The notes under the pieces are model-generated. The model saw nothing but the letters and a program-made list of their open reading frames with translations. It did not search any database and had not been told where the DNA came from. This document shows positions 1-64,000 of a DNA stretch of 64,000 nucleotides, one piece after another; position 1 is the stretch's first letter; every line of letters starts with the position of its first letter. Both the position numbers and the translations under genes were made by a program. Origin of the DNA: an uncultured Chloroflexia bacterium. GTDB taxonomy: Bacteria; Chloroflexota; Limnocylindria; Limnocylindrales; CSP1-4. The stretch is from assembly GCA_963707215.1 (NCBI GenBank), contig CAVPPB010000001.1, positions 32,001 through 96,000 of the forward strand, read 5' to 3'.

Positions 1-721
1 GCCCGGTCACGAGGTCCAGCTCGAGCAATGTCCAGCCCGGGAAGCGCTCGCGGACGCGATACCCGGTGACGGCGGCCCGCCCGTCCGGGACGACCGCGAA
101 GCGCTGGCGGTCGCGAGGGTCGCGACCGATCGGTGCCTCGATCCGCCCGACCGTCGCCGCCACGCTGCCGGCTACCAGGGCCAGGTAGGTCTTCTTCACC
201 CGCCGGGCCTTCAGCTGTGCCATGAGGCTCTGCTGAGCCGCGTCGTTGCGAGCAACCATGAGCAGGCCGCTGGTATCCCGATCAAGGCGGTGGACGATCC
301 CGGGCCGCTGGATGCCCGCGATGCCGCCGTAGTGGTCGCCGCGGGCCAGCAAGGCGTGGACCAAGGTCCCCTCGCGATGGCCCGGCGACGGATGGACGAC
401 CAGGCCCGCGGGCTTGTCCACGACCAGCAGGTCGGCGTCCTCGTGGACCACGTCCAGGACGATGCTCGCGTCGGGCTCGAGATGCTCGGGCGGTCGCGGG
501 GGCGGGACCTCGATGACGACCCGGGCGCCCGGCTCGAGGATCGTGTTGGCCCGGATGGGGCGGCCGTCGACCGTCACCCGCTCGTCGGCCATCAACCGCT
601 GGACGAAGCTCCGCGAGAGCCCCGTGAGATCGGCGACGAAGCGGTCGGCGCGGCGGCGGCCGACGGCGGCCGGCACCTCCAGCTCGTGCCGCTCGCCCGC
701 ATCGACCGCTGGGTCAACCAT
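1..721 (-). CDS. rluD: RluA/RluD-family 23S rRNA pseudouridine synthase (3' end runs off the window)
   Basis: Manual translation from ATG at 721: MVDPAVDAGERHELEVP...RADRFVA...LSRSFVQRL (S4-like), then VVDKPAGLVVHPSPGH and GIVHRLDRDTSGLLMVA (catalytic HRLD motif). Start overlaps the lspA stop. Missing from the ORF track because it is truncated. Confidence 0.93.
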   Translation of the reverse strand, partial: MVDPAVDAGERHELEVPAAVGRRRADRFVADLTGLSRSFVQRLMADERVTVDGRPIRANTILEPGARVVIEVPPPRPPEHLEPDASIVLDVVHEDADLLVVDKPAGLVVHPSPGHREGTLVHALLARGDHYGGIAGIQRPGIVHRLDRDTSGLLMVARNDAAQQSLMAQLKARRVKKTYLALVAGSVAATVGRIEAPIGRDPRDRQRFAVVPDGRAAVTGYRVRERFPGWTLLELDLVTG

Positions 722-1223
722 CGGTCATCGACGGCTGGGGGGCCGGCCAGACGGCCCGGAACAGGAGCAGGAGGATCGCCAGGCTGATCGAGGCATCGGC
801 GACGTTGAACGTGTAGAAGCGCCAGTCGCCGATCCCGATGTCGACGAAGTCGACGACGTACCCGTATCGCAGGCGATCGACGAGATTGCCGATCGCGCCG
901 CCCATGAGCAACCCGAGGGCTGCGGCCAGGATCGGGTCGCCACGGGAGCGGGCCTGGAAGGCGACGATGAGGCCGATGACGACGAGTGACACCGCGGCGA
1001 ACAGGATCGCGCTGTCCCGGAAGAGCCCGAAGATGGCCCCCGTGTTCTGACCATGGACCAGCCGGAACCAATCGCCGAGCACGACCACGATCTCGCCGGG
1101 GTCGACGTTGGCCACCAGCCAGGCCTTGGTGAGCTGATCCAGGACGACGACGCCGATGGCAAGACCCAGGAAGATCGCCCAGCGGGGCCGCGCCCCGGAG
1201 CCGGCAGCGCTCCTGCCGGTCAT
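714..1223 (-). CDS. lspA: Lipoprotein signal peptidase II
   Basis: LDQLTK, NTGAIFG, GGAIGNLVDRL, VVDFVD and FNVADASI motifs. Start ATG overlaps the ileS stop. Confidence 0.96.
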   Translation of the reverse strand: MTGRSAAGSGARPRWAIFLGLAIGVVVLDQLTKAWLVANVDPGEIVVVLGDWFRLVHGQNTGAIFGLFRDSAILFAAVSLVVIGLIVAFQARSRGDPILAAALGLLMGGAIGNLVDRLRYGYVVDFVDIGIGDWRFYTFNVADASISLAILLLLFRAVWPAPQPSMTDG

Positions 1224-4200
1224 CGATCCTCCCGACGGAGGCCGACCGTCAGCCGACCCACGTCGAGGTCGACCTCGGCCCGGGCGGCGTCGGCAGGCGG
1301 CGACCCCTGGGTGACCGACGCGGCAAGCGTGTCGGCCGCCACCGAGGCCACGTACGGCGCAAGGCCTGGGGGCAGCGGATCGAGCCACAGGCTGATCATG
1401 TCGTCGAGCTGGAGCTCGGCCTCCCGTCGCAGGTCCTGGACGGCCCGCTGGAGCTCGCGGGCGTCCCCCTCGAGGCGGAGCTCCGGGGTGACCTCCGTGT
1501 CGATGACGACGACGAGGCCGTCGTCGTGGGCCACGGCCGTCCCTGGCCGAGGCGTGGCCAGGATCTCCACCTCGTCGGGCGCCAGCGTCAGGCCGGCCAG
1601 CGAGACGGATCCGTCGTCGTGGATCTCGACCTCACCGGCCTTGGCAGCCGCCATGACCGCCGGGATGCGCGGGCCCAGCTTCCGGCCGATGACCGGGAGG
1701 AGCGGCTTGACCCGCCGATCCACGAGCTCGTGATCGTCGTTGATGAGCTCGATCGCCTTCACGTTCAGCTCCTCGGCCAGCAGCCCGACGAGGGCATCGA
1801 GCTCATGAAGATCGGCTCCGGGCAGCGCCAGCCAGAGACGGGCGAGGGGCTGGCGGACCTTCAGGCCGGCCTGACCCCGAAGCGTCCTGGCCAGGTCGAC
1901 GGCCCGTCTGGCCACCGCCATCGCGCGTTCCAGCGGTTCGTCACGATGGGCGGTAAGGTCGGCCGTCGGCCAGCGGGTCAGGTGGACGCTGTCGGGTGCG
2001 GATGGCTCGACGGCGGCGACGAGGTTCCCGTAGGTCGCCTCCGCCAGGAAGGGCAGGATCGGGGCAAGGATCGTCGCGCAGGCCACCAACGCCTCGTGGA
2101 GGGTGGCGAAGGCCGCAGCCCGGTCGGTGGTGTCCCGGTTCCGCGAGAAGCGCCGCCTCGAGCGGCGCAGGTACCAGGTGGACAGGTCGTCGATGAAGCT
2201 CCCGGCCTCCTGGCTCGCCCGCATCGTGTCGTAGTCGCGAAGACGGTCCTCGACCGTCGCCGCGGTCGCGGCGGCCCGGGACAGGATCCACCGGTCGAGG
2301 ACCGGCCGATCGGCGACCGGCGGGACCGGGCCTGACGGGGACCAGCCGGACAATCGTGCGTAGGTCACGAAGAACGCGTACACGTTCCAGAACACCAGCA
2401 GCTCGCGGCGGGCCTCGTCGGCCGAGTGCCAGCCGAACAGGATGTTGTCCTCGGGTCGGGCTCGAGCGAACATCCAGCGCATGACGTCGACGCCCATCCG
2501 CTCGGCGGCCTCGTCGAACTCGATCGCGTTGCCCCAGCTCTTGTGCATCGGCCGGCCATCCTCGCCGAAGACGAGGGCGTAGCCGAAGATGGCCAGGAAG
2601 GGCGGTTCACGGCGCAGCACCGTACCCATGGCGAGCATCGCGTAGAACCAGTTGCGGAACTGGCCCGGGAAGCTCTCGGTGATGAAGTCGGCCGGGTACC
2701 ACTTCGCCCAGTAGTCGGGGTCTTCGCGGAAGTGGATCGTGGAGAACGGGACGATGCCAGCGTCGAGCCACGGGTTGCCCACGTCCTTGATCCGCTCGAC
2801 CGGGGCACCGCAGCCCCGGCAGGCGATCCGGACCTCGTCCACCCAGGGACGGTGGGGCGTGTGCCCGGCGAGGGCCTCGAGTCCCTCGACGGCCCGCTCC
2901 TCGAGCTCCTGCCGTCCGCCGATGACGTCGATCCTCCCGCAGGCTCGGCAGTCGTAGATCGGTAGCGCCAGGCCCCAGTAGCGCTTCTTGCTGATCATCC
3001 AGTCGTGCATGTTGAGGAGCCAGTCGAGCTCCCGTTCGTAGCCGAACGCGGGGACCCAGCGGATCCGGTCGACGACCTCCATGATCTGGTACCGGAGCGA
3101 GGCCTCGACCTGCTCCTGGGTCAGCGTCTCCCGGGGCTGGTCGTACACCGGGCCCATGCTGATGTACCACTCGTCCACCAGGCGGAAGACGAGCGGGGTC
3201 CCGCACCGCCAGCAATGCGGATAGCGGTGGTGGTAGGGCTCCAGACGGTAGAAGCGATGCTCGTGGCGGAGGCGTTCGACGATCGGCTCGGTCACGTCGC
3301 GGACGTCCCGGCCGCTGAGCGACCCGAACCCCTCGATGAACAGGCCGGATTCGTCGAGCGGGGCGATCATCGGAAGCCCCAGCTCCTTGCCCAGCGCGTA
3401 GTCCTCGGCGCCGCACCCCGGGGCGATATGGACGATGCCCGTCCCCTCCTCCTCCCCGACCTCGTCCCAGGCCACGACGCGGTGGCGATAGGGATGGCCG
3501 TCGCCGTCGGCCGCCCGCTCGAAGGCGTGGCGGACGGCCGGGAGGTCGTCGAAGGGTCCCTCGTAGCGCCAGCCGACCAGGTCCGAGCCGGGCCGTTCCT
3601 CGAGGACCTCGAACGGCCCCTCGAGCGCGTGGCGCAGCGTCCCCTTGCCGACCCATGAGCGGGCATCGCCCTGCCGGACGAGCACGTACCGGAGGTCGGG
3701 GCCCACCGCGGCCGCCACGTTGGAGGTGAGGGTCCAGGGCGTGGTCGTCCAGACGAGCAGGTCCTCGCCGGGCCGGTCCGAGAGCCGGAAGCGCACCGTG
3801 AGCCCCGGGTCCTCGCGCTCCTGGTAACCCTCGTTCATCTCCATCTGCGAGATGCCGGTCCCGCAGCGGGCGCACCAGGGCATGGTGTCGTGGCCCTTGT
3901 AGAGCCAGCCTCGGCGGTGGCACTCGGCCAGGAAGCCCCAGATGAGATCGTTGTTCTCGTTCGAGAAGGTGAAGTAGCTGCCTCCGACCTCGGGCATCCC
4001 GAGCCGTCCGACGAGCATCTCGACCGTGTCGGTGACCGGGCCCTCGGGACCCTGGACCGTCACGACCTGGGCCGGGTCAGCCGCGAGGAGGTCGCGGAGC
4101 CGGCGGAGCTCATCGGGGTCGTTCCAGTCCATCCAGTAGCCGAGGCGGATCGACTGCTCGGTCTGGCGGGCGGCGAAGGTCAGGACCCGCTGCTTGCAGA

Positions 4201-4555
4201 GCGAGACGAACTCGGCGATGCCGTAGTCCTCGATGTCGCGCTTGCTGGTGAAGCCCAGGTCCCGCTCGACGTTCACCTCGACCCAGAGGCCCTGGCAGTC
4301 GAAGCCGTTCTGCCAGCGCTGGTCCTCGCCCAGCATCGCGTGGAACCTCTGGAAGACGTCCTTGTAGGTCCGCCCCCAGGCGTGGTGGACGCCCATCGGG
4401 TTGTTGGCCGTGATCGGCCCATCGAGGAAGCTCCAGCGCGGCCCTCCGGCGTTCTGGGCGCGCAGGCGAGCGAACGTACGTCGCTCGCGCCAGAGCCCGA
4501 GGATCTCGTGCTCCTGCTCGACGAGGTCGGGCTTCGTGTTGACGGGTCGGAACAT
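1220..4555 (-). CDS. ileS: Isoleucine--tRNA ligase (type 2-like)
   Basis: DGPITANNPMGVHHAWGR (HIGH variant), GFDCQGLWVE, WTTTPWTL, GTGIVHIAPG, HDWMISKKRYWG and PMHKSWGN (KMSKS variant). C-terminal EGDARELQRAVQDLRR domain is typical of IleRS2. Start taken at MFRPV. Confidence 0.96.
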   Translation of the reverse strand: MFRPVNTKPDLVEQEHEILGLWRERRTFARLRAQNAGGPRWSFLDGPITANNPMGVHHAWGRTYKDVFQRFHAMLGEDQRWQNGFDCQGLWVEVNVERDLGFTSKRDIEDYGIAEFVSLCKQRVLTFAARQTEQSIRLGYWMDWNDPDELRRLRDLLAADPAQVVTVQGPEGPVTDTVEMLVGRLGMPEVGGSYFTFSNENNDLIWGFLAECHRRGWLYKGHDTMPWCARCGTGISQMEMNEGYQEREDPGLTVRFRLSDRPGEDLLVWTTTPWTLTSNVAAAVGPDLRYVLVRQGDARSWVGKGTLRHALEGPFEVLEERPGSDLVGWRYEGPFDDLPAVRHAFERAADGDGHPYRHRVVAWDEVGEEEGTGIVHIAPGCGAEDYALGKELGLPMIAPLDESGLFIEGFGSLSGRDVRDVTEPIVERLRHEHRFYRLEPYHHRYPHCWRCGTPLVFRLVDEWYISMGPVYDQPRETLTQEQVEASLRYQIMEVVDRIRWVPAFGYERELDWLLNMHDWMISKKRYWGLALPIYDCRACGRIDVIGGRQELEERAVEGLEALAGHTPHRPWVDEVRIACRGCGAPVERIKDVGNPWLDAGIVPFSTIHFREDPDYWAKWYPADFITESFPGQFRNWFYAMLAMGTVLRREPPFLAIFGYALVFGEDGRPMHKSWGNAIEFDEAAERMGVDVMRWMFARARPEDNILFGWHSADEARRELLVFWNVYAFFVTYARLSGWSPSGPVPPVADRPVLDRWILSRAAATAATVEDRLRDYDTMRASQEAGSFIDDLSTWYLRRSRRRFSRNRDTTDRAAAFATLHEALVACATILAPILPFLAEATYGNLVAAVEPSAPDSVHLTRWPTADLTAHRDEPLERAMAVARRAVDLARTLRGQAGLKVRQPLARLWLALPGADLHELDALVGLLAEELNVKAIELINDDHELVDRRVKPLLPVIGRKLGPRIPAVMAAAKAGEVEIHDDGSVSLAGLTLAPDEVEILATPRPGTAVAHDDGLVVVIDTEVTPELRLEGDARELQRAVQDLRREAELQLDDMISLWLDPLPPGLAPYVASVAADTLAASVTQGSPPADAARAEVDLDVGRLTVGLRREDR

Positions 4556-4650
4556 CAGTCCTCGGCTGCGCTGGACCGCGGGCGCGCCCGTCACACGGCG
4601 ATCCCGGTCGCCGTCGCATCCCCTCGGACACACCCCACGGAGGTGACGAG

Positions 4651-4657
4651 TATCCTA
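4651..4657. promoter_or_regulatory. Overlapping divergent -10 elements (TATCCT on +, TAGGAT on -) between ileS and the LCP gene
   Basis: Sequence tatccta reads as TAnnnT on both strands. The + element lies 7 nt before the LCP ATG. Confidence 0.5.
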
Positions 4658-4663
4658 CCCGCG

Positions 4664-6481
4664 ATGCAAGTTCGACAGGAGGCGCGACCGCGCGCCCGCT
4701 CGGCCTTCGTGGCCGCCTTCCTCTCGCTGATCTTCCCGGGCCTGGGCCAGGCGTACGCGGGTGCCTACGCCCGTGCCCTGGCGGTCGCTGCGGCCCCGAT
4801 CCTCTTCCTGGCCCTGGTCGGCGGGATCGGCCTGCGGATGGACCGCCTGGACCTCCTGGGCTTCATCGTCCAACCCTGGGTCCTGCAGTCCATCTTCGTC
4901 TTCAACGTGATCGCGCTCGCGTACCGCGCTGCGGCGATCATCGATGCCTGGCGGCTCGTCACCTACATGAACGCCACGGCCGGAGCGGGTGGCGGCCGCC
5001 TGGGAGGTCCCCGGATCCGCTGGTCAGCCGCCTCGCTGGCAGGGCTCCTGGGGGTCCTCCTGGTCATGGCCGGCGCGCATGTCGCGGTCGCCCGTTACGA
5101 CCTGCAGGCCATGGCGTTCGTCGACTGTGTCTTCGACGACGACGGTACTGCCGACTGCGGGGAGGCGGCCGTGGCCAGCCCGGGCCCAGGGGCGACCCCG
5201 GACCCCGACGCCTCCGCCGAAGCCTCCCCGGTACCGTCACCCTCCCCTGGGGCATCGGCAGCGGCGACCCAGACGCCGCTGCCGCCATGGGACGGCAAGG
5301 AGCCGTTGAGCGTCCTGCTCATCGGATCGGACGAGCGACCCGGCGAGGCCGGCAAGCGGACCGACACGCTCATCGTGGCCACGATCGACCCGGCGACGAG
5401 GCGTGTCGCCATGTTCAGCCTGCCGCGCGATACCGTCGACGTACCGCTCCCCGCCGGGCCCGCCCGGGGCGTCTTCGGGACCGCCTATGCCGGCAAGATC
5501 AACAGCCTCTACGGGGCCGCGATGGCCCGACCGGACATCTTCCCGGGCAATGACAACGTTCGGGGCTACAACGCCGTCAAGGCCGCCCTCGGCGAGCTCT
5601 ACGGACTCGACATCCGCTGGTACGTGGAGGTCAACTTCGAGGGCTTCAAGAAGGTCGTCGACACCCTCGGTGGCGTGACGATCGACGTCCAGATGCCGGT
5701 CTCCGACGATGCCTACCCGGGCGACGACGGTCGCCTCAAGCGGGTCTACATCCCGACCGGCGTCCAGCACATGACGGGCTCGGAAGCTCTCGTCTATGCG
5801 CGGTCCCGCCACGGCTCCTCGGACTTCGACCGGGGACAGCGCCAGCAACGCGTCCTCGTCTCCCTGCGAGAGCAGACCGACGTGGCAGCCGTCCTGCCCC
5901 GGATCGACCAGCTCATCGCCGCCCTCACGAGCGCGATCAAGACCGACATCCCGGTCGGCGAGCTGCCCAAGCTCCTGTCGCTCGCCGACGGAGTCGACAT
6001 CTCCAACATCCGGTCCTACGTGTTCGCCCCGTCGTTCTGGGCAGAAGAACGGCGCTCCGGCGACCCACGCGGCTACGTCATCGTGCCACGAGTCGATCGC
6101 ATCCAGAAGGCTGTCCGCAACGCGTTCAGCTCGGATCCCGAGCTCGAGGCGACCCGCGAGGCCCTCAGCGAAGAGGGTGCCAGGGTGTTGGTCCTCAACG
6201 GTTCCGGCGTCAGCGGCCAGGCCGGCGAAGTCGCCCGGTATCTCGACTTCTGGGGCATCTCGGCGTCGGCGTCGTCGCAGCGGCCGGACGGTGCCGCGCC
6301 GGCCGCCGTCCGGATCATCGCCTACAACGGTGCGGAGACGACCTCCCCGGAGACGGTCGCCTTCCTGGAGGCGACCTACGGGGCTTCGGTAGTCTCGGAG
6401 GTGGACCCCGCGGCCCGCGCCGACCTGGTCATCGTCACCGCCGCTGACATGCCCAACCCGACGCCCCCGCCGGCGCCCTGA
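4664..6481 (+). CDS. LCP (LytR-CpsA-Psr) family cell-envelope glycopolymer transferase with N-terminal TM segments and C-terminal LytR_C domain
   Basis: VLLIGSDERPG, RTDTLIV, FSLPRDT, KINSLY, VEVNFEGFKKVVDTLGGV, ALVYARSRH and SDFDRGQRQQ motifs. C-terminal VLVLNGSGVSGQA is LytR_C-like. Confidence 0.92.
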   Translation: MQVRQEARPRARSAFVAAFLSLIFPGLGQAYAGAYARALAVAAAPILFLALVGGIGLRMDRLDLLGFIVQPWVLQSIFVFNVIALAYRAAAIIDAWRLVTYMNATAGAGGGRLGGPRIRWSAASLAGLLGVLLVMAGAHVAVARYDLQAMAFVDCVFDDDGTADCGEAAVASPGPGATPDPDASAEASPVPSPSPGASAAATQTPLPPWDGKEPLSVLLIGSDERPGEAGKRTDTLIVATIDPATRRVAMFSLPRDTVDVPLPAGPARGVFGTAYAGKINSLYGAAMARPDIFPGNDNVRGYNAVKAALGELYGLDIRWYVEVNFEGFKKVVDTLGGVTIDVQMPVSDDAYPGDDGRLKRVYIPTGVQHMTGSEALVYARSRHGSSDFDRGQRQQRVLVSLREQTDVAAVLPRIDQLIAALTSAIKTDIPVGELPKLLSLADGVDISNIRSYVFAPSFWAEERRSGDPRGYVIVPRVDRIQKAVRNAFSSDPELEATREALSEEGARVLVLNGSGVSGQAGEVARYLDFWGISASASSQRPDGAAPAAVRIIAYNGAETTSPETVAFLEATYGASVVSEVDPAARADLVIVTAADMPNPTPPPAP

Positions 6482-6491
6482 CCGACCGACC

Positions 6492-7466
6492 CTATTCGAT
6501 CGGCGTCAGCCAGTGCTCGTAGCGCGGCACGCGCCCCCGCACCGCATCGAAGTAGCGCCCGCGGATACGCTTCGCGATCGGGCCCACTTCGCCACTGCCG
6601 ACCTTGCGGTGGTCGACCTCGATGACCGGGCTGACCTGGACGCCGGTGCCGCAGAGGAAGGCCTCGTCGGCCACGTACAGCTCCGACCTGTCGATCGACC
6701 GGACCTCGACCTCGAAGCCCTCGTCACGGGCGAGCTGGATGAGCGCCGTCCGGGTGATGCCCTCGAGGATGTCGTCGGAGACGGGGGGCGTCAGGATCAC
6801 CCCGTCGCGAACGACGAAGAGATTGGCTGCGGAAGCCTCTGACGCATGGCCGTCCGGAGTGAGGACGAGCGCCTCGTCGAAGCCGTTGAGCTCAGCCTCT
6901 GACTTCTGAAAGGCCATGTTCACGTAGCCGCCCACGATCTTCCCGCGGGCCGGCAGCGCCTCGTCCGCGTTCCGCCGCCACGACGACGACATGAGCCGGA
7001 CGCCGTGCTCGACGTCGATGTAGTTGCCGAACGGGATGGCGATGATCGAGATGTCGTGATCGAGGCGATCGAGCCGCACACCGATGGTCCGGGTGCTCTT
7101 GTAGACCGTCGGCCGGACATAGGCGTCCTCTCGGAAGCCGTTCCGGCGGATCGTCTCCATCACCAGTCCCACCAGCTCGTCGACGGAGGGGATCGGCTCC
7201 ATGAGGAGGATCCGGCTCGATCGGCTGATCCGCTCCATGTGCTCGCGCAGGAACAGCCCATAGAGCCGTCCCTTCTCAGGGGCCCAGTAGGCCCGGATGC
7301 CCTCGAACACAGCAGTCCCGTACAGGAACGCGTGGGTCATGATGCTGACCCGCGCGTCGCGCATCGGGACGAAATCGCCCTGGAAATAGCAGATCAGGCT
7401 GTCGAGGTCCACGCCCTGGGCCTTGGCGGCGGGGGCGGGCGACTCGGCCGGCTTCTCGGTCAGCAT
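6492..7466 (-). CDS. ilvE: Branched-chain amino acid aminotransferase (class IV PLP)
   Basis: HAFLYGTAVFEGIRAY, GKIVGGY (PLP lysine), EASAANLF, ILEGITR and ADEAFLCGT motifs. Confidence 0.93.
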   Translation of the reverse strand: MLTEKPAESPAPAAKAQGVDLDSLICYFQGDFVPMRDARVSIMTHAFLYGTAVFEGIRAYWAPEKGRLYGLFLREHMERISRSSRILLMEPIPSVDELVGLVMETIRRNGFREDAYVRPTVYKSTRTIGVRLDRLDHDISIIAIPFGNYIDVEHGVRLMSSSWRRNADEALPARGKIVGGYVNMAFQKSEAELNGFDEALVLTPDGHASEASAANLFVVRDGVILTPPVSDDILEGITRTALIQLARDEGFEVEVRSIDRSELYVADEAFLCGTGVQVSPVIEVDHRKVGSGEVGPIAKRIRGRYFDAVRGRVPRYEHWLTPIE

Positions 7467-7572
7467 CGGTCGGCTCCTCGTGGCGCGAGGGAACGGGTGG
7501 CGCCGCCAGCATAGCAGCGGGGGCCCTCGAGCCAGCACGGCCGGGCGTCATGACCACCCGAGCGCGGAGCCC

Positions 7573-8631
7573 CTATCCGATCAGGCCGAACAGCTGTCCA
7601 AGGACGACAACGAGGTAACCGCTGTAGAAGACCCCGCCGACCAGAAGCCGGCGACCGGTGAGGCGACCCGATCGCGCCATCGGGATGAAGATCACCGCGG
7701 TCGACACCAGGGCGATCCCGGCCGACAGGAAGGCGATCCAGGACTCCTCGGTGACGGCCCAGGCCGAGCCCGCGAAGAGCAGGGCGATGACCGTGGGGAT
7801 CGTGCTCTGGAAGACCATCGCACCGGTGATGTTGCCCATGGCCAGGGTGTCCTTTCCCTGGCGGACCCAGATGACACTGTTGAACTTCTCGGGCAGCTCG
7901 GTCGCGATGGGCGCGATGACCAGGGCCAGCAGCGCCTGGGCCACGCCGAGCTCGTCGGCGATCCGTTCGATGGAGCCGACGAACGCGTAGGCCCCGCCGA
8001 TGATGAACGCGAGGGCGACCAGCACCTGGACGCCGACGATCCGCAGCCGCGGCACCGACGGGTCCCGGCGGTGACCCCGTCGGTCGGCCCGGTGGAACCG
8101 AAGCGGGGCCAGCTCGTCCTCGTGCTGGGCCGCATCGGCGTCGAAATGCGCCTTCACGTACCACGCGTAGATGGCCACGAGCGCAGCCGCGGCGAGCCAG
8201 CGGACCGGGGCGAGTTCGGCGGGTACGAAGGCTGCGCCGATCGCCAGCGTGTAGGCGATGGCGAAGACCCGCACGTCGTGGCCGAGGACCTTGGTGTCCA
8301 CCCGCATCACCTCGCGGTCGGGACGTCGGCGGGCGACGGCCAGGACGGCGGTGCCGGTGACGAACATCGCCAGGGTGGCCAGCATGAAGGGGGCGCCCAG
8401 GATCGCTCCGACGCCGACCTCCTCCGCCGACGCGGTCCCCGCGAACAGGATCGCGATGACCGGGATCATCGTCTCGGGCAGCGCCGTGCCGACCGCGGCC
8501 AGGACCGAGCCGACGGCACCCTCGGCAAGTCCCAGCTTGCGACCGAACCACTCGATGCCGTTCGTGAACAGCTCGGCCCCGATGAGGATCACGACGAAGG
8601 CGAAGAGGAGCTGGACGACGTCGATGGCCAT
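7573..8631 (-). CDS. Sodium:calcium antiporter (CaCA/YrbG-like)
   Basis: Two alpha-repeats (AVGTALPE and PIATELPEK, GNITGA) and many TM helices. Start at MAIDVV. Confidence 0.88.
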   Translation of the reverse strand: MAIDVVQLLFAFVVILIGAELFTNGIEWFGRKLGLAEGAVGSVLAAVGTALPETMIPVIAILFAGTASAEEVGVGAILGAPFMLATLAMFVTGTAVLAVARRRPDREVMRVDTKVLGHDVRVFAIAYTLAIGAAFVPAELAPVRWLAAAALVAIYAWYVKAHFDADAAQHEDELAPLRFHRADRRGHRRDPSVPRLRIVGVQVLVALAFIIGGAYAFVGSIERIADELGVAQALLALVIAPIATELPEKFNSVIWVRQGKDTLAMGNITGAMVFQSTIPTVIALLFAGSAWAVTEESWIAFLSAGIALVSTAVIFIPMARSGRLTGRRLLVGGVFYSGYLVVVLGQLFGLIG

Positions 8632-8978
8632 CAGCCGCCAACCGTTCCGATGACCACGCCGAACGTCACGACCACCAGGATCCCGACGGCTACCGCCGTC
8701 ATGTCGTGCTCGCCCCGACCGGCGAAGCCGACGAGTGCCGCGCCGACCCGCAGGATGGGCGTGGCGACGACGACGATGAGACCGACCCAGAGCCAGGAAG
8801 CGGCCTCCAGGCCAACGAGACCGGCGAGCAGGCCCGAGGGATCGAGCGCCGGGAAGCCAGGCTCCAGGGGTGAGATCCCCGACGCCGACATCAGGAGCAC
8901 GCCGAGCGCCAGGGCGACGACACCGATCCACGTCCCGACCGACAGGATCCGACCGAGTCGGGCCTCGAGATCGGTCAC
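8631..8978 (-). CDS. DUF1634-type small membrane protein
   Basis: Three TM helices with a GLIVVVATPILRV motif. It lies directly after a TauE gene, the usual context for this family. Confidence 0.75.
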   Translation of the reverse strand: MTDLEARLGRILSVGTWIGVVALALGVLLMSASGISPLEPGFPALDPSGLLAGLVGLEAASWLWVGLIVVVATPILRVGAALVGFAGRGEHDMTAVAVGILVVVTFGVVIGTVGG

Positions 8979-9790
8979 AGCCCGGACGCCCGACGGAGGA
9001 GCTGGAAGGCCGTGTACCCGAGGACGACGACGAAGAGGATCCGCAGGACCCGCAGGTCGATCCGGTGGGCCACGCGCGAGCCGACCGAGGCGCCGACGAA
9101 CACGCCGACGGCCGTGGGGCCGGCCACGAACGGATCGATGCCTCCGCGGGCGAGGTAGATGATCGCTCCAGCCGCCGCGGTGATCCCGATCATCAGGTTG
9201 CTGGTCGCCGTCGCCACCCGCAGCGGCACGCCCATGACGAGGTGCATCAGGGGGACCTTGACGACCCCGCCCCCGATCCCCAGGAGTGCCGAGATGACGC
9301 CCGCCCCGACGCTCCCGAGGGCCCCGACACCGAAACGGTGGACGTGGTAGTCAGGACCCGAGAGGCGCTCGACGAAGGTCGAGCGGTCGTCGCTTTCGTC
9401 ATCGGGCCTTGCGGGCCGGGCCGGGGCCGGGGCGCCCTTCCGGAGCATCGAGACCGCGGTGTAGACGAGCAGGGCGGCGAAGAGCGCCGAGATCAATCGC
9501 TCGTCGAGCGAGAAGGCCACCAGGCCGCCGACCAGGGCACCCGTGGCGGTGAACAGCTCCAGCGTCATGCCGAGTCGCAGGTTGGCCACGTGCCGCTCCA
9601 GGTATACCCCGGCCGATGCGCTGCTGGTCATGATCACGCAGACGAGGCTCGCGCCTACCGCCTCCCGCAGCGGGATGTCGAACCCAAGTGTCAGCAGGGG
9701 GACGATGAGGATGCCGCCACCGAGCCCCAGCAACGAGCCGAACAGGCCGGCCGCGGCCCCACCGGCGACCATGATCAGGACGATGGCCAC
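8975..9790 (-). CDS. TauE/SafE (TSUP) family transporter
   Basis: Internal repeats GSLLGLGGGILIVP and LLGIGGGVVKVP, plus ATATSNLMIGIT. Confidence 0.9.
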   Translation of the reverse strand: MAIVLIMVAGGAAAGLFGSLLGLGGGILIVPLLTLGFDIPLREAVGASLVCVIMTSSASAGVYLERHVANLRLGMTLELFTATGALVGGLVAFSLDERLISALFAALLVYTAVSMLRKGAPAPARPARPDDESDDRSTFVERLSGPDYHVHRFGVGALGSVGAGVISALLGIGGGVVKVPLMHLVMGVPLRVATATSNLMIGITAAAGAIIYLARGGIDPFVAGPTAVGVFVGASVGSRVAHRIDLRVLRILFVVVLGYTAFQLLRRASGL

Positions 9791-9814
9791 GTCAGGAGGG
9801 GCCGGCGCCCGCTG

Positions 9815-10075
9815 TCAGGGCCGGAGGTGCTGGGGTGAGTATGGCAACAGTGCGACGTGGCGTGCCCGTTTGAGGGCCACCGTCAGCTCGCGTTGATGCT
9901 GCGCGCAGGTCCCGGTCTTCCGGCGAGGCTCGATCTTCGCCCGCTCCGACAGGTACCGGCGGAGGCGGTTGACCTCCTTGTAGTCGATGCCGGAGCTCTT
10001 GTCCGAGCAGAACGCGCACACCTTGCGGCGGCGGCGATCGCGGTAGTAGTCGTCACGCTTCTTCTTGGGTGCCAT
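9815..10075 (-). CDS. rpsR: 30S ribosomal protein S18 (Zn-binding C+ form)
   Basis: RRRKVCAFC...[33 protein letters not shown]...LLPY. Confidence 0.98.
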
Positions 10076-10128
10076 CGTTCGGTCTCTTCTCCATGCTCGA
10101 CCCGGTCAGGGCCGACGCGTCGCGTTGC

Positions 10129-10578
10129 TCAGAAGGGCAGGTCGTCGAGGTCGCTGTCGTCGCCGCTCGGCGCTTCGGGCGCGGTGCGGTCGCCGCCGGG
10201 CGGCCGCTCGCCCGGAGCCGGCTGGAAGCCCGGGTCGCCATCGTCACGAGGACGCGGGTCCAGGGGGGTCACCGTGTTGGCAACGAGCTCCGTTGTGTAC
10301 CGCTTGTTGCCGCTCTGGTCTTCCCATTGGCGGGTCTGGAGCCGACCCTCCACGTAGACCTTGCGGCCCTTTCGGAGGTATTCAGCGGTGCGCTCCGCGA
10401 GCGGTCCCCAGGCCACGACGCGGAACCACTCGGTCTCCTCCTGCCACTCGCCGCTCGCGTCGCGGTAGTTGCGGTTGACCGCCACGGTGAACTGGGTGAC
10501 CGCCTGCCCGTTGGGCGTGTAGCGCATCTCCGGGTCGCGACCCAGGTTGCCGATGATCATCGCCTTGTTGAGCGACAT
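10129..10578 (-). CDS. ssb: Single-stranded DNA-binding protein
   Basis: [32 protein letters not shown] and acidic DDLPF tail. Confidence 0.98.
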
Positions 10579-10604
10579 GTCGGACGCCTCCCTTGCGATC
10601 CCGG

Positions 10605-11051
10605 TCAGTCGACCGCGTTCGGAGCGGCTTCGCTCTCCGACTCGTCGATCCGCTCGCCGTCGTCCCCGGACTCCTCGTCATCGGACGGGCCAGGGCCCTC
10701 CGCGTCCTCGTCCTCGGATCCGCCGTCGCCCTCGGCGGCGCCCTCGCGGCGAGGCGGCCGAGCCGGGCGCTCGATGCGCACGACCAGGTAGCGGAGGACC
10801 TCCTCGGTGATGTTGAGGCCACGCTCCAACTCGTCGATGGCGTCGGCGGGCGCCTCGAACACGAGGATGTGGTACGAGCCTTCGCGGTACCGCTCGATCG
10901 GGTACGCGAGGCGACGGCGGCCCCAAGGAGCCACCTTGACGACCTGGCCGCCCGAGGCGACCACGTGACGGGTCGCCCGTTCGATCACGGCCTGGGTGCG
11001 GTCGTCCGGCGCGTCCGGCCGGAGGACCAGCATCAACTCATAGCGGCGCAT
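10605..11051 (-). CDS. rpsF: 30S ribosomal protein S6
   Basis: [23 protein letters not shown] and [10 protein letters not shown] motifs with an acidic tail, in rpsF-ssb-rpsR order. Confidence 0.97.
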
Positions 11052-11060
11052 TCGCGCATG

Positions 11061-11132
11061 CTCCTTCCTGTGGGGTCCGCCCCGCTCGCGGCATACCACG
11101 ACGGAGCCGAAAGGACGGCCGGGAGTGTACCA
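11061..11132 (-). promoter_or_regulatory. rpsF promoter (extended -10 TGgTACACT) and probable S6:S18 autoregulatory leader
   Basis: The minus-strand leader GTCCTT...GGACCCCACAGGAAGGAG lets UCCUU pair with the SD (AAGGA), with a C-rich stretch just before the SD. This matches the described S6:S18 leader architecture. Confidence 0.55.
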
Positions 11133-11264
11133 CGCGATCGTCGGGACCCGGTCGGAAGCGCGCGTGTGGCCTCCCTCCCGGCGGCCGATCGGCAGCCTCG
11201 GCGGGACCGGGACGGAGCCGATGTATCCTGTGCACCCTGCCAACGCCATCGGGGGCTTCCGTTC

Positions 11265-12488
11265 GTGCCACCAAGCGCCATCCTCATCGTCTCGGCCGAT
11301 CCCGAGGCCGTCACCACCATCGGCGGGCCACTCTCGTCCCAGGGCCACACGATCGCCCGATCGGGTCCGGACGAGGCCTTCGCCAAGGCCGCGGACCATC
11401 AGCTCGTCATCATCGACGCCGCTGGAGGGACATCCGGGGCAGCCGACTTCTGTCGCGAGGTCCGCTCGGCCCCGGCCCTCGGTCGGATCCCCGTGCTGTG
11501 CGTCGCCTCGGGCGATGACGTCGAGGAGAGGATCGCGCTCCTGGAGGCGGGCGCGGACGACGTGCTCCAGCGGCCCTTCGACGCCCGCGAGGTGGAGGCC
11601 CGCGTCGAGGCCCTGCTCCTGCGATTCCAGCGATCGACTGCCCTCAGCCCGACGACGCTCCCCCAGGACGGCGCCGTTGGCGGTCGCCGGCAGCTCATCG
11701 TCGTGTTCAGCCCCAAGGGCGGCGTCGGGACCACGACGATCGCCACGAACATCGCCTCCGCCCGGGCGGCCGAGCACCCCGACGACGTCGTCGTGGTCGA
11801 CCTCGATCTCCGCTTCGGCCAGGTCGCGACCCATCTCGACGTGCGGCCCCGGCAGACGATCACCGACCTCGTCCGCGACGAGCCAGCCATGAACGAAGCT
11901 GAGCTCCTGCGGACCTACACCACGCGCCACGACAGCGGCCTCCACGTGTTGGCCGCGCCCGCCGGGCCCGGGGAGATCGATCTCATCGAGCCCGAGCACG
12001 TCGGGCGGATCCTCCAGACCATCCGCGGGACCTTCGGATCGATCGTCGTCGACGCTGGCGCGACCCTCGATGACCGAACGCGGGCGGCGCTCCAGGCTGC
12101 CGACGAGGTCGTCCTGCCGATCGTGCCCGAGATGGCGGCCCTCCGAGCGATGCACGCGCTGCTGGACCACCTCGGCGAGACCGGAGCGCTGCCCGGCGCG
12201 ACGACCTTCGTCCTCAACGAGCTGTTCGCCCGACAGCTCCTGCGGGCCCGCGACGTGGAGGGTGCGCTGGGTGCCAAGATCGAGCTCCAGCTCCCCTACG
12301 ACCAGGTCCTCTACCTGAAGGCGGTCAACGAGGGCGTCCCGGTCGTCGTCGGCGCGCCGAGGTCGGCGCCGGCAGAGGCCCTCCGGGCACTCTCGGCCAG
12401 GGTCCTCGGCAACGGCACGAGCGCGGTCGCCGCGACCCCGGAAGCACCGCGCGGCAGCCTGCTCGGGCGACTGAGGACCCGAGGCTAG
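11265..12488 (+). CDS. cpaE: CpaE/TadZ-like pilus assembly ATPase with N-terminal receiver (REC) domain
   Basis: REC-like N-terminus (LVIID...LEAGADDVLQRPFD), then deviant Walker A SPKGGVGTTT, VDLDLRFG, SGLHVLAAP and AVNEGVPVV. GTG start at 11265. Confidence 0.82.
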   Translation: MPPSAILIVSADPEAVTTIGGPLSSQGHTIARSGPDEAFAKAADHQLVIIDAAGGTSGAADFCREVRSAPALGRIPVLCVASGDDVEERIALLEAGADDVLQRPFDAREVEARVEALLLRFQRSTALSPTTLPQDGAVGGRRQLIVVFSPKGGVGTTTIATNIASARAAEHPDDVVVVDLDLRFGQVATHLDVRPRQTITDLVRDEPAMNEAELLRTYTTRHDSGLHVLAAPAGPGEIDLIEPEHVGRILQTIRGTFGSIVVDAGATLDDRTRAALQAADEVVLPIVPEMAALRAMHALLDHLGETGALPGATTFVLNELFARQLLRARDVEGALGAKIELQLPYDQVLYLKAVNEGVPVVVGAPRSAPAEALRALSARVLGNGTSAVAATPEAPRGSLLGRLRTRG

Positions 12489-12511
12489 CGACACCGCGTC
12501 CGGGACCGCCC

Positions 12512-13288
12512 TCAACCCGTCAGAGCACGGACCAGCCCGAGCAGCCCCGCGAACGCCACGATCACGCCGAGGACCAGGCGGAACCTCACCGGCGTGACCC
12601 GGTCGTGGACCCGATAGCCGACGGCCAGGCCGAGGGCGATCGCCGGCAGGCTGGCGAGCGCCCAGCCCAGGCGCTCGGGCGTGTAGGCCCCCTCCAGAGC
12701 GAGCACGCCGAGCCGGATCGACCCGGTCACCGCGAAGATCGAGGTGATGAGGGCTCGGAAGCGCGTCGGGTCACCTTCGGCCCGGGCGAAGAACAGGACG
12801 CCGACCGGGCCGCCCATGCCGTAGAGGCCGCCCAGGATGCCGCTGGTCGCTCCCGCCAGGGGTGCCCACGGCCGAAGGCGGTCCTCGGGGATGACCGGGG
12901 CCGCCCGGCGGGCCGCCAGGTAGATGCCGGCGGCGATGACGGCGAGGCCGAGCCCCAGGCCGAGAGCCGCCAGGTCGACCCGCGGCAACAGCAGGGTGAA
13001 CGTGACGTTGACCGGCACGGCCCCCACGATGAACCGCCGCGCCAGGGGATCGAGGCGGAGCTGGTCCCGGATCGCCCAGCCCAGGATGACGGTCGCCGCC
13101 ACGTCCACCAGGGCGATCCAGTAGAGCCCGTCGAGGAGGCTGATCGAGCCCATCGCCCCGGCCCCCAGGAGGACCAGGAAGCAGGCGTTGGCCACGATCG
13201 CGCTGGCGGCGCCGGTCACGCCCCGGACGAAGAAGGCCAGAGCCCCGACGACCGAGAACAGGACCAGTGGGACGACCTCGGGAGGCAC
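12512..13288 (-). CDS. TauE/SafE family membrane protein (second, divergent copy)
   Basis: About 8 TM helices, with AFFVRGVTGAASA and SGILGGLYGMGGP motifs. Confidence 0.75.
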   Translation of the reverse strand: MPPEVVPLVLFSVVGALAFFVRGVTGAASAIVANACFLVLLGAGAMGSISLLDGLYWIALVDVAATVILGWAIRDQLRLDPLARRFIVGAVPVNVTFTLLLPRVDLAALGLGLGLAVIAAGIYLAARRAAPVIPEDRLRPWAPLAGATSGILGGLYGMGGPVGVLFFARAEGDPTRFRALITSIFAVTGSIRLGVLALEGAYTPERLGWALASLPAIALGLAVGYRVHDRVTPVRFRLVLGVIVAFAGLLGLVRALTG

Positions 13289-13353
13289 GACCCGAGCCTA
13301 GCGACCTCACGGGCCCGGCACCGGACCATCCGACGTGCCGGCCGGACGTCGGA

Positions 13354-13959
13354 TCAGGACCCGATGACGTCCTCGGCCCACGTCTCGATCGCGTCGAGGG
13401 AGCCCTGCCACTCCTCGAACGTGATCCGGACCTCGCGGAGGGCGTCGACCGCGACGAGCGCCCGAGCGGACGGCCGGAGTGGACCTTCCGCGGCCTCACC
13501 GAGCCGCTTGACCCCGGTCGCGGCGATCCGTCGGACCTCGCCCACCCGAACGTGGAGATCGTCGAGCCCATCCGGGTCGAGAGGCGACGACGTCGTGGGA
13601 CGGCGATGCATCACGGACCGGACGGCGGCGATGGCGCTGTGGAGCGCCTGGAGGCCCTGGAGCCACTCGCCGTAGCGGTCCAGCCCAGGGGCCCGCGCAC
13701 CACGGTCTTCCATCGCGATGGCAGCTGCCAGGCGCCGCTCGCTCGCCCGGGCCCACAGGAGAGCCTGACGCGCATCGTTCGCGACCCTGGCATCGTCCAC
13801 GGGCGGGCCTCCCGGTGCGGTGGTCACGAGTCGTGCCGACGTTGGGACCAGGGTCCGGGCCCGTGCGAACAGCCGAGCCCGAGCGATGCCCCTCAGGTCC
13901 TCGGGGACCGGACCCCAGCCGCTCGGTTCCCGTTCGCGGCAGCTCGTCCTCGTGGTCAT
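13354..13959 (-). CDS. Hypothetical helical protein (start uncertain; alternative GTG at 13800)
   Basis: The C-terminal ~150 aa of the ORF has protein-like, amphipathic helical composition. A TAGCAT -10-like element lies at 13983-13988. No family recognised. Confidence 0.4.
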   Translation of the reverse strand: MTTRTSCREREPSGWGPVPEDLRGIARARLFARARTLVPTSARLVTTAPGGPPVDDARVANDARQALLWARASERRLAAAIAMEDRGARAPGLDRYGEWLQGLQALHSAIAAVRSVMHRRPTTSSPLDPDGLDDLHVRVGEVRRIAATGVKRLGEAAEGPLRPSARALVAVDALREVRITFEEWQGSLDAIETWAEDVIGS

Positions 13960-14167
13960 CGGCCGGACGTCACCAGCGGTCCATGCTACCGCCATCGGAG
14001 TGCTCTGGGTGCTCCCGCGGAGGCGCTTCGTGCTCCGGGGGTCGCCGGCCCGACGGCTGCCGACCACGTGCCCCTGACCCCGGTGCGTCGACGCAACCGG
14101 GTTGACGCGAGGGGGACGCTCATGGTCCGATGCTCCAGCGTCCTCGCTGAGCCTACGAGTGGTCCCC

Positions 14168-15210
14168 ATGCGTCCCCGACTCGCGTTGCTCCTTCTTCCC
14201 GTCCTGCTCGTCGGCCTGCTGCCCGGCGCCGTGGTCGCCGGCCCGGCCGACCAGGCTCGCACGCGCCACGAGGCCATCGTTGCGTTCTGGACGCCGGAGC
14301 GGATCCGTGCCGCCGTCCCCCGTGACATCGTCGTCGACCCCAGCCGGGATTCGAGCCGCTCGCCCCGGGCGGCACCCCGGGCAGGCCCGGCGCCCCCACG
14401 CCGGAGGGAGCCCACGCCGGAGCCCACGCCGCGCCCACGCCGTCCGGCGCCGTCACCGGCGCTTCATGGGACCAGGGAGGAGCGATCCTCACGGGTACCG
14501 GCCGTGTCTTCTTCGTGATGGGCGCCTTCCTCTACAGCTGCTCCGGGGCGGTCGCGGACGACACTCGAGCCGGGTTCTCGCTCGTGCTTGCCGCCGGGCA
14601 CTGCGTGATCGACAAGGGCAGGTTCGCCACGCGGTGGCTCTTCATCCCCGAGTACGACACCGATCCGATCGATTACGGCGACTGCGCCAGCAGCCCGCAC
14701 GGTTGCTGGACCGCGCAGGCTCTGTTCGTCCACGAGAACTTCGCCGCACAGAAGCGCTTCAACGACACGGCCGTCGTGCACGACTTCGCGTTCGCCTTGC
14801 TGGGCCCGGGTGGACACTCAGGCAGTGCGTCACTCGAGACGACCGTGGGGTCGTTCCCGGTCGCCTTCAGCGGCGTGACCAGCGGCGACACCCTCTCGGC
14901 ATTCGGGTACCCGGCGGCGCGCCCCTACGATGGACAGCAGCTGACCTACTGCGAGGGTCCGATCGGCGAGGATCCGGGCACCGACGGGGCCACCTGGTCG
15001 ATGGCCTGCGATATGACCGGCGGCTCGTCCGGCGGTCCGTGGGTCTCCGGAGATCCGCTGTCAGGCAGCGCCATCCTTCGATCCCTCAACTCCTACGGGT
15101 ACTCGGGCATCGACAACATGTACGGCCCGAAGTTCGGGAGCCGGGCACGGGCGGTCTACGACGCAGCCAACGGCACGGCCACGTCGAACACCCGGATCCT
15201 GGGCGGCTGA
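14168..15210 (+). CDS. Secreted trypsin-like (S1) serine protease, frameshifted near 14430
   Basis: Signal peptide MRPRLALLLLPVLLVGLLPGAVVA, FWTPER pro-region and EPTPEPTP linker. A second frame gives the catalytic triad motifs: CSG...LAAGHC, HDFAF and DMTGGSSGGPW. Confidence 0.85.
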
Positions 15211-15443
15211 ACGGCCCTCGAGCGAGGGGCGGTGACCGCCGCCCGAGATGCCACCGGTCGCAGTATCGACCATCAGCCCCCGACGCTGCGGGCCCCTGCC
15301 GCCTCGGCCCGCTGACGACCGCGGGCGGCCGACCTCGCTCGACTTGACGCGTGAACCGAGCCGCAGGGGCCAACGGTTCCGGGTCGCCTGGCCCTTCGGC
15401 CGCGCCTGGGCTCGACCTACCGTAGCCCCGGAAGGAGGGGCTC

Positions 15444-16115
15444 TTGGTTCGAAACCTGGTCGTGATCTGCCTGCTGCTCGCTTCGGGCGTCCTCCTCGTC
15501 GCCTGCGAGCGGGATGGCCTGCGAACGGAGGTCCAGGGTTCCGGCACCGTGGTCGCCGAGACCCGTGAGGTGAGCGGCTTCGATCGCATCGCGGTGGCAG
15601 GTCAGGGAGTCGTCCACGTCGAGATCACCGGGACCGAGACGCTGGAAGTGGAAGCCGAGGACAACATCCTCGAAGTCCTCACCATCGAGGTCTCGGGTGG
15701 AGAACTCCGGCTCGGTGTCGCGCCGATGACGAACATCGTGCCGACCCGCGACATCACGTATCGCATCACCGCGGCGGACATCAGCGAGGTCGCCGTGTCA
15801 GGCAGTGCCGTGGTCGACGTCGCCGTCCTCGATGTCGACAGGCTCGAGGTCGAGATCTCGGGCTCGGGCAGCGTCACCCCGTCCGGGACCGCCGACGGAC
15901 TCGACGTCAACATCAGCGGGTCCGGGCGCTACCTGGGCGAGAGGTTCGAGACCAGGACAGCGTCGATCGGCGTGTCCGGCAGCGGGCAGGCGACCGTCCT
16001 GGTGACCGACGAGCTGCTGGCATCCGTATCCGGGTCTGGGTCCATCCAGTACCTTGGAGACCCACCGATGGTCGAGAAGCGGGTGTCGGGCTCCGGATCC
16101 ATCTCCGGGAGCTGA
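15444..16115 (+). CDS. Lipoprotein with GIN/DUF2807-like beta-helix domain
   Basis: Lipobox LLVAC, GSGTVVAETREVSGFDRI, EAEDNIL and repeated ISGSG motifs. TTG start with a GGAGG RBS. Confidence 0.85.
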   Translation: MVRNLVVICLLLASGVLLVACERDGLRTEVQGSGTVVAETREVSGFDRIAVAGQGVVHVEITGTETLEVEAEDNILEVLTIEVSGGELRLGVAPMTNIVPTRDITYRITAADISEVAVSGSAVVDVAVLDVDRLEVEISGSGSVTPSGTADGLDVNISGSGRYLGERFETRTASIGVSGSGQATVLVTDELLASVSGSGSIQYLGDPPMVEKRVSGSGSISGS

Positions 16116-16268
16116 CCGGAGGCCATCCGAGCCTGCTGCGCCGTGGCCGTCCCATCCCCCGAGGCAGCGAGGCTCTGCCGCCGCTCGGTGCTCCGACCGG
16201 GCCGAGGGCGGTCGCCTCAGGCCGCCCGTGAGCGTCCTTGCGCGCGGTGCTCCGATCTGATGCTGCTC

Positions 16269-16354
16269 TGGTGCCGAGGGTGGGAGTCGAACCCACACGC
16301 CCTTGCGGGCAGCCGAGTTTAAGTCGGCCGCGTCTGCCGTTCCGCCACCTCGGC
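16269..16354 (-). tRNA. tRNA-Leu(TAA)
   Basis: GCCGAGGTGGCGGAACGGCAGACGCGGCCGAC-TTAAAC-TCGGC, long variable arm, GGTTCGACTCC T-arm and encoded CCA. Confidence 0.95.
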
Positions 16355-16420
16355 GTCGATCGGGCGCTGCCCGACAGTGGAACGATACGATGGTGGCGTC
16401 CACTACGGGAGGCAGCCAGC

Positions 16421-17365
16421 GTGCGGTTCATCCCGCTCGAGCCAGGCCATCTCGCGGATGCTGCGGCCCTGTTCGTGGCCTCGCTCAGGGCACTCCGGCG
16501 CCGGGTCCCTGCCCTGTCGGGCGACCTGGCCAGCGTCGACACGGTGGCTGAGCGCCTCGCGGGGATGCCGGGCGTCGTGGCTGTGGATGGGGGCCGCCTC
16601 GTCGGCTACCTCGCCAGCCGGTTCCCGATCGCCGGCTTCCGCGGGACCGAGCGGGTGGGCGCCTACGTCCCCGAGTGGGCCCACGCCACGGTCACCGTGG
16701 GGTCGCCGATCATCGACCGGGCCCTGTATCGAGCGGCCTCGGGCGCCTGGGCGGCAGCGGGGTGCTCCGTCCACGCCATCACCCTGCTCGAGGGGGAGAT
16801 GGACCTCCAGACGTGGTTCTGGAATGGGTTCGGGTTGACGGTCGTGGACGCGGTCCGGGCGATCGCCCCGCTCGAAGACGCACGATCGACAGTCTGCCCG
16901 GTGCGGGCCGCCACGCCGGCCGATGCGTCGGTGCTGGCGGTCCTGGACGTCGAGCACCGACGCCACTACACGGAGCCCCCCGTCTTCATGCCCCTCCGGC
17001 CGGCCGATGATGACGAAGCCTGGAGGGCCTTCCTGGCCAACCCCGGGAACAGCGCCTGGCTGGCCGAGGACGATGCGGGGCCATTCGGGTTCATCCGCTT
17101 CGACCGGATCTTTGGCGGGTCGGACATCGTCGAGTCGAAGCACGGCGTCTTCATCTCCGGGGCATATGTGCGGCCGTCACATCGAGGGCGCGGGGCCGCG
17201 ACCGCCATCCTTGACGCGGCGCTCAGGCACTACGCCGAGTCGGGAGACGAGACGTGCGCGGTCGATTTCGAGGCCTTCAACCCGGAGGCGACGGCCTTCT
17301 GGCTCCGCCATTTCGCCCCGGTCTGCTACTCCCTGACGCGCGTCCCGGAGGCCACCGGGACCTGA
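16421..17365 (+). CDS. GNAT-family N-acetyltransferase (tandem GNAT-like fold)
   Basis: C-terminal AYVRPSHRGRGAAT acetyl-CoA motif and FEAFNPEATAFW. GTG start after a GGAGG RBS. Confidence 0.82.
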   Translation: MRFIPLEPGHLADAAALFVASLRALRRRVPALSGDLASVDTVAERLAGMPGVVAVDGGRLVGYLASRFPIAGFRGTERVGAYVPEWAHATVTVGSPIIDRALYRAASGAWAAAGCSVHAITLLEGEMDLQTWFWNGFGLTVVDAVRAIAPLEDARSTVCPVRAATPADASVLAVLDVEHRRHYTEPPVFMPLRPADDDEAWRAFLANPGNSAWLAEDDAGPFGFIRFDRIFGGSDIVESKHGVFISGAYVRPSHRGRGAATAILDAALRHYAESGDETCAVDFEAFNPEATAFWLRHFAPVCYSLTRVPEATGT

Positions 17366-17502
17366 TCGGCGCCGGTACGCATCCGTCTCGGCGACCGACC
17401 GGTCCACTGTCTCCACCGCTCTCACGGCGCTCCTCGGCGAGGGCATGGCCGGCGACGAGGCCCCGACCGAGCGGGCCGGGACCTTCCGACACTGACATCG
17501 AC

Positions 17503-17534
17503 GAGAGGGGCCCCGAAGGCCCGGAGCCCCTCTC
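17503..17534. terminator. GC-rich hairpin between convergent GNAT and PTE-like genes
   Basis: Inverted repeat GAGAGGGGC...GCCCCTCTC, with no U-tract. Confidence 0.45.
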
Positions 17535-17574
17535 GCATGACCTGCGATGCGCGTACCGCCTCGCTGGCCGTTCC

Positions 17575-19077
17575 CTATGGGCGTGAATAGGCGGCGAACG
17601 GGTTGTCCTGCATCAACTTCTGGATGAGCTCCGGGGAGACCCCTTCGGCGACCATCCAGTCCTCGAACTCGAAGATCGAGGCATAGTCCTGGCTTCCGGG
17701 CCACGACACTTCCTCGCCCGGATAGCCGGGGTCGTACCAGCCGGTGTCGGAACCGATCAGGATCTGGTCCCCATAGCCAGCGTCGACGAGGTCCATGATC
17801 CAGCCCAGGTTGAGCTCGAAGCCACCGTAGTAGTCGGTCCAGAACTGGCTTCCGATCCCGTCGAGGCTGATGTAGGCGCCCTGCTCCGCGGCAGCAAGCA
17901 CGTAGTCGAAGCCAGGATCGTTGCCACTACCCCAGGTGCCCTCGAGCGTGGCGCCGTCGGCCCGCGCGGTCACCTGGGCGTGGATCCAGACGAAGCGGTA
18001 CCTGTCGAGGTCGCACCCGAACCCTTCGAGCGCCTCCATCACAGACAACGCCACCGGCCCGGAGGTGATGTGGCTTGCGATGGTCGCATCCGTTTCCTGC
18101 GCGACGAGGCACGCTGCCTCGAGGATCTTCTCCTCGGTCAGCGTCATGCCCGTGTCGTTCTGCGATAGCTTGATGAAGCCGGCCGGGACGCCGGTGCCAC
18201 CGACGCCCGGATCGCCGCTCAACTCGCCGCGCATGAAGTCGGCGATCTCCTCGACCGAGGCCCCGTACACCCAGCCGGGGTTGTCATCCGTGACGAACGG
18301 CTCGCGGTAGATACCCGTGACCATCATCGTCGGAAGATCCGCCTGCTCGGCCACGTACTTGACGATGTCGGCGCGCCGGCCGACCCCGAACGGCGTCGGC
18401 TCGATGAAGCTGCCGGCGCCGAGCGCCTTGGCCTCGGTGAGCCAGGGGGCGAGCGCCTCGTAGACGGCCTCCGGGGTCGAGCCCAGGAAGTCCTCCGGGG
18501 TCGCGTCGCCGAGCTCGACGAAGATGTGGTGGTGGGCGAGGACGTTGCCGATCTCATCCGGCCCGAGCGGGCCAGCCGTGGTATGGAACCGTAGCTCGAC
18601 GCCGCAGTCCTCCCGCCAGTCGGGATTGATCTGGAGCTCGGCTCCGTCGAAGGTGGTCACCTGGGCGGCCATCAGGCCCGACCAGGTCTCGTAGGCGTCG
18701 GCGCCGAGGTACGGCTCGGCAAGGAAGCAGGCTTCCGCCTTCCACTGGGCGTTGACCGTCTTGTGCACCTTCGCCGATGCGAGCTCCGTGAACTGGAGAC
18801 CCGCCAGCCCGGCCGGGAACGGCTCGCAGAAGCCCTCGAAGAGGGCCCGAACGTCGTCGCGGCCCTCGACGGTGACGCCGCCTGGCAGCAGGATCTGGAT
18901 GTCGCTCGGATACTGGGCCATGAGTCGATCGACGTCGCAGTCATTGAGCGCGTCGATATGCTCGGCAACGACCGCCTCAGGGGTGGGCTGGCGGACCAGG
19001 TCCGTCTTGGCGATCGCTCCGGTCGTGGTCGCTACCGCGAGGACCACCGTCATCCCTAGTACGAGTATGCGCCGCAT
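17575..19077 (-). CDS. Secreted fusion of a SnoaL/NTF2-like domain and a phosphotriesterase-like amidohydrolase
   Basis: Signal peptide MRRILVLGMTVVLAVATTTGAIA. NTF2-like region PEAVVAEHIDALNDCDVDRLMAQY...VEGRDDVRALFE. PTE-like region with TTAGPL, LAHHH, EPTPFGVGRR, TGIY, GFIKL, IASH, WIHA and ILIGSD. Confidence 0.8.
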   Translation of the reverse strand: MRRILVLGMTVVLAVATTTGAIAKTDLVRQPTPEAVVAEHIDALNDCDVDRLMAQYPSDIQILLPGGVTVEGRDDVRALFEGFCEPFPAGLAGLQFTELASAKVHKTVNAQWKAEACFLAEPYLGADAYETWSGLMAAQVTTFDGAELQINPDWREDCGVELRFHTTAGPLGPDEIGNVLAHHHIFVELGDATPEDFLGSTPEAVYEALAPWLTEAKALGAGSFIEPTPFGVGRRADIVKYVAEQADLPTMMVTGIYREPFVTDDNPGWVYGASVEEIADFMRGELSGDPGVGGTGVPAGFIKLSQNDTGMTLTEEKILEAACLVAQETDATIASHITSGPVALSVMEALEGFGCDLDRYRFVWIHAQVTARADGATLEGTWGSGNDPGFDYVLAAAEQGAYISLDGIGSQFWTDYYGGFELNLGWIMDLVDAGYGDQILIGSDTGWYDPGYPGEEVSWPGSQDYASIFEFEDWMVAEGVSPELIQKLMQDNPFAAYSRP

Positions 19078-19418
19078 GCGCGCCTCCCTTCTCGCCCGAT
19101 CCCGCGCACAGCAGGGATGGACGACGCGAGGCCGCTCTCCACTCGGATCTGGGCACGCACCCGGCATGGGCCTGGCGTCATCGCCCCGGCGCGATAGCGG
19201 TCAGGGTGGCAGTCGCGGGAGGCGAGAGTCTAGGGACCAAGGGCCTGAACCAGCCCGCAACGTCAGGCGCGCCGCGATCCTCCCACCGGGCACTGGTGGA
19301 AGGACGGGGTCGGCCCACCGCTCGCCACGCATGTCGTCCAGGGGCACCGCTGGCGCGATCAGTGAGGGTGGTCCCGACCGGTCGCCACGGCTGTCTCCAG
19401 CGGGAAAGCGGACATGGA

Positions 19419-19446
19419 CGAAGCCGGCCCTGAAGGGCCGGCTTCG
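19419..19446 (-). terminator. Hairpin downstream of the tRNA Phe-Gly-Gln-Cys operon
   Basis: Perfect 12-bp stem CGAAGCCGGCCC-TGAA-GGGCCGGCTTCG, about 11 nt after the tRNA-Cys CCA. Confidence 0.7.
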
Positions 19447-19457
19447 AGCTTGGATCC

Positions 19458-19534
19458 TGGAGGCGACGGCCGGATTCGAACCGGCGAATAGAGGTTTTGC
19501 AGACCTCCGTGTTAAGCCACTTCACCACGTCGCC
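19458..19534 (-). tRNA. tRNA-Cys(GCA)
   Basis: GGCGACG acceptor stem, GAGGTC-TGCAAA-ACCTC anticodon arm, GGTTCGAATCC and CCA. Confidence 0.96.
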
Positions 19535-19540
19535 GAGAGT

Positions 19541-19614
19541 TGGCTGCCCCTCGAGGATTCGAACCTCGGTTCACGGATCCAAAGTCCGCTGTCCTACCAC
19601 TAGACGAAGGGGCA
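19541..19614 (-). tRNA. tRNA-Gln(TTG)
   Basis: TGCCCCTTCGTCTAGTGGTAGGAC, GCGGA-CTTTGGA-TCCGT anticodon arm, GGTTCGAATCC and CCA. Confidence 0.96.
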
Positions 19615-19650
19615 GCGGTGGAGGCTACCGACGTTGCTCGAGGGAGGAGA

Positions 19651-19726
19651 TGGAGCGGAAGACGGGACTCGAACCCGCGACCCTCACCTTGGCAAGGTGA
19701 TGCTCTACCAACTGAGCCACTTCCGC
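19651..19726 (-). tRNA. tRNA-Gly(GCC)
   Basis: GCGGAAGTGGCTCAGTTGGTAGAGC, TCACC-TTGCCAA-GGTGA anticodon arm, GGTTCGAGTCC and TCCA end. Confidence 0.97.
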
Positions 19727-19757
19727 CCTGTGTTCGACGCCGCCACCTCCTGGTGGT

Positions 19758-19833
19758 TGGTGCCGAGAGCCAGATTCGAACTGGCGACACCGCGATTTTC
19801 AGTCGCGTGCTCTACCAACTGAGCTATCTCGGC
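19758..19833 (-). tRNA. tRNA-Phe(GAA)
   Basis: GCCGAGATAGCTCAGTTGGTAGAGC, CGCGA-CTGAAAA-TCGCG anticodon arm, AGTTCGAATCT and ACCA end. Upstream TGcTATCCT promoter-like element. Confidence 0.97.
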
Positions 19834-19985
19834 CCGATGCCGGCGGACCCGTCGACAGCCCGGTCGGCGCGCGTGAGGATAGCATGGCGCTCGCCGGCCC
19901 ATCAAGGACGGCGCCTCTCGCAGGCCGGGCGACCGGCCCCTGCCCGACCCCCCGGCCTCCCGGGAGGCCAGCCGGATCGAGGCGC

Positions 19986-20962
19986 TCACTCGAGCCCCGT
20001 CAGGACCGCGATCTCCTCCGGGCCAAGCTCGGGTCGTCCGGTCAGTTCCCGGAGGCGGTTGACCCGTTCGACGATCGGCGGATGGGTCGAGAAGAGCCCC
20101 GACGCTCGCTTCTCGAACTTCTTGATCGGGTTCGTGAAGTAGAGGTGCTGGGTAGCCCGGTTGGCGACCTCGAGGACCTCGCGATCCCCTGCGATCACCG
20201 CGAGCGCCCGCTCCAGGCCGTACGGGTTGCGGGTCAGCTCGACGGACGAGGCATCCGCCAGGTACTCGCGCTGGCGACTGACCGCCATCTGGACGAGCCG
20301 GGCGACGATCGGGGCGACGATCGCCAGGACGATCGCCACGACGGCCATGATCGCAGCCAGTCCGGCCCCATCCCGGCTTCCCCCGCGCGACGATCCGCGG
20401 CCGCCGCCGAACCAGAACGACCAGCGCAGGTACATGTCCGCGAGCAGGGCGATGCTGCCCACGAGCACCCCGACCATCAAGGTGAAGCGGATGTCGAAGT
20501 TGCGGACATGGGACAGCTCGTGGCCGATGACGCCCTGGAGTTCCTCGCGATCGAGCTTCTGGAGCAGCCCGGTCGTCACCGCGACCGAGGCATGGTCCGG
20601 GTCGCGCCCGGTCGCGAACGCGTTCGGCGCCGTATCGTCGATCAGGTAGACCTTCGGCATCGGCAGCCCAGCTGCCAGCGACAGCTCGCGGACGATGTTG
20701 ATGAGCTGCGGCGCCTGCGCCTCGTCGACCGGTTTCGCACCCGAGGCCGCCAGGACGAGCTTGTCGCCCGAGAAGTACGAGCCGAGCGACAGCGCAGTCC
20801 CCAGCGCGATCGCCCCGAGGGTGACCGCCAGGGCACCCGCGACCTCGGCGGTCAGCGCATAGCCGATCGCCATCCCGAGGGCTGCCAGCAGAGCGACCAC
20901 GACGAGCGCCAGCAGGAACGAGTTCCGCGGTTGGCGGACTGCTGCTGGTAGAACGTCGTCAT
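19986..20962 (-). CDS. htpX: M48 zinc metalloprotease HtpX (1-nt frameshift near 20928)
   Basis: PNAFATGR, GVIGHELSHV (HExxH), SRQREYLADA and STHPP motifs. The true N-terminus MTTFYQQQSANR lies in another frame from ATG 20962. Confidence 0.93.
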
Positions 20963-21053
20963 CCGGCCCTCCGGGATCAGCGCCGACCGACGACCCCTAG
21001 CGTCGAACCGGCTCGACCGACTCGCTCGCAGGTCGCCGGACGCTCGCCGGATC

Positions 21054-21630
21054 CTACGTCCGGAGGCTCAGATCGACGGTCGGCACCTGGTCTCGACCTC
21101 GTCAGGCGCATCGAAGAACTCGCGCCGGATGAAGCCGAGCGGTCCCGGCGATGATGACGGCCGGGAACGTCGCGATCTGGGTGTTGTAGTCCCGGACCGT
21201 CGCGTTGTAGTGCTGCCGTGAGAAGCTGATCTGGTTCTCGGTCGTGGTCAGCTGCTCCTGGAGGCTCAGGACGTTCTCGTTGGCCTTGAGGGTCGGGTAG
21301 TTCTCGACCACGGCGAACAGCGATCGGAGGGCGCCGGTCAGCATGTTCTCGGCAGCGGCCTGCTCGGCCGGGCCACGTGCCCCGGCGGCGATCGCGGCAG
21401 CCCGGGCCTCGGTCACCTTCGTCAGGGTGTCCTGCTCGAACTCCAGGTAGCCCTTGACGGCACTGACGAGGTTCGGGATCAGGTCGTAGCGCCGCTTGAG
21501 CTGGACCTCGATCTGGGCGAAGGCCTCGTCGACGCGGAGCCGCCGCTGGACCAAGCCGTTGTAGATGAGGATGACGGCGATCACCACCGACCGCGACGAC
21601 GACGAGGACGATCAGCAGGCCGATCTCCAT
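21054..21630 (-). CDS. lemA: LemA family protein (frameshifts near 21590 and 21140; end approximate)
   Basis: YNGLV, IEVQLKRRYDLIPNLV, ENYPTLKAN and FSRQHYN motifs, in lemA-htpX synteny. Confidence 0.92.
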
Positions 21631-21819
21631 GGAGCACCCCGTCTGGGCGAGGCCGGGTGGCCTCGGGTGCGGCCAGTCTAGCAGCGGGCCTGGGGCGCAA
21701 GGCAGGGCCGTTCGGAGGGAGATGCACCTATCGGGGGAACGGCGGCGGCACGTCGCCCGGGTCCAGGCCTGGAGGGTCGACGCCGCCCGCGCCCCGGCAG
21801 CCAGGGCCGGTGCCGTGAG

Positions 21820-21896
<77 letters not shown>

Positions 21897-21962
21897 TCGA
21901 CCGATGCTACTCCCGGGAACGCGAAGCGGGCGACTCGCGCCGCCCGCCGGTCAGGCGAGGGG

Positions 21963-22047
21963 TGGTGCCCAGGCCGGGACTTGAACCCGGATGAGTTGCC
22001 TCATACGCCCCTCAAACGTACGCGTATACCAATTCCGCCACCTGGGC
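21963..22047 (-). tRNA. tRNA-Leu(GAG)
   Basis: GCCCAGGTGGCGGAATTGGTATACGC, TACGT-TTGAGGG-GCGTA anticodon arm, variable arm, GGTTCAAGTCC and ACCA end. Confidence 0.95.
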
Positions 22048-22087
22048 ATGCCTTGGAGAGCCGTGATCCTCTTGAGGGTAGAGGTGA

Positions 22088-22176
22088 TGGTACCGAGGAC
22101 GGGATTTGAACCCATACGGGCCTTACAGCCCACTAGCTCCTGAGGCTAGCGCGTCTACCAGTTCCGCCACCTCGGC
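22088..22176 (-). tRNA. tRNA-Leu(CAG)
   Basis: GCCGAGGTGGCGGAACTGGTAGACGC, CTAGC-CTCAGGA-GCTAG anticodon arm, variable arm, GGTTCAAATCC and ACCA end. Confidence 0.95.
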
Positions 22177-22212
22177 GTTGGATCCGGCCCTCCGGTCGGC
22201 TCGCGCGGACGC

Positions 22213-23940
22213 TCACCGGCCGTCAGCGAGGCGCCATGCTACCACATCGTAGAAACGGTCGGCCGTCTCGCTGACGAGCCGCGGCGTGGGTCCCTGGAGC
22301 TCCGAAACGGCGACTACGGCCTCGTCCCGGAAGGCCAGCGGCAGCATCGGCTGGCTCAGGCGCAGGTAGGCCTGCAGCTCCCGGAACGCCGCCAGTCGTT
22401 CCTCGGCCGAACCCGGCGTCCTTGCCGCCTCCAGCAGGCGGTCCAGCGAAGGATCCTGGAGCCCCGAGAGGTTCGCTCCGCCGCCGATGGTCTGGGTCGA
22501 GGCGAGGAGTGGGTACAGGTCCGGATCCAGGCCGATGGCGAGGTCCACGACGGCTGCCTCGTAGTCACCGGCCTCGATCCGTGCGGCGAGCTCGGCGGGG
22601 GGCAGATGGATGAGCGTGACCTCGATCCCGAGGGCCCGCCAATCCGAGGCCACCGCCTCGGCCGCGGCATGGGTGGCCCGGTTCGTCGTCTCGACGGGGG
22701 CGAGCAGCTCGACGGTGCCCGTCGTCCCGGCCCCTGGGATCGCCCAGGCCGAGCCCTTGGCCGTCCAGCCACCTGCCGCCAGGAGCTTGCGTGCCGCCGC
22801 TGGGTCGTAGGCGATGGGCTCGCTGGCCGATGCATCGAAGGCCCAGGAGTTCGGCGGTATCGGCGCGTCGGCTCTGACGGCCAGGCCCGACAGCGTCGTC
22901 GAGACGAGTCGGTCGCGGTCGATCGCGCTCAGCAGGCCGCGGCGGACACGAGCGTCGCGGAAGGTCGTGCGCGTCGGGCGGACGTCAAGGAGGACGGTCG
23001 TCAGGGTCGTCGACGGGTAGCGGATGAGGCGCAGCCCCGGATCGCCTGCGACCGCCACCGCATCGCCCGGCGGCAGTCCAGCCGCTGCGTGGACGGTGCC
23101 GGCGATCAACGCCTCGGCGAGCTCGGCCGGCGTGGAATAGAACTCGAGCTCGATCCGGCCAAGGTACGGGACGGGCTGGCCCGGATGGGCCGTGGGCCCG
23201 GGTGTCGCCAGCGAATCGACCGTGGACGCCGCCGGAGCGGGCTCGTCCCTCGCCTCGGGTAGATCCGGGTCGAACGCCTCGAGCTGAGCGCGGCTGGCGC
23301 TCCAGGAGATCACTCGGTAGGGTCCCGAGCCGACGGGCTGCTGGTTGAATGGGTGGGTCGCGAGGAGCTCGGCTGGGACGTCGCCGAGGATGTGCTCCGG
23401 GGCGATCGGCTGGGTCGCTGCCTGGAGGAAGCCGCCGATCGGGTCGCCGATGGAGAACGCCACGGTCCGGTCGTCGACGATCCGGGCGGTCACGTCGCGC
23501 CAGGAGCCTCCGCCGGGGCCCGTGTAGTCGTCGTCGTTCAGGGCGGCCACGGTGAACAGCACGTCACGAGCCGTCACTGGCTCGCCGTCATGCCACACGG
23601 CATCGTCGCGGATGGTGAAGGTCCAGTTGGTCCCAGCCTCGTCGCTGCTCCAGCGCTCGGCGAGGTCCGGAACGAGCGACCCGTCGGGCCCCAGGCGGAC
23701 CAGCCCGGAGAACGCGAGTCGCACGAGCGCCCGATCGGCTGGCGTGATCGCTGCGAAGGGGCTGACCGCCGACGGCCGGCCCACCATCCCCTCGCGGTAC
23801 GGGGCTTCGGACTCCAGCGTCGGACTCGGATCGGCGGGCCCCCCGACCGGACCGGCCAGGGTGGGCAGGGCGAGCGCCAACGTCAGGACCGCCAGCACGG
23901 CCAGCAGCCCAGCCACGACAGCGCGGTCGCGCCCGATCAT
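22213..23940 (-). CDS. Family-5 (peptide/nickel) ABC substrate-binding protein, no adjacent permeases
   Basis: PDLAERW, WTFTIRDDAVWHDGEPVTARDVLFT, PVGSGPY and DARVRRGLLSAIDR motifs, with an N-terminal membrane anchor. Confidence 0.9.
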   Translation of the reverse strand: MIGRDRAVVAGLLAVLAVLTLALALPTLAGPVGGPADPSPTLESEAPYREGMVGRPSAVSPFAAITPADRALVRLAFSGLVRLGPDGSLVPDLAERWSSDEAGTNWTFTIRDDAVWHDGEPVTARDVLFTVAALNDDDYTGPGGGSWRDVTARIVDDRTVAFSIGDPIGGFLQAATQPIAPEHILGDVPAELLATHPFNQQPVGSGPYRVISWSASRAQLEAFDPDLPEARDEPAPAASTVDSLATPGPTAHPGQPVPYLGRIELEFYSTPAELAEALIAGTVHAAAGLPPGDAVAVAGDPGLRLIRYPSTTLTTVLLDVRPTRTTFRDARVRRGLLSAIDRDRLVSTTLSGLAVRADAPIPPNSWAFDASASEPIAYDPAAARKLLAAGGWTAKGSAWAIPGAGTTGTVELLAPVETTNRATHAAAEAVASDWRALGIEVTLIHLPPAELAARIEAGDYEAAVVDLAIGLDPDLYPLLASTQTIGGGANLSGLQDPSLDRLLEAARTPGSAEERLAAFRELQAYLRLSQPMLPLAFRDEAVVAVSELQGPTPRLVSETADRFYDVVAWRLADGR

Positions 23941-23984
23941 GGACGACTCACCGCGCCCTCACGGGCGACTCGAGCATCGCAGCG

Positions 23985-24135
23985 GGGCTCGCGGACATCG
24001 CTCCTCCATACGGGCGTTTGGCTCCATCGATCCCGACCTTGCGCGAGCCACTGGGGACGGGCCCATCGCCAAAGGACCGAAGCGACACACCCGTGGGTGC
24101 GGTCGCGTTATCCAGCCCTCCTAGACCCGCGGGAC
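23985..24135 (-). ncRNA. Candidate structured RNA or cis-element of unknown family
   Basis: Several nested helices in the 230-nt secG-SBP intergenic region (see findings). No known family recognised. Confidence 0.3.
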
Positions 24136-24170
24136 GCGGCCGATGTGACGTCGAGGTGGCGGACGACGCC

Positions 24171-24389
24171 TCAGGCCAGCAGGAAGATCGCCATCGAGAA
24201 GACGACGAAGAGGCCGGCCAGGACGATCGTGAAGCGATAGAGGGTCTTCTCGATGCCGCGCCGGCTCCGGTAGACAGCCGAATCGCCACCGAAGGCCGCC
24301 GAGAGCCCGGTTCCCCGGGCCTGGAGCAGGATGGCGACGACGAGGGCGGCGGCAACGACGATCTGGCCGACGGCCAAGAGAGGGTTCAC
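24171..24389 (-). CDS. secG: Preprotein translocase subunit SecG
   Basis: 72 aa with two TMs and ILLQARGTGLSAAFGG...RRGIEKTL, downstream of tpiA and gpmA. Confidence 0.93.
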   Translation of the reverse strand: MNPLLAVGQIVVAAALVVAILLQARGTGLSAAFGGDSAVYRSRRGIEKTLYRFTIVLAGLFVVFSMAIFLLA

Positions 24390-24451
24390 GTTGGGTCCTG
24401 TTCCTCGTGGGACGGGCAGCCGGGGGATGGTAGCACAGGCCCGGCGCTCCC

Positions 24452-25210
24452 CTAGTCCACCGTCCGGTCGGCCGACCCCTGGGCCGCCACGGAGGCGATC
24501 GCCGCCTCGATCCGGGCCGCGTCGCCGAGGTAGTGGTGCGATCGGGGCCGCAGATCGTCGTCGAGCTCGTACACGAGCGGCACCCCCGTCGGGATGTTCA
24601 GCCCGACGATCGCCTCATTCGAGATGCCGTCGAGATACTTCACGAGGGCCCGCAGGCTGTTGCCGTGGGCCGCGATCAGGGTCCGCCGACCATCCCGGAC
24701 CGCGGGCGCGATCTCGGCCTCCCAATACGGCAGGAACCGGGCGACCGTGTCCTTGAGCGCCTCCGAGCACGGCAGGTCGGCGGGATCGAGGCCCGCGTAG
24801 CGCGGGTCGTGGGCGGGGTGTCGGTCATCGTCCCGGTCGAGCGCGGGCGGCGGCACGTCGTACGAACGCCGCCAGATGCGGACCTGCTCGTCGCCGAATT
24901 CCCGTGCCGTCTCGGCCTTGTTGAGCCCCTGCAGCGAGCCGTAGTGACGCTCGTTCAGGCGCCACGAGTGACGGACGGGGATCCACATCCGGTCGAGCTC
25001 ATCCTGGACGATCCAGAGGGTCCTGATCGCCCGCCGCAGGACCGACGTGAACGCGATGTCGAAGTCGAACCCTCCATCCCGGAGGAGCCGACCGGCCTCG
25101 TGGGCCTCGGCAACGCCGGCGTCCGAGAGATCGACGTCGGTCCAGCCGGTGAAGCGGTTCTCGTGGTTCCAGGTGCTCTCGCCATGGCGGAGCAGGACCA
25201 GGGTCGGCAT
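24452..25210 (-). CDS. gpmA: 2,3-BPG-dependent phosphoglycerate mutase
   Basis: [29 protein letters not shown] and [10 protein letters not shown] motifs. Confidence 0.97.
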
Positions 25211-25230
25211 GGGTCCTCCGTCGTCGTCGG

Positions 25231-26019
25231 CTACCGGGTCGCGTTCCGTCGGGCTCCGGCGGTCAGGCCGGCGCTGGCGACGATCCCGGCCATCTCGTCG
25301 GGCTTGAGCGAGGCCCCTCCGACGAGGGCCCCGTCGATCTCCGGCTCGGCCAGGAACTCGTCGATCGTCGCGCTGGTGACGCTGCCGCCGTAGAGGATGG
25401 GCAGGTCACCGGAAGGTTCCAGCCAGCCCAGATCGGAGCAGGCCGCCCGGATCGCCGACGCCATGGCGGAGGCGTCCGCGCCGGTCGCCGTCCTGCCAGT
25501 CCCGATGGCCCAGACCGGCTCGTAGGCGATGACGAGGCCGGCCGAGGCCAGGATCGCGGGATCGTGTGCGGCCAGGGCACCGGCGACCTGGGCCCGAACG
25601 ACCTGCTCGGCGACGCCGCGCTCACGCTCGGCGAGCTGCTCGCCGACGCAGACGATCGGCCGCAGTCCGAACTCGACCGCACGGCCGAGCTTCGCCGCCA
25701 CGAGGGCATCGGTCTCCCCGGCATCGCGCCGCCGCTCGGAGTGGCCGAGGATCACCCAGCTGGCCAGGCCGACCAGCATCGGTGCGGACACCGCGCCGGT
25801 GTAGGCGCCGGCCACCTCATGGTGGACATCCTGCGCTCCGATCTCGACGCCCGCGCCCTCGAGTGCTCGGCCGACCTCGGCCAGACAGACGTACGGTGGG
25901 CAGATGACGCGCGTCACCTCGGGCACGTCGGTCCGCCGGGCGATCGTGGCCGCCAGCTCGCCGGCATCCGACGGGGTCGTGTGCATCTTCCAGTTGGCCG
26001 CGATGACGACGGGTCGCAT
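25231..26019 (-). CDS. tpiA: Triosephosphate isomerase
   Basis: [36 protein letters not shown] and GALVGGASL motifs. Confidence 0.97.
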
Positions 26020-26027
26020 GGCCGGAA

Positions 26028-26926
26028 TCATGCCAGAGGCCGGACATCCGGGCCGCCGCCGACCGGGACGGTCCCCGAGGCGGAACGGCGCGCACGGCGC
26101 CGGCCGCGGTCGGGCCCGCCGAAGGCCAGGCGCTCGAGGCGCTCGAGGCCCGCTGCGCGGTCGAGCGGTGGACACCGGCCCGCTCGGCCAGTTCGCCGAG
26201 AGTGGCCTCGGGCGTCGTCACCCGAGCCTCGGCGACCAGGCGGACCGGACGGGATTGCTCGGCCAACCGACCGTCGGCCGCCAGGACCTCGATCGCCGCG
26301 AGCTGGCGCTCGGCTGCCAGCACGGCCCGCTGCAGATTCGCCGCCTCGGCGTTGAGGACACGGTTCAGCTCGCCGCGGAGCTCCCGCGACACCTGGCGTG
26401 ACTCGAGCTCCAGGACGCTCGCCCCGGCGCCGACCTGCTGCAGGAACTCGGTCACCTGCATCGTGTTCTTCCAGGTGACCACGCCTCGCCCCCGGCGGAC
26501 CCTGGCCGAGGCGGGAAGGCCGATCTCACCGAGCCACTGCGCCAGCTCCGGGGCCTCGGAAGGCTGGACGACGAACTCGAGATGCGTCCGGCCGGAGGCC
26601 AGGCTGAGCGAGCCGCGGGCCAGGAAGCGGCCCCGCAACCACGCCATCCGGCAGTGCTCCGGTGCCCCATCCCAGTCGAATCGGCTCAGCTCGACGGGTC
26701 CGCCGAGCCGATGGACGAGCCGTGCGAGCGGCACGTCGCGCGGGCCGGGGCCATCCCCCAACCCGAGGAGCTGGGCGGTCCGGTCGCAAGCTCGCAGCGG
26801 GTCGATGGCCGCCAGCTCGGCACGGATCGCGGCGACGAGCTCTCGGTCCGGGCGCGCGCTCGGCCGTCGGCGCCCCGCCGCCCCGCCGGCCGTCCGCGAG
26901 TCGCGCCCCTGTTCGGCGCCGCTCAT
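26028..26926 (-). CDS. whiA: DNA-binding protein WhiA (frameshift near 26148)
   Basis: AWLRGRFLARGSL, HLEFV and LNRVLNAEAANL motifs plus HTH PEATLGELAE, in rapZ-yvcK-whiA synteny. The corrected frame QRALERLERLA ends at the stop at 26028. Confidence 0.88.
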
Positions 26927-28269
26927 GCGCTCCGGACCGCCCGGCCACGACGATGCCGGGGCGCCTCTCGCTCGACGAGGCGGATGAGGGACGCCGCCAG
27001 CCGGCCGGGATCGTGGTGATGCGAGTTCGCCGGGTCGACGACGTCATCAAGCACCAGCCGCGGAGCGGCGGTCGCCGGTGGCCAGCGGGGCTGCACCGGG
27101 CGGCCGGTCGCCCCATCCGGGACCAGGGCGTCGAAGTCGCTGTTGGCAAGGACGACGTCGATCAGCTCGGCCCCGGTGTGGGTCACCAGCGCGTCGACGT
27201 GGTCGGCAAGGTCGAGGTCGCTCGTCTCCCCCGGCTGGGTCGCCACGTTGCAGACATAGATCCGGAGCGCCGGCGACGCCGCCACGGCCTCGGCGACTGC
27301 CGGCACGAGCAGCGCGGGGAGGAGGCTGGTGAACAGACTGCCCGGACCAAGGACGATCGCATCAGCGGCAGCGATAGCAGCCAGGGCGTCATCGGACGCC
27401 TCGACGTCGGGAGGCTCGATCCAGACCCGCTCGATCGATCGTGCCCGGGAGATCTGAGACTGGCCCACCAGCTCGCCTCCACCCGCCACCCGCGCATGGA
27501 GAACGACCGGCGTCGGAGAGACCGGCAGCACCCGACCCCGCACGGCGAGGACGCGGTTGACCTGGCGCACGCCCTCCTCGAAGTCGCCGTCCTCGATCGC
27601 CGCCATGGCCGCGATCAGGAGATTGCCCATGGCGTGGCCGGCCAGGGCATCGGCCGGTGCGTCCGCGACCCGCCCGGCCCCGGCCCCGGCCCCGGCCGGG
27701 AAACGGTACTGGAGGAGCGGCCCCATGACCGGTTCGGCGTCGGCCAGGGCCACGATGCAGTTGCGGATGTCCCCGACCGCCGGGATGCCCAGGAACGTGC
27801 GGAGGGCCCCGGACGACCCCCCGTCGTCGGCCACCGTCACGACGGCCGTGAGGTTGCTGGTGTGCTCCTTGAGCCCCCGCAACAACGTCGACAGGCCGGT
27901 CCCACCACCGATCGCCACGACGTTCGGCCCGCGCGCCAGGAAGCGCTTCTGGTAGATCACCTCGACGAGGGCGCGCTCCCCTGGCGCCCGTCGGAGCGGA
28001 TCCGTGACGGCCCTGACCAGGCGGACCGAGCCGAGCGCGAAGAGGCCGAGACCGGCGGTCGCGAGGATGATCCCACGCAGGCCGTAGGGCAGGAACTGCA
28101 GCGTCGCGACGTAGACCAGAGCCTGGAGCGGCCCGTCGACGTCGACCTCACGGTAGATCTGGCGCAGCAAGAGCGCCAGGGCCAGAGCCAGGAGCAACTC
28201 TCCGAGGAAGACGACCACCAGCCAGCGCTTGACGCCGATCCCCGGCCTCAGCCACTGCCGCAGGTTCAT
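26923..28269 (-). CDS. yvcK: YvcK/GlmR (CofD-like) gluconeogenesis factor with N-terminal TM extension
   Basis: [42 protein letters not shown] and [10 protein letters not shown] motifs. Confidence 0.93.
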
Positions 28270-29210
28270 GTCCGCATGAGCTCGCGGTGGAAGACGGCCA
28301 CCCGGACGCGGTCCGTCCGGCGCAGGTGTTCGGCGAGCTCCTCGGTGATGACGATCGAGCGGTGGTAGCCCCCCGTGCACCCGATCGCGATCGTGAGCCT
28401 GGTCCGTCCGTCCGCGGCGTAGGCCGGGGCCAGGAAGTCGAGCAGCTCTTGGGTCAACTCCAGGAAACGGTCGGTCCCGGGCCGGCCGAGCACGAACTCA
28501 CGGACCTGCTCGGTGAGGCCCGACAGCTGCCGCAGTTCGGCTATGTAGTAGGGATTCTCGATGAACCGGACATCGAGCACCAGGTCAGCTTCGAGCGGGA
28601 CGCCGAACTTGAAGCCGAAGCTGATCAGCTGGATGGCCAGTCGATCGTCGACGGGTCCGGCGCCGATCGCCGCGAAGATCCGCTCGCGCAGCTCCCGCAG
28701 CGACAGCTCCGATGTGTCGACGACCACGTCGGCATCCTCCCGGACGGGTCCCAGGAGGTGCCGTTCATAAGCCACCGCATCGGCGATCCCGCGGCCCTCG
28801 GCCAGCGGGTGGCGGTGGCGCGTCTCGGAGAATCGCCGGATGAGCACCTCTTCGCGGGCCTCGAGGAAGAGGATGTCCGGCTGGATGCCACGACCCTCGA
28901 GGGCGCCGCGCATCGCGGCCAGGGCCACCGCGGCATCGCCGGCCCGAACGTCGAGGACGATGGCCACCCGGCTGAATCGCTGGCGGTCATCGGACACCAG
29001 CTCGGCGAGGCCAGGGAGCAGCTCGCCCGGGAGGTTGTCGACGACCGAGTAGCCGAGATCCTCGAAGAGCTTGGAGGCGGCCGTCTTCCCGGCGCCCGAG
29101 AGGCCCGTGATGATGACGACATGGGGCTCGGCCTCGGTCGTCGAACGGCCAGCCCCGGCCAGCGCCTGGGTCGGTGCTCCGGCCTGCTCTGGGTCGTGTT
29201 CGCGCGTCAT
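28266..29210 (-). CDS. rapZ: RNase adapter RapZ/YvcJ P-loop NTPase
   Basis: ITGLSGAGKT, VDNLP, RRFSETRHRHPL, SFGFKFGVP and IGCTGGYHRS motifs. Confidence 0.96.
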   Translation of the reverse strand: MTREHDPEQAGAPTQALAGAGRSTTEAEPHVVIITGLSGAGKTAASKLFEDLGYSVVDNLPGELLPGLAELVSDDRQRFSRVAIVLDVRAGDAAVALAAMRGALEGRGIQPDILFLEAREEVLIRRFSETRHRHPLAEGRGIADAVAYERHLLGPVREDADVVVDTSELSLRELRERIFAAIGAGPVDDRLAIQLISFGFKFGVPLEADLVLDVRFIENPYYIAELRQLSGLTEQVREFVLGRPGTDRFLELTQELLDFLAPAYAADGRTRLTIAIGCTGGYHRSIVITEELAEHLRRTDRVRVAVFHRELMRT

Positions 29211-29298
29211 CGCCGGCAGTGTACCGCCCGAGGGCCCGGCGACCGCCTGCGGCGACGAGTGCCCGCCAGCCGGACCGGCCGACGGGGCCCGACCTCCC

Positions 29299-30084
29299 CT
29301 AGCGGCCGGTCCGCGCGATGACGAAGGTCGTGCCCTCGTACAGGGCGTACATCGTCAGGCCCAACGCGAACGGGCTGACCAGGTCACCGCCGGGGGTGAT
29401 GACCGCCGCGAACAGGGCGATGCCGAGGATCACGTAGCGACGGGCCGAGCGGAGGATCGGCGAGGTCACGATGCCCGCCCTCGACAGCGCGTAGAGGACG
29501 ATCGGGAACTCCATGACCAGCCCGAAGGCCAGGAACATGGTGGTCACGAAGTCGAAGTACGGGCCGGCCGCGATGTTGGCCACGAGGACGTCGTTCGTGA
29601 AGCTCAGGAGGAACGCCGTGGCATACGGCAGGATCACGTAGGCGAGGCCGACCCCGAGGGCGAAGAAGAGAAGAGCGAAGGGGATCCAGGGTCGGACCAT
29701 CCGTCGCTCCTTCGGGGTCAGGCCGGGCGAGATGAAGGCCCAGCCCTGGTAGAGCAGGATCGGCATCGAGACGATCACCCCGAACACGATCGAGACCTTG
29801 AGGAAGATGAAGAAGCCGTCGCCGGGCCCAAGGACCTGGACAGAACCGGTCGGCAGTGGCTCGATCAGGAAAGCGATGATCCGGTCGGCCAGGAGGAAGC
29901 CGACCACCGTCCCGATCCCGACGCCCAGCAGGGCGCGAAAGAGCCGGGTGCGCAGCTCACCGAGGTGGTCGACAAGGGACATGACCTTGTCATCGCCGGA
30001 TGCCTCCGACGGACCGGGCTCCGGTGGTGTCGAGGGGGCCAGCTCCGGCAGCGTGCCGTCGGTCACCAGCTCAGCGTCGGCCAT
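29299..30084 (-). CDS. tatC: Twin-arginine translocase subunit TatC
   Basis: MSLVDHLGELRTRL, WAFISPGL, FEFP-like MEFP and AAVITPGGD motifs. Confidence 0.96.
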   Translation of the reverse strand: MADAELVTDGTLPELAPSTPPEPGPSEASGDDKVMSLVDHLGELRTRLFRALLGVGIGTVVGFLLADRIIAFLIEPLPTGSVQVLGPGDGFFIFLKVSIVFGVIVSMPILLYQGWAFISPGLTPKERRMVRPWIPFALLFFALGVGLAYVILPYATAFLLSFTNDVLVANIAAGPYFDFVTTMFLAFGLVMEFPIVLYALSRAGIVTSPILRSARRYVILGIALFAAVITPGGDLVSPFALGLTMYALYEGTTFVIARTGR

Positions 30085-30106
30085 GGCGGATCGGGTGACG
30101 ACGCGC

Positions 30107-30502
30107 TCAGGTCCTGGGCTGGCTGAGCTCGTTCGGCTGCGGGCTCTCGCTCAGCTCGTTCGGCTGCGACGACTCAGGGGGCTCGGCGGCGGCCGGGGCG
30201 GCTGGCACGGGCTCCGTGGCCGGGGTGGCCGCCGGCGCAGCAGGCTCGGCCGGGGTGGCCGTCTCGACCGGCTGTCCGCCCGCCTCGACCTGGGCAGGTG
30301 CCTGGGTCGTGGCCGTCGGCTCGGCCTTCTTCGGCGCGGTATCGATCTTCGTGGACTCCTGGACGTCGGTCGCAGCCTTCCGGAACTCCCGGATGCTCTT
30401 GCCGAGGGCCGAGCCGACTTCCGGCAGGCGCCCGGGGCCCAGGATGAGCAGGGCGATGACGAGGACGATGACCAGTTCGAGGGGGCCGACGTTGAACGGC
30501 AT
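30107..30502 (-). CDS. tatA: Twin-arginine translocase TatA/TatE subunit
   Basis: GPLELVIVLVIALLILGPGRLPEVGSALGKSIREFRKA, followed by a low-complexity tail. Confidence 0.95.
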   Translation of the reverse strand: MPFNVGPLELVIVLVIALLILGPGRLPEVGSALGKSIREFRKAATDVQESTKIDTAPKKAEPTATTQAPAQVEAGGQPVETATPAEPAAPAATPATEPVPAAPAAAEPPESSQPNELSESPQPNELSQPRT

Positions 30503-30556
30503 GCGCTATGAGACCTCGGGGTTGAGGGCCGCTGACTCGGGCGGCCGCCGACGCGC

Positions 30557-31417
30557 CTACGGTAGCACAGGGAGTCGGAGCGACCAGTCCCGGGCGGCCG
30601 CCGCGACGCGTTCGCCAGGGTCCCCTGCGGGGTCGTCCGGGAGTGCCCCCGAGATGCCGCGCGAGACATTGACCAGCAGGCTCCCGCCGGGACGCCGGGA
30701 CGGCGACCCGGGTGCCGTCGGGCCGGCGTTGAGGACGGGCCCCTCGGACCCACCCTGGGCGCCCACGCCGGGGACCAGGAAGGGCAGCGCGGGAGCCGCT
30801 GCCCGGATGGCGGCAAGCTCGGCTGGGGCCGTGGCACCGACAACGAGGCCGACGGTCCCACCCGGTCCCCAACCGGCGACAGCCCTGGCGACGACGAGAT
30901 GGAGCGGCTCAGCCCCAGGGCCGACCCCATCGCCGACCGCGAGATCCTGCACCTCACCGGCTCCCGGGTTGGACGTCCGACAGAGAACGTAGGCGAACCG
31001 ATCCGGTCGATCGATGAGTGGACCGATCGCCTCACCACCCAGGTAAGGGTTGACGGTGATGGCGTCCGCGCCAAGGGCGTCGTAGAGGGCCGCCGCCTGG
31101 CGCTCCGCTGTGCTGCCGATGTCGGCCCGTTTCGCGTCGGCGATGAACGGGATCGTCGGCGGGACGACGGCCCGGATGCGCTCCAGCACCGCCAGCCCGG
31201 CCGAACCGTGAGCCTCGAAGAAGGCCAGGTTCGCCTTGAATGCCGATGCGACGTCGGCGGAAGCTGCGACGATCAGCCTGCTGAACGCCTCGATGCCGGC
31301 CAGGTCACGGGAGAAGCCGGCCGGCAGGGCATCGGGGTGAGGATCGAGGCCGACGCACAGGACCGTGCCCACGGCCGCCTGGCGCCGGGCCAGCCGATCG
31401 AGGTACGGCGCGGTCAT
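30557..31417 (-). CDS. pyrF: Orotidine-5'-phosphate decarboxylase (type 2)
   Basis: LCVGLDP, DAKRADIGST, VNPYLG, LCRTSNPG, LVVGAT, LVPGVGAQGG and VNVSRGI motifs. Confidence 0.95.
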   Translation of the reverse strand: MTAPYLDRLARRQAAVGTVLCVGLDPHPDALPAGFSRDLAGIEAFSRLIVAASADVASAFKANLAFFEAHGSAGLAVLERIRAVVPPTIPFIADAKRADIGSTAERQAAALYDALGADAITVNPYLGGEAIGPLIDRPDRFAYVLCRTSNPGAGEVQDLAVGDGVGPGAEPLHLVVARAVAGWGPGGTVGLVVGATAPAELAAIRAAAPALPFLVPGVGAQGGSEGPVLNAGPTAPGSPSRRPGGSLLVNVSRGISGALPDDPAGDPGERVAAAARDWSLRLPVLP

Positions 31418-32655
31418 GGGCTCGGCGAGGGCGATGGCGCGACCGACGGCGAGGGCGAGGGAGAGGGCGCCGGGAGCTCGCTCGGCGGGATCCACCAGGT
31501 CGGCCGAGACGCCCCGTCCAGGCCGGAGACCTGCGTCAGGTCGATCGTCTCGACGACCTCGAAGGCGGGTCCGGTGCCCTCGACGGTGACCATCCGGAGG
31601 TCGACCAGCTGGCCCTCGATGTGGTGGAACGCGATCGCGTCGCCGCGCGGCGACCAGGCCGGCGACCAGGAGTCGCCGTCGTCGGTCACCCGGAGGACCT
31701 CGGAGCCGTCACGCGCATCGAGGATCACGACGTCCGTGCCGAAGGACGTCGCCTTCGTCGCAGCGATCCAGAGCCCGTCCGGGGAGTAGGTCGGGGCGAG
31801 GTAGCCCGGACCGGTCACCTGGGCGAACTTGGCGTTGGCGGGATCATGGCGCCAGATCGATGGGGCGCCGCGACGGCCATCCCGATCGTTTCGAGCGTAG
31901 ACGAGGACGGTGCCCCGCGGATGCCAGGATGGGTCCTGGTGCCCGAGTGGTGGCGTCTCCGGCACGTCGGCCCGGGTCAGCCGCCTCGCCTCGAGGTCGA
32001 AGAACTGGAGCACGACGTTGCTGCTGGTCGGATCCGGTCCATCGGAGAGGATCGCCAGCTGGTCCGGGTCGGCCGGGTTCGGGGTCGGCTGGCGAAGCCA
32101 GTAGAACCAGGTCAGGTCGCCCTTGCTGTACTCGCCGCTGGCGAGCTCCTCGACCGTCTCGCCGTCGGGCGAGATCCGCATCAGCAGCGGATAGCTCATG
32201 GTGTAGTAGACCGGGCGGCCGGTCAGCCCCGGCCAGAAGCCGCGGCCCGACTTGGTCCGGATGAAGTAGATCCACTCGCCGTCGGGCGACCAGGCGGGGT
32301 CGGAATCGTCCTCGCCCGAGGTGAGCTGGCGGGCGGTCGAGCCGCTCTGGATCCAGAGGCTGCCCTGCTTGACGTAGACGATGCTGCCCGGCACGTCGGC
32401 TCGCGGATCCTTGGGGACCACGACGACGTTCGATGGCGCCGGGGTGGCGTCAGGCCCGGGGCCTCCGGCGCCGTTGCCACCCGACCCACCGCCGACGAAT
32501 GGCAGGTTCCCATTCATCAACCCGAGCGTGAGGACCGCGACGATGACCAGCCCCCCGAACGCGAGCAGGGGCCCGAGCGGCGCGCCTGCAGGGAACAGGC
32601 CGTACGGATCGCGCGGGGTCCGGCGCCGGGGCGCGGGGGCGGAGCGTCGCGTCAT
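31414..32655 (-). CDS. Membrane-anchored TolB-like (PD40) beta-propeller protein
   Basis: N-terminal TM, repeats DPAWSPDG, DPSWHPRG, PTYSPDG and SPAWSPRG, and a Pro/Ser tail. Confidence 0.85.
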   Translation of the reverse strand: MTRRSAPAPRRRTPRDPYGLFPAGAPLGPLLAFGGLVIVAVLTLGLMNGNLPFVGGGSGGNGAGGPGPDATPAPSNVVVVPKDPRADVPGSIVYVKQGSLWIQSGSTARQLTSGEDDSDPAWSPDGEWIYFIRTKSGRGFWPGLTGRPVYYTMSYPLLMRISPDGETVEELASGEYSKGDLTWFYWLRQPTPNPADPDQLAILSDGPDPTSSNVVLQFFDLEARRLTRADVPETPPLGHQDPSWHPRGTVLVYARNDRDGRRGAPSIWRHDPANAKFAQVTGPGYLAPTYSPDGLWIAATKATSFGTDVVILDARDGSEVLRVTDDGDSWSPAWSPRGDAIAFHHIEGQLVDLRMVTVEGTGPAFEVVETIDLTQVSGLDGASRPTWWIPPSELPAPSPSPSPSVAPSPSPSP

Positions 32656-34427
32656 CGAGGTTCCCCGTGGAGCAGCGCCGCCTCGGCGGCGACCGGCCCT
32701 CTCGACGGATCGAGGTGGCTCGCCGTGACGCCCGATCCCCCCGCTGGGCCGACGTCACGGACGTCCAGCTGCAGGGACTCGAACCCCCCGAACGCCCGGC
32801 TCGCGAGTCGCGCCACCACGTCGACGCGTTCGCCCTCGATCAGCGATCCCGCCAGATCGGACCGTCCGAAGGCGATCCCATCAAGGACATCCGGGTCGCG
32901 GCGCAGGACGAGCTGCGTGTGGCCGCCGTTGGCGGGCCGGACGCGGGAGACTTCGAGGTCGAGGACGACGACGAGCGGCTCCGGGTTGCCCGGCCCGAAT
33001 GGACCGAGCCGCCGGAGCTCATGGACCAGCGGGTAGTCGACACGACGGGCCGGCAGCGCGAGATCGACGGCCAGGGTCGCGGGCGCCGGTCCGGGCATCG
33101 TCGCACCGGCGAGCGCCAGGAACCGGGCCCGGAGCTCGTCCCAGCGGTCGGCGGCGACCTCGAAACCGGCGGCGCCCGAATGGCCACCGTGCCGGATGAG
33201 CAGGTCGTCGAGGCTCGCGAGCAGGGCGGCGAGGTCGAATCCCGGACCGCTCCGGCAGGACGCGCGGACGATGGGCCCCTGGTCGCTGCCGACGATCGCC
33301 GGACGCCCGGAGTCCTCGGCGAGGCGCGAGGCGACCAGGCCGACCACGCCGACCGGCCACGGGCCCCGGACCATGACCGCCGCCTCACCTGGGTCCCCGG
33401 CGATCGCCCGTGCCTCGTCGATCGCCTGGCGGGTGAGCTCCCTGCGGGTGGTGTTGGCAGCCTCGAGCGTATCGGCGTGGGCCGCCGCCTCGTCCGGCGT
33501 GTCCGCGAGCAGCAGCCGGGCCGCATCGAGCGCATCGCCGACCCGACCGGCGGCGTTGAGGCGTGGGGCGATGACGAAGCCGACGGCCTCAAGGTCGACG
33601 GTCTCCGCCGGTGTCCGAGCGCGCTCGAGCAGCGCCGCGAGGCCGGGCCGCGGCCCGGACCGGATCCGCTCGAGGCCGAGCTGGGCGATCGCTCGGTTCT
33701 CGCCGACGAGGGGTGCCATGTCCGAGACGGTACCGATGGTCGCCAGGTCGGCGAGATCGATGGCGGCCTCGGGCCCACCGGGCTCATCGGCCAGGATGAG
33801 CTGGGCGACCTTGAAGGCGACCCCGCTGCCGGTCAGGCGACGATCCGGATACGTCGCATCGGTACGGTGCGGGTTGACGACAGCGACGGCCGGCGGCGGT
33901 GCTGCGGGCATCCGGTGATGGTCGGTCACCAGCACGTCGATGCCTCGCGCCGACGCCGCCTCGATCTCACGGCCGCTGGTGCTGCCGCAGTCGACGGTGA
34001 CGATGACGGTCGCACCGAGCGTGGCAGCTGCCTCCACCGCAGCGAGTGAGAGACCGTGACCCTCCCCGGTCCGGTCGGGCACGTACGGGATCGCTTCGAC
34101 GCCGAGCCGCCCGAGCGCCAGGACCAGGATCGCCAACCCCGTCAGGCCGTCGGCATCGAAGTCGCCGACCACCAGGACCCGCTCGCCGTCTCGTCGCACC
34201 CGCCGGACCCGCTCGAGCACCAGGGCCGCGTCCGGCAGGCGGCCCGGGTCGTGAAGGCCGACGCGAGGCTCTGCGAAGAACGAGGCCATCTCATCGGGAC
34301 CCACGATCCCGCGGCCAGCCAGGACGGTCACGGCGGGCGGGCCGAGGCCGATGGCGGCACCCGCCTCCAGGAGGGCCACCGACGGTGCGGCCTCCGGCAG
34401 GACCCAGCGGAAACGAGGTTCGATCAC
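32652..34427 (-). CDS. recJ: ssDNA exonuclease RecJ
   Basis: GDFDADG, VTVDCG, VTDHH, GTVSD, PRLNAAGR, GGHSGAAG and PFGPGNPEP motifs. Confidence 0.95.
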   Translation of the reverse strand: MIEPRFRWVLPEAAPSVALLEAGAAIGLGPPAVTVLAGRGIVGPDEMASFFAEPRVGLHDPGRLPDAALVLERVRRVRRDGERVLVVGDFDADGLTGLAILVLALGRLGVEAIPYVPDRTGEGHGLSLAAVEAAATLGATVIVTVDCGSTSGREIEAASARGIDVLVTDHHRMPAAPPPAVAVVNPHRTDATYPDRRLTGSGVAFKVAQLILADEPGGPEAAIDLADLATIGTVSDMAPLVGENRAIAQLGLERIRSGPRPGLAALLERARTPAETVDLEAVGFVIAPRLNAAGRVGDALDAARLLLADTPDEAAAHADTLEAANTTRRELTRQAIDEARAIAGDPGEAAVMVRGPWPVGVVGLVASRLAEDSGRPAIVGSDQGPIVRASCRSGPGFDLAALLASLDDLLIRHGGHSGAAGFEVAADRWDELRARFLALAGATMPGPAPATLAVDLALPARRVDYPLVHELRRLGPFGPGNPEPLVVVLDLEVSRVRPANGGHTQLVLRRDPDVLDGIAFGRSDLAGSLIEGERVDVVARLASRAFGGFESLQLDVRDVGPAGGSGVTASHLDPSRGPVAAEAALLHGEPR

Positions 34428-34479
34428 GGGGTCAGCATACGGCGGGGACCTTCACGGCGCCTTCGCCGTGGGCTGGACA

Positions 34480-35601
34480 TCAGGCCGTGGTCGTGCGGAC
34501 CGGCCGGGACCGCGGGACCCGACCGTGCCGACGGTCCTCCCAGTCCTGCCACTCGACCAGGATCGGGCTGGCCACGAAGATCGAGGAGTAGGTCCCCGAG
34601 ACGATCCCGATGAGCAGGGCCAGCACGAAGTTGGTGATCGACGGCCCGGCGAAGAGCAGCAGCGACAGCAAGGTCAGGATGACGGTGAAGCTGGTCATCA
34701 GGGATCGGCCGAGGGTCTGCAGGACCGAGTGGTTGACGATCTGGGCGAACGGCTCGCCGGCGTGACGGGCGCGATTCTCGCGGACGCGGTCGAAGACGAC
34801 GATCGTGTCGTGAACGCTGAAGCCGATGACCGTCAGCATCGCGGTCACGAACAGGCCGTCGACCTGGACCCGCAGGAAGGTGCCCAGGATCGCGAAGATC
34901 CCGAGGACCACCAGGACGTCGTGGACGAGGGCGATGAGCGCCGAGACGCCGAACTTCACGTCGTGGAAGCGGATGGTGATCCAGAGCAGGATGCCCAGCG
35001 AACCGATCGCGATGAGCAGCAGCGCCTGCTGGATCAGATCGGCCGAGACGATCGGACCGATGGTGGTGAGGACCGCCTGCTCGAAGGGGCCGTAGGTGTC
35101 CTCGAGGTCGGCCGCGATCTCGCCGAGCTGGCCGCTGGTCGGGATCTGGCCGGCTCCGGGAGCGATCGGCGAAGGGCTGGGCTCGGGAGAGGCCGAGGGG
35201 CTGGGCTCGGGAGAGGCCGAGGGACTAGGCGACGCGCTGCCCTGCGGCTCCGCCGCGGCGGACGGCCGCGGCGACGCTCCGGGGGATGGGCTGGGCAGCG
35301 GCGTCGGAGCCTCCTGCAGGTCCAGAGGCTCGGTCCGGATGTCGAGGAAGCCCTCGGCGGTCGTGGCCACGGTCGTGCCGGCGAGGCCCCGCTCCAGGAA
35401 GACCGCCTTCACGTCGTCGGGGCTGACGGACTCGTCGTCGAAGCGGATGACCCACTGGGTGCCACCCGTGTAGTCGATCGAGAATTGGAGGCCGATCGCA
35501 CCGCCGGAGATGGGCGTAAGGAGGATGAAGACGAGGCCAGGGATGGTCACCAGGGCCGAGAACAGGAAGAACCAGCGACGCTTGCCGACGATGTCAAACA
35601 C
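34480..35601 (-). CDS. secF: Protein translocase subunit SecF
   Basis: SIDYTGGT, ALVHDV, IGFSVHDTIVVFDRVRE, QTLGRS and GTYSSIFVASP motifs. GTG start. Confidence 0.95.
   Translation of the reverse strand: MFDIVGKRRWFFLFSALVTIPGLVFILLTPISGGAIGLQFSIDYTGGTQWVIRFDDESVSPDDVKAVFLERGLAGTTVATTAEGFLDIRTEPLDLQEAPTPLPSPSPGASPRPSAAAEPQGSASPSPSASPEPSPSASPEPSPSPIAPGAGQIPTSGQLGEIAADLEDTYGPFEQAVLTTIGPIVSADLIQQALLLIAIGSLGILLWITIRFHDVKFGVSALIALVHDVLVVLGIFAILGTFLRVQVDGLFVTAMLTVIGFSVHDTIVVFDRVRENRARHAGEPFAQIVNHSVLQTLGRSLMTSFTVILTLLSLLLFAGPSITNFVLALLIGIVSGTYSSIFVASPILVEWQDWEDRRHGRVPRSRPVRTTTA
35174..35221. repeat. Exact 24-nt tandem duplication within secF (encodes SASPEPSP twice)
   Basis: GGGCTGGGCTCGGGAGAGGCCGAG occurs twice in tandem. 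Confidence 0.85.
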
Positions 35602-36955
35602 GGCTGGTCGCCTCTGCGCGCCGGGTCGGGCGGGCGGTCGGCCGGGCCACGAACTCCTCGTCGGACACGCCGTAGTACGAGGCTTTCTGGAAGGTCCGCC
35701 GCGAGACAACCCAGCGGAGGACCGTCCGGCTGACCGTGATCGCAGTGAACATCGAGATCAGGACACCGATGATCAGCACCAGGGCGAAGCCGCGGATCAC
35801 CGAGGTCCCGACGGTGAAGAGGATGGTCGCCGTGATCAGGCTCGACACGTTCGAATCGAAGATCGAGTTCCAGGCCCGGTTGAAGCCGGCCTCCGTCGCG
35901 GCGGACAGCGACTTGCCGGCGCGCAGCTCCTCCTTCATCCGCTCGAAGATCAGGATGTTGGCGTCGACCGCCATGCCGACCGAGAGGACGAAGCCGGCGA
36001 TGCCGGCCAGGGTGAGGGTGACCGGGACGAGCCGGAAGATGGCCAGGACGAGGACCGTGTAGTAGGCCAGCGCCCCGACCGCGACCACGCCCGGGAGCCG
36101 GTAGTGGAGGATCATCAGGAGCGCGACCAGGAGGATCCCGACGAGGGCAGCAAGGACCCCCTGCTGAAGGAAGGCGTCGCCGAGGGTCGGGGCGATCGTC
36201 TCGTAGGCCGCCTCCTGGACCGGGAACGGCAGTGAGCCGTACCGGAGGACGGTGATGAGGCTGTTGGCTTCGTCGGCCGAGAAGCCCCCGGCGCCGCCGG
36301 CAGTGATCTGGCCCTCGCCATTGGTGATCGGGCTCTGGATGACCGGGGCAGAGACGATCGTCCCGTCGAGGACGATGGCGAACTGGTTGCCGACGTTGTT
36401 CGAGGTGTACTCGGCGAAGAGCGCGGCGCCCTCGGACTTCAGGGTGAACGAGACTGCCAGGCCACCGAACTGGTCGGTCCCGGCCGCCGCGTTGCTGACC
36501 TGATCGCCGGAGAACAGCGGCGGGTACTGCTCGAGATCGATGGCCTGGCCCTGGGCGACCTGGTTGCCGGGCGGGATGGGCACGAACTCGACCCGACCGG
36601 TCTGGCCGACGAGGTCGCGGACGATCTGCGGGTTGTCGACGCCAGGCAGCTCGACGACGATCCGGTCGGCGCCCTGGGTCTGGACGACCGGCTCCGCCAC
36701 GCCGACGGCATTCACCCGCTGCTCCATGATGTCGCGGATGACCGCCATGTCCGACTGGGTCGGGGCCTGACCCTCGACCGGCTGGGCCTGGTAGACGACC
36801 CGGAGACCTCCCTCGAGATCGAGGCCGAGCTTCGTCTCGAGCGTCCGGGGACCGCCGTCGGGCCCGCCGAAGGGCACCGTCAGACCCGGCACGAAGCTGA
36901 AGACAAGGGCAGCGACGCCCACAAGGACGATCAGGATGGGGATAGCGCGGCGCAT
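35594..36955 (-). CDS. secD: Protein translocase subunit SecD
   Basis: KLGLDLEGG, GVAEPVVQ, AIVLDG, LRYGSLP, GMAVDANILIFERMKEE and DSNVSSLI motifs. Confidence 0.96.
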   Translation of the reverse strand: MRRAIPILIVLVGVAALVFSFVPGLTVPFGGPDGGPRTLETKLGLDLEGGLRVVYQAQPVEGQAPTQSDMAVIRDIMEQRVNAVGVAEPVVQTQGADRIVVELPGVDNPQIVRDLVGQTGRVEFVPIPPGNQVAQGQAIDLEQYPPLFSGDQVSNAAAGTDQFGGLAVSFTLKSEGAALFAEYTSNNVGNQFAIVLDGTIVSAPVIQSPITNGEGQITAGGAGGFSADEANSLITVLRYGSLPFPVQEAAYETIAPTLGDAFLQQGVLAALVGILLVALLMILHYRLPGVVAVGALAYYTVLVLAIFRLVPVTLTLAGIAGFVLSVGMAVDANILIFERMKEELRAGKSLSAATEAGFNRAWNSIFDSNVSSLITATILFTVGTSVIRGFALVLIIGVLISMFTAITVSRTVLRWVVSRRTFQKASYYGVSDEEFVARPTARPTRRAEATSRV

Positions 36956-37010
36956 CGGGGCGGGATGATACACGCTCGGCGGCGGCACCGCCGACGACGA
37001 GGAGACCGGC

Positions 37011-38871
37011 TCAGGACTCCAGGCCCGCTTTGATCCGGGCCGCCAGGGCCGGCCCGATCCCGGGCACCGCGGCGATCTGCTCGACGGGCGCCTCTCGGAC
37101 CCGCTTCGCCGACCCGAAGACCCGGAGGAGCGCCTGACGTCGCTTCGGCCCCACCCCTGCGAGCTCATCGAACGCCGATCGCGTGGCCCGCTTCGAGCGG
37201 AGCGACCGGTGGTACGTGATGGCGAACCGATGGGCCTCGTCCCGGAGGCGCTGGACGAGGTACAAGGCCGGTGACGTCGCCTCGAGCAGGATCGGCTCGC
37301 TGCGCCCCGGCAGGAAGAGCTCCTCGCGCTCCTTGGCCAGGCCGACGACCGGCAGATCGCCGAGCCCGGCCTCCGCCAGGACCGCCGCGGCGGCCCGTAC
37401 CTGGCCGCGACCGCCGTCGATCACGACGAGATCCGGCATCGCCCAGCGGCGCTCTTCCTCGACCCCCTCCTGGCCCGCCGCGGTCTGACGGAAGCGCCGC
37501 CGAAGGATCTCGCGGTGGCTGGCGACGTCGTCGGGGCGATCCGCCACCGAGCGGACCCGGAAGCGTCGGTACTCCGAGCGTGCGGGGCCGTCCCTCCGCG
37601 AACACGACCATCGAGCCGACCGTCTCGCGACCCTGGAACGTGCTGATGTCGTAGCACTCGATCCGCATCGGTGGGCCGGGCAGGTCGAGTGCCGTCGCCA
37701 GGCCCTCGAGCGCCGCCAGCGTCCGCCCCTCGTCCGCAAGCCAGCGGGCGTGCTCGCGGGCGAGCACCTCGGTGGCGTTCCGCTGGGCCAGCTCGAGGAG
37801 CTGACGCTTCTCGCCGCGACGCGGTACCGCCAGGCCGACCGAGGCGCCGCGACGCTCGGCCAGGAACGCCTCGAGTTCGGCCGTCTCCGCCGGCAGGGTC
37901 GGCACGAGGATCCGCGGCGGCACCGACGTGGCCCGCGTGTAGTACTGGAGCAGGAACGAACCGAGGACCTCCTCGTCCGAGGCCTCGCGCACCGCGTCGA
38001 GAAGGAAGACGTCCCGGCCGACCATCGCCCCGGCCCGGACGACGAAGAGCTGGATCGCCGCCTGGTTGTCCTGGCGAGCAAGCCCGAGGAGGTCGAGCTC
38101 GGTCCGGGCGAAGGCGGCCATCTTCTGGGACTCCATCGTCCGCTCGATCGCCCGCACCTTGTCGCGCAGGGCGGCGGCCCGCTCGAACTCCAGGCGCTCC
38201 GCAGCCGTCTCCATCTCAGATCGCAGCGCAGCGGCGACCGCTTCCTGGCGGCCCTCCAGGAAGAGCTCGATCTGAGCGATGTCGTCCCGGTAGGCGGCCC
38301 GATCGACGGCCTCGATGCAGGGCCCCTGGCAGCGCTTGATGTGGTACAGCAGGCAAGGCCGCTGGAGCGCCCGCTCCCCCTCGACGATCCGGATCGCGCA
38401 CGTCCGGAATGGGAAGAGCCGTCGGATCAGGTTCATCGCCTCGTCGACCGACGAGGCCGATGCATACGGCCCGAAGTAGCGCGAGCCGTCCTGGATGAGC
38501 TTGCGGGTCCGCTCGACCCGCGGGAAATCCTCGGCCGCGGTGATCCGGATGTAGGGGTAGCTCTTGTCGTCCTTGAGGCGGACGTTGAAGCGGGGCTGGT
38601 AGCGCTTGATCAGGTTGGCCTCGAGCAGGAGGGCTTCGGAGACCGAGTCGGTGACGGTCCACTCGAGGTCCACCACGCGATCGATGGCGGAGCGGATCCG
38701 CTGGCTGTCACCCGGCCCCCGACCGGAGGAGCGCTGCCAGTAGCTGCGGACCCGGCTCCGGAGGCGCTGCGCCTTGCCGACGTACAGGACCGTGCCGCGA
38801 CCGTCGCGCATGAGATAGACGCCCGGCCGGTCGGGCAGTCGCTTGAGGGTGGCCTGGAGCTCCGGCGTCAC
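37011..38871 (-). CDS. uvrC: Excinuclease ABC subunit C (frameshift near 37580)
   Basis: GIY-YIG (PGVYLM...YVGKA), UVR domain and RIECYDIS. A second frame continues YRRFR, PDLVVIDGGRGQ, LRDEAHRFA and the HhH motifs. Confidence 0.95.
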
Positions 38872-38937
38872 GCGCCGATGCTAGGGCACCGTTCCGCCCT
38901 CCGTCGCGGACCGCCGGTTCGCGGGCCGTCGCATCCG

Positions 38938-40032
38938 TCAGCGATCGGCCCGGGCGCCTCCCCCCGCCAAGGACGCGGAGTCGACCAGCCCGAACCCGCC
39001 CACCACGCGTCCGTCCAGGCGGACGTCGACCCGGAGACAGCCGGCGAGACCGGCCGTCCGGAGGTTGGCCGTCCAGCGGCCACCGGACAGCGCCAGCGAG
39101 GCCGGAGCCGATCGGGCCACCCCGGGGGAGCAGTCGCCGGGGACGAGGTCCACCCTCCCCTGCCGGATCGGCTGGCCCGCGCGCTCGAGATGGACCTTGA
39201 CCGGCAGCGTCCGGGCCCCTGGCAGGATCACCCCGGTACCGAGCCTGATCGGTGCCTCGAACCTGACCGTGACAGGCGTCTCGTACTGGACGGTCACGGT
39301 GAACCCGCCGGTCACGAGATGCCCGGCGCTGTCCTCGGTCGAGCAGTCGACCTCTGTCGTGCCCACCGGGAACCAGGATCCACTCGGCGGCGAGCAGGTG
39401 ACCGACGGACCCGGATCGTCCTCGGCGTCGGCCGCGGCGACGGCGAACTCGATGAAGGCACCCGCCGGGTCGGTCGTCAGGACGGTGAGGTCCTCCGGCA
39501 GGTGGAGGGTCGGCGGCTCGTCGGCACCGACCGAGAGGCGCAGGCGCACCTCGAGGAGGCTGGAGATGCCGGCGAGGGGCGACGGGGAGGTCGCCCGGAA
39601 GAGGATGACGTACTCGTACGGGCCGCCGACAGCCGACGGAGCCGTCAGGGTCACGGTCGCGGGGGGGACGGCTGCGGTCTCGGCCGGGCTCGAGCAGGGC
39701 ACGCCATCGGCCGGCCAGCTCGACGGTGGGCTGAAGGAGGTCCCAGCGACGACCGCGGCACCGCCCGTCGGGACCGTGACCCCGCCGAAGGGGGACAGGC
39801 TCACGACCTGGCCCTGGTCCAGGTGCGAGGTCCCGGAGCAGGTCAGGCGGAAGGCCACCGGCGCGATGAGCTGCGCGCCGGGCGCGACGCTGCCCAGGTC
39901 CACCAACTCCTGAGGGCCGGGATCGAGGGCGTCGCCGTCGGCGACGAGCGTGTCCGCTGCGGCCACCCCGGCCATGATGAGCGATGCCGCGACGGCCAGC
40001 CCGACTGCGCGACGCAAGGCCCGTGAGCGCAT
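38938..40032 (-). CDS. Secreted protein with HYR-like domain and C-terminal PxKF-like beta domain
   Basis: Signal peptide, HYR-like ADAEDD..VTCSPPSGSWFPVGTTEVDCSTEDSAG, and C-terminal RTLPVKV motif. Confidence 0.7.
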   Translation of the reverse strand: MRSRALRRAVGLAVAASLIMAGVAAADTLVADGDALDPGPQELVDLGSVAPGAQLIAPVAFRLTCSGTSHLDQGQVVSLSPFGGVTVPTGGAAVVAGTSFSPPSSWPADGVPCSSPAETAAVPPATVTLTAPSAVGGPYEYVILFRATSPSPLAGISSLLEVRLRLSVGADEPPTLHLPEDLTVLTTDPAGAFIEFAVAAADAEDDPGPSVTCSPPSGSWFPVGTTEVDCSTEDSAGHLVTGGFTVTVQYETPVTVRFEAPIRLGTGVILPGARTLPVKVHLERAGQPIRQGRVDLVPGDCSPGVARSAPASLALSGGRWTANLRTAGLAGCLRVDVRLDGRVVGGFGLVDSASLAGGGARADR

Positions 40033-40216
40033 GACGACCGACTCCTCCCCCGAACCCCCGGCGACGTGGTCCGGTCGATCGTCAGGTGGCGGCGCGCGGG
40101 CGTCGATGGGCCGATGGGGTCGCTCGGTGCGCGAGCGCGCCGCCCGTCCGTACCGGTGCGCCGACGCACGACGGCCGGCCCGCCCGGGCCGGCCGTCGTG
40201 GCGTGTGGAGCTGGGC

Positions 40217-42073
40217 CTAGAGGCGGACGATCCTGCCCTCGCCCCCGAACGGGTAGTCCGCTGCGCTCACGACGCCGCCGAGTCCCGCCTCCAGGAAGGC
40301 GGCCAGGGCCTGCTGGTAGGTGAAGCCGACGACCTCGAACGGCAGGCCCCGGAACGGGTACTGATCCCCGCCGCGGGCCAGGAAGTCGATCGTCGCCACG
40401 TCGATCGGATCGCCGGGCACGACCGCCCCGCCGGTCACGATGACGGTGCCATCGTCGAGCTGGACCTCCCGGACCCGGTCACCGGCCTGGGTGACGTTGC
40501 CGTCCAGGTCCAAGAGCTGCGGCGTCCCGGTCGGGTCGTACTGGACCGCGAAGCCGGCGATCTGGGCGAAGCGCCCGTCGACGAACTCCACGCGCGAGTA
40601 GGCGTTCTCCAGGATCTCCTTGAACTGCTCGCGTGGGACGTCCTCGACGATCGCGACGAAGTTCGGGAACGGCACCATCGAGAAGGTGTCGAGCTCGGTC
40701 AATGGTCCGGCCGGGATGATGTTGTTGTTCCGGATGCCGCCACCGTTCTGGAGCGCGACCTGCGGCGCGTCGACGCCGTAGTCGGGAGCGACCTCGGTGG
40801 CCTGCCAGAGCAACGAATCGGCGATCAGGTCGCCCTCGTTCGTCTCGGCGACCCGGACGCCGGCATCACCGGCCGCGCGGCGCCCGTCGAGATCGACCTC
40901 CGAGGTGGCGACGACGGTGGCAGCCAGCTCCTCGAGGCCGGCCGCAACGGGATCGACCACCATGGCCTGCATCGTCGGATCGGGCAGCACCGCATCGTCG
41001 CAGGGCATCGTGCCGCTGCAGTCGCCGGAGGCGACGCGGACGGGGCCGCTCCGATCCTGCTCGATCATGAGGACCTGGCCGTCCTGGTCGAAGCCGACGA
41101 CCAGCTGGCCGACGTACTTGTACTCGCCCGACGTCGTGACGACCGGGACCATGTCGCCATCCATGTCGGTGGCCATCATCGGGTAGCTGCCGTAGACGGA
41201 GCCCTCATCGCCAGGGATGAGGAGGTCGTCGCCGTCGGCCAGGAGCTCGTCACCGCCCCCGGCGATGATCACGTCGAGGCCGTCGACCATCCCGGCCAGG
41301 TCGACCTCATTCTCGATGCTCTGCAGGTGGCTGCTCAGGATGATCATCTCGACGCCCATTCCCTGGAGGTGATCGACCTGGGCCTGGACGATGGCGGCGA
41401 GATCGTCCGAGACCTCCACGTTTCGCGGCGACGAGATGAAGGGCAGATTCGGGGTCTCGAGTCCGATGACACCGATCAGCTCACCGCGCTCCCTGATGAC
41501 CGTCGCAGGCATGATCACGCCGGCATCGACGTAGGCCTGGAGACGAGGCTCGCCGCTGAAGTCGAGGTTGGCGCTCACATACGTCGGCGGGACCGCGTAG
41601 CCGTCGATGAAGTCGGCCAGGACGTCCGGCCCGAAGTCGAAGTCGTGGTTGCCGAGGTTGACCGCGTCGTAGCCGATGAGCTCCATCGCGATCGTGTCGT
41701 AGAACGGCACGCCGTGCTCGAGCCCGACGTTGAACTCGGGTCCGGCGAGGAAGTTGTCGCCGGACGAGATCATGACGACGCCGCGCTTGGCGCCGCGCTG
41801 CGGCCACGGGCCGTTCGTGGCATCCCAGCGCAGCTCATCGACGACCGTCTTGAAGCGCGCGGCACCGCCGAAGTCCTCGAGGCCGGGCCCGGCGTCGAGG
41901 ACCTGGGACTCACCATCGTTGTTGTGCAGGATCGTCAGCCACAGAGCCACCTTGGGCTCCGCCGCGGCGGCCGGACCGGCGAGCGCCCCGACGAGCAGGG
42001 CGACCGAGGCGAGCAGGGCGATGATCCGGGAGTGGAGAGCCGATCCGCCGATCGGCCCCGAGCGTGTCGACAT
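40217..42073 (-). CDS. Secreted bifunctional metallophosphatase/5'-nucleotidase
   Basis: LTILHNNDGES, SGDNF, LGNHDFDFG, DVIIAGG, ETNEGDLIAD, NGGGIR, PFPN and GGDQY motifs. Confidence 0.92.
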   Translation of the reverse strand: MSTRSGPIGGSALHSRIIALLASVALLVGALAGPAAAAEPKVALWLTILHNNDGESQVLDAGPGLEDFGGAARFKTVVDELRWDATNGPWPQRGAKRGVVMISSGDNFLAGPEFNVGLEHGVPFYDTIAMELIGYDAVNLGNHDFDFGPDVLADFIDGYAVPPTYVSANLDFSGEPRLQAYVDAGVIMPATVIRERGELIGVIGLETPNLPFISSPRNVEVSDDLAAIVQAQVDHLQGMGVEMIILSSHLQSIENEVDLAGMVDGLDVIIAGGGDELLADGDDLLIPGDEGSVYGSYPMMATDMDGDMVPVVTTSGEYKYVGQLVVGFDQDGQVLMIEQDRSGPVRVASGDCSGTMPCDDAVLPDPTMQAMVVDPVAAGLEELAATVVATSEVDLDGRRAAGDAGVRVAETNEGDLIADSLLWQATEVAPDYGVDAPQVALQNGGGIRNNNIIPAGPLTELDTFSMVPFPNFVAIVEDVPREQFKEILENAYSRVEFVDGRFAQIAGFAVQYDPTGTPQLLDLDGNVTQAGDRVREVQLDDGTVIVTGGAVVPGDPIDVATIDFLARGGDQYPFRGLPFEVVGFTYQQALAAFLEAGLGGVVSAADYPFGGEGRIVRL

Positions 42074-42273
42074 GGCGACCTCCGCGTGGGCACGGGCACA
42101 GGACGTGCGGGACGCTGGGGCCTCGATTCTACCGCCCGAGTCTTGTCCGGAGGCCCTTCGGCCCGGTCAGCGCGCCGCGACCGAGCCGATGCGGTGCGCC
42201 GACGCACCGCCGAACGACCGACCCGGGTCGCGCGATAGGCCGCCGATGAGGCGACCTCGTCACGATCGACCGC

Positions 42274-44172
42274 ATGACCATCCCTGCCGGCCTGCCACCG
42301 ACGGTCCGGGACCGACTCGGGTCGCTGGCCCCGGATCAGCGGGTGGCGGCCATGGCGCCGCCCGGGCCGGTCCTCTGCGTCGCCCCGGCCGGATCGGGCA
42401 AGACGACGACCATCGTCGCCCGGGTCGCCTGGCGGGTCGCCAGTGGCGCGGACCCGGCGTCCATCACGGCGATCGCCTTCAACCGCCGCGCGGCGGTCGA
42501 GCTCGGTGAGCGTCTCGATGGGGCCCTGGCCCCGCTCGGCTGCGCAGCGGGAGCCGTCAGGGTGCGGACCTTCCATGCGCTGGGCCTCGAGATCCTCCGC
42601 GACGCGGGGCGCGACGTCCGCGTCGTCGATCGTGCCGCCATCCTCCGACGCCTCCGGCCGACGGCGACCGCCGACGAGCTCGCCCGGCTCGACACAGCGA
42701 TCTCACGGCTCAAGGTCGAGCTGGGCGTCACCCTGTCCGACGTGGTCACCGATGAGGACCCGGGCGACCTCGGCCGCGCCTACGTCGAGTACCAGGCCAC
42801 GCTGGATGCGCTCGAGGTCGTCGACTTCGACGACCTGATCACCGAGGCTGGGCGGGCGCTCCAGACCGCACCCGATCTGCTCCGGCGGTGGCACGCGCGC
42901 TGCGCCGACCTGCTCGTTGACGAGGTCCAGGACCTCGACCGCGCCCAGCTGGAGCTGGCGAGATCGCTCGCCGGGGACCGCGGGAACATGTTCCTCGTCG
43001 GCGACGACGACCAGTCGATCTACGGCTGGCGGCTGGCAGACGTCCGCCGGCTCCTCGAGGTCGCGGCCGCTACTCCGGGCCTGGTCCGGGTCGACCTCGA
43101 GGTGAACTACCGCTGTCCGGCGCCGGTCGTCGAGCGAGCGGCCCGCCTCGTCGAACGGAACCGGGAGCGACTCGCGAAGCGGATCCGGCCGCGGTCCGGT
43201 GCGGTCGGCTGGCTTGCGCTCGTCGCGGACGGTCGTCCGGATCCCCTCCGACTCGGCGCCGTCCTGAGACAGCTCCCGACGGCTGGCGGTACCCAGGCGT
43301 TCCTGGCCCGTACGAACCGCGAGCTGCTGCCGGCCATCGTGACGGCCGTCGCCATGGAGCGACCGTTTCGCTGCGAGATCGCCCTGCCGATCGAGGATGA
43401 CTGGGTCGACGAGGTCATCGCGGGCCTCCGGACCGAGGCGTCGGTCGGGCCCCTGCTCCCACGGATCGACCGCGTTGCCCACCGGCTCCTCCAGGAGGCC
43501 GGGGAGGGGCCGCTGGCCGAGCCGGCCGATGACGATCGCAAGTGCTCTGGCGACGACCTCGACGCTGCGCCGCCGCCGCTCCATTCCCGCGAGGCGATCG
43601 GCCGATCGATCCTGGGCTGGGCCGCGGGCCTCTCTGACGTCGACGCACTCGCCGGATCGGTCGCCCGGATGCGGGCGCGACTCACCGCTCTCCGCCGCCC
43701 GGATGCGGCCCTCGTCCTCTCGACGGCCCATGCCACGAAGGGCCTCGAGTTCGACGACGTCATCGTGATCATGGACGAGGGTCGGTTTCCGTCGCCCCGC
43801 GCGATCGCCGGCTCGCTCGAGCCGGCTCGGGCGCTGGAGGAGGAGCGGCGTCTCGCCTACGTGGCGTGGACCCGCGCCCGGCGGTCGCTCACCCTCGTGT
43901 ACGACCCCTTGAGCCCGTCCTCGTTCCTGGCCGAGGCCTTCACCCCCGGCGAGCTCGGGATCCCGGTCGACGAACTCGCCCGAGGGCCGCCCGACCGCTC
44001 CCGCGGGTGCCCCACGGCGTCCCGGATACGTCACGGAACCGACTCGGGCGCGTCACCGATGAGCCATCGCCCGGTCATCCGAGGTCGTCACCGTGGGGCC
44101 CATGCCCGGCCGGACCGCCGGGACGGCGCAGGGCCCGCCCGAGCTGGCCTATCCAAGGAGGGATCGCGATGA
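42274..44172 (+). CDS. Compact UvrD/Rep-family SF1 helicase (last ~60 aa uncertain)
   Basis: APAGSGKTT, AFNRRAA, TFHALG, LLVDEVQD, VGDDDQSIYGWR, LEVNYR, LARTN, STAHATKGLEFD and EEERRLAYVAWTRAR motifs. Confidence 0.9.
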   Translation: MTIPAGLPPTVRDRLGSLAPDQRVAAMAPPGPVLCVAPAGSGKTTTIVARVAWRVASGADPASITAIAFNRRAAVELGERLDGALAPLGCAAGAVRVRTFHALGLEILRDAGRDVRVVDRAAILRRLRPTATADELARLDTAISRLKVELGVTLSDVVTDEDPGDLGRAYVEYQATLDALEVVDFDDLITEAGRALQTAPDLLRRWHARCADLLVDEVQDLDRAQLELARSLAGDRGNMFLVGDDDQSIYGWRLADVRRLLEVAAATPGLVRVDLEVNYRCPAPVVERAARLVERNRERLAKRIRPRSGAVGWLALVADGRPDPLRLGAVLRQLPTAGGTQAFLARTNRELLPAIVTAVAMERPFRCEIALPIEDDWVDEVIAGLRTEASVGPLLPRIDRVAHRLLQEAGEGPLAEPADDDRKCSGDDLDAAPPPLHSREAIGRSILGWAAGLSDVDALAGSVARMRARLTALRRPDAALVLSTAHATKGLEFDDVIVIMDEGRFPSPRAIAGSLEPARALEEERRLAYVAWTRARRSLTLVYDPLSPSSFLAEAFTPGELGIPVDELARGPPDRSRGCPTASRIRHGTDSGASPMSHRPVIRGRHRGAHARPDRRDGAGPARAGLSKEGSR

Positions 44173-44585
44173 TGCGACGACTCGGCCTGGCGCTCTCCGG
44201 GGCGCTCCTCATCTCCGCTTTCGCCGTCGGGACGACGGCCGCCGGAGGCCCGCCGCATGTCGGCTTCTACGTCGACGGTGCGCTCTACCGGACCATCGGC
44301 ACGCCGACCGACTTCTCGGGCACCGGCGCACCGGCCCACTCCTTCGACCGGATCTTCGCGCTGGGCGACGGCCTGACGAACGTCGCCGAGGCCAAGCCCG
44401 GCGATCGTGACTTCAACGGAGGCCGCTGGATGGTCATCCCGGTCGACTGGGCGGGCTACACCCCCACGCAGCTGACCTCGGCCGACGACCTGATCGCCCT
44501 CGAGGCCGCGGGCATGATCTCGTTCGGTGACCCGGTCAAGTACTTCGAGTGCCCGGTGATCCCGCTGCCCGGCAACCAGCGCTGA
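44169..44585 (+). CDS. Small secreted hypothetical protein
   Basis: AAGGAGG RBS, signal peptide MMRRLGLALSGALLISAFAVGTTAA, then GFYVDG, PGDRDFNGGRW and FECPVIP motifs. Confidence 0.75.
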   Translation: MMRRLGLALSGALLISAFAVGTTAAGGPPHVGFYVDGALYRTIGTPTDFSGTGAPAHSFDRIFALGDGLTNVAEAKPGDRDFNGGRWMVIPVDWAGYTPTQLTSADDLIALEAAGMISFGDPVKYFECPVIPLPGNQR

Positions 44586-44667
44586 CATCGCCCAGGACCA
44601 CCTTGCGTGGTCCCGGACGTCCCCACTGCGGGCCCGGCCGACCGGCCGGGCCCGCTAGCATGCCCAG

Positions 44668-45147
44668 ATGGCCAGACCACTCCCCTCCCTCGGTCCCCGC
44701 GGCGAGGGCTGGGTCGCGCTCCAGGTGGTCCTTCTCGTCGTCATCGCCTGGGCGGGCACGACCGGTCCCGCCTGGGATGGAGCCATCAGGATGGCGACCT
44801 CCGCCCTCGGGGCCGTGCTCCTGGCCGCGGGTGGGATCCTCGCCCTGCGCGGCCTCGTCGACCTCCGCGAGAACCTCACCCCGCTCCCCCACCCCCGGGC
44901 GAACGGTCGGCTCATCGCCCACGGCGCCTATCGGCTGGCGCGCCACCCCATCTACGGTGGCATCGTCATCGGCGCGCTCGGCTGGGGCCTGCTGACGGCC
45001 GCCCCGCTCGCGCTGGCCATGGCCGGGATCCTGATTGCCTTCTTCGACCTGAAGTCCCGGCGCGAGGAAGCCTGGCTCCTCGATCACTACCCGGGCTACG
45101 CGGAGTACCGGGCGACGACGCGTCGCCTCATCCCCTGGCTCTACTGA
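44668..45147 (+). CDS. Isoprenylcysteine carboxyl methyltransferase (ICMT/PEMT) family protein
   Basis: LTPLPHP, GAYRLARHPIYGG, REEAWL and YAEYRATTRRLIPW motifs. Confidence 0.9.
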   Translation: MARPLPSLGPRGEGWVALQVVLLVVIAWAGTTGPAWDGAIRMATSALGAVLLAAGGILALRGLVDLRENLTPLPHPRANGRLIAHGAYRLARHPIYGGIVIGALGWGLLTAAPLALAMAGILIAFFDLKSRREEAWLLDHYPGYAEYRATTRRLIPWLY

Positions 45148-45521
45148 GCCGACGGGCGGGCCGCCTCCCGGGCCAGGAGCCGCAGTAGCTGGTCGACGGC
45201 ATCGCGGAGGGGACCGGTGACCTCCGGCTCGAGGATCTCGAGGATGGAATCCTTCGGCCCGATGGCGGCACGGGTCCGCAGGGCGACGGCCCGCAGCTCC
45301 CCGATCGGGGCGTCGCGCAGCCCATCGGGGATCGGCTCGAGGTAGCGCTCCCACCGTCCGGCGCCGATCGCCCGGCAGGCGACGATCGTCCGGTCGACCG
45401 CCCTGGCCGCTTCGAGGGCCGCCGCGTCGATCTCCGGGCGCTCGTGGCGCGACGGACCGACGGTCGCCCGTCGGCCGCCGGTCGACGGGCTCACGGTGCG
45501 ACCCTCATGCGTCGCGGGCAC
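45141..45521 (-). CDS. Hypothetical protein (start uncertain, possibly GTG near 45494)
   Basis: Helical, protein-like C-terminal 90 aa (WERYLEPIPDGLRD...GPKDSI). It follows the DUF6941-like gene closely. Confidence 0.55.
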   Translation of the reverse strand: MPATHEGRTVSPSTGGRRATVGPSRHERPEIDAAALEAARAVDRTIVACRAIGAGRWERYLEPIPDGLRDAPIGELRAVALRTRAAIGPKDSILEILEPEVTGPLRDAVDQLLRLLAREAARPSAQ

Positions 45522-45943
45522 CTCCCGGCTGGTCGGGCGACTCGGCGCGCCGGACGATCTGCAGCGGCAATCGCTTGCGCTCCGAACCGTTGACCAGGAT
45601 CCGGACCGAGTAGTCGCCCGGCGTCGGGAAGGTCACGTTCCAGAGGTCGATCGAGAACGTCAGCAGGGTGTCCCGACCGTCCTGGCTGGCCATGCGCGAC
45701 GATCGAGCCGGTCGCGCCGGTGACCTCGCGGCCGTCCGGATCGAGGAGGACGAACCGGATCGCGTGTTCGTGATCCAGCTCGCTGGCGGTGACGATCAGG
45801 CCCACGACCAGGCACAGGTGCGGCTGGTGGAGCGGGAACGTCGGACCGCCGATCCGGTTGATCCCGCCGCCGAGGACGTGGAACTTCTGGCCGGGTACCG
45901 TCTCGGCGGCGTCGGCCAGGAAGGCGAAGTCGATCTCGGGCAT
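45505..45943 (-). CDS. DUF6941-like beta-sandwich protein (frameshift near 45690)
   Basis: MPEIDFAFLADAAETVPGQKFHVLGGG...VLLDPDG, continuing in a second frame as NVTFPTPGDYSVRILVNG. Confidence 0.65.
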
Positions 45944-46014
45944 GGCAGCATGGTACGCCGCCCCGACGATGGGTCGTCGGGGGCCACTCGGGCCCCCCGG
46001 ACGCCGGCGCGCCC

Positions 46015-46601
46015 TCAGGACGGGCCGCTCGACTCCCACTCGTCGCGGAGGATGGCCATCCGAAGCACGTCGTGGAACGTCGCCGGCCGAGTACATCGCC
46101 CGTCGAAGCGTCCCTTCGTGGACGAAGCCGACCTTCTCGTACGAGCGGATGGCCGGGTCGTTCTGGGCGACGACATCAAGCCAGATGCGCTCGAGGCGGA
46201 GCTCTTCGAAGCCCAGGTCCAGGATCGCCCGCATCGCATCGGTCCCCAGACCCTCGCCGCGAGCCTCGCCGAGGGCGATGCCGACCTGGGCCGACCCGTT
46301 GGGCTGGTCGATGTCCCCGAGCGCGACGGTGCCGATCGGTCGATCGTCCTGGCGCCGGCAGACCACGAAGTACCACATCTCGCGTGCCGTGACGCTCGAG
46401 CATCTGATCGAACCAGCGCTTCTCCTTGGCGAGCGAGAGCGGTGAGCGCGTCGCAAGGAAGCGAGCCGTCTCCGCGTCGCTGAGCCAGCGGACGAACCTG
46501 GGGATGTCGTCACGCTCGGCGGGTCGCAGGTAGACGCCACCGCTCGCGAGCATCGGGCGCTCGGGCGGCGCCCCCTCGACTACAGGCTCCTCGGCGGCCA
46601 T
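46015..46601 (-). CDS. RimJ/RimL-type GNAT acetyltransferase (two frameshifts near 46385 and 46085)
   Basis: VYLRPAERDD; then IGIALG-like segment, RGEGLGTDAM, LERIWLDV and NDPAIRSYEKVGFVHEG; then HDVLRMAILRDEW, spread over three frames. Confidence 0.85.
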
Positions 46602-46630
46602 GCCGTTCCCTCCTTCCGCCTGGCGACGGC

Positions 46631-49696
<3,066 letters not shown>

Positions 49697-49724
49697 GAAC
49701 GCATTCTACGCCGCCGACGGCCTA

Positions 49725-49740
49725 TCGCACACCTGTTCTA
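49725..49740. promoter_or_regulatory. LexA/SOS box (imperfect) over the uvrA -35 region
   Basis: TCGCAC-ACCT-GTTCTA. The -10 TAGAAT at 49703-49708 (minus) is 6 nt from the GTG start. Confidence 0.7.
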
Positions 49741-49782
49741 TTCCACGGGCCCGCACCCAGCGGAGTGGCGCGGGCGACGCCG

Positions 49783-50634
49783 TCACCGGGCGATGGGCGG
49801 TCCGGCCTCCACGCGGGCGAGCAGCTCGTCGACCGGGCCGCGCATCCCGGACAGGCTCTCGAGCCACCAGGTGGCGCCGGCCGCCTCGTAGCCGGCGGCG
49901 AGATCGGCGCCCTGTCGCCCTGCCTCGGAGAAGGCGAAGACCGCGACATCGAACGGCGCGCCCGCTCGACCGAGTCGCTCCCGCTCGGCATCGACGTCGG
50001 CGGCCATCCGGGCGAGCCCATCGGCGGGCAGGTCGATCGCCGAGCCGTCCTCGGTCACCGCGACGGCGATCCAGCCGTCGAGCCGGGCGGCCCGCCGGAG
50101 AGCGGCCGGCCGCATGCCGCCGAACCAGAGCGGCGGCCGTGGCTGCTGGATCGGCCGGGGTCCGACCGCGACGCCGTCGATGCGATAGGCGGGCCCCTCG
50201 TGGGTCACAGTCTCGCCGCGGAGGAAGGCGTCGACGAGACCGATGCCCTCGTCCATGGCCGCCAGCCGGGCCGACCGGTCGAACGACTCGCCGAAGGCCG
50301 TGAAGTCCTCGGGGTCGCCGCCGGCGCCGACCCCCAGGACCAGCCTCCCGCCGCTCAGACGATCGAGGGTCGCCGCCGCCTGGGCGACCAGGTGGGGACG
50401 GCGGCGGGGCAGGGCGACGACCGACAGGATCAGGGCGATCCGCTCGGTGGCGGACGCCACGGCGGCCAGCGCGACGAACGGGTCCGGCGCGACCGTGCCC
50501 ATCGAGACCCCGGTCGAATCCCAGGTGCTGAGGCCGTCCCAGCCGCTGGCCTCGGCGACCCGGGCGAGCCGTACGATCGTCACTGGGTCGGACAGCTCGT
50601 CGCCGAGCGGGGCGATGTCGATGGCGTAGCGCAT
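49783..50634 (-). CDS. LLM-class flavin-dependent oxidoreductase
   Basis: AEASGWDGL, DPFVALAAVA, ATLDRLSGGRLVLGVGAG, PRPPLWFGG and ARLDGW motifs. Confidence 0.9.
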   Translation of the reverse strand: MRYAIDIAPLGDELSDPVTIVRLARVAEASGWDGLSTWDSTGVSMGTVAPDPFVALAAVASATERIALILSVVALPRRRPHLVAQAAATLDRLSGGRLVLGVGAGGDPEDFTAFGESFDRSARLAAMDEGIGLVDAFLRGETVTHEGPAYRIDGVAVGPRPIQQPRPPLWFGGMRPAALRRAARLDGWIAVAVTEDGSAIDLPADGLARMAADVDAERERLGRAGAPFDVAVFAFSEAGRQGADLAAGYEAAGATWWLESLSGMRGPVDELLARVEAGPPIAR

Positions 50635-50638
50635 CGGC

Positions 50639-52999
<2,361 letters not shown>

Positions 53000-53030
53000 G
53001 GCCGGAGGATAGCACCGGCGCACGACCGGG

Positions 53031-53046
53031 TCGAACACCTGTTCGA
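53031..53046. promoter_or_regulatory. LexA/SOS box (perfect palindrome) between divergent uvrB and tadE
   Basis: TCGAAC-ACCT-GTTCGA matches the actinobacterial/Gram-positive GAAC-N4-GTTC consensus. It lies at the -35 position of the extended -10 TGcTATCCT (53006-53014, minus). Confidence 0.85.
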
Positions 53047-53175
53047 TGGCATGAGGACCGGACCGGTGACCGGATGGCGGGTCCAGGGTGGGACGACCGG
53101 GTCATACCCGACCCGTCGCGGCGTGTCGAGGATGGGCGGGACAGGGAAGCCAGCCCGGAGGTCGGTCGCGCCCGC

Positions 53176-53733
53176 ATGCGCCTCGTCGGTCGTCCATCGT
53201 CGCCCAGCGCTCGCGGTGCGGCCACGCACCGCGAAGGGGCCCGCGGTCAGAGCCTCGTCGAGTTCGCCCTGATCGTCACGCCGCTCTTCCTGCTGCTCCT
53301 CGCGGTCGTCCAGTTCGGCTTCATCTTCAACGCCTACGTCACGCTGACCAACGCGGCCCGGGAGGCCGCGAGGACGGGCACGATCGTCGTCTACGACCGG
53401 AACCTCTCGAAGGCCGCCAACGACCTGGTCCGCCACGAGGCCGTCCGCGACACGCTCGTCGGCTCGATGAACCTGCTGGGGACGAGCAGCCCACAGCTCG
53501 TCAACGGGTCGACCTGGACCCAGAGCGGGTCGACCTACACGAACGGCGACATCGTCATCTCCTACGAGCTCCCGGGCGGCATGCTCGAGAGCGACCCGCG
53601 GACCGGCCAGCGGCTGACCGTTCGGGCGACCTACCACCTCGACCTGATCGTCCCACTCATCTCGAACCTGCTGCCGAAGGACCTCGGCGGGCGCCTGGCG
53701 CTCCCGGCCGAGGTCACGATGGTCATCAACTGA
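53176..53733 (+). CDS. tadE: TadE-like minor pilin
   Basis: Prepilin motif RGQSLVEFALIVTPLFLLLLAVVQFG and LTNAAREAAR. Confidence 0.88.
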   Translation: MRLVGRPSSPSARGAATHREGARGQSLVEFALIVTPLFLLLLAVVQFGFIFNAYVTLTNAAREAARTGTIVVYDRNLSKAANDLVRHEAVRDTLVGSMNLLGTSSPQLVNGSTWTQSGSTYTNGDIVISYELPGGMLESDPRTGQRLTVRATYHLDLIVPLISNLLPKDLGGRLALPAEVTMVIN

Positions 53734-55650
53734 TGGCTACGCGCGGCAGCGGTCCGCGGGGTCAGGTCCTCGTCATCTTCGCCTTCGCCCTGGTGGGGCT
53801 GTTCGCGGCAGCCGGCATCGCCTTCGACATCGGGCGCTTCTACGCCGAGCAGCGCTTCCTCCAGAACGCCGCCGACGCGGCGGCGCTGGCGGCTGCCAAC
53901 GCGCTGATCCGCGGCGAGACCGTGACCTGCGCCGATGCGGAGGCACGGGCCGTCCTGGCCCGCAACTTCCGACGAGCCCGAACGCCAGCAGCCCGGCCCT
54001 GCCGCCGACCAGTCCCGTCTATCGTCCGGCAATGCGGGCGTCGCGACCGAGCTCGTCAACGGCATCCTCATCACCGGGTGCGGAGGTGCGGGTCGCCGTG
54101 CAGAGCACGTCCCCTACACCTTCGGGCGGATCGTCGGTCTCGTGGACAACACGATGATGGCCCGGGCCCGAACGCGAACCGACGGCGACCTGCTGCCGAT
54201 CGCGGTCCGCCGCTTCGTCAACATGCCGGGTCCCAACTCGGGCGCGTCTGCCCCCTGTCCCGCGAACCCGAACCACTTCGTCGACTTCTTCGCCACCGCG
54301 AACACCGCCTGCCTCGGGACGGATACCGATGGTGCGCTGCGAACGACGCCATCGCCTGGTTCGCCGTTCGACTCCACGACCCCGGGCAGCGACCCGACCA
54401 GCCACGGTCCGGTCATGACGATCCTGGGCCAGGGCGCTCAGCCGAGCAACGGCGCCGACTTCCGGGGGTTCGTCGCCCTCGACATCCGCAACTTCTCGAC
54501 GAGCACCTCCCAGCTCTACTACAACGGCGTCACCTCCGGTACCGGCCGCAACCAGCTCAAGGACATGGAGTCGGGCTGGATCCGGACCGGCTACCCGGGC
54601 CCGGCCTTCCCGCCGGCCATGACCCCACCAGACCCCAACGACCAGGTAGCCGTCATCAGCGGCAACGACACCGGCATCGCGATCGATGCCATGGCCGACC
54701 GCTACGTGCCGGGCGACGAGATCCTCGTCGCCGTCTACCCGGGCGTGGTCATGCAGATCCCCGACTTCTCGATCAGCCCGCCGGCAACGATCGACCTGCC
54801 CACCACCGGCACGGTCGGCGATGCCGGGACGTTCCGAGTGTCCCGCAACCAGGCCTTCAGCGGCACGGTCGCCCTCAGCACCGTCGCCGACCTCCTCGAC
54901 CCCGCCCATCCGATGGTCACCGGAGCGATGGACCCGGTGACGCCGATCGACTACGACCCGTCGCTCGTCACCCCGTCGATCGGGTCAGGGACGCCGGTGG
55001 GAATGGAAGACGTCACGACCACGGGAGCGACACCCGGCATCTACACCCTCTGGATCCGGGGCGAGGCCGGCAGCCCCTACCTGACCGTCAAGTTCACGCC
55101 CTTCGCCGTCAACGTCGGCGGGGTCGAGCGCGACTTCACGATCACCTCCTCGGTCGGCGAGCTGGAGGCGGCGAACGCCGGCGACGTCGTCACGACGACG
55201 CTGACCCTCAAGAAGTCCGGCTCCGGCAGCACCTTCGGCGGAACGGTGACGATGAGCCTGGACGGTCCGCTGCCGACCGGCCTCGGCACGGTCAGCTTCG
55301 GCGCGACCTCGGTGACGCCGACCGGCGGGACCGGCACCTCGACGACCCTGACCATCAACACGGGAACCGTGGCCCCGGGCGTGTACGACCTCGTCGTCCG
55401 GGCGACCGGCCTCAACGGTGACGCGACACCGCGCAAGGTCACCCACCTCCTGCCGCTGCGGCTGCGGGTCGGGGCGACCGGCTCCAGCGGCGGCAAGCCG
55501 TACGTCGACATCACCGGCTTCGCCGTCATGCGCGTCGCCTACGTCGACGCCAACCGCGTCGACGCCTACGCCATCAGCGGCGTCTACGCCGACCAGAACG
55601 ACCCAGCCCTCCGCCGCGGTCAGGTGGCCCGGCTGGTGCCCTGGAGCTAG
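53733..55650 (+). CDS. TadG-like tip pilin/adhesin with inserted Ig-like repeats (frameshifts at about 53930-54100)
   Basis: RGQVLVIFAFALVGLFAAAGIAFDIG...LQNAADAAALAAA (Tad N-terminus), continuing in the 53935-55650 frame with LLPIAV, ITGFAVMRV and VARLV. ATG overlaps the tadE stop. Confidence 0.8.
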
Positions 55651-55708
55651 CCGGTCGGGCACGGCATCACCCGCCCGGCGGACCCGGGCGACAACGGGAG
55701 GCACCTCC

Positions 55709-56602
55709 ATGGAGCTCGAGTACAAGGACGAGAGTCGACGCGGTCGGTTCATCGTCGTCATCGGCCTGATCCTCGCCGTCATCGCCGGCGGGGCGGCCTT
55801 CTACCTCGTCAGCCAGGCCCAGCAGCAGGCCTCGGCGACGGCGGTCACGACCCCCGCCGTCGTGGCCATCCGGGCGATCCCGGCCCGCAAGCCGATCGAG
55901 GCCGCCGACGTCGTCGTTCGCGACGTCCCGATCGACCCGACGAACGCGTCGGGGATCGTGGCCGACCCCAACCTGGTCGTGGGCCGCCTCCCGGTCGTCA
56001 CGATCCTCGAGGGCCAGCTCGTCACGACGAACCTGCTGGCGTCCTCCGACGAGGGCGGCCAGTTCTCGATCCTGGGCCCGGAGGAAGCCATCGCCGTCGA
56101 CTCGATCGCCTGGCGCGCGGTGTCGATCACGGCGCCCGACGAGCGGGCCGTCGGCGGCCTGCTGGAGCCCGGCCAGACCGTCGACGTCTTCGTGACGGCC
56201 ACGGTCAACGTCGCGGAGGACCTCATCGAGGAGGGCAAGTTCTACACCGACAAGTCCACCAAGGTGACGTACCAGGACATGCTCATCCTGGCCAAGTCGG
56301 GCCAGTTCTACGTCCTGAAGGCCCCGCTCGACATCGCGGAGGAGATCTCGCACCTCCAGGCCAGCGGCACGGCGGCCTTCAGCCTGGTCCTCCGACCCGA
56401 CGTGGATACTCGCCAGATCGACGTCGCCGAGTACGGCAACACGACGAACCGGATCATCACCAAGTACGGGCTGCCGGTCCCGGAGACGTACCCGGCCGGC
56501 AACGGTCCCGTCCGGACGCCGCCGCCCCTCGCCTCACCTACCCCGTTCCCGTCTCCCATTCCGACGGTCGAGCCGTCGGTCGCCCCTTCGCCGGTCCCGT
56601 AG
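55709..56602 (+). CDS. cpaB: Flp pilus assembly protein CpaB/RcpC
   Basis: GGAGG RBS, N-terminal TM, SAF-like VVAIRAIPARKPI, RAVSI and VGGLLEPGQTVDVFV, LVLRP. Confidence 0.85.
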   Translation: MELEYKDESRRGRFIVVIGLILAVIAGGAAFYLVSQAQQQASATAVTTPAVVAIRAIPARKPIEAADVVVRDVPIDPTNASGIVADPNLVVGRLPVVTILEGQLVTTNLLASSDEGGQFSILGPEEAIAVDSIAWRAVSITAPDERAVGGLLEPGQTVDVFVTATVNVAEDLIEEGKFYTDKSTKVTYQDMLILAKSGQFYVLKAPLDIAEEISHLQASGTAAFSLVLRPDVDTRQIDVAEYGNTTNRIITKYGLPVPETYPAGNGPVRTPPPLASPTPFPSPIPTVEPSVAPSPVP

Positions 56603-56734
56603 GCGCACGGTCGCGGCCGGGCGGCCCCCACCGGCCCGATCCGCGGGCCTCCCGGGTCGCCCGGGATCTCCTGCGCCGCTGACCCGGCGCGCCTCCCGTG
56701 GCCGCTCGGTCCCTTCCGGGGCCGAGCGGCCCGT

Positions 56735-57380
56735 TCATGTCCGGTCGTCGGGCCGCCGGGCGAGCGCCTGCTCGAGCGCCTCGTGGACCCGCAGCCGGGC
56801 CGCCTCGGCATCGCCACCCGTGTCGATCACCCGGGTCGCGGCCGGCTCGAGCCGGGCCGCCAGGTCGCCCTGGGCCCGGATCCGCCGCTCGGCGTCATCG
56901 GCGGGCATCCCCCTGGTCAGGAGGCGATCCCGCTGCTCCCCTGGCGGACAGGTCACCAGCCAGACCTCGTCGCACTGCTCGGCCAGGCCGCCCTCGACGA
57001 GCTTGATCGCCTCGACCACGACGACCGCCGCGCCGGCCTCGTCAGCTCCTCGGAGGGCGTCGAGGATCACCGGACGGACCGCCGGGTGGACGATCGCTTC
57101 GAGGCGGGCCAGCGAGCCCGGGTCCTCGAAGACCCGGGCGGCCAGCGCCGCCCGGTCGAGAGCGCCGTCAGCGGCGACCACCGCCGTGCCGAAGGTCTCG
57201 ACCACGGCCCGGAACGCCGGGCGCGCCCGGTTCCACGACCTCGCGGGCGATCCGATCGGCGTCGACCACGACCACACCGCGCTCGGCGAGCCAACCCGCG
57301 ACCGTAGACTTGCCGCAGCCGATCGGCCCGGTGAGCCCGATGCGGAGTGCTCGGCGCGCGGTCCCGGCTTGGGCGATCAC
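56735..57380 (-). CDS. coaE: Dephospho-CoA kinase (frameshift near 57225)
   Basis: [14 protein letters not shown] and [13 protein letters not shown], then [16 protein letters not shown] and RRIRAQ. Confidence 0.93.
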
Positions 57381-59497
57381 GGCGCCTGGTCCTCGAGCTC
57401 GAGCCACGCCTCCTCGGCCGCCTCGAGGGCGACGTCGACGTCCGCAAGCTCGCTGGTGACCCGGCGGAGCTCGACGAAGTTGGCCTGGACGACGGGGTCG
57501 CCGAGGGCCAGCTCGAGGTGGTTCTTGCGAAGGCCGAGCCGGGTCAACTCGGCCTCGACGGCCGCCGAGCGTCGCCGGTAGGCATCCTTCGAGAGCTTCG
57601 GCCGCCGGGACCGGGAGCTGGGTCGGGCCGGCGCCCCTGTCGCGGCCGCGCCCGGCACGCTGGACCGGGCGCCCGACGATGGTCGCCTGGTCGCCGGCGG
57701 CGGCGCTGGGGCCCGATCGGCCCGGCCCGGACGCTGGGATGGCCGGAGACGCGCGGCCTCACGCTCGACCGCCACGGCCGGCGTCCACCCGTCGGCCACC
57801 GCTGCCCGCCACTCCCGATAGGTGCCGTCGAACGGCACGACGAGCTCGTCGGCAACCACCCAGAGGCGCTCGCAGACCGTGTCGAGGAGCCGCCGGTCAT
57901 GGCTGACCAGGAGGACGGTCGCGGGGACTTCGCGAAGGAACGTCTCGATGGCCTCCCGGGCCGGGATGTCGAGATGGTTCGTCGGCTCGTCGAGGAGCAG
58001 GAGGTTGGCCGGCAGGATCCCGAGCAGGGCCATCTCGAGGCGGGAGCGTTCCCCGCCGGACAGCGAGCGGACCTCCTTGAAGGCTTCGTCGCCGCGGAAC
58101 AGGAAGCGGGCCAGGTAGGCGCGGGCCTCTCCCGGAGTGATCGGGAGGGCGTCCAGGATCGCCTCGAGCACGGTGGCTCCGGGGATCGCGGCGCCGCGAA
58201 GCTGAGCCAGGTAGCCGAGCTGTACCTGGTGGCCGAAGACGAGGCTGCCGTCGAGCGGCGGCAGCTCCCCGGCGATGGTTCGCAGGAGCGTCGTCTTGCC
58301 GGCGCCGTTGGGACCTACGATGCCGATCCGTTCGCCCCGGGCCGCGGCGATGAACGGGGCCCTGGCGATGGCGGTCGGCCCGGTCCGCAGTGGTGCCCCC
58401 TCGCCGGCGCCGGTCACGGCCGCGTCGCCGGCCAGGGCTGCGTCATCGCCGACCTCGACCGTCCGGGGCGCCTCCCGGCCGGGCAGGTAGCCGACGACGA
58501 GGTCCTCCAAGCGGACGACCATCTCGCCCGAACGGACCGGAGCGCCGCCGGCCAGCGCCTGACTCGGCAGGGCCAGCCTGCGCCCGCGACGCGGGGCCTC
58601 GCGGCGCTCGCCCTCGAGCCGCTCGAGGCGGGCCTCGTGCTCATGCATCTTCGAGTACTTGCGGTGGCTCCGATAGCGCTGGACGAGCTCGCGCTCGCGC
58701 TCGATCGCGGCAGCCTGGGTCCCGGCCTCCTTCGCCGCCCGCGCGTCGCGCTCGTCGCGCTGTCGGCGGAAGGCCGAGTAGTCGCCGCGGAAGACGGTCA
58801 GCCGGCGGTCGCGAAGCTCCCAGATCCGGGTCGCCGTGGCGTCGAGGAAGGCCCGGTCATGGGAGGCGACCAGCAGCGAGCCGCTCCGCCGACGGAGATG
58901 CTCCTCGAGCCACTCGAGCGCGGCCAGGTCGAGGTGGTTCGTCGGCTCGTCGAGGAGGAGCAGGTCCGGGTCGGCGACGACCAGGCGGGCGAGGGCCGCC
59001 CTGGTCTGCTGGCCGCCCGAGAGGGTCGTCGGGGGTCGCTCCCACGTGGAACGAGGGAAGCCAAGGCCCGAGAGCGTGGCGTCGACGCGGACGTCGAGAG
59101 CGTAGCCGCCGAGGGCGTCGAAGCGGCCCCGGAGCTCCGCGTACGTCGCCTCGCCGGCCTGGCCGGACCGCTCCAGGTCGGCGAGCTCCAGCTCGAGCCG
59201 CTCGAGATCCGCCGCCCCATGCCGGACCGCTTGGCGCAGCGTCCCGGCTGCCATGAACCGCTCGTCGAGGTGGGCCTCCTGGGCCAACAGGCCAAGGGTG
59301 AGGCCACGCTTGCGGCCCACCGAGCCCCGGTCCGGCTCCTCGATGCCGACCGCGATGCGGAGCAGGGTCGTCTTGCCTGCCCCGTTCGGCCCGACGAGGC
59401 CGATCCGGTCGCCGAGCGCGATCGCGGCATCGATCCCGTCGAGGATGACGAAGTCGCCGATCTCACGGACGACGCCCTCGAGCCGGAGGAGCGACAT
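57377..59497 (-). CDS. ABC-F family ATPase (Uup/YheS-like) with C-terminal coiled coil
   Basis: Two NBDs (GPNGAGKTT twice, [20 protein letters not shown] twice), GDYS interdomain linker, no TM segments, and C-terminal [12 protein letters not shown]. Confidence 0.93.
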
Positions 59498-60576
59498 CAG
59501 GCACCCCCCTGGGTCGAACGGCGGGCCTCGACCGGGGCCGTTCCCGCTCTCGCGGCGGCCCGGCGCGCGGCCGCCGCTCGTCGGGTCGCCGCCGCTCGCT
59601 CGGCCCCGACCGTACCGAGCGCCCCGGACCCGTCGAGCTCGACCCAGCGGCGTCCCCGGCGCCCGGGAGGCCGGCCGGGTCGGGGCGTCATCCCGGCCAG
59701 GATCGTCGCGGCGCCGACCCGCTCCACAGCCGGCAGCCGCTGGCACCACGAGCAGAAATGGGTCGCCCGACCGCCGACGACGATCCGCCGGATCGGCCGG
59801 CCGCATCGCTCGCAGGGCTGTCCCGTCCGCTGGTAGACGAGGAGCCGCTCCTGCATCTCCCCGTCGCCATCGGGCGCCGTGTAGTCGTCGATCGAGGAGC
59901 CGCGCCGTTCGACCGCCTCGGTCAGGATCCGCAGGAGCTCCACATAGAGCCGCCGTTCGTCGGCCGGCCGGAGCGACCGGGCGGAGCGGAGCGGATGGAG
60001 GCGACTCGCCCAGAGCGCCTCGTCGGCGTAGATGTTGCCCACCCCGGCCAGGAACGCCTGGTCGGTGATGAGCGGCTTGAGCCGGGTCCGCCGCCCCCGG
60101 ATCCGCCGCCGGAAGGCCCGCAGGTCGAAGCCGGGCTCGAGCGGCTCGGGCCCCAGGCCGGCGAAGGGGTCGTCGTCGGACGCATCGCGGGCATCCCCGG
60201 TCGCCTCGTCACGCCGGTACAGGCCGATCCGGCCGAACTTGCGGATGTCCCGGAAGCGGACCTCGCGCCCGTCGGCGAGCACCAGCGTCACCCGGACGTG
60301 CGGGTCGCCGGGGGCCGACGACGGCACCACGAAGAGCTGGCCGGTCATCTTGAGGTGGATGGTGAGCAGGGCGCCGCCGGAGAGCTCGGCGACGATGAGC
60401 TTGGCCCGGCGTCCGACCGCCTCGACGCGGCGGCCCCGGACCCCGGCGGCGAAGGCGTCCGGGTCGCCGCCGCGGATCGTCCGCGGCCAGGCCACCCGGG
60501 CATCGGCGATCGTCGCCCCGAGGACATGCCGGCGGAGGTCGCCGGCGACCGTCTCGACCTCGGGCAGCTCAGGCAT
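59497..60576 (-). CDS. mutM: Formamidopyrimidine-DNA glycosylase
   Basis: MPELPEVET, HLKMTG, DIRKFG, AGVGNIYADE and CERCG...FCSWCQ zinc finger, with a basic C-terminal extension. Confidence 0.96.
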   Translation of the reverse strand: MPELPEVETVAGDLRRHVLGATIADARVAWPRTIRGGDPDAFAAGVRGRRVEAVGRRAKLIVAELSGGALLTIHLKMTGQLFVVPSSAPGDPHVRVTLVLADGREVRFRDIRKFGRIGLYRRDEATGDARDASDDDPFAGLGPEPLEPGFDLRAFRRRIRGRRTRLKPLITDQAFLAGVGNIYADEALWASRLHPLRSARSLRPADERRLYVELLRILTEAVERRGSSIDDYTAPDGDGEMQERLLVYQRTGQPCERCGRPIRRIVVGGRATHFCSWCQRLPAVERVGAATILAGMTPRPGRPPGRRGRRWVELDGSGALGTVGAERAAATRRAAAARRAAARAGTAPVEARRSTQGGA

Positions 60577-60588
60577 CGCTCGCGGCGG

Positions 60589-63488
60589 TCAGACGCCGAC
60601 GCCGCCGGGCGCCTCATCGGCCTCGACACGCACCGCGTCGGCCCGGGTCAGCGGCGTCATCGACTCCCAGTCGGGTCCCACCTTGACGTCGACGGTCAGC
60701 GGCACGTCGAGCGGGACGGCGCCCTCCATCGTCTCGCGGACCGCCGCCGCCAGGCGCTCGACCTCGGCCTCGGGCACCTCGAACAGGAGCTCGTCGTGGA
60801 CCTGCAGGAGCATCCGGGCAGGTGACCCGTCCGCCCGGAGCCGGTCGGCGACCCGGATCATCGCGATCTTCATGACGTCGGCCGCCGTGCCCTGGATGGG
60901 CATGTTGATGGCCATCCGCTCCCCTGCCCCGCGCAGGGCGGGATTGCGCGCCGTCAGCTCGGGGATGGAGCGACGGCGCCCCAGCAGGGTGGTGACGTGG
61001 CCCTGCTGCTTGGCCGTCTCCTTGATGTGGAGCATGTAGTAGCTGATGCCGGAGTAGGTCGAGAAGTACGAGTTGATGAAGTCCTGGGCCTCCTGGCGGC
61101 TGATGCCGGCCCGGGTCGAGAGTCCGAAGTCGCTCATCCCGTAGGCGATCCCGAAGTTGACCATCTTCGCCATCGAGCGCTCGTCGGCGGTCACCTCGGC
61201 CGGGTCCTTGTGGAGGACGCGTGCGGCGGTCTCGCGGTGGATGTCGGCCTCTCGGGCGAAGGCCTCGCGAAGGTGCTCGTCGCCGGAGACGTGGGCGAGG
61301 ATCCGCAGCTCGATCTGGGAGTAGTCGGCGGCCAGCAGCACGAGGCCACTCCCCCCGGCCACGAAGGCGCGACGGATCCGCCGTCCCAGAGGGGTCCGGA
61401 TCGGGATGTTCTGGAGGTTCGGATCGGACGACGAGAGCCGGCCCGTGGCGGCGACGGCCTGGTGGAACGTCGTGTGCAGGCGACCGTCGTCGGCGATGAG
61501 CTCGGGCAGCGCCTCCACGTAGGTCGAGCGCAGCTTCGTGTAGACCCGCCACTCCAGCAGCCGCTCGACCATCGGGTGGGCGGCCCGGAGCTCCTCGAGG
61601 ACGGTCGCGTCGGTCGAGAAGCCGGTCTTGGTCCGCTTGCCCTTGGGCAGGTCGAGCTCGTAGAAGAGGACCTGCTCGAGCTGCTTCGGGCTGCCGAGGT
61701 TGAACTCGTGGCCGACGGCGTCGTAGATCTCGCGCTCCAGCCGGTCGATCTCGGTGCCGAACTCGCGATCGAGCGCCGCCAGCGCCTCGAGGTCGAGGGC
61801 GACGCCGGTGGCCTCCATCCGGGCGAGGACCGGGATGAGCGGCAGCTCGACCTCGGCGAAGAGCCGGTCGAGCGCGTCGGCCGCCAGGGCCTCGGCCAGG
61901 ACCGGACGGACCGCGAGCACGGCCAGGGCCTCGATCCCGGCCCGCAGGCCCGGGGAGAGGTCGGCTGGCGGCGGCAGCATCACGTCGAGCCGCTCCGCCA
62001 CGACGTCGGCGATCGCCTGGCTGCGCAAGGCCGCGTTGAGGAGGTAGGCCGCGACCTGGGTGTCGAAGGCGACCGACAGCGGCGACCCGGCCGGATCGTC
62101 GGCATAGCCGGCGGTCAGCAGCGGCTTGACCTCGTGGCCGACGAGGCCCGGACGCGCCGTGTCGAGGGCCCGTCGGGCCGCGGACACCGCCTCGGGACCC
62201 TCGGCGACGACCACCCGTCCATCGTGGCCCGCCATGGCAAGGGCGAGCGGCTCGCCCTTGCGCGGTCGCGGGTCGGAGCCGACGAAGGCCACGCCGACGT
62301 CGGGCTGCGCCCGCAGCCACGACGTCAGGTCGTCGATCGCCTCCGGAGCGAGGCGCTCGATCCGGGCCGGGTCGACGAGGGCCGCCCGAAGGGCGCCGAC
62401 CGGGTCGCCGGGGACCACCTCGAGGGGCGACCGCGCCGGAACCACCCTCCGCTCCGGTCCCGACCGGGCCGACCGCGTCGAAGTCGAGGCTCAGCTGGAG
62501 GCCGGCGCCCTGGGCGAGGAGCGAGGGACGTCCGGCCGCCGGGCGCCCGGGCGGCCCGGGTCGCCCCGCTGGCATCCCGGAGCGCCGCGGCCGTGTCCTC
62601 CGGCCGCTCGCCCTCGACCGGCGGGAGCCGCTCGATGAGGGTCCGGAACTCGTACTCGCGGAACAGGCGGATCACGGCCTCGCGGTCGTAGCGCCCGATG
62701 CGGGCCGCCTCGAGGTCGAGCTCGACGGGGACGTCGTGGACGAGGCGCATGAGCTCACGGCTCTCGAGGACCCGCTCCCGGGCCTCCCCCAGCTTCGGGC
62801 GCAGCTTCTCGGGGACGACCTCGTCGAGGTGCTCGTAGAGCGCATCGAGCGTGGCCCAGGTCCGGATCAAGGTCGAGGCGGTCTTCTCGCCTACCCCCGC
62901 GACCCCCGGGATGTTGTCGGTCGAGTCGCCCTTCAGGGCCTTGTAGTCGACCATCTGGTCCGGGCGGAGGCCGTAGCGTTCGTCGATCCGGGCGAGGTCG
63001 TAGACGACCGTGTTGGCCACCCCGCCCCGGAGCGAGACCACGAGCCGGGTCCGCTCGCTGACGAGCTGGAGCATGTCCAGGTCGCCGGTGACGACGGTCG
63101 TCGCCAGGTCGCGCGCCTCGGCCTGGTCCACCAGGCTGGCGATGACGTCGTCGGCCTCGTAGCCCTCGGCCTCGTAGACCGGGATCGCGAGCGCGGCCAC
63201 GACCTCGCGGACCTTGGGGAACTGGTCGCGCAGGTCGTCGGGCATCCGCTGGCGGGTCGCCTTGTACTCCGCGTACCGCTCGTGCCGGAAGGTCGGCTTG
63301 CCGAGGTCGAAGGCGATGGCGATGTGGCTCGGGGCGACGTCCTGGATGGCCCGCAGGACGATGTTCGTGAACCCGAAGACGGCGTTGACGAGCTCGCCCT
63401 TCGACGTCGTCAGGGGCGTGTCGATCAGGGCGTAGTAGCCGCGGTAGATGAGCCCGTTGCCGTCGAGCAGCATCAGGCGGTCGGTCAC
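60589..63488 (-). CDS. polA: DNA polymerase I (frameshifts at about 62440-62530)
   Basis: 5'-exonuclease motifs LLDGNGL, YKATR, GYEADD and GDSTDNIPGV. Polymerase motifs TGRLSSSDPNLQNIP, ADYSQIELR, KMVNFGIAYG and LQVHDEL. Confidence 0.96.
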
Positions 63489-63557
63489 GGGATCCTCGGC
63501 GGGCGGATGCTGACGCCGCCAGTGTACCCGCGGGTGCCGGCCCCACCGGGTCCGGGG

Positions 63558-64000
63558 TCAGCGGAAGGCCGTTGCCAGGCCCGCGAGCAGCGGACGTCGA
63601 CCGGCCCGTCGACGGCCGGCCAGGATCGCCCGCAGCAGCGGTGCCGCGTCGGGGGGCGCCAGGCTCGCGGTCCGCCCGCTCCGCTCGGCCAGGAACCGCT
63701 GGGTGCCCGAGGCCGTCCGCGGCGGGATCACGACGGTGAGGCTGACCCCCGGAGCGTCACTGGCTAGGACCTCGCGGCGAGCTTCGCACCAGGTCCAGAG
63801 CGCCCCCTGTGGCGCCGAGATATCGCCGAGGCCGGCGAGCCCCAGGCGACCGTTCTGGCCGACGAGCACTCCGATCCGGCCACTCCCCCGCTCCGTCATG
63901 CGCCGGGCCACCTCGTCGACTAGGGCGGCCGGTGCGAGGTAGTCGGTCGTCGCCATGGTGACCCGGTCCCCGTCGGTGGAGATCGCGGCGTGGACGAGGA
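63558..64000 (-). CDS. Hypothetical protein, 3' part only (frame open to the window edge)
   Basis: The reading frame continues upstream of ATG 63956 without a stop (LVHAAISTDGDRVTM). No family recognised. Confidence 0.5.
   Translation of the reverse strand, partial: LVHAAISTDGDRVTMATTDYLAPAALVDEVARRMTERGSGRIGVLVGQNGRLGLAGLGDISAPQGALWTWCEARREVLASDAPGVSLTVVIPPRTASGTQRFLAERSGRTASLAPPDAAPLLRAILAGRRRAGRRPLLAGLATAFR

Follow-up and report, generated by a model that had tools for sequence, protein, structure and literature searches.

The palindrome TCGAACACCTGTTCGA at 53031..53046 of the window, i.e., the whole 64,000-nucleotide stretch of DNA that was analysed, is very probably a LexA operator. We put at roughly 85% the probability that this operator represses uvrB and that the tad genes on its other side are a separate module, running on a promoter of its own and inserted between coaE and uvrB. 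The first-pass annotation had raised the possibility of a damage-inducible pilus whose genes share the LexA region with uvrB. Comparison with relatives ties the box to uvrB alone, and a damage-inducible pilus is therefore unlikely.

Genes were identified by Pfam scans of six-frame open reading frames. uvrB occupies 50863..52999 on the minus strand and is divergent from tadE, a TadG-like gene and cpaB, with 176 nt between its GTG start at 52999 and the tadE ATG at 53176. This GTG begins an MP(D/G)FQL N-terminus that is kept in relatives, and the frame pieces of uvrB match the Pfam families UvrB, UVR, UvrB_inter, ResIII and Helicase_C. Domains of UvrB, UvrA, UvrC, UvrD-like, MutM and PolA proteins were all detected; the identities first given to the tad, uvr, mutM and polA genes are thus backed by Pfam/NCBIfam matches, and the palindrome is indeed present in the short divergent gap. 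The surrounding repair cluster retains the gene order polA-mutM-ABCF-coaE ... uvrB ... uvrA in the relatives examined, and within it the box is found at uvrB only. The tad genes are separated from mutM and polA by an ABC-F ATPase gene and by the boundary gene coaE (56738..57407, minus strand), two frame pieces of which match PF01121. In tad-less relatives, coaE lies directly upstream of uvrB.

The coding sequences of five genes (uvrB, uvrC, tadG, coaE and polA) are broken up among different reading frames. Against the intact ortholog of a genome of the same genus (G001), uvrB carries 15 one-base and 2 two-base indels, and the frame splits in uvrB, tadG and the other genes are most likely assembly errors. 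Because of the indels, spacings at the locus are accurate to about 1-2 nt. In a search of sequencing runs, no RNA run with this sequence was listed, and DNA runs matched at most 0.17 of the sampled words. The host belongs to an uncultured soil and sediment lineage of Candidatus Limnocylindria (Chloroflexota), and the relatives referred to below as the family sample are 39 genomes of the same family.

When one mismatch was allowed, TCGAACACCTGTTCGA was the sole match in the window, and shuffled windows held a mean of 0.15 matches, with at least one match in 15 of 100 shuffles. It is also the single perfect copy of the 16-mer in the 3,257,968-bp genome, for which arithmetic from a GC content of 72% gives an expectation of about 0.05. 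The bare core GAAC-N4-GTTC occurs at 21 genomic sites where composition predicts about 21, and as such the core alone is uninformative.

A predicted -10 hexamer, TATCCT, lies at 53006..53011 on the minus strand, 6 nt before the start codon, and 33 of the 39 family genomes likewise have TANNNT 6-9 nt ahead of the uvrB start codon, from which we predict that the uvrB mRNA is leaderless across the family. The core of the box at 53031-53046 ends 21 nt upstream of the predicted -10, i.e., the operator overlaps the -35 region, and 27/39 family genomes have a perfect core in the corresponding place, over the -35 and with its end 18-23 nt upstream of their predicted -10. The initial judgement that the box suits the uvrB -35 better than tadE is borne out by this spacing. 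A scan of 52800-53400 for sigma-70 consensus promoters and terminators found nothing. Since the box at uvrB was present in 27/39 genomes inside the family and in none of the 28 other Chloroflexota genomes sampled, it can be regarded, among sampled Chloroflexota, as a family-level trait. On this arrangement, uvrB would be transcribed as a leaderless message from TATCCT, and LexA seated on the operator would cover the -35 region and consequently shut out RNA polymerase until cleaved in response to DNA damage.

The remainder of a LexA system is encoded elsewhere in the genome. The lexA gene (contig C2, 26028-26720) encodes the DNA-binding domain PF01726 and the S24 peptidase domain PF00717, and its promoter carries the box TCGAACGCCTGTTCGG between TTGACA and TATGAT. 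The dnaE2-like, imuA/imuB-like and Lhr-like helicase genes are likewise immediately preceded by boxes of the form GAAC-N4-GTTC. The Gram-positive operator type originally assigned to the palindrome was correct. No LexA box was found within 760 nt upstream of recA. Together these sites provide a first sketch of the Limnocylindria LexA regulon, comprising lexA, uvrB, imuA/imuB, dnaE2 and the Lhr-like helicase gene, and apparently without recA.

On the other side of the palindrome, whose 3' end is 129 nt before the tadE ATG, the three genes on the plus strand would make up an accessory module of a Tad/Flp pilus, consisting of a minor pilin, a large pseudopilin and a CpaB paralog. tadE (53176..53733) encodes a 185-aa TadE-like pseudopilin (PF07811, E 9.2e-16) whose translated N-terminus, RGQSLVEFAL, is prepilin-type; its orthologs at 12 loci share 50-91% identity. 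A ribosome-binding site, GGAGG, can be read from the sequence at 53157..53161 on the plus strand, with GGAGG at the corresponding place in G001, G002, G011 and G018. The start of the TadG-like gene (53733..55650; PF13400, the Tad/TadG N-terminus, E 4.2e-10) overlaps the tadE stop in TGATG. Its product is a large pseudopilin of about 640 aa when intact, again with a prepilin-type N-terminus (RGQVLVIFAF), and comparison by eye with the family consensus revealed at least four frame changes between 53950 and 54110. This protein has 1138 homologs, some of them labelled 'TadG-related'. For a predicted model of the G001 ortholog (pLDDT 80.7), the best PDB matches, at E 1.9e-8 and weaker and with a TMq of only 0.11-0.21, were tandem Ig-like domains from intimin, invasin and cadherins; on our reading these matches span the C-terminal beta-strand part of the model, and the large pseudopilin with its Ig-like domains may be a tip adhesin. 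The last gene of the module, cpaB (55709..56602), encodes an RcpC/CpaB paralog, scoring 72.9 bits against NCBIfam TIGR03177 (cut-off 71) and 28.3 bits against PF16976 (RcpC/CpaB), just below the cut-off of 28.8.

The remaining tad and com genes, for which a search had been proposed, were found elsewhere in the genome. A locus on contig C4 holds flp-like genes (best 27.1 bits, below the Pfam cut-off of 32.2), a second cpaB, a receiver-ParA protein (tadZ), T2SSE (tadA) and T2SSF (tadBC), and a prepilin peptidase (Peptidase_A24) is encoded on contig C3, i.e., the rest of the Tad machinery lies outside the three-gene module. A separate cluster holds five further tadE genes, and the genome also encodes ComEC and a ComFC-like gene. 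The flp-cpaB-tadZ-tadA-tadBC locus and the five-tadE cluster contain no perfect box, nor do the surroundings of the prepilin peptidase and comEC genes, and one-mismatch sites around these Tad and comEC loci occur at background density. A literature search on pili in Limnocylindria found nothing.

The tad module is predicted to run from its own conserved promoter-like element. A composite of the form GGGAC-N8-CATWCC-N17-20-NANNNT spans 53090-53133 of the window, combining an upstream block, GGGAC-N8-CATACC (53090..53108, plus strand), with a -10-like hexamer, GAGGAT (53128..53133, plus strand), which fits NANNNT at the conserved spacing; in G019 the equivalent is GAGACT, 7 nt before the tadE ATG. 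Of 29 intergenic regions, 15 contain the strict composite pattern, whereas shuffles gave a mean of 0.075 and never more than 2. In relatives the element precedes the first tad gene, be that gene tadE or cpaB, and the block is unique within its own genome, other tad loci having no copy. Within the predicted tad promoter the block falls at roughly -50 to -32, which suggests an activator acting there. Several other accounts of this region were set aside. A covarying hairpin in the spacer between CATWCC and the -10 was dropped, as the spacers are GC-rich and the hairpins drawn by eye were weak in several genomes; the spacings and letters of the block do not fit sigma-54, ECF-type or PafBC-type motifs; and an Rfam scan of 52900-53300 with E up to 10, for a known RNA family in the tad leader, gave only a meaningless miRNA match of 17.5 bits where 82 are needed.

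The leading alternative is that LexA at 53031-53046 represses both divergent promoters, making the Tad module, and thus adhesion or DNA uptake, damage-induced. Several features speak for it: both starts fall within one 176-nt region, ComEC and a ComFC-like gene are encoded in the genome, Flp pili are required for transformation in Micrococcus luteus (PMC4322843), and a LexA site at a Tad pilus promoter of Dinoroseobacter shibae has been predicted in silico (PMC6473078). Moreover, the synteny comparison that had been called for showed the adjacency to be conserved, the tad module being divergent from uvrB in 28/39 family genomes and in 1/3 genomes from a second family within the class. The arrangement is kept across genera whose TadG proteins share 47-83% identity, and could reflect functional coupling.

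Against a shared operator stands the independent distribution of box and module. Of the 10 genomes without tad genes at uvrB, 9 retain the box; this class was defined by tblastn as having no tad homolog within 1.5 kb upstream of uvrB (with coaE as the neighbour in most), a criterion that may overlook very divergent tad genes, e.g., where G027 and G028 have gaps of 1 kb. Conversely, it is absent from 10 of the 28 tad-bearing genomes and present in 18 (19/29 counting G001), and one genome of the second family lacks the box although its tadE-tadG pair is divergent from uvrB. The UvrB tree has low resolution, 20 of its 35 inner branches being open, and can show no more than the lack of a visible association: on it, the box and tad traits each change at least 10 times, and no joint change of the two was found among independent pairs. 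Geometry argues in the same direction. In the window, the element begins 43 nt after the box, and from the centre of the box it is about 100 nt downstream to the predicted transcription start of tadE. Among box-bearing relatives, the distance from box core to element, obtained by subtraction, ranges from 19 to 91 nt with no fixed phase. Overall, separations reach several hundred nt; the element start lies 62-325 nt from the uvrB start, the uvrB-tad gap is 557 nt in G025, and in G017 a tatA gene sits between uvrB and the element. We assessed membership of the SOS regulon by whether the box is conserved together with the tad operon in relatives and whether it overlaps the operon's own predicted promoter; neither was found. 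Furthermore, the pilin, ATPase and platform genes carry no box. We therefore regard a shared operator, and with it the damage-inducible pilus first proposed, as unlikely: the module has its own predicted promoter, and both the flp/tadZABC locus and the other tadE cluster are boxless.

In compact regions, a more indirect effect can be envisaged, whereby LexA at the uvrB -35 would also hinder an activator at the block 19-45 nt away (the distance from core to tad block is 19 nt in G007 and 45 nt in this window), leaving the tad module damage-induced. We consider this improbable. If true, the module would supply Chloroflexota with their first LexA-controlled pilus component, and the UV-induced pili of Sulfolobales with a bacterial counterpart.

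More doubtful still is a response of the tad module to damage or stress that bypasses LexA and runs through a factor reading GGGAC-N8-CATWCC, with the adjacency to uvrB reflecting that link. The block does occupy an activator-like position and the place of the module beside uvrB is conserved, and recA likewise has no LexA box within the 760 nt upstream, from which it follows that some damage genes here may use another regulator. However, the block is connected to no known damage regulator, its absence from the rest of the genome means that no regulon ties it to repair genes, and inherited gene order is a simpler account of the adjacency. The least credible alternative is that TCGAACACCTGTTCGA is a functionless chance match: although the genomic frequency of the 12-nt core does not exceed that expected from composition, the full 16-mer is unique, the perfect core recurs at the same promoter position in relatives with divergent flanks, and the same motif is found at the promoter of lexA and ahead of genes for SOS mutagenesis.

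The preferred reading is therefore that LexA represses uvrB and that the tad module is a neighbour regulated independently, from a promoter that would lie about 100 nt from the operator centre. The place of the module between coaE and uvrB would go back to an insertion in an ancestor of these Limnocylindria, after which some lines rearranged or lost it. Seen in this way the locus is fairly ordinary, a predicted SOS-regulated uvrB beside an ordinary Tad accessory operon, and it illustrates that co-regulation should not be concluded from a LexA box in a shared divergent region until relatives have been checked. The conserved promoter block before the tad module could lead to the true regulator of the module.

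Comparison with known systems places the two halves of the locus in different contexts. In Bacillus subtilis, uvrBA/dinA is LexA-repressed through the 'Cheo box' CGAAC-N4-GTTCG. The present genome resembles such Gram-positive, LexA-repressed uvrB genes in having a GAAC-N4-GTTC palindrome in the uvrB promoter and a box at its own lexA, and differs from B. subtilis in that uvrB is predicted to be leaderless, with the operator over the -35. Within the Chloroflexota, the LexA of Dehalococcoides ethenogenes reportedly recognises the Gram-positive box. The operator type predicted here from sequence is the same, whereas the class is different and recA is boxless over the upstream interval given above. 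The lexA-yneA pair of B. subtilis is also divergent, with SOS boxes overlapping both promoters; here too a predicted LexA site lies in a short divergent intergenic region, but it overlaps the predicted uvrB promoter only, the predicted start of tadE being about 100 nt away. The Ups pili of Sulfolobales are UV-induced archaeal type IV pili that serve DNA exchange, with no LexA involved. With the pilus first proposed for the present locus they share the idea of a damage-induced type IV filament for DNA exchange.

Among monoderm Tad/Flp loci, those of M. luteus, of which two are needed for transformation (PMC4322843), share TadE and TadG-type pseudopilins and CpaB with the present genome, in which flp, tadZ, tadA, tadB/C and a prepilin peptidase gene are encoded away from the module. 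Unlike them, the accessory module described here comprises three genes separate from the core locus, among them a CpaB paralog and a gene for a 640-aa TadG-like protein with Ig-like domains, and a role in DNA uptake is unsupported here. A parallel for a LexA motif near tad genes is that of D. shibae (PMC6473078), likewise predicted in silico only; there the LexA motif is alphaproteobacterial and the setting a CtrA/quorum-sensing network.

The palindrome between the divergent uvrB and tad genes is confirmed as TCGAACACCTGTTCGA at positions 53031-53046 of the window, the sole perfect copy in the source genome (3.26 Mb, 72% GC, five contigs, with the window at C1:32001-96000), and the reading of it as a putative LexA operator, proposed in the first-pass annotation, is very probably right, as indicated by the box of lexA itself and by boxes at SOS genes. 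lexA occurs once in this genome, encodes DNA-binding and S24 peptidase domains, and has the promoter TTGACA-TCGAACGCCTGTTCGG-TATGAT, in which the box lies between textbook -35 and -10 hexamers. The source genome contains 21 GAAC-N4-GTTC cores, several directly 5' of typical SOS genes, and the genes preceded by a core include a dnaE2-like polymerase, an imuA-like/imuB-like pair, a class II ribonucleotide reductase and an Lhr-type DEAD-box helicase. Boxes of the form TAGAAC-N4-GTTCTA stand 5' of these genes at C3:1107142, 1110497, 880292 and 262753 (loci L009, L008 and L007). By our own arithmetic 21 cores is the number that base composition predicts, therefore the argument for LexA rests on the position of the cores and not on their count. 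No core was found within 760 nt upstream of recA (C3:51857-52642), allowing one mismatch, and a small lysine-rich frame, identified by eye, precedes this gene. Two LexA-type boxes 30 nt apart, TCGAACACCCGTTCGG and TCGAACAGGTGTTCTA, are also present at C2:31163 and 31193 (L005 2001-2046), directly 3' of a DinB-type polymerase frame and 5' of an FTCD_C cyclodeaminase-folD pair. The only other core in the window, GGATTCGAACCTCGGTTC at 19561-19572, resembles a tRNA T-arm by eye.

A search of the Limnocylindria family of the source genome with an intact UvrB N-terminus matched 40 of 41 genomes, and the 1.5 kb upstream of uvrB was read in 39. A TANNNT hexamer is located 6-9 nt 5' of the uvrB start codon in 33 of the 39 (in the region 53000-53011 in the window); such a spacing is that of a leaderless mRNA, thus uvrB appears, by prediction, to be leaderless across the family. 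The perfect core ends 18-23 nt upstream of the hexamer in 27/39 genomes (21 nt in the window), which would place the box over the predicted uvrB -35 and bears out the earlier caveat that the box fits this position. In all 28 Chloroflexota genomes sampled outside the family (one unpublished genome excluded, one locus too short), the 200 nt upstream of uvrB lacked a perfect core.

On the other side of the box, tadE (53176-53733, + strand; PF07811, E 9.2e-16), a TadG-like gene (53733-55650, +; N-terminus PF13400, E 4.2e-10) and cpaB (55709-56602, +; NCBIfam TIGR03177, 72.9 bits, cut-off 71) look like one operon, because the tadE stop and tadG start overlap (TGATG) and cpaB begins 58 nt after tadG with a GGGAGG site. 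A composite element, shared among relatives (loci L028-L039 and L055-L091), lies 5' of the first tad gene, whichever gene this is, and consists of GGGAC, 7-9 nt, CATWCC, 17-20 nt, and a hexamer whose second base is A and sixth base is T. In the window these parts occupy 53090-53094, 53103-53108 and 53128-53133; GGAGG comes next, at 53157, and the ATG is at 53176. The final hexamer takes the forms GAGACT, GACACT, GAGGAT, GATGCT and TAGGAT. Of 29 intergenic regions with tad genes, 15 contain the strict pattern, where shuffles average 0.075 (maximum 2), and 20 a looser one, where they average 0.475; four genomes (G003, G014, G017, G034) have a variant with GGTCCTAC further upstream. The last hexamer is read as a -10, since in one relative (G019) only 7 nt separate it from the tadE start, an arrangement like that of the uvrB hexamer. 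The conserved block would then sit at about -50 to -32 of the predicted tad promoter, the position of an activator touching RNA polymerase, and the composite element is possibly an activator-dependent promoter. It was not found elsewhere in the source genome, and no Rfam family matched it.

The distance between the uvrB start codon and the beginning of the element ranges from 62 to 325 nt; in box-bearing genomes, element and box core are 19 to 91 nt apart (by subtraction), with no constant phase. The uvrB-tadE gap reaches 557 nt in G025, and in G017 a tatA gene (L035 2094-2318; PF02416, E 1.8e-16) stands between uvrB and the element, on the uvrB strand. Across the family, this varying distance and the intervening tatA make it untenable to place the predicted tad promoter at the LexA box.

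TadG orthologs were recovered from 13 of the 36 other family members searched; the sister family, which has small genomes, yielded none in 24. All 12 loci examined kept the order uvrB, divergent tadE-tadG-cpaB, then convergent coaE-ABCF-mutM-polA, with uvrB visible in 11 and the contig ending before it in the twelfth. Across from the uvrB box, tadE-tadG-cpaB is present in 16 genomes (including the window, its congener G001, G018 and G030), while cpaB comes first, divergent from uvrB, in nine (L056, L057, L062, L067, L075, L080, L085, L087, L090), in two of which (G007, G032) it is directly followed by coaE and seemingly alone; on these grounds the module seems to have been rearranged or reduced within the family. 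Four genomes have diverged or unresolved tadE forms across from uvrB, one an unrecognised neighbour, and ten no tad homolog within 1.5 kb of uvrB, with coaE ~85-165 nt from uvrB in eight of these ten.

The box is present in 9/10 tad-less versus 18/28 tad-bearing genomes (19/29 counting G001, where it is situated on another contig end). On a UvrB tree of low resolution, with 20 of its 35 inner branches open, box and tad module each change at least 10 times, with no joint change in independent pairs. Three genomes represent the second family of this class: two have coaE adjoining uvrB, and in one tadE-tadG diverges from uvrB and no box is present. Because the box is kept without tad, tad is found without the box and no joint change is seen on the tree, the two are, judged from these comparisons, separate traits that happen to occur together in the source genome. 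The damage-inducible pilus put forward earlier is thus left unsupported, both by the distribution of the box and by the module having an element of its own.

Further tad and com-type genes are encoded outside the window. The core tad locus, on C4 (22000-32500, L053), is preceded by a LuxR-type two-component pair (response regulator and kinase). It comprises flp-like genes, two or three in number, together with a second cpaB, genes for a receiver-ParA (TadZ-like) protein and a T2SSE ATPase, the latter frameshifted, and T2SSF genes; DUF192, a ComFC-like phosphoribosyltransferase and hpf come after these. The receiver domain of the TadZ-like protein is at its N-terminus. At C3:1426800-1432700 (L054), an OmpR-type two-component pair stands ahead of a second pseudopilin cluster, made up of five TadE-like genes (one of them a fusion with two PKD domains) and then a TadG-like gene and a gene for an HD-domain protein; prepilin peptidase and ComEC are encoded elsewhere in the genome. 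No perfect LexA core was found at the C4 locus, the C3 pseudopilin cluster, prepilin peptidase or ComEC, and one-mismatch sites there are at genome background (0.26 per kb), so that even LexA control of the window's three genes would not be predicted to extend to the filament, the motor or the platform.

The TadG-like protein belongs to a large family, with 1138 proteins at E <= 1e-5 among 8000 candidates scored, several of them, from Limnocylindrales MAGs, named 'pilus assembly protein TadG-related protein'. The intact G001 ortholog, modelled with an alignment of 45 rows (mean pLDDT 80.7, pTM 0.58), is predicted to have a long helix at its N-terminus, then a mixed domain and C-terminal domains rich in beta-strands. 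Compared with the PDB, the model scored best against tandem Ig-like domains, namely those of intimin, invasin, protocadherins and an S-layer protein, with E from 1.9e-8 but TMq of no more than 0.11-0.21; this would fit a pilus-borne adhesin, on weak evidence.

The genes around the tad module, identified with Pfam in every long open frame between 35.5 kb and the window end, run secD, uvrC (37014-38880, -), a 5'-nucleotidase, a UvrD-like helicase (42250-44169, +), a PEMT-type methyltransferase, GNAT/DUF6941, uvrA (46634-49705, -), a luciferase-like oxidoreductase and uvrB (50863-52999, -), and beyond the tad genes coaE (56738-57407, -), an ABC-F ATPase (57380-59806, -), mutM (59500-60588, -) and polA (60592-63557, -). 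In the proposed repair cluster, the order polA-mutM-ABCF-coaE and uvrB ... uvrA is maintained in the relatives examined; Actinobacteria have a similar order, polA...coaE-uvrB...uvrA. As this order is kept and uvrB is the sole gene with a box in the window, we see an inherited gene order and not a damage-response island. Within 37014-63557, uvrB, uvrC, tadG, coaE and polA are split across reading frames, and the window's uvrB differs from the intact G001 uvrB by 15 one-base and two two-base indels, which also fall outside homopolymer runs. Essential genes are also broken, so we read the indels as assembly errors and not decay; the assembly seems unpolished, which explains the 84.8% completeness estimate, and the spacings given for the window may be in error by a base or two.

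In the literature searched, none of the papers joining LexA, Tad pili and the SOS response deals with Chloroflexota, judging by titles. For other bacteria, that literature includes one LexA site predicted in silico at a Tad promoter, in an alphaproteobacterium (PMC6473078), and the transformation of Micrococcus luteus, reported to depend on Flp pili (PMC4322843).
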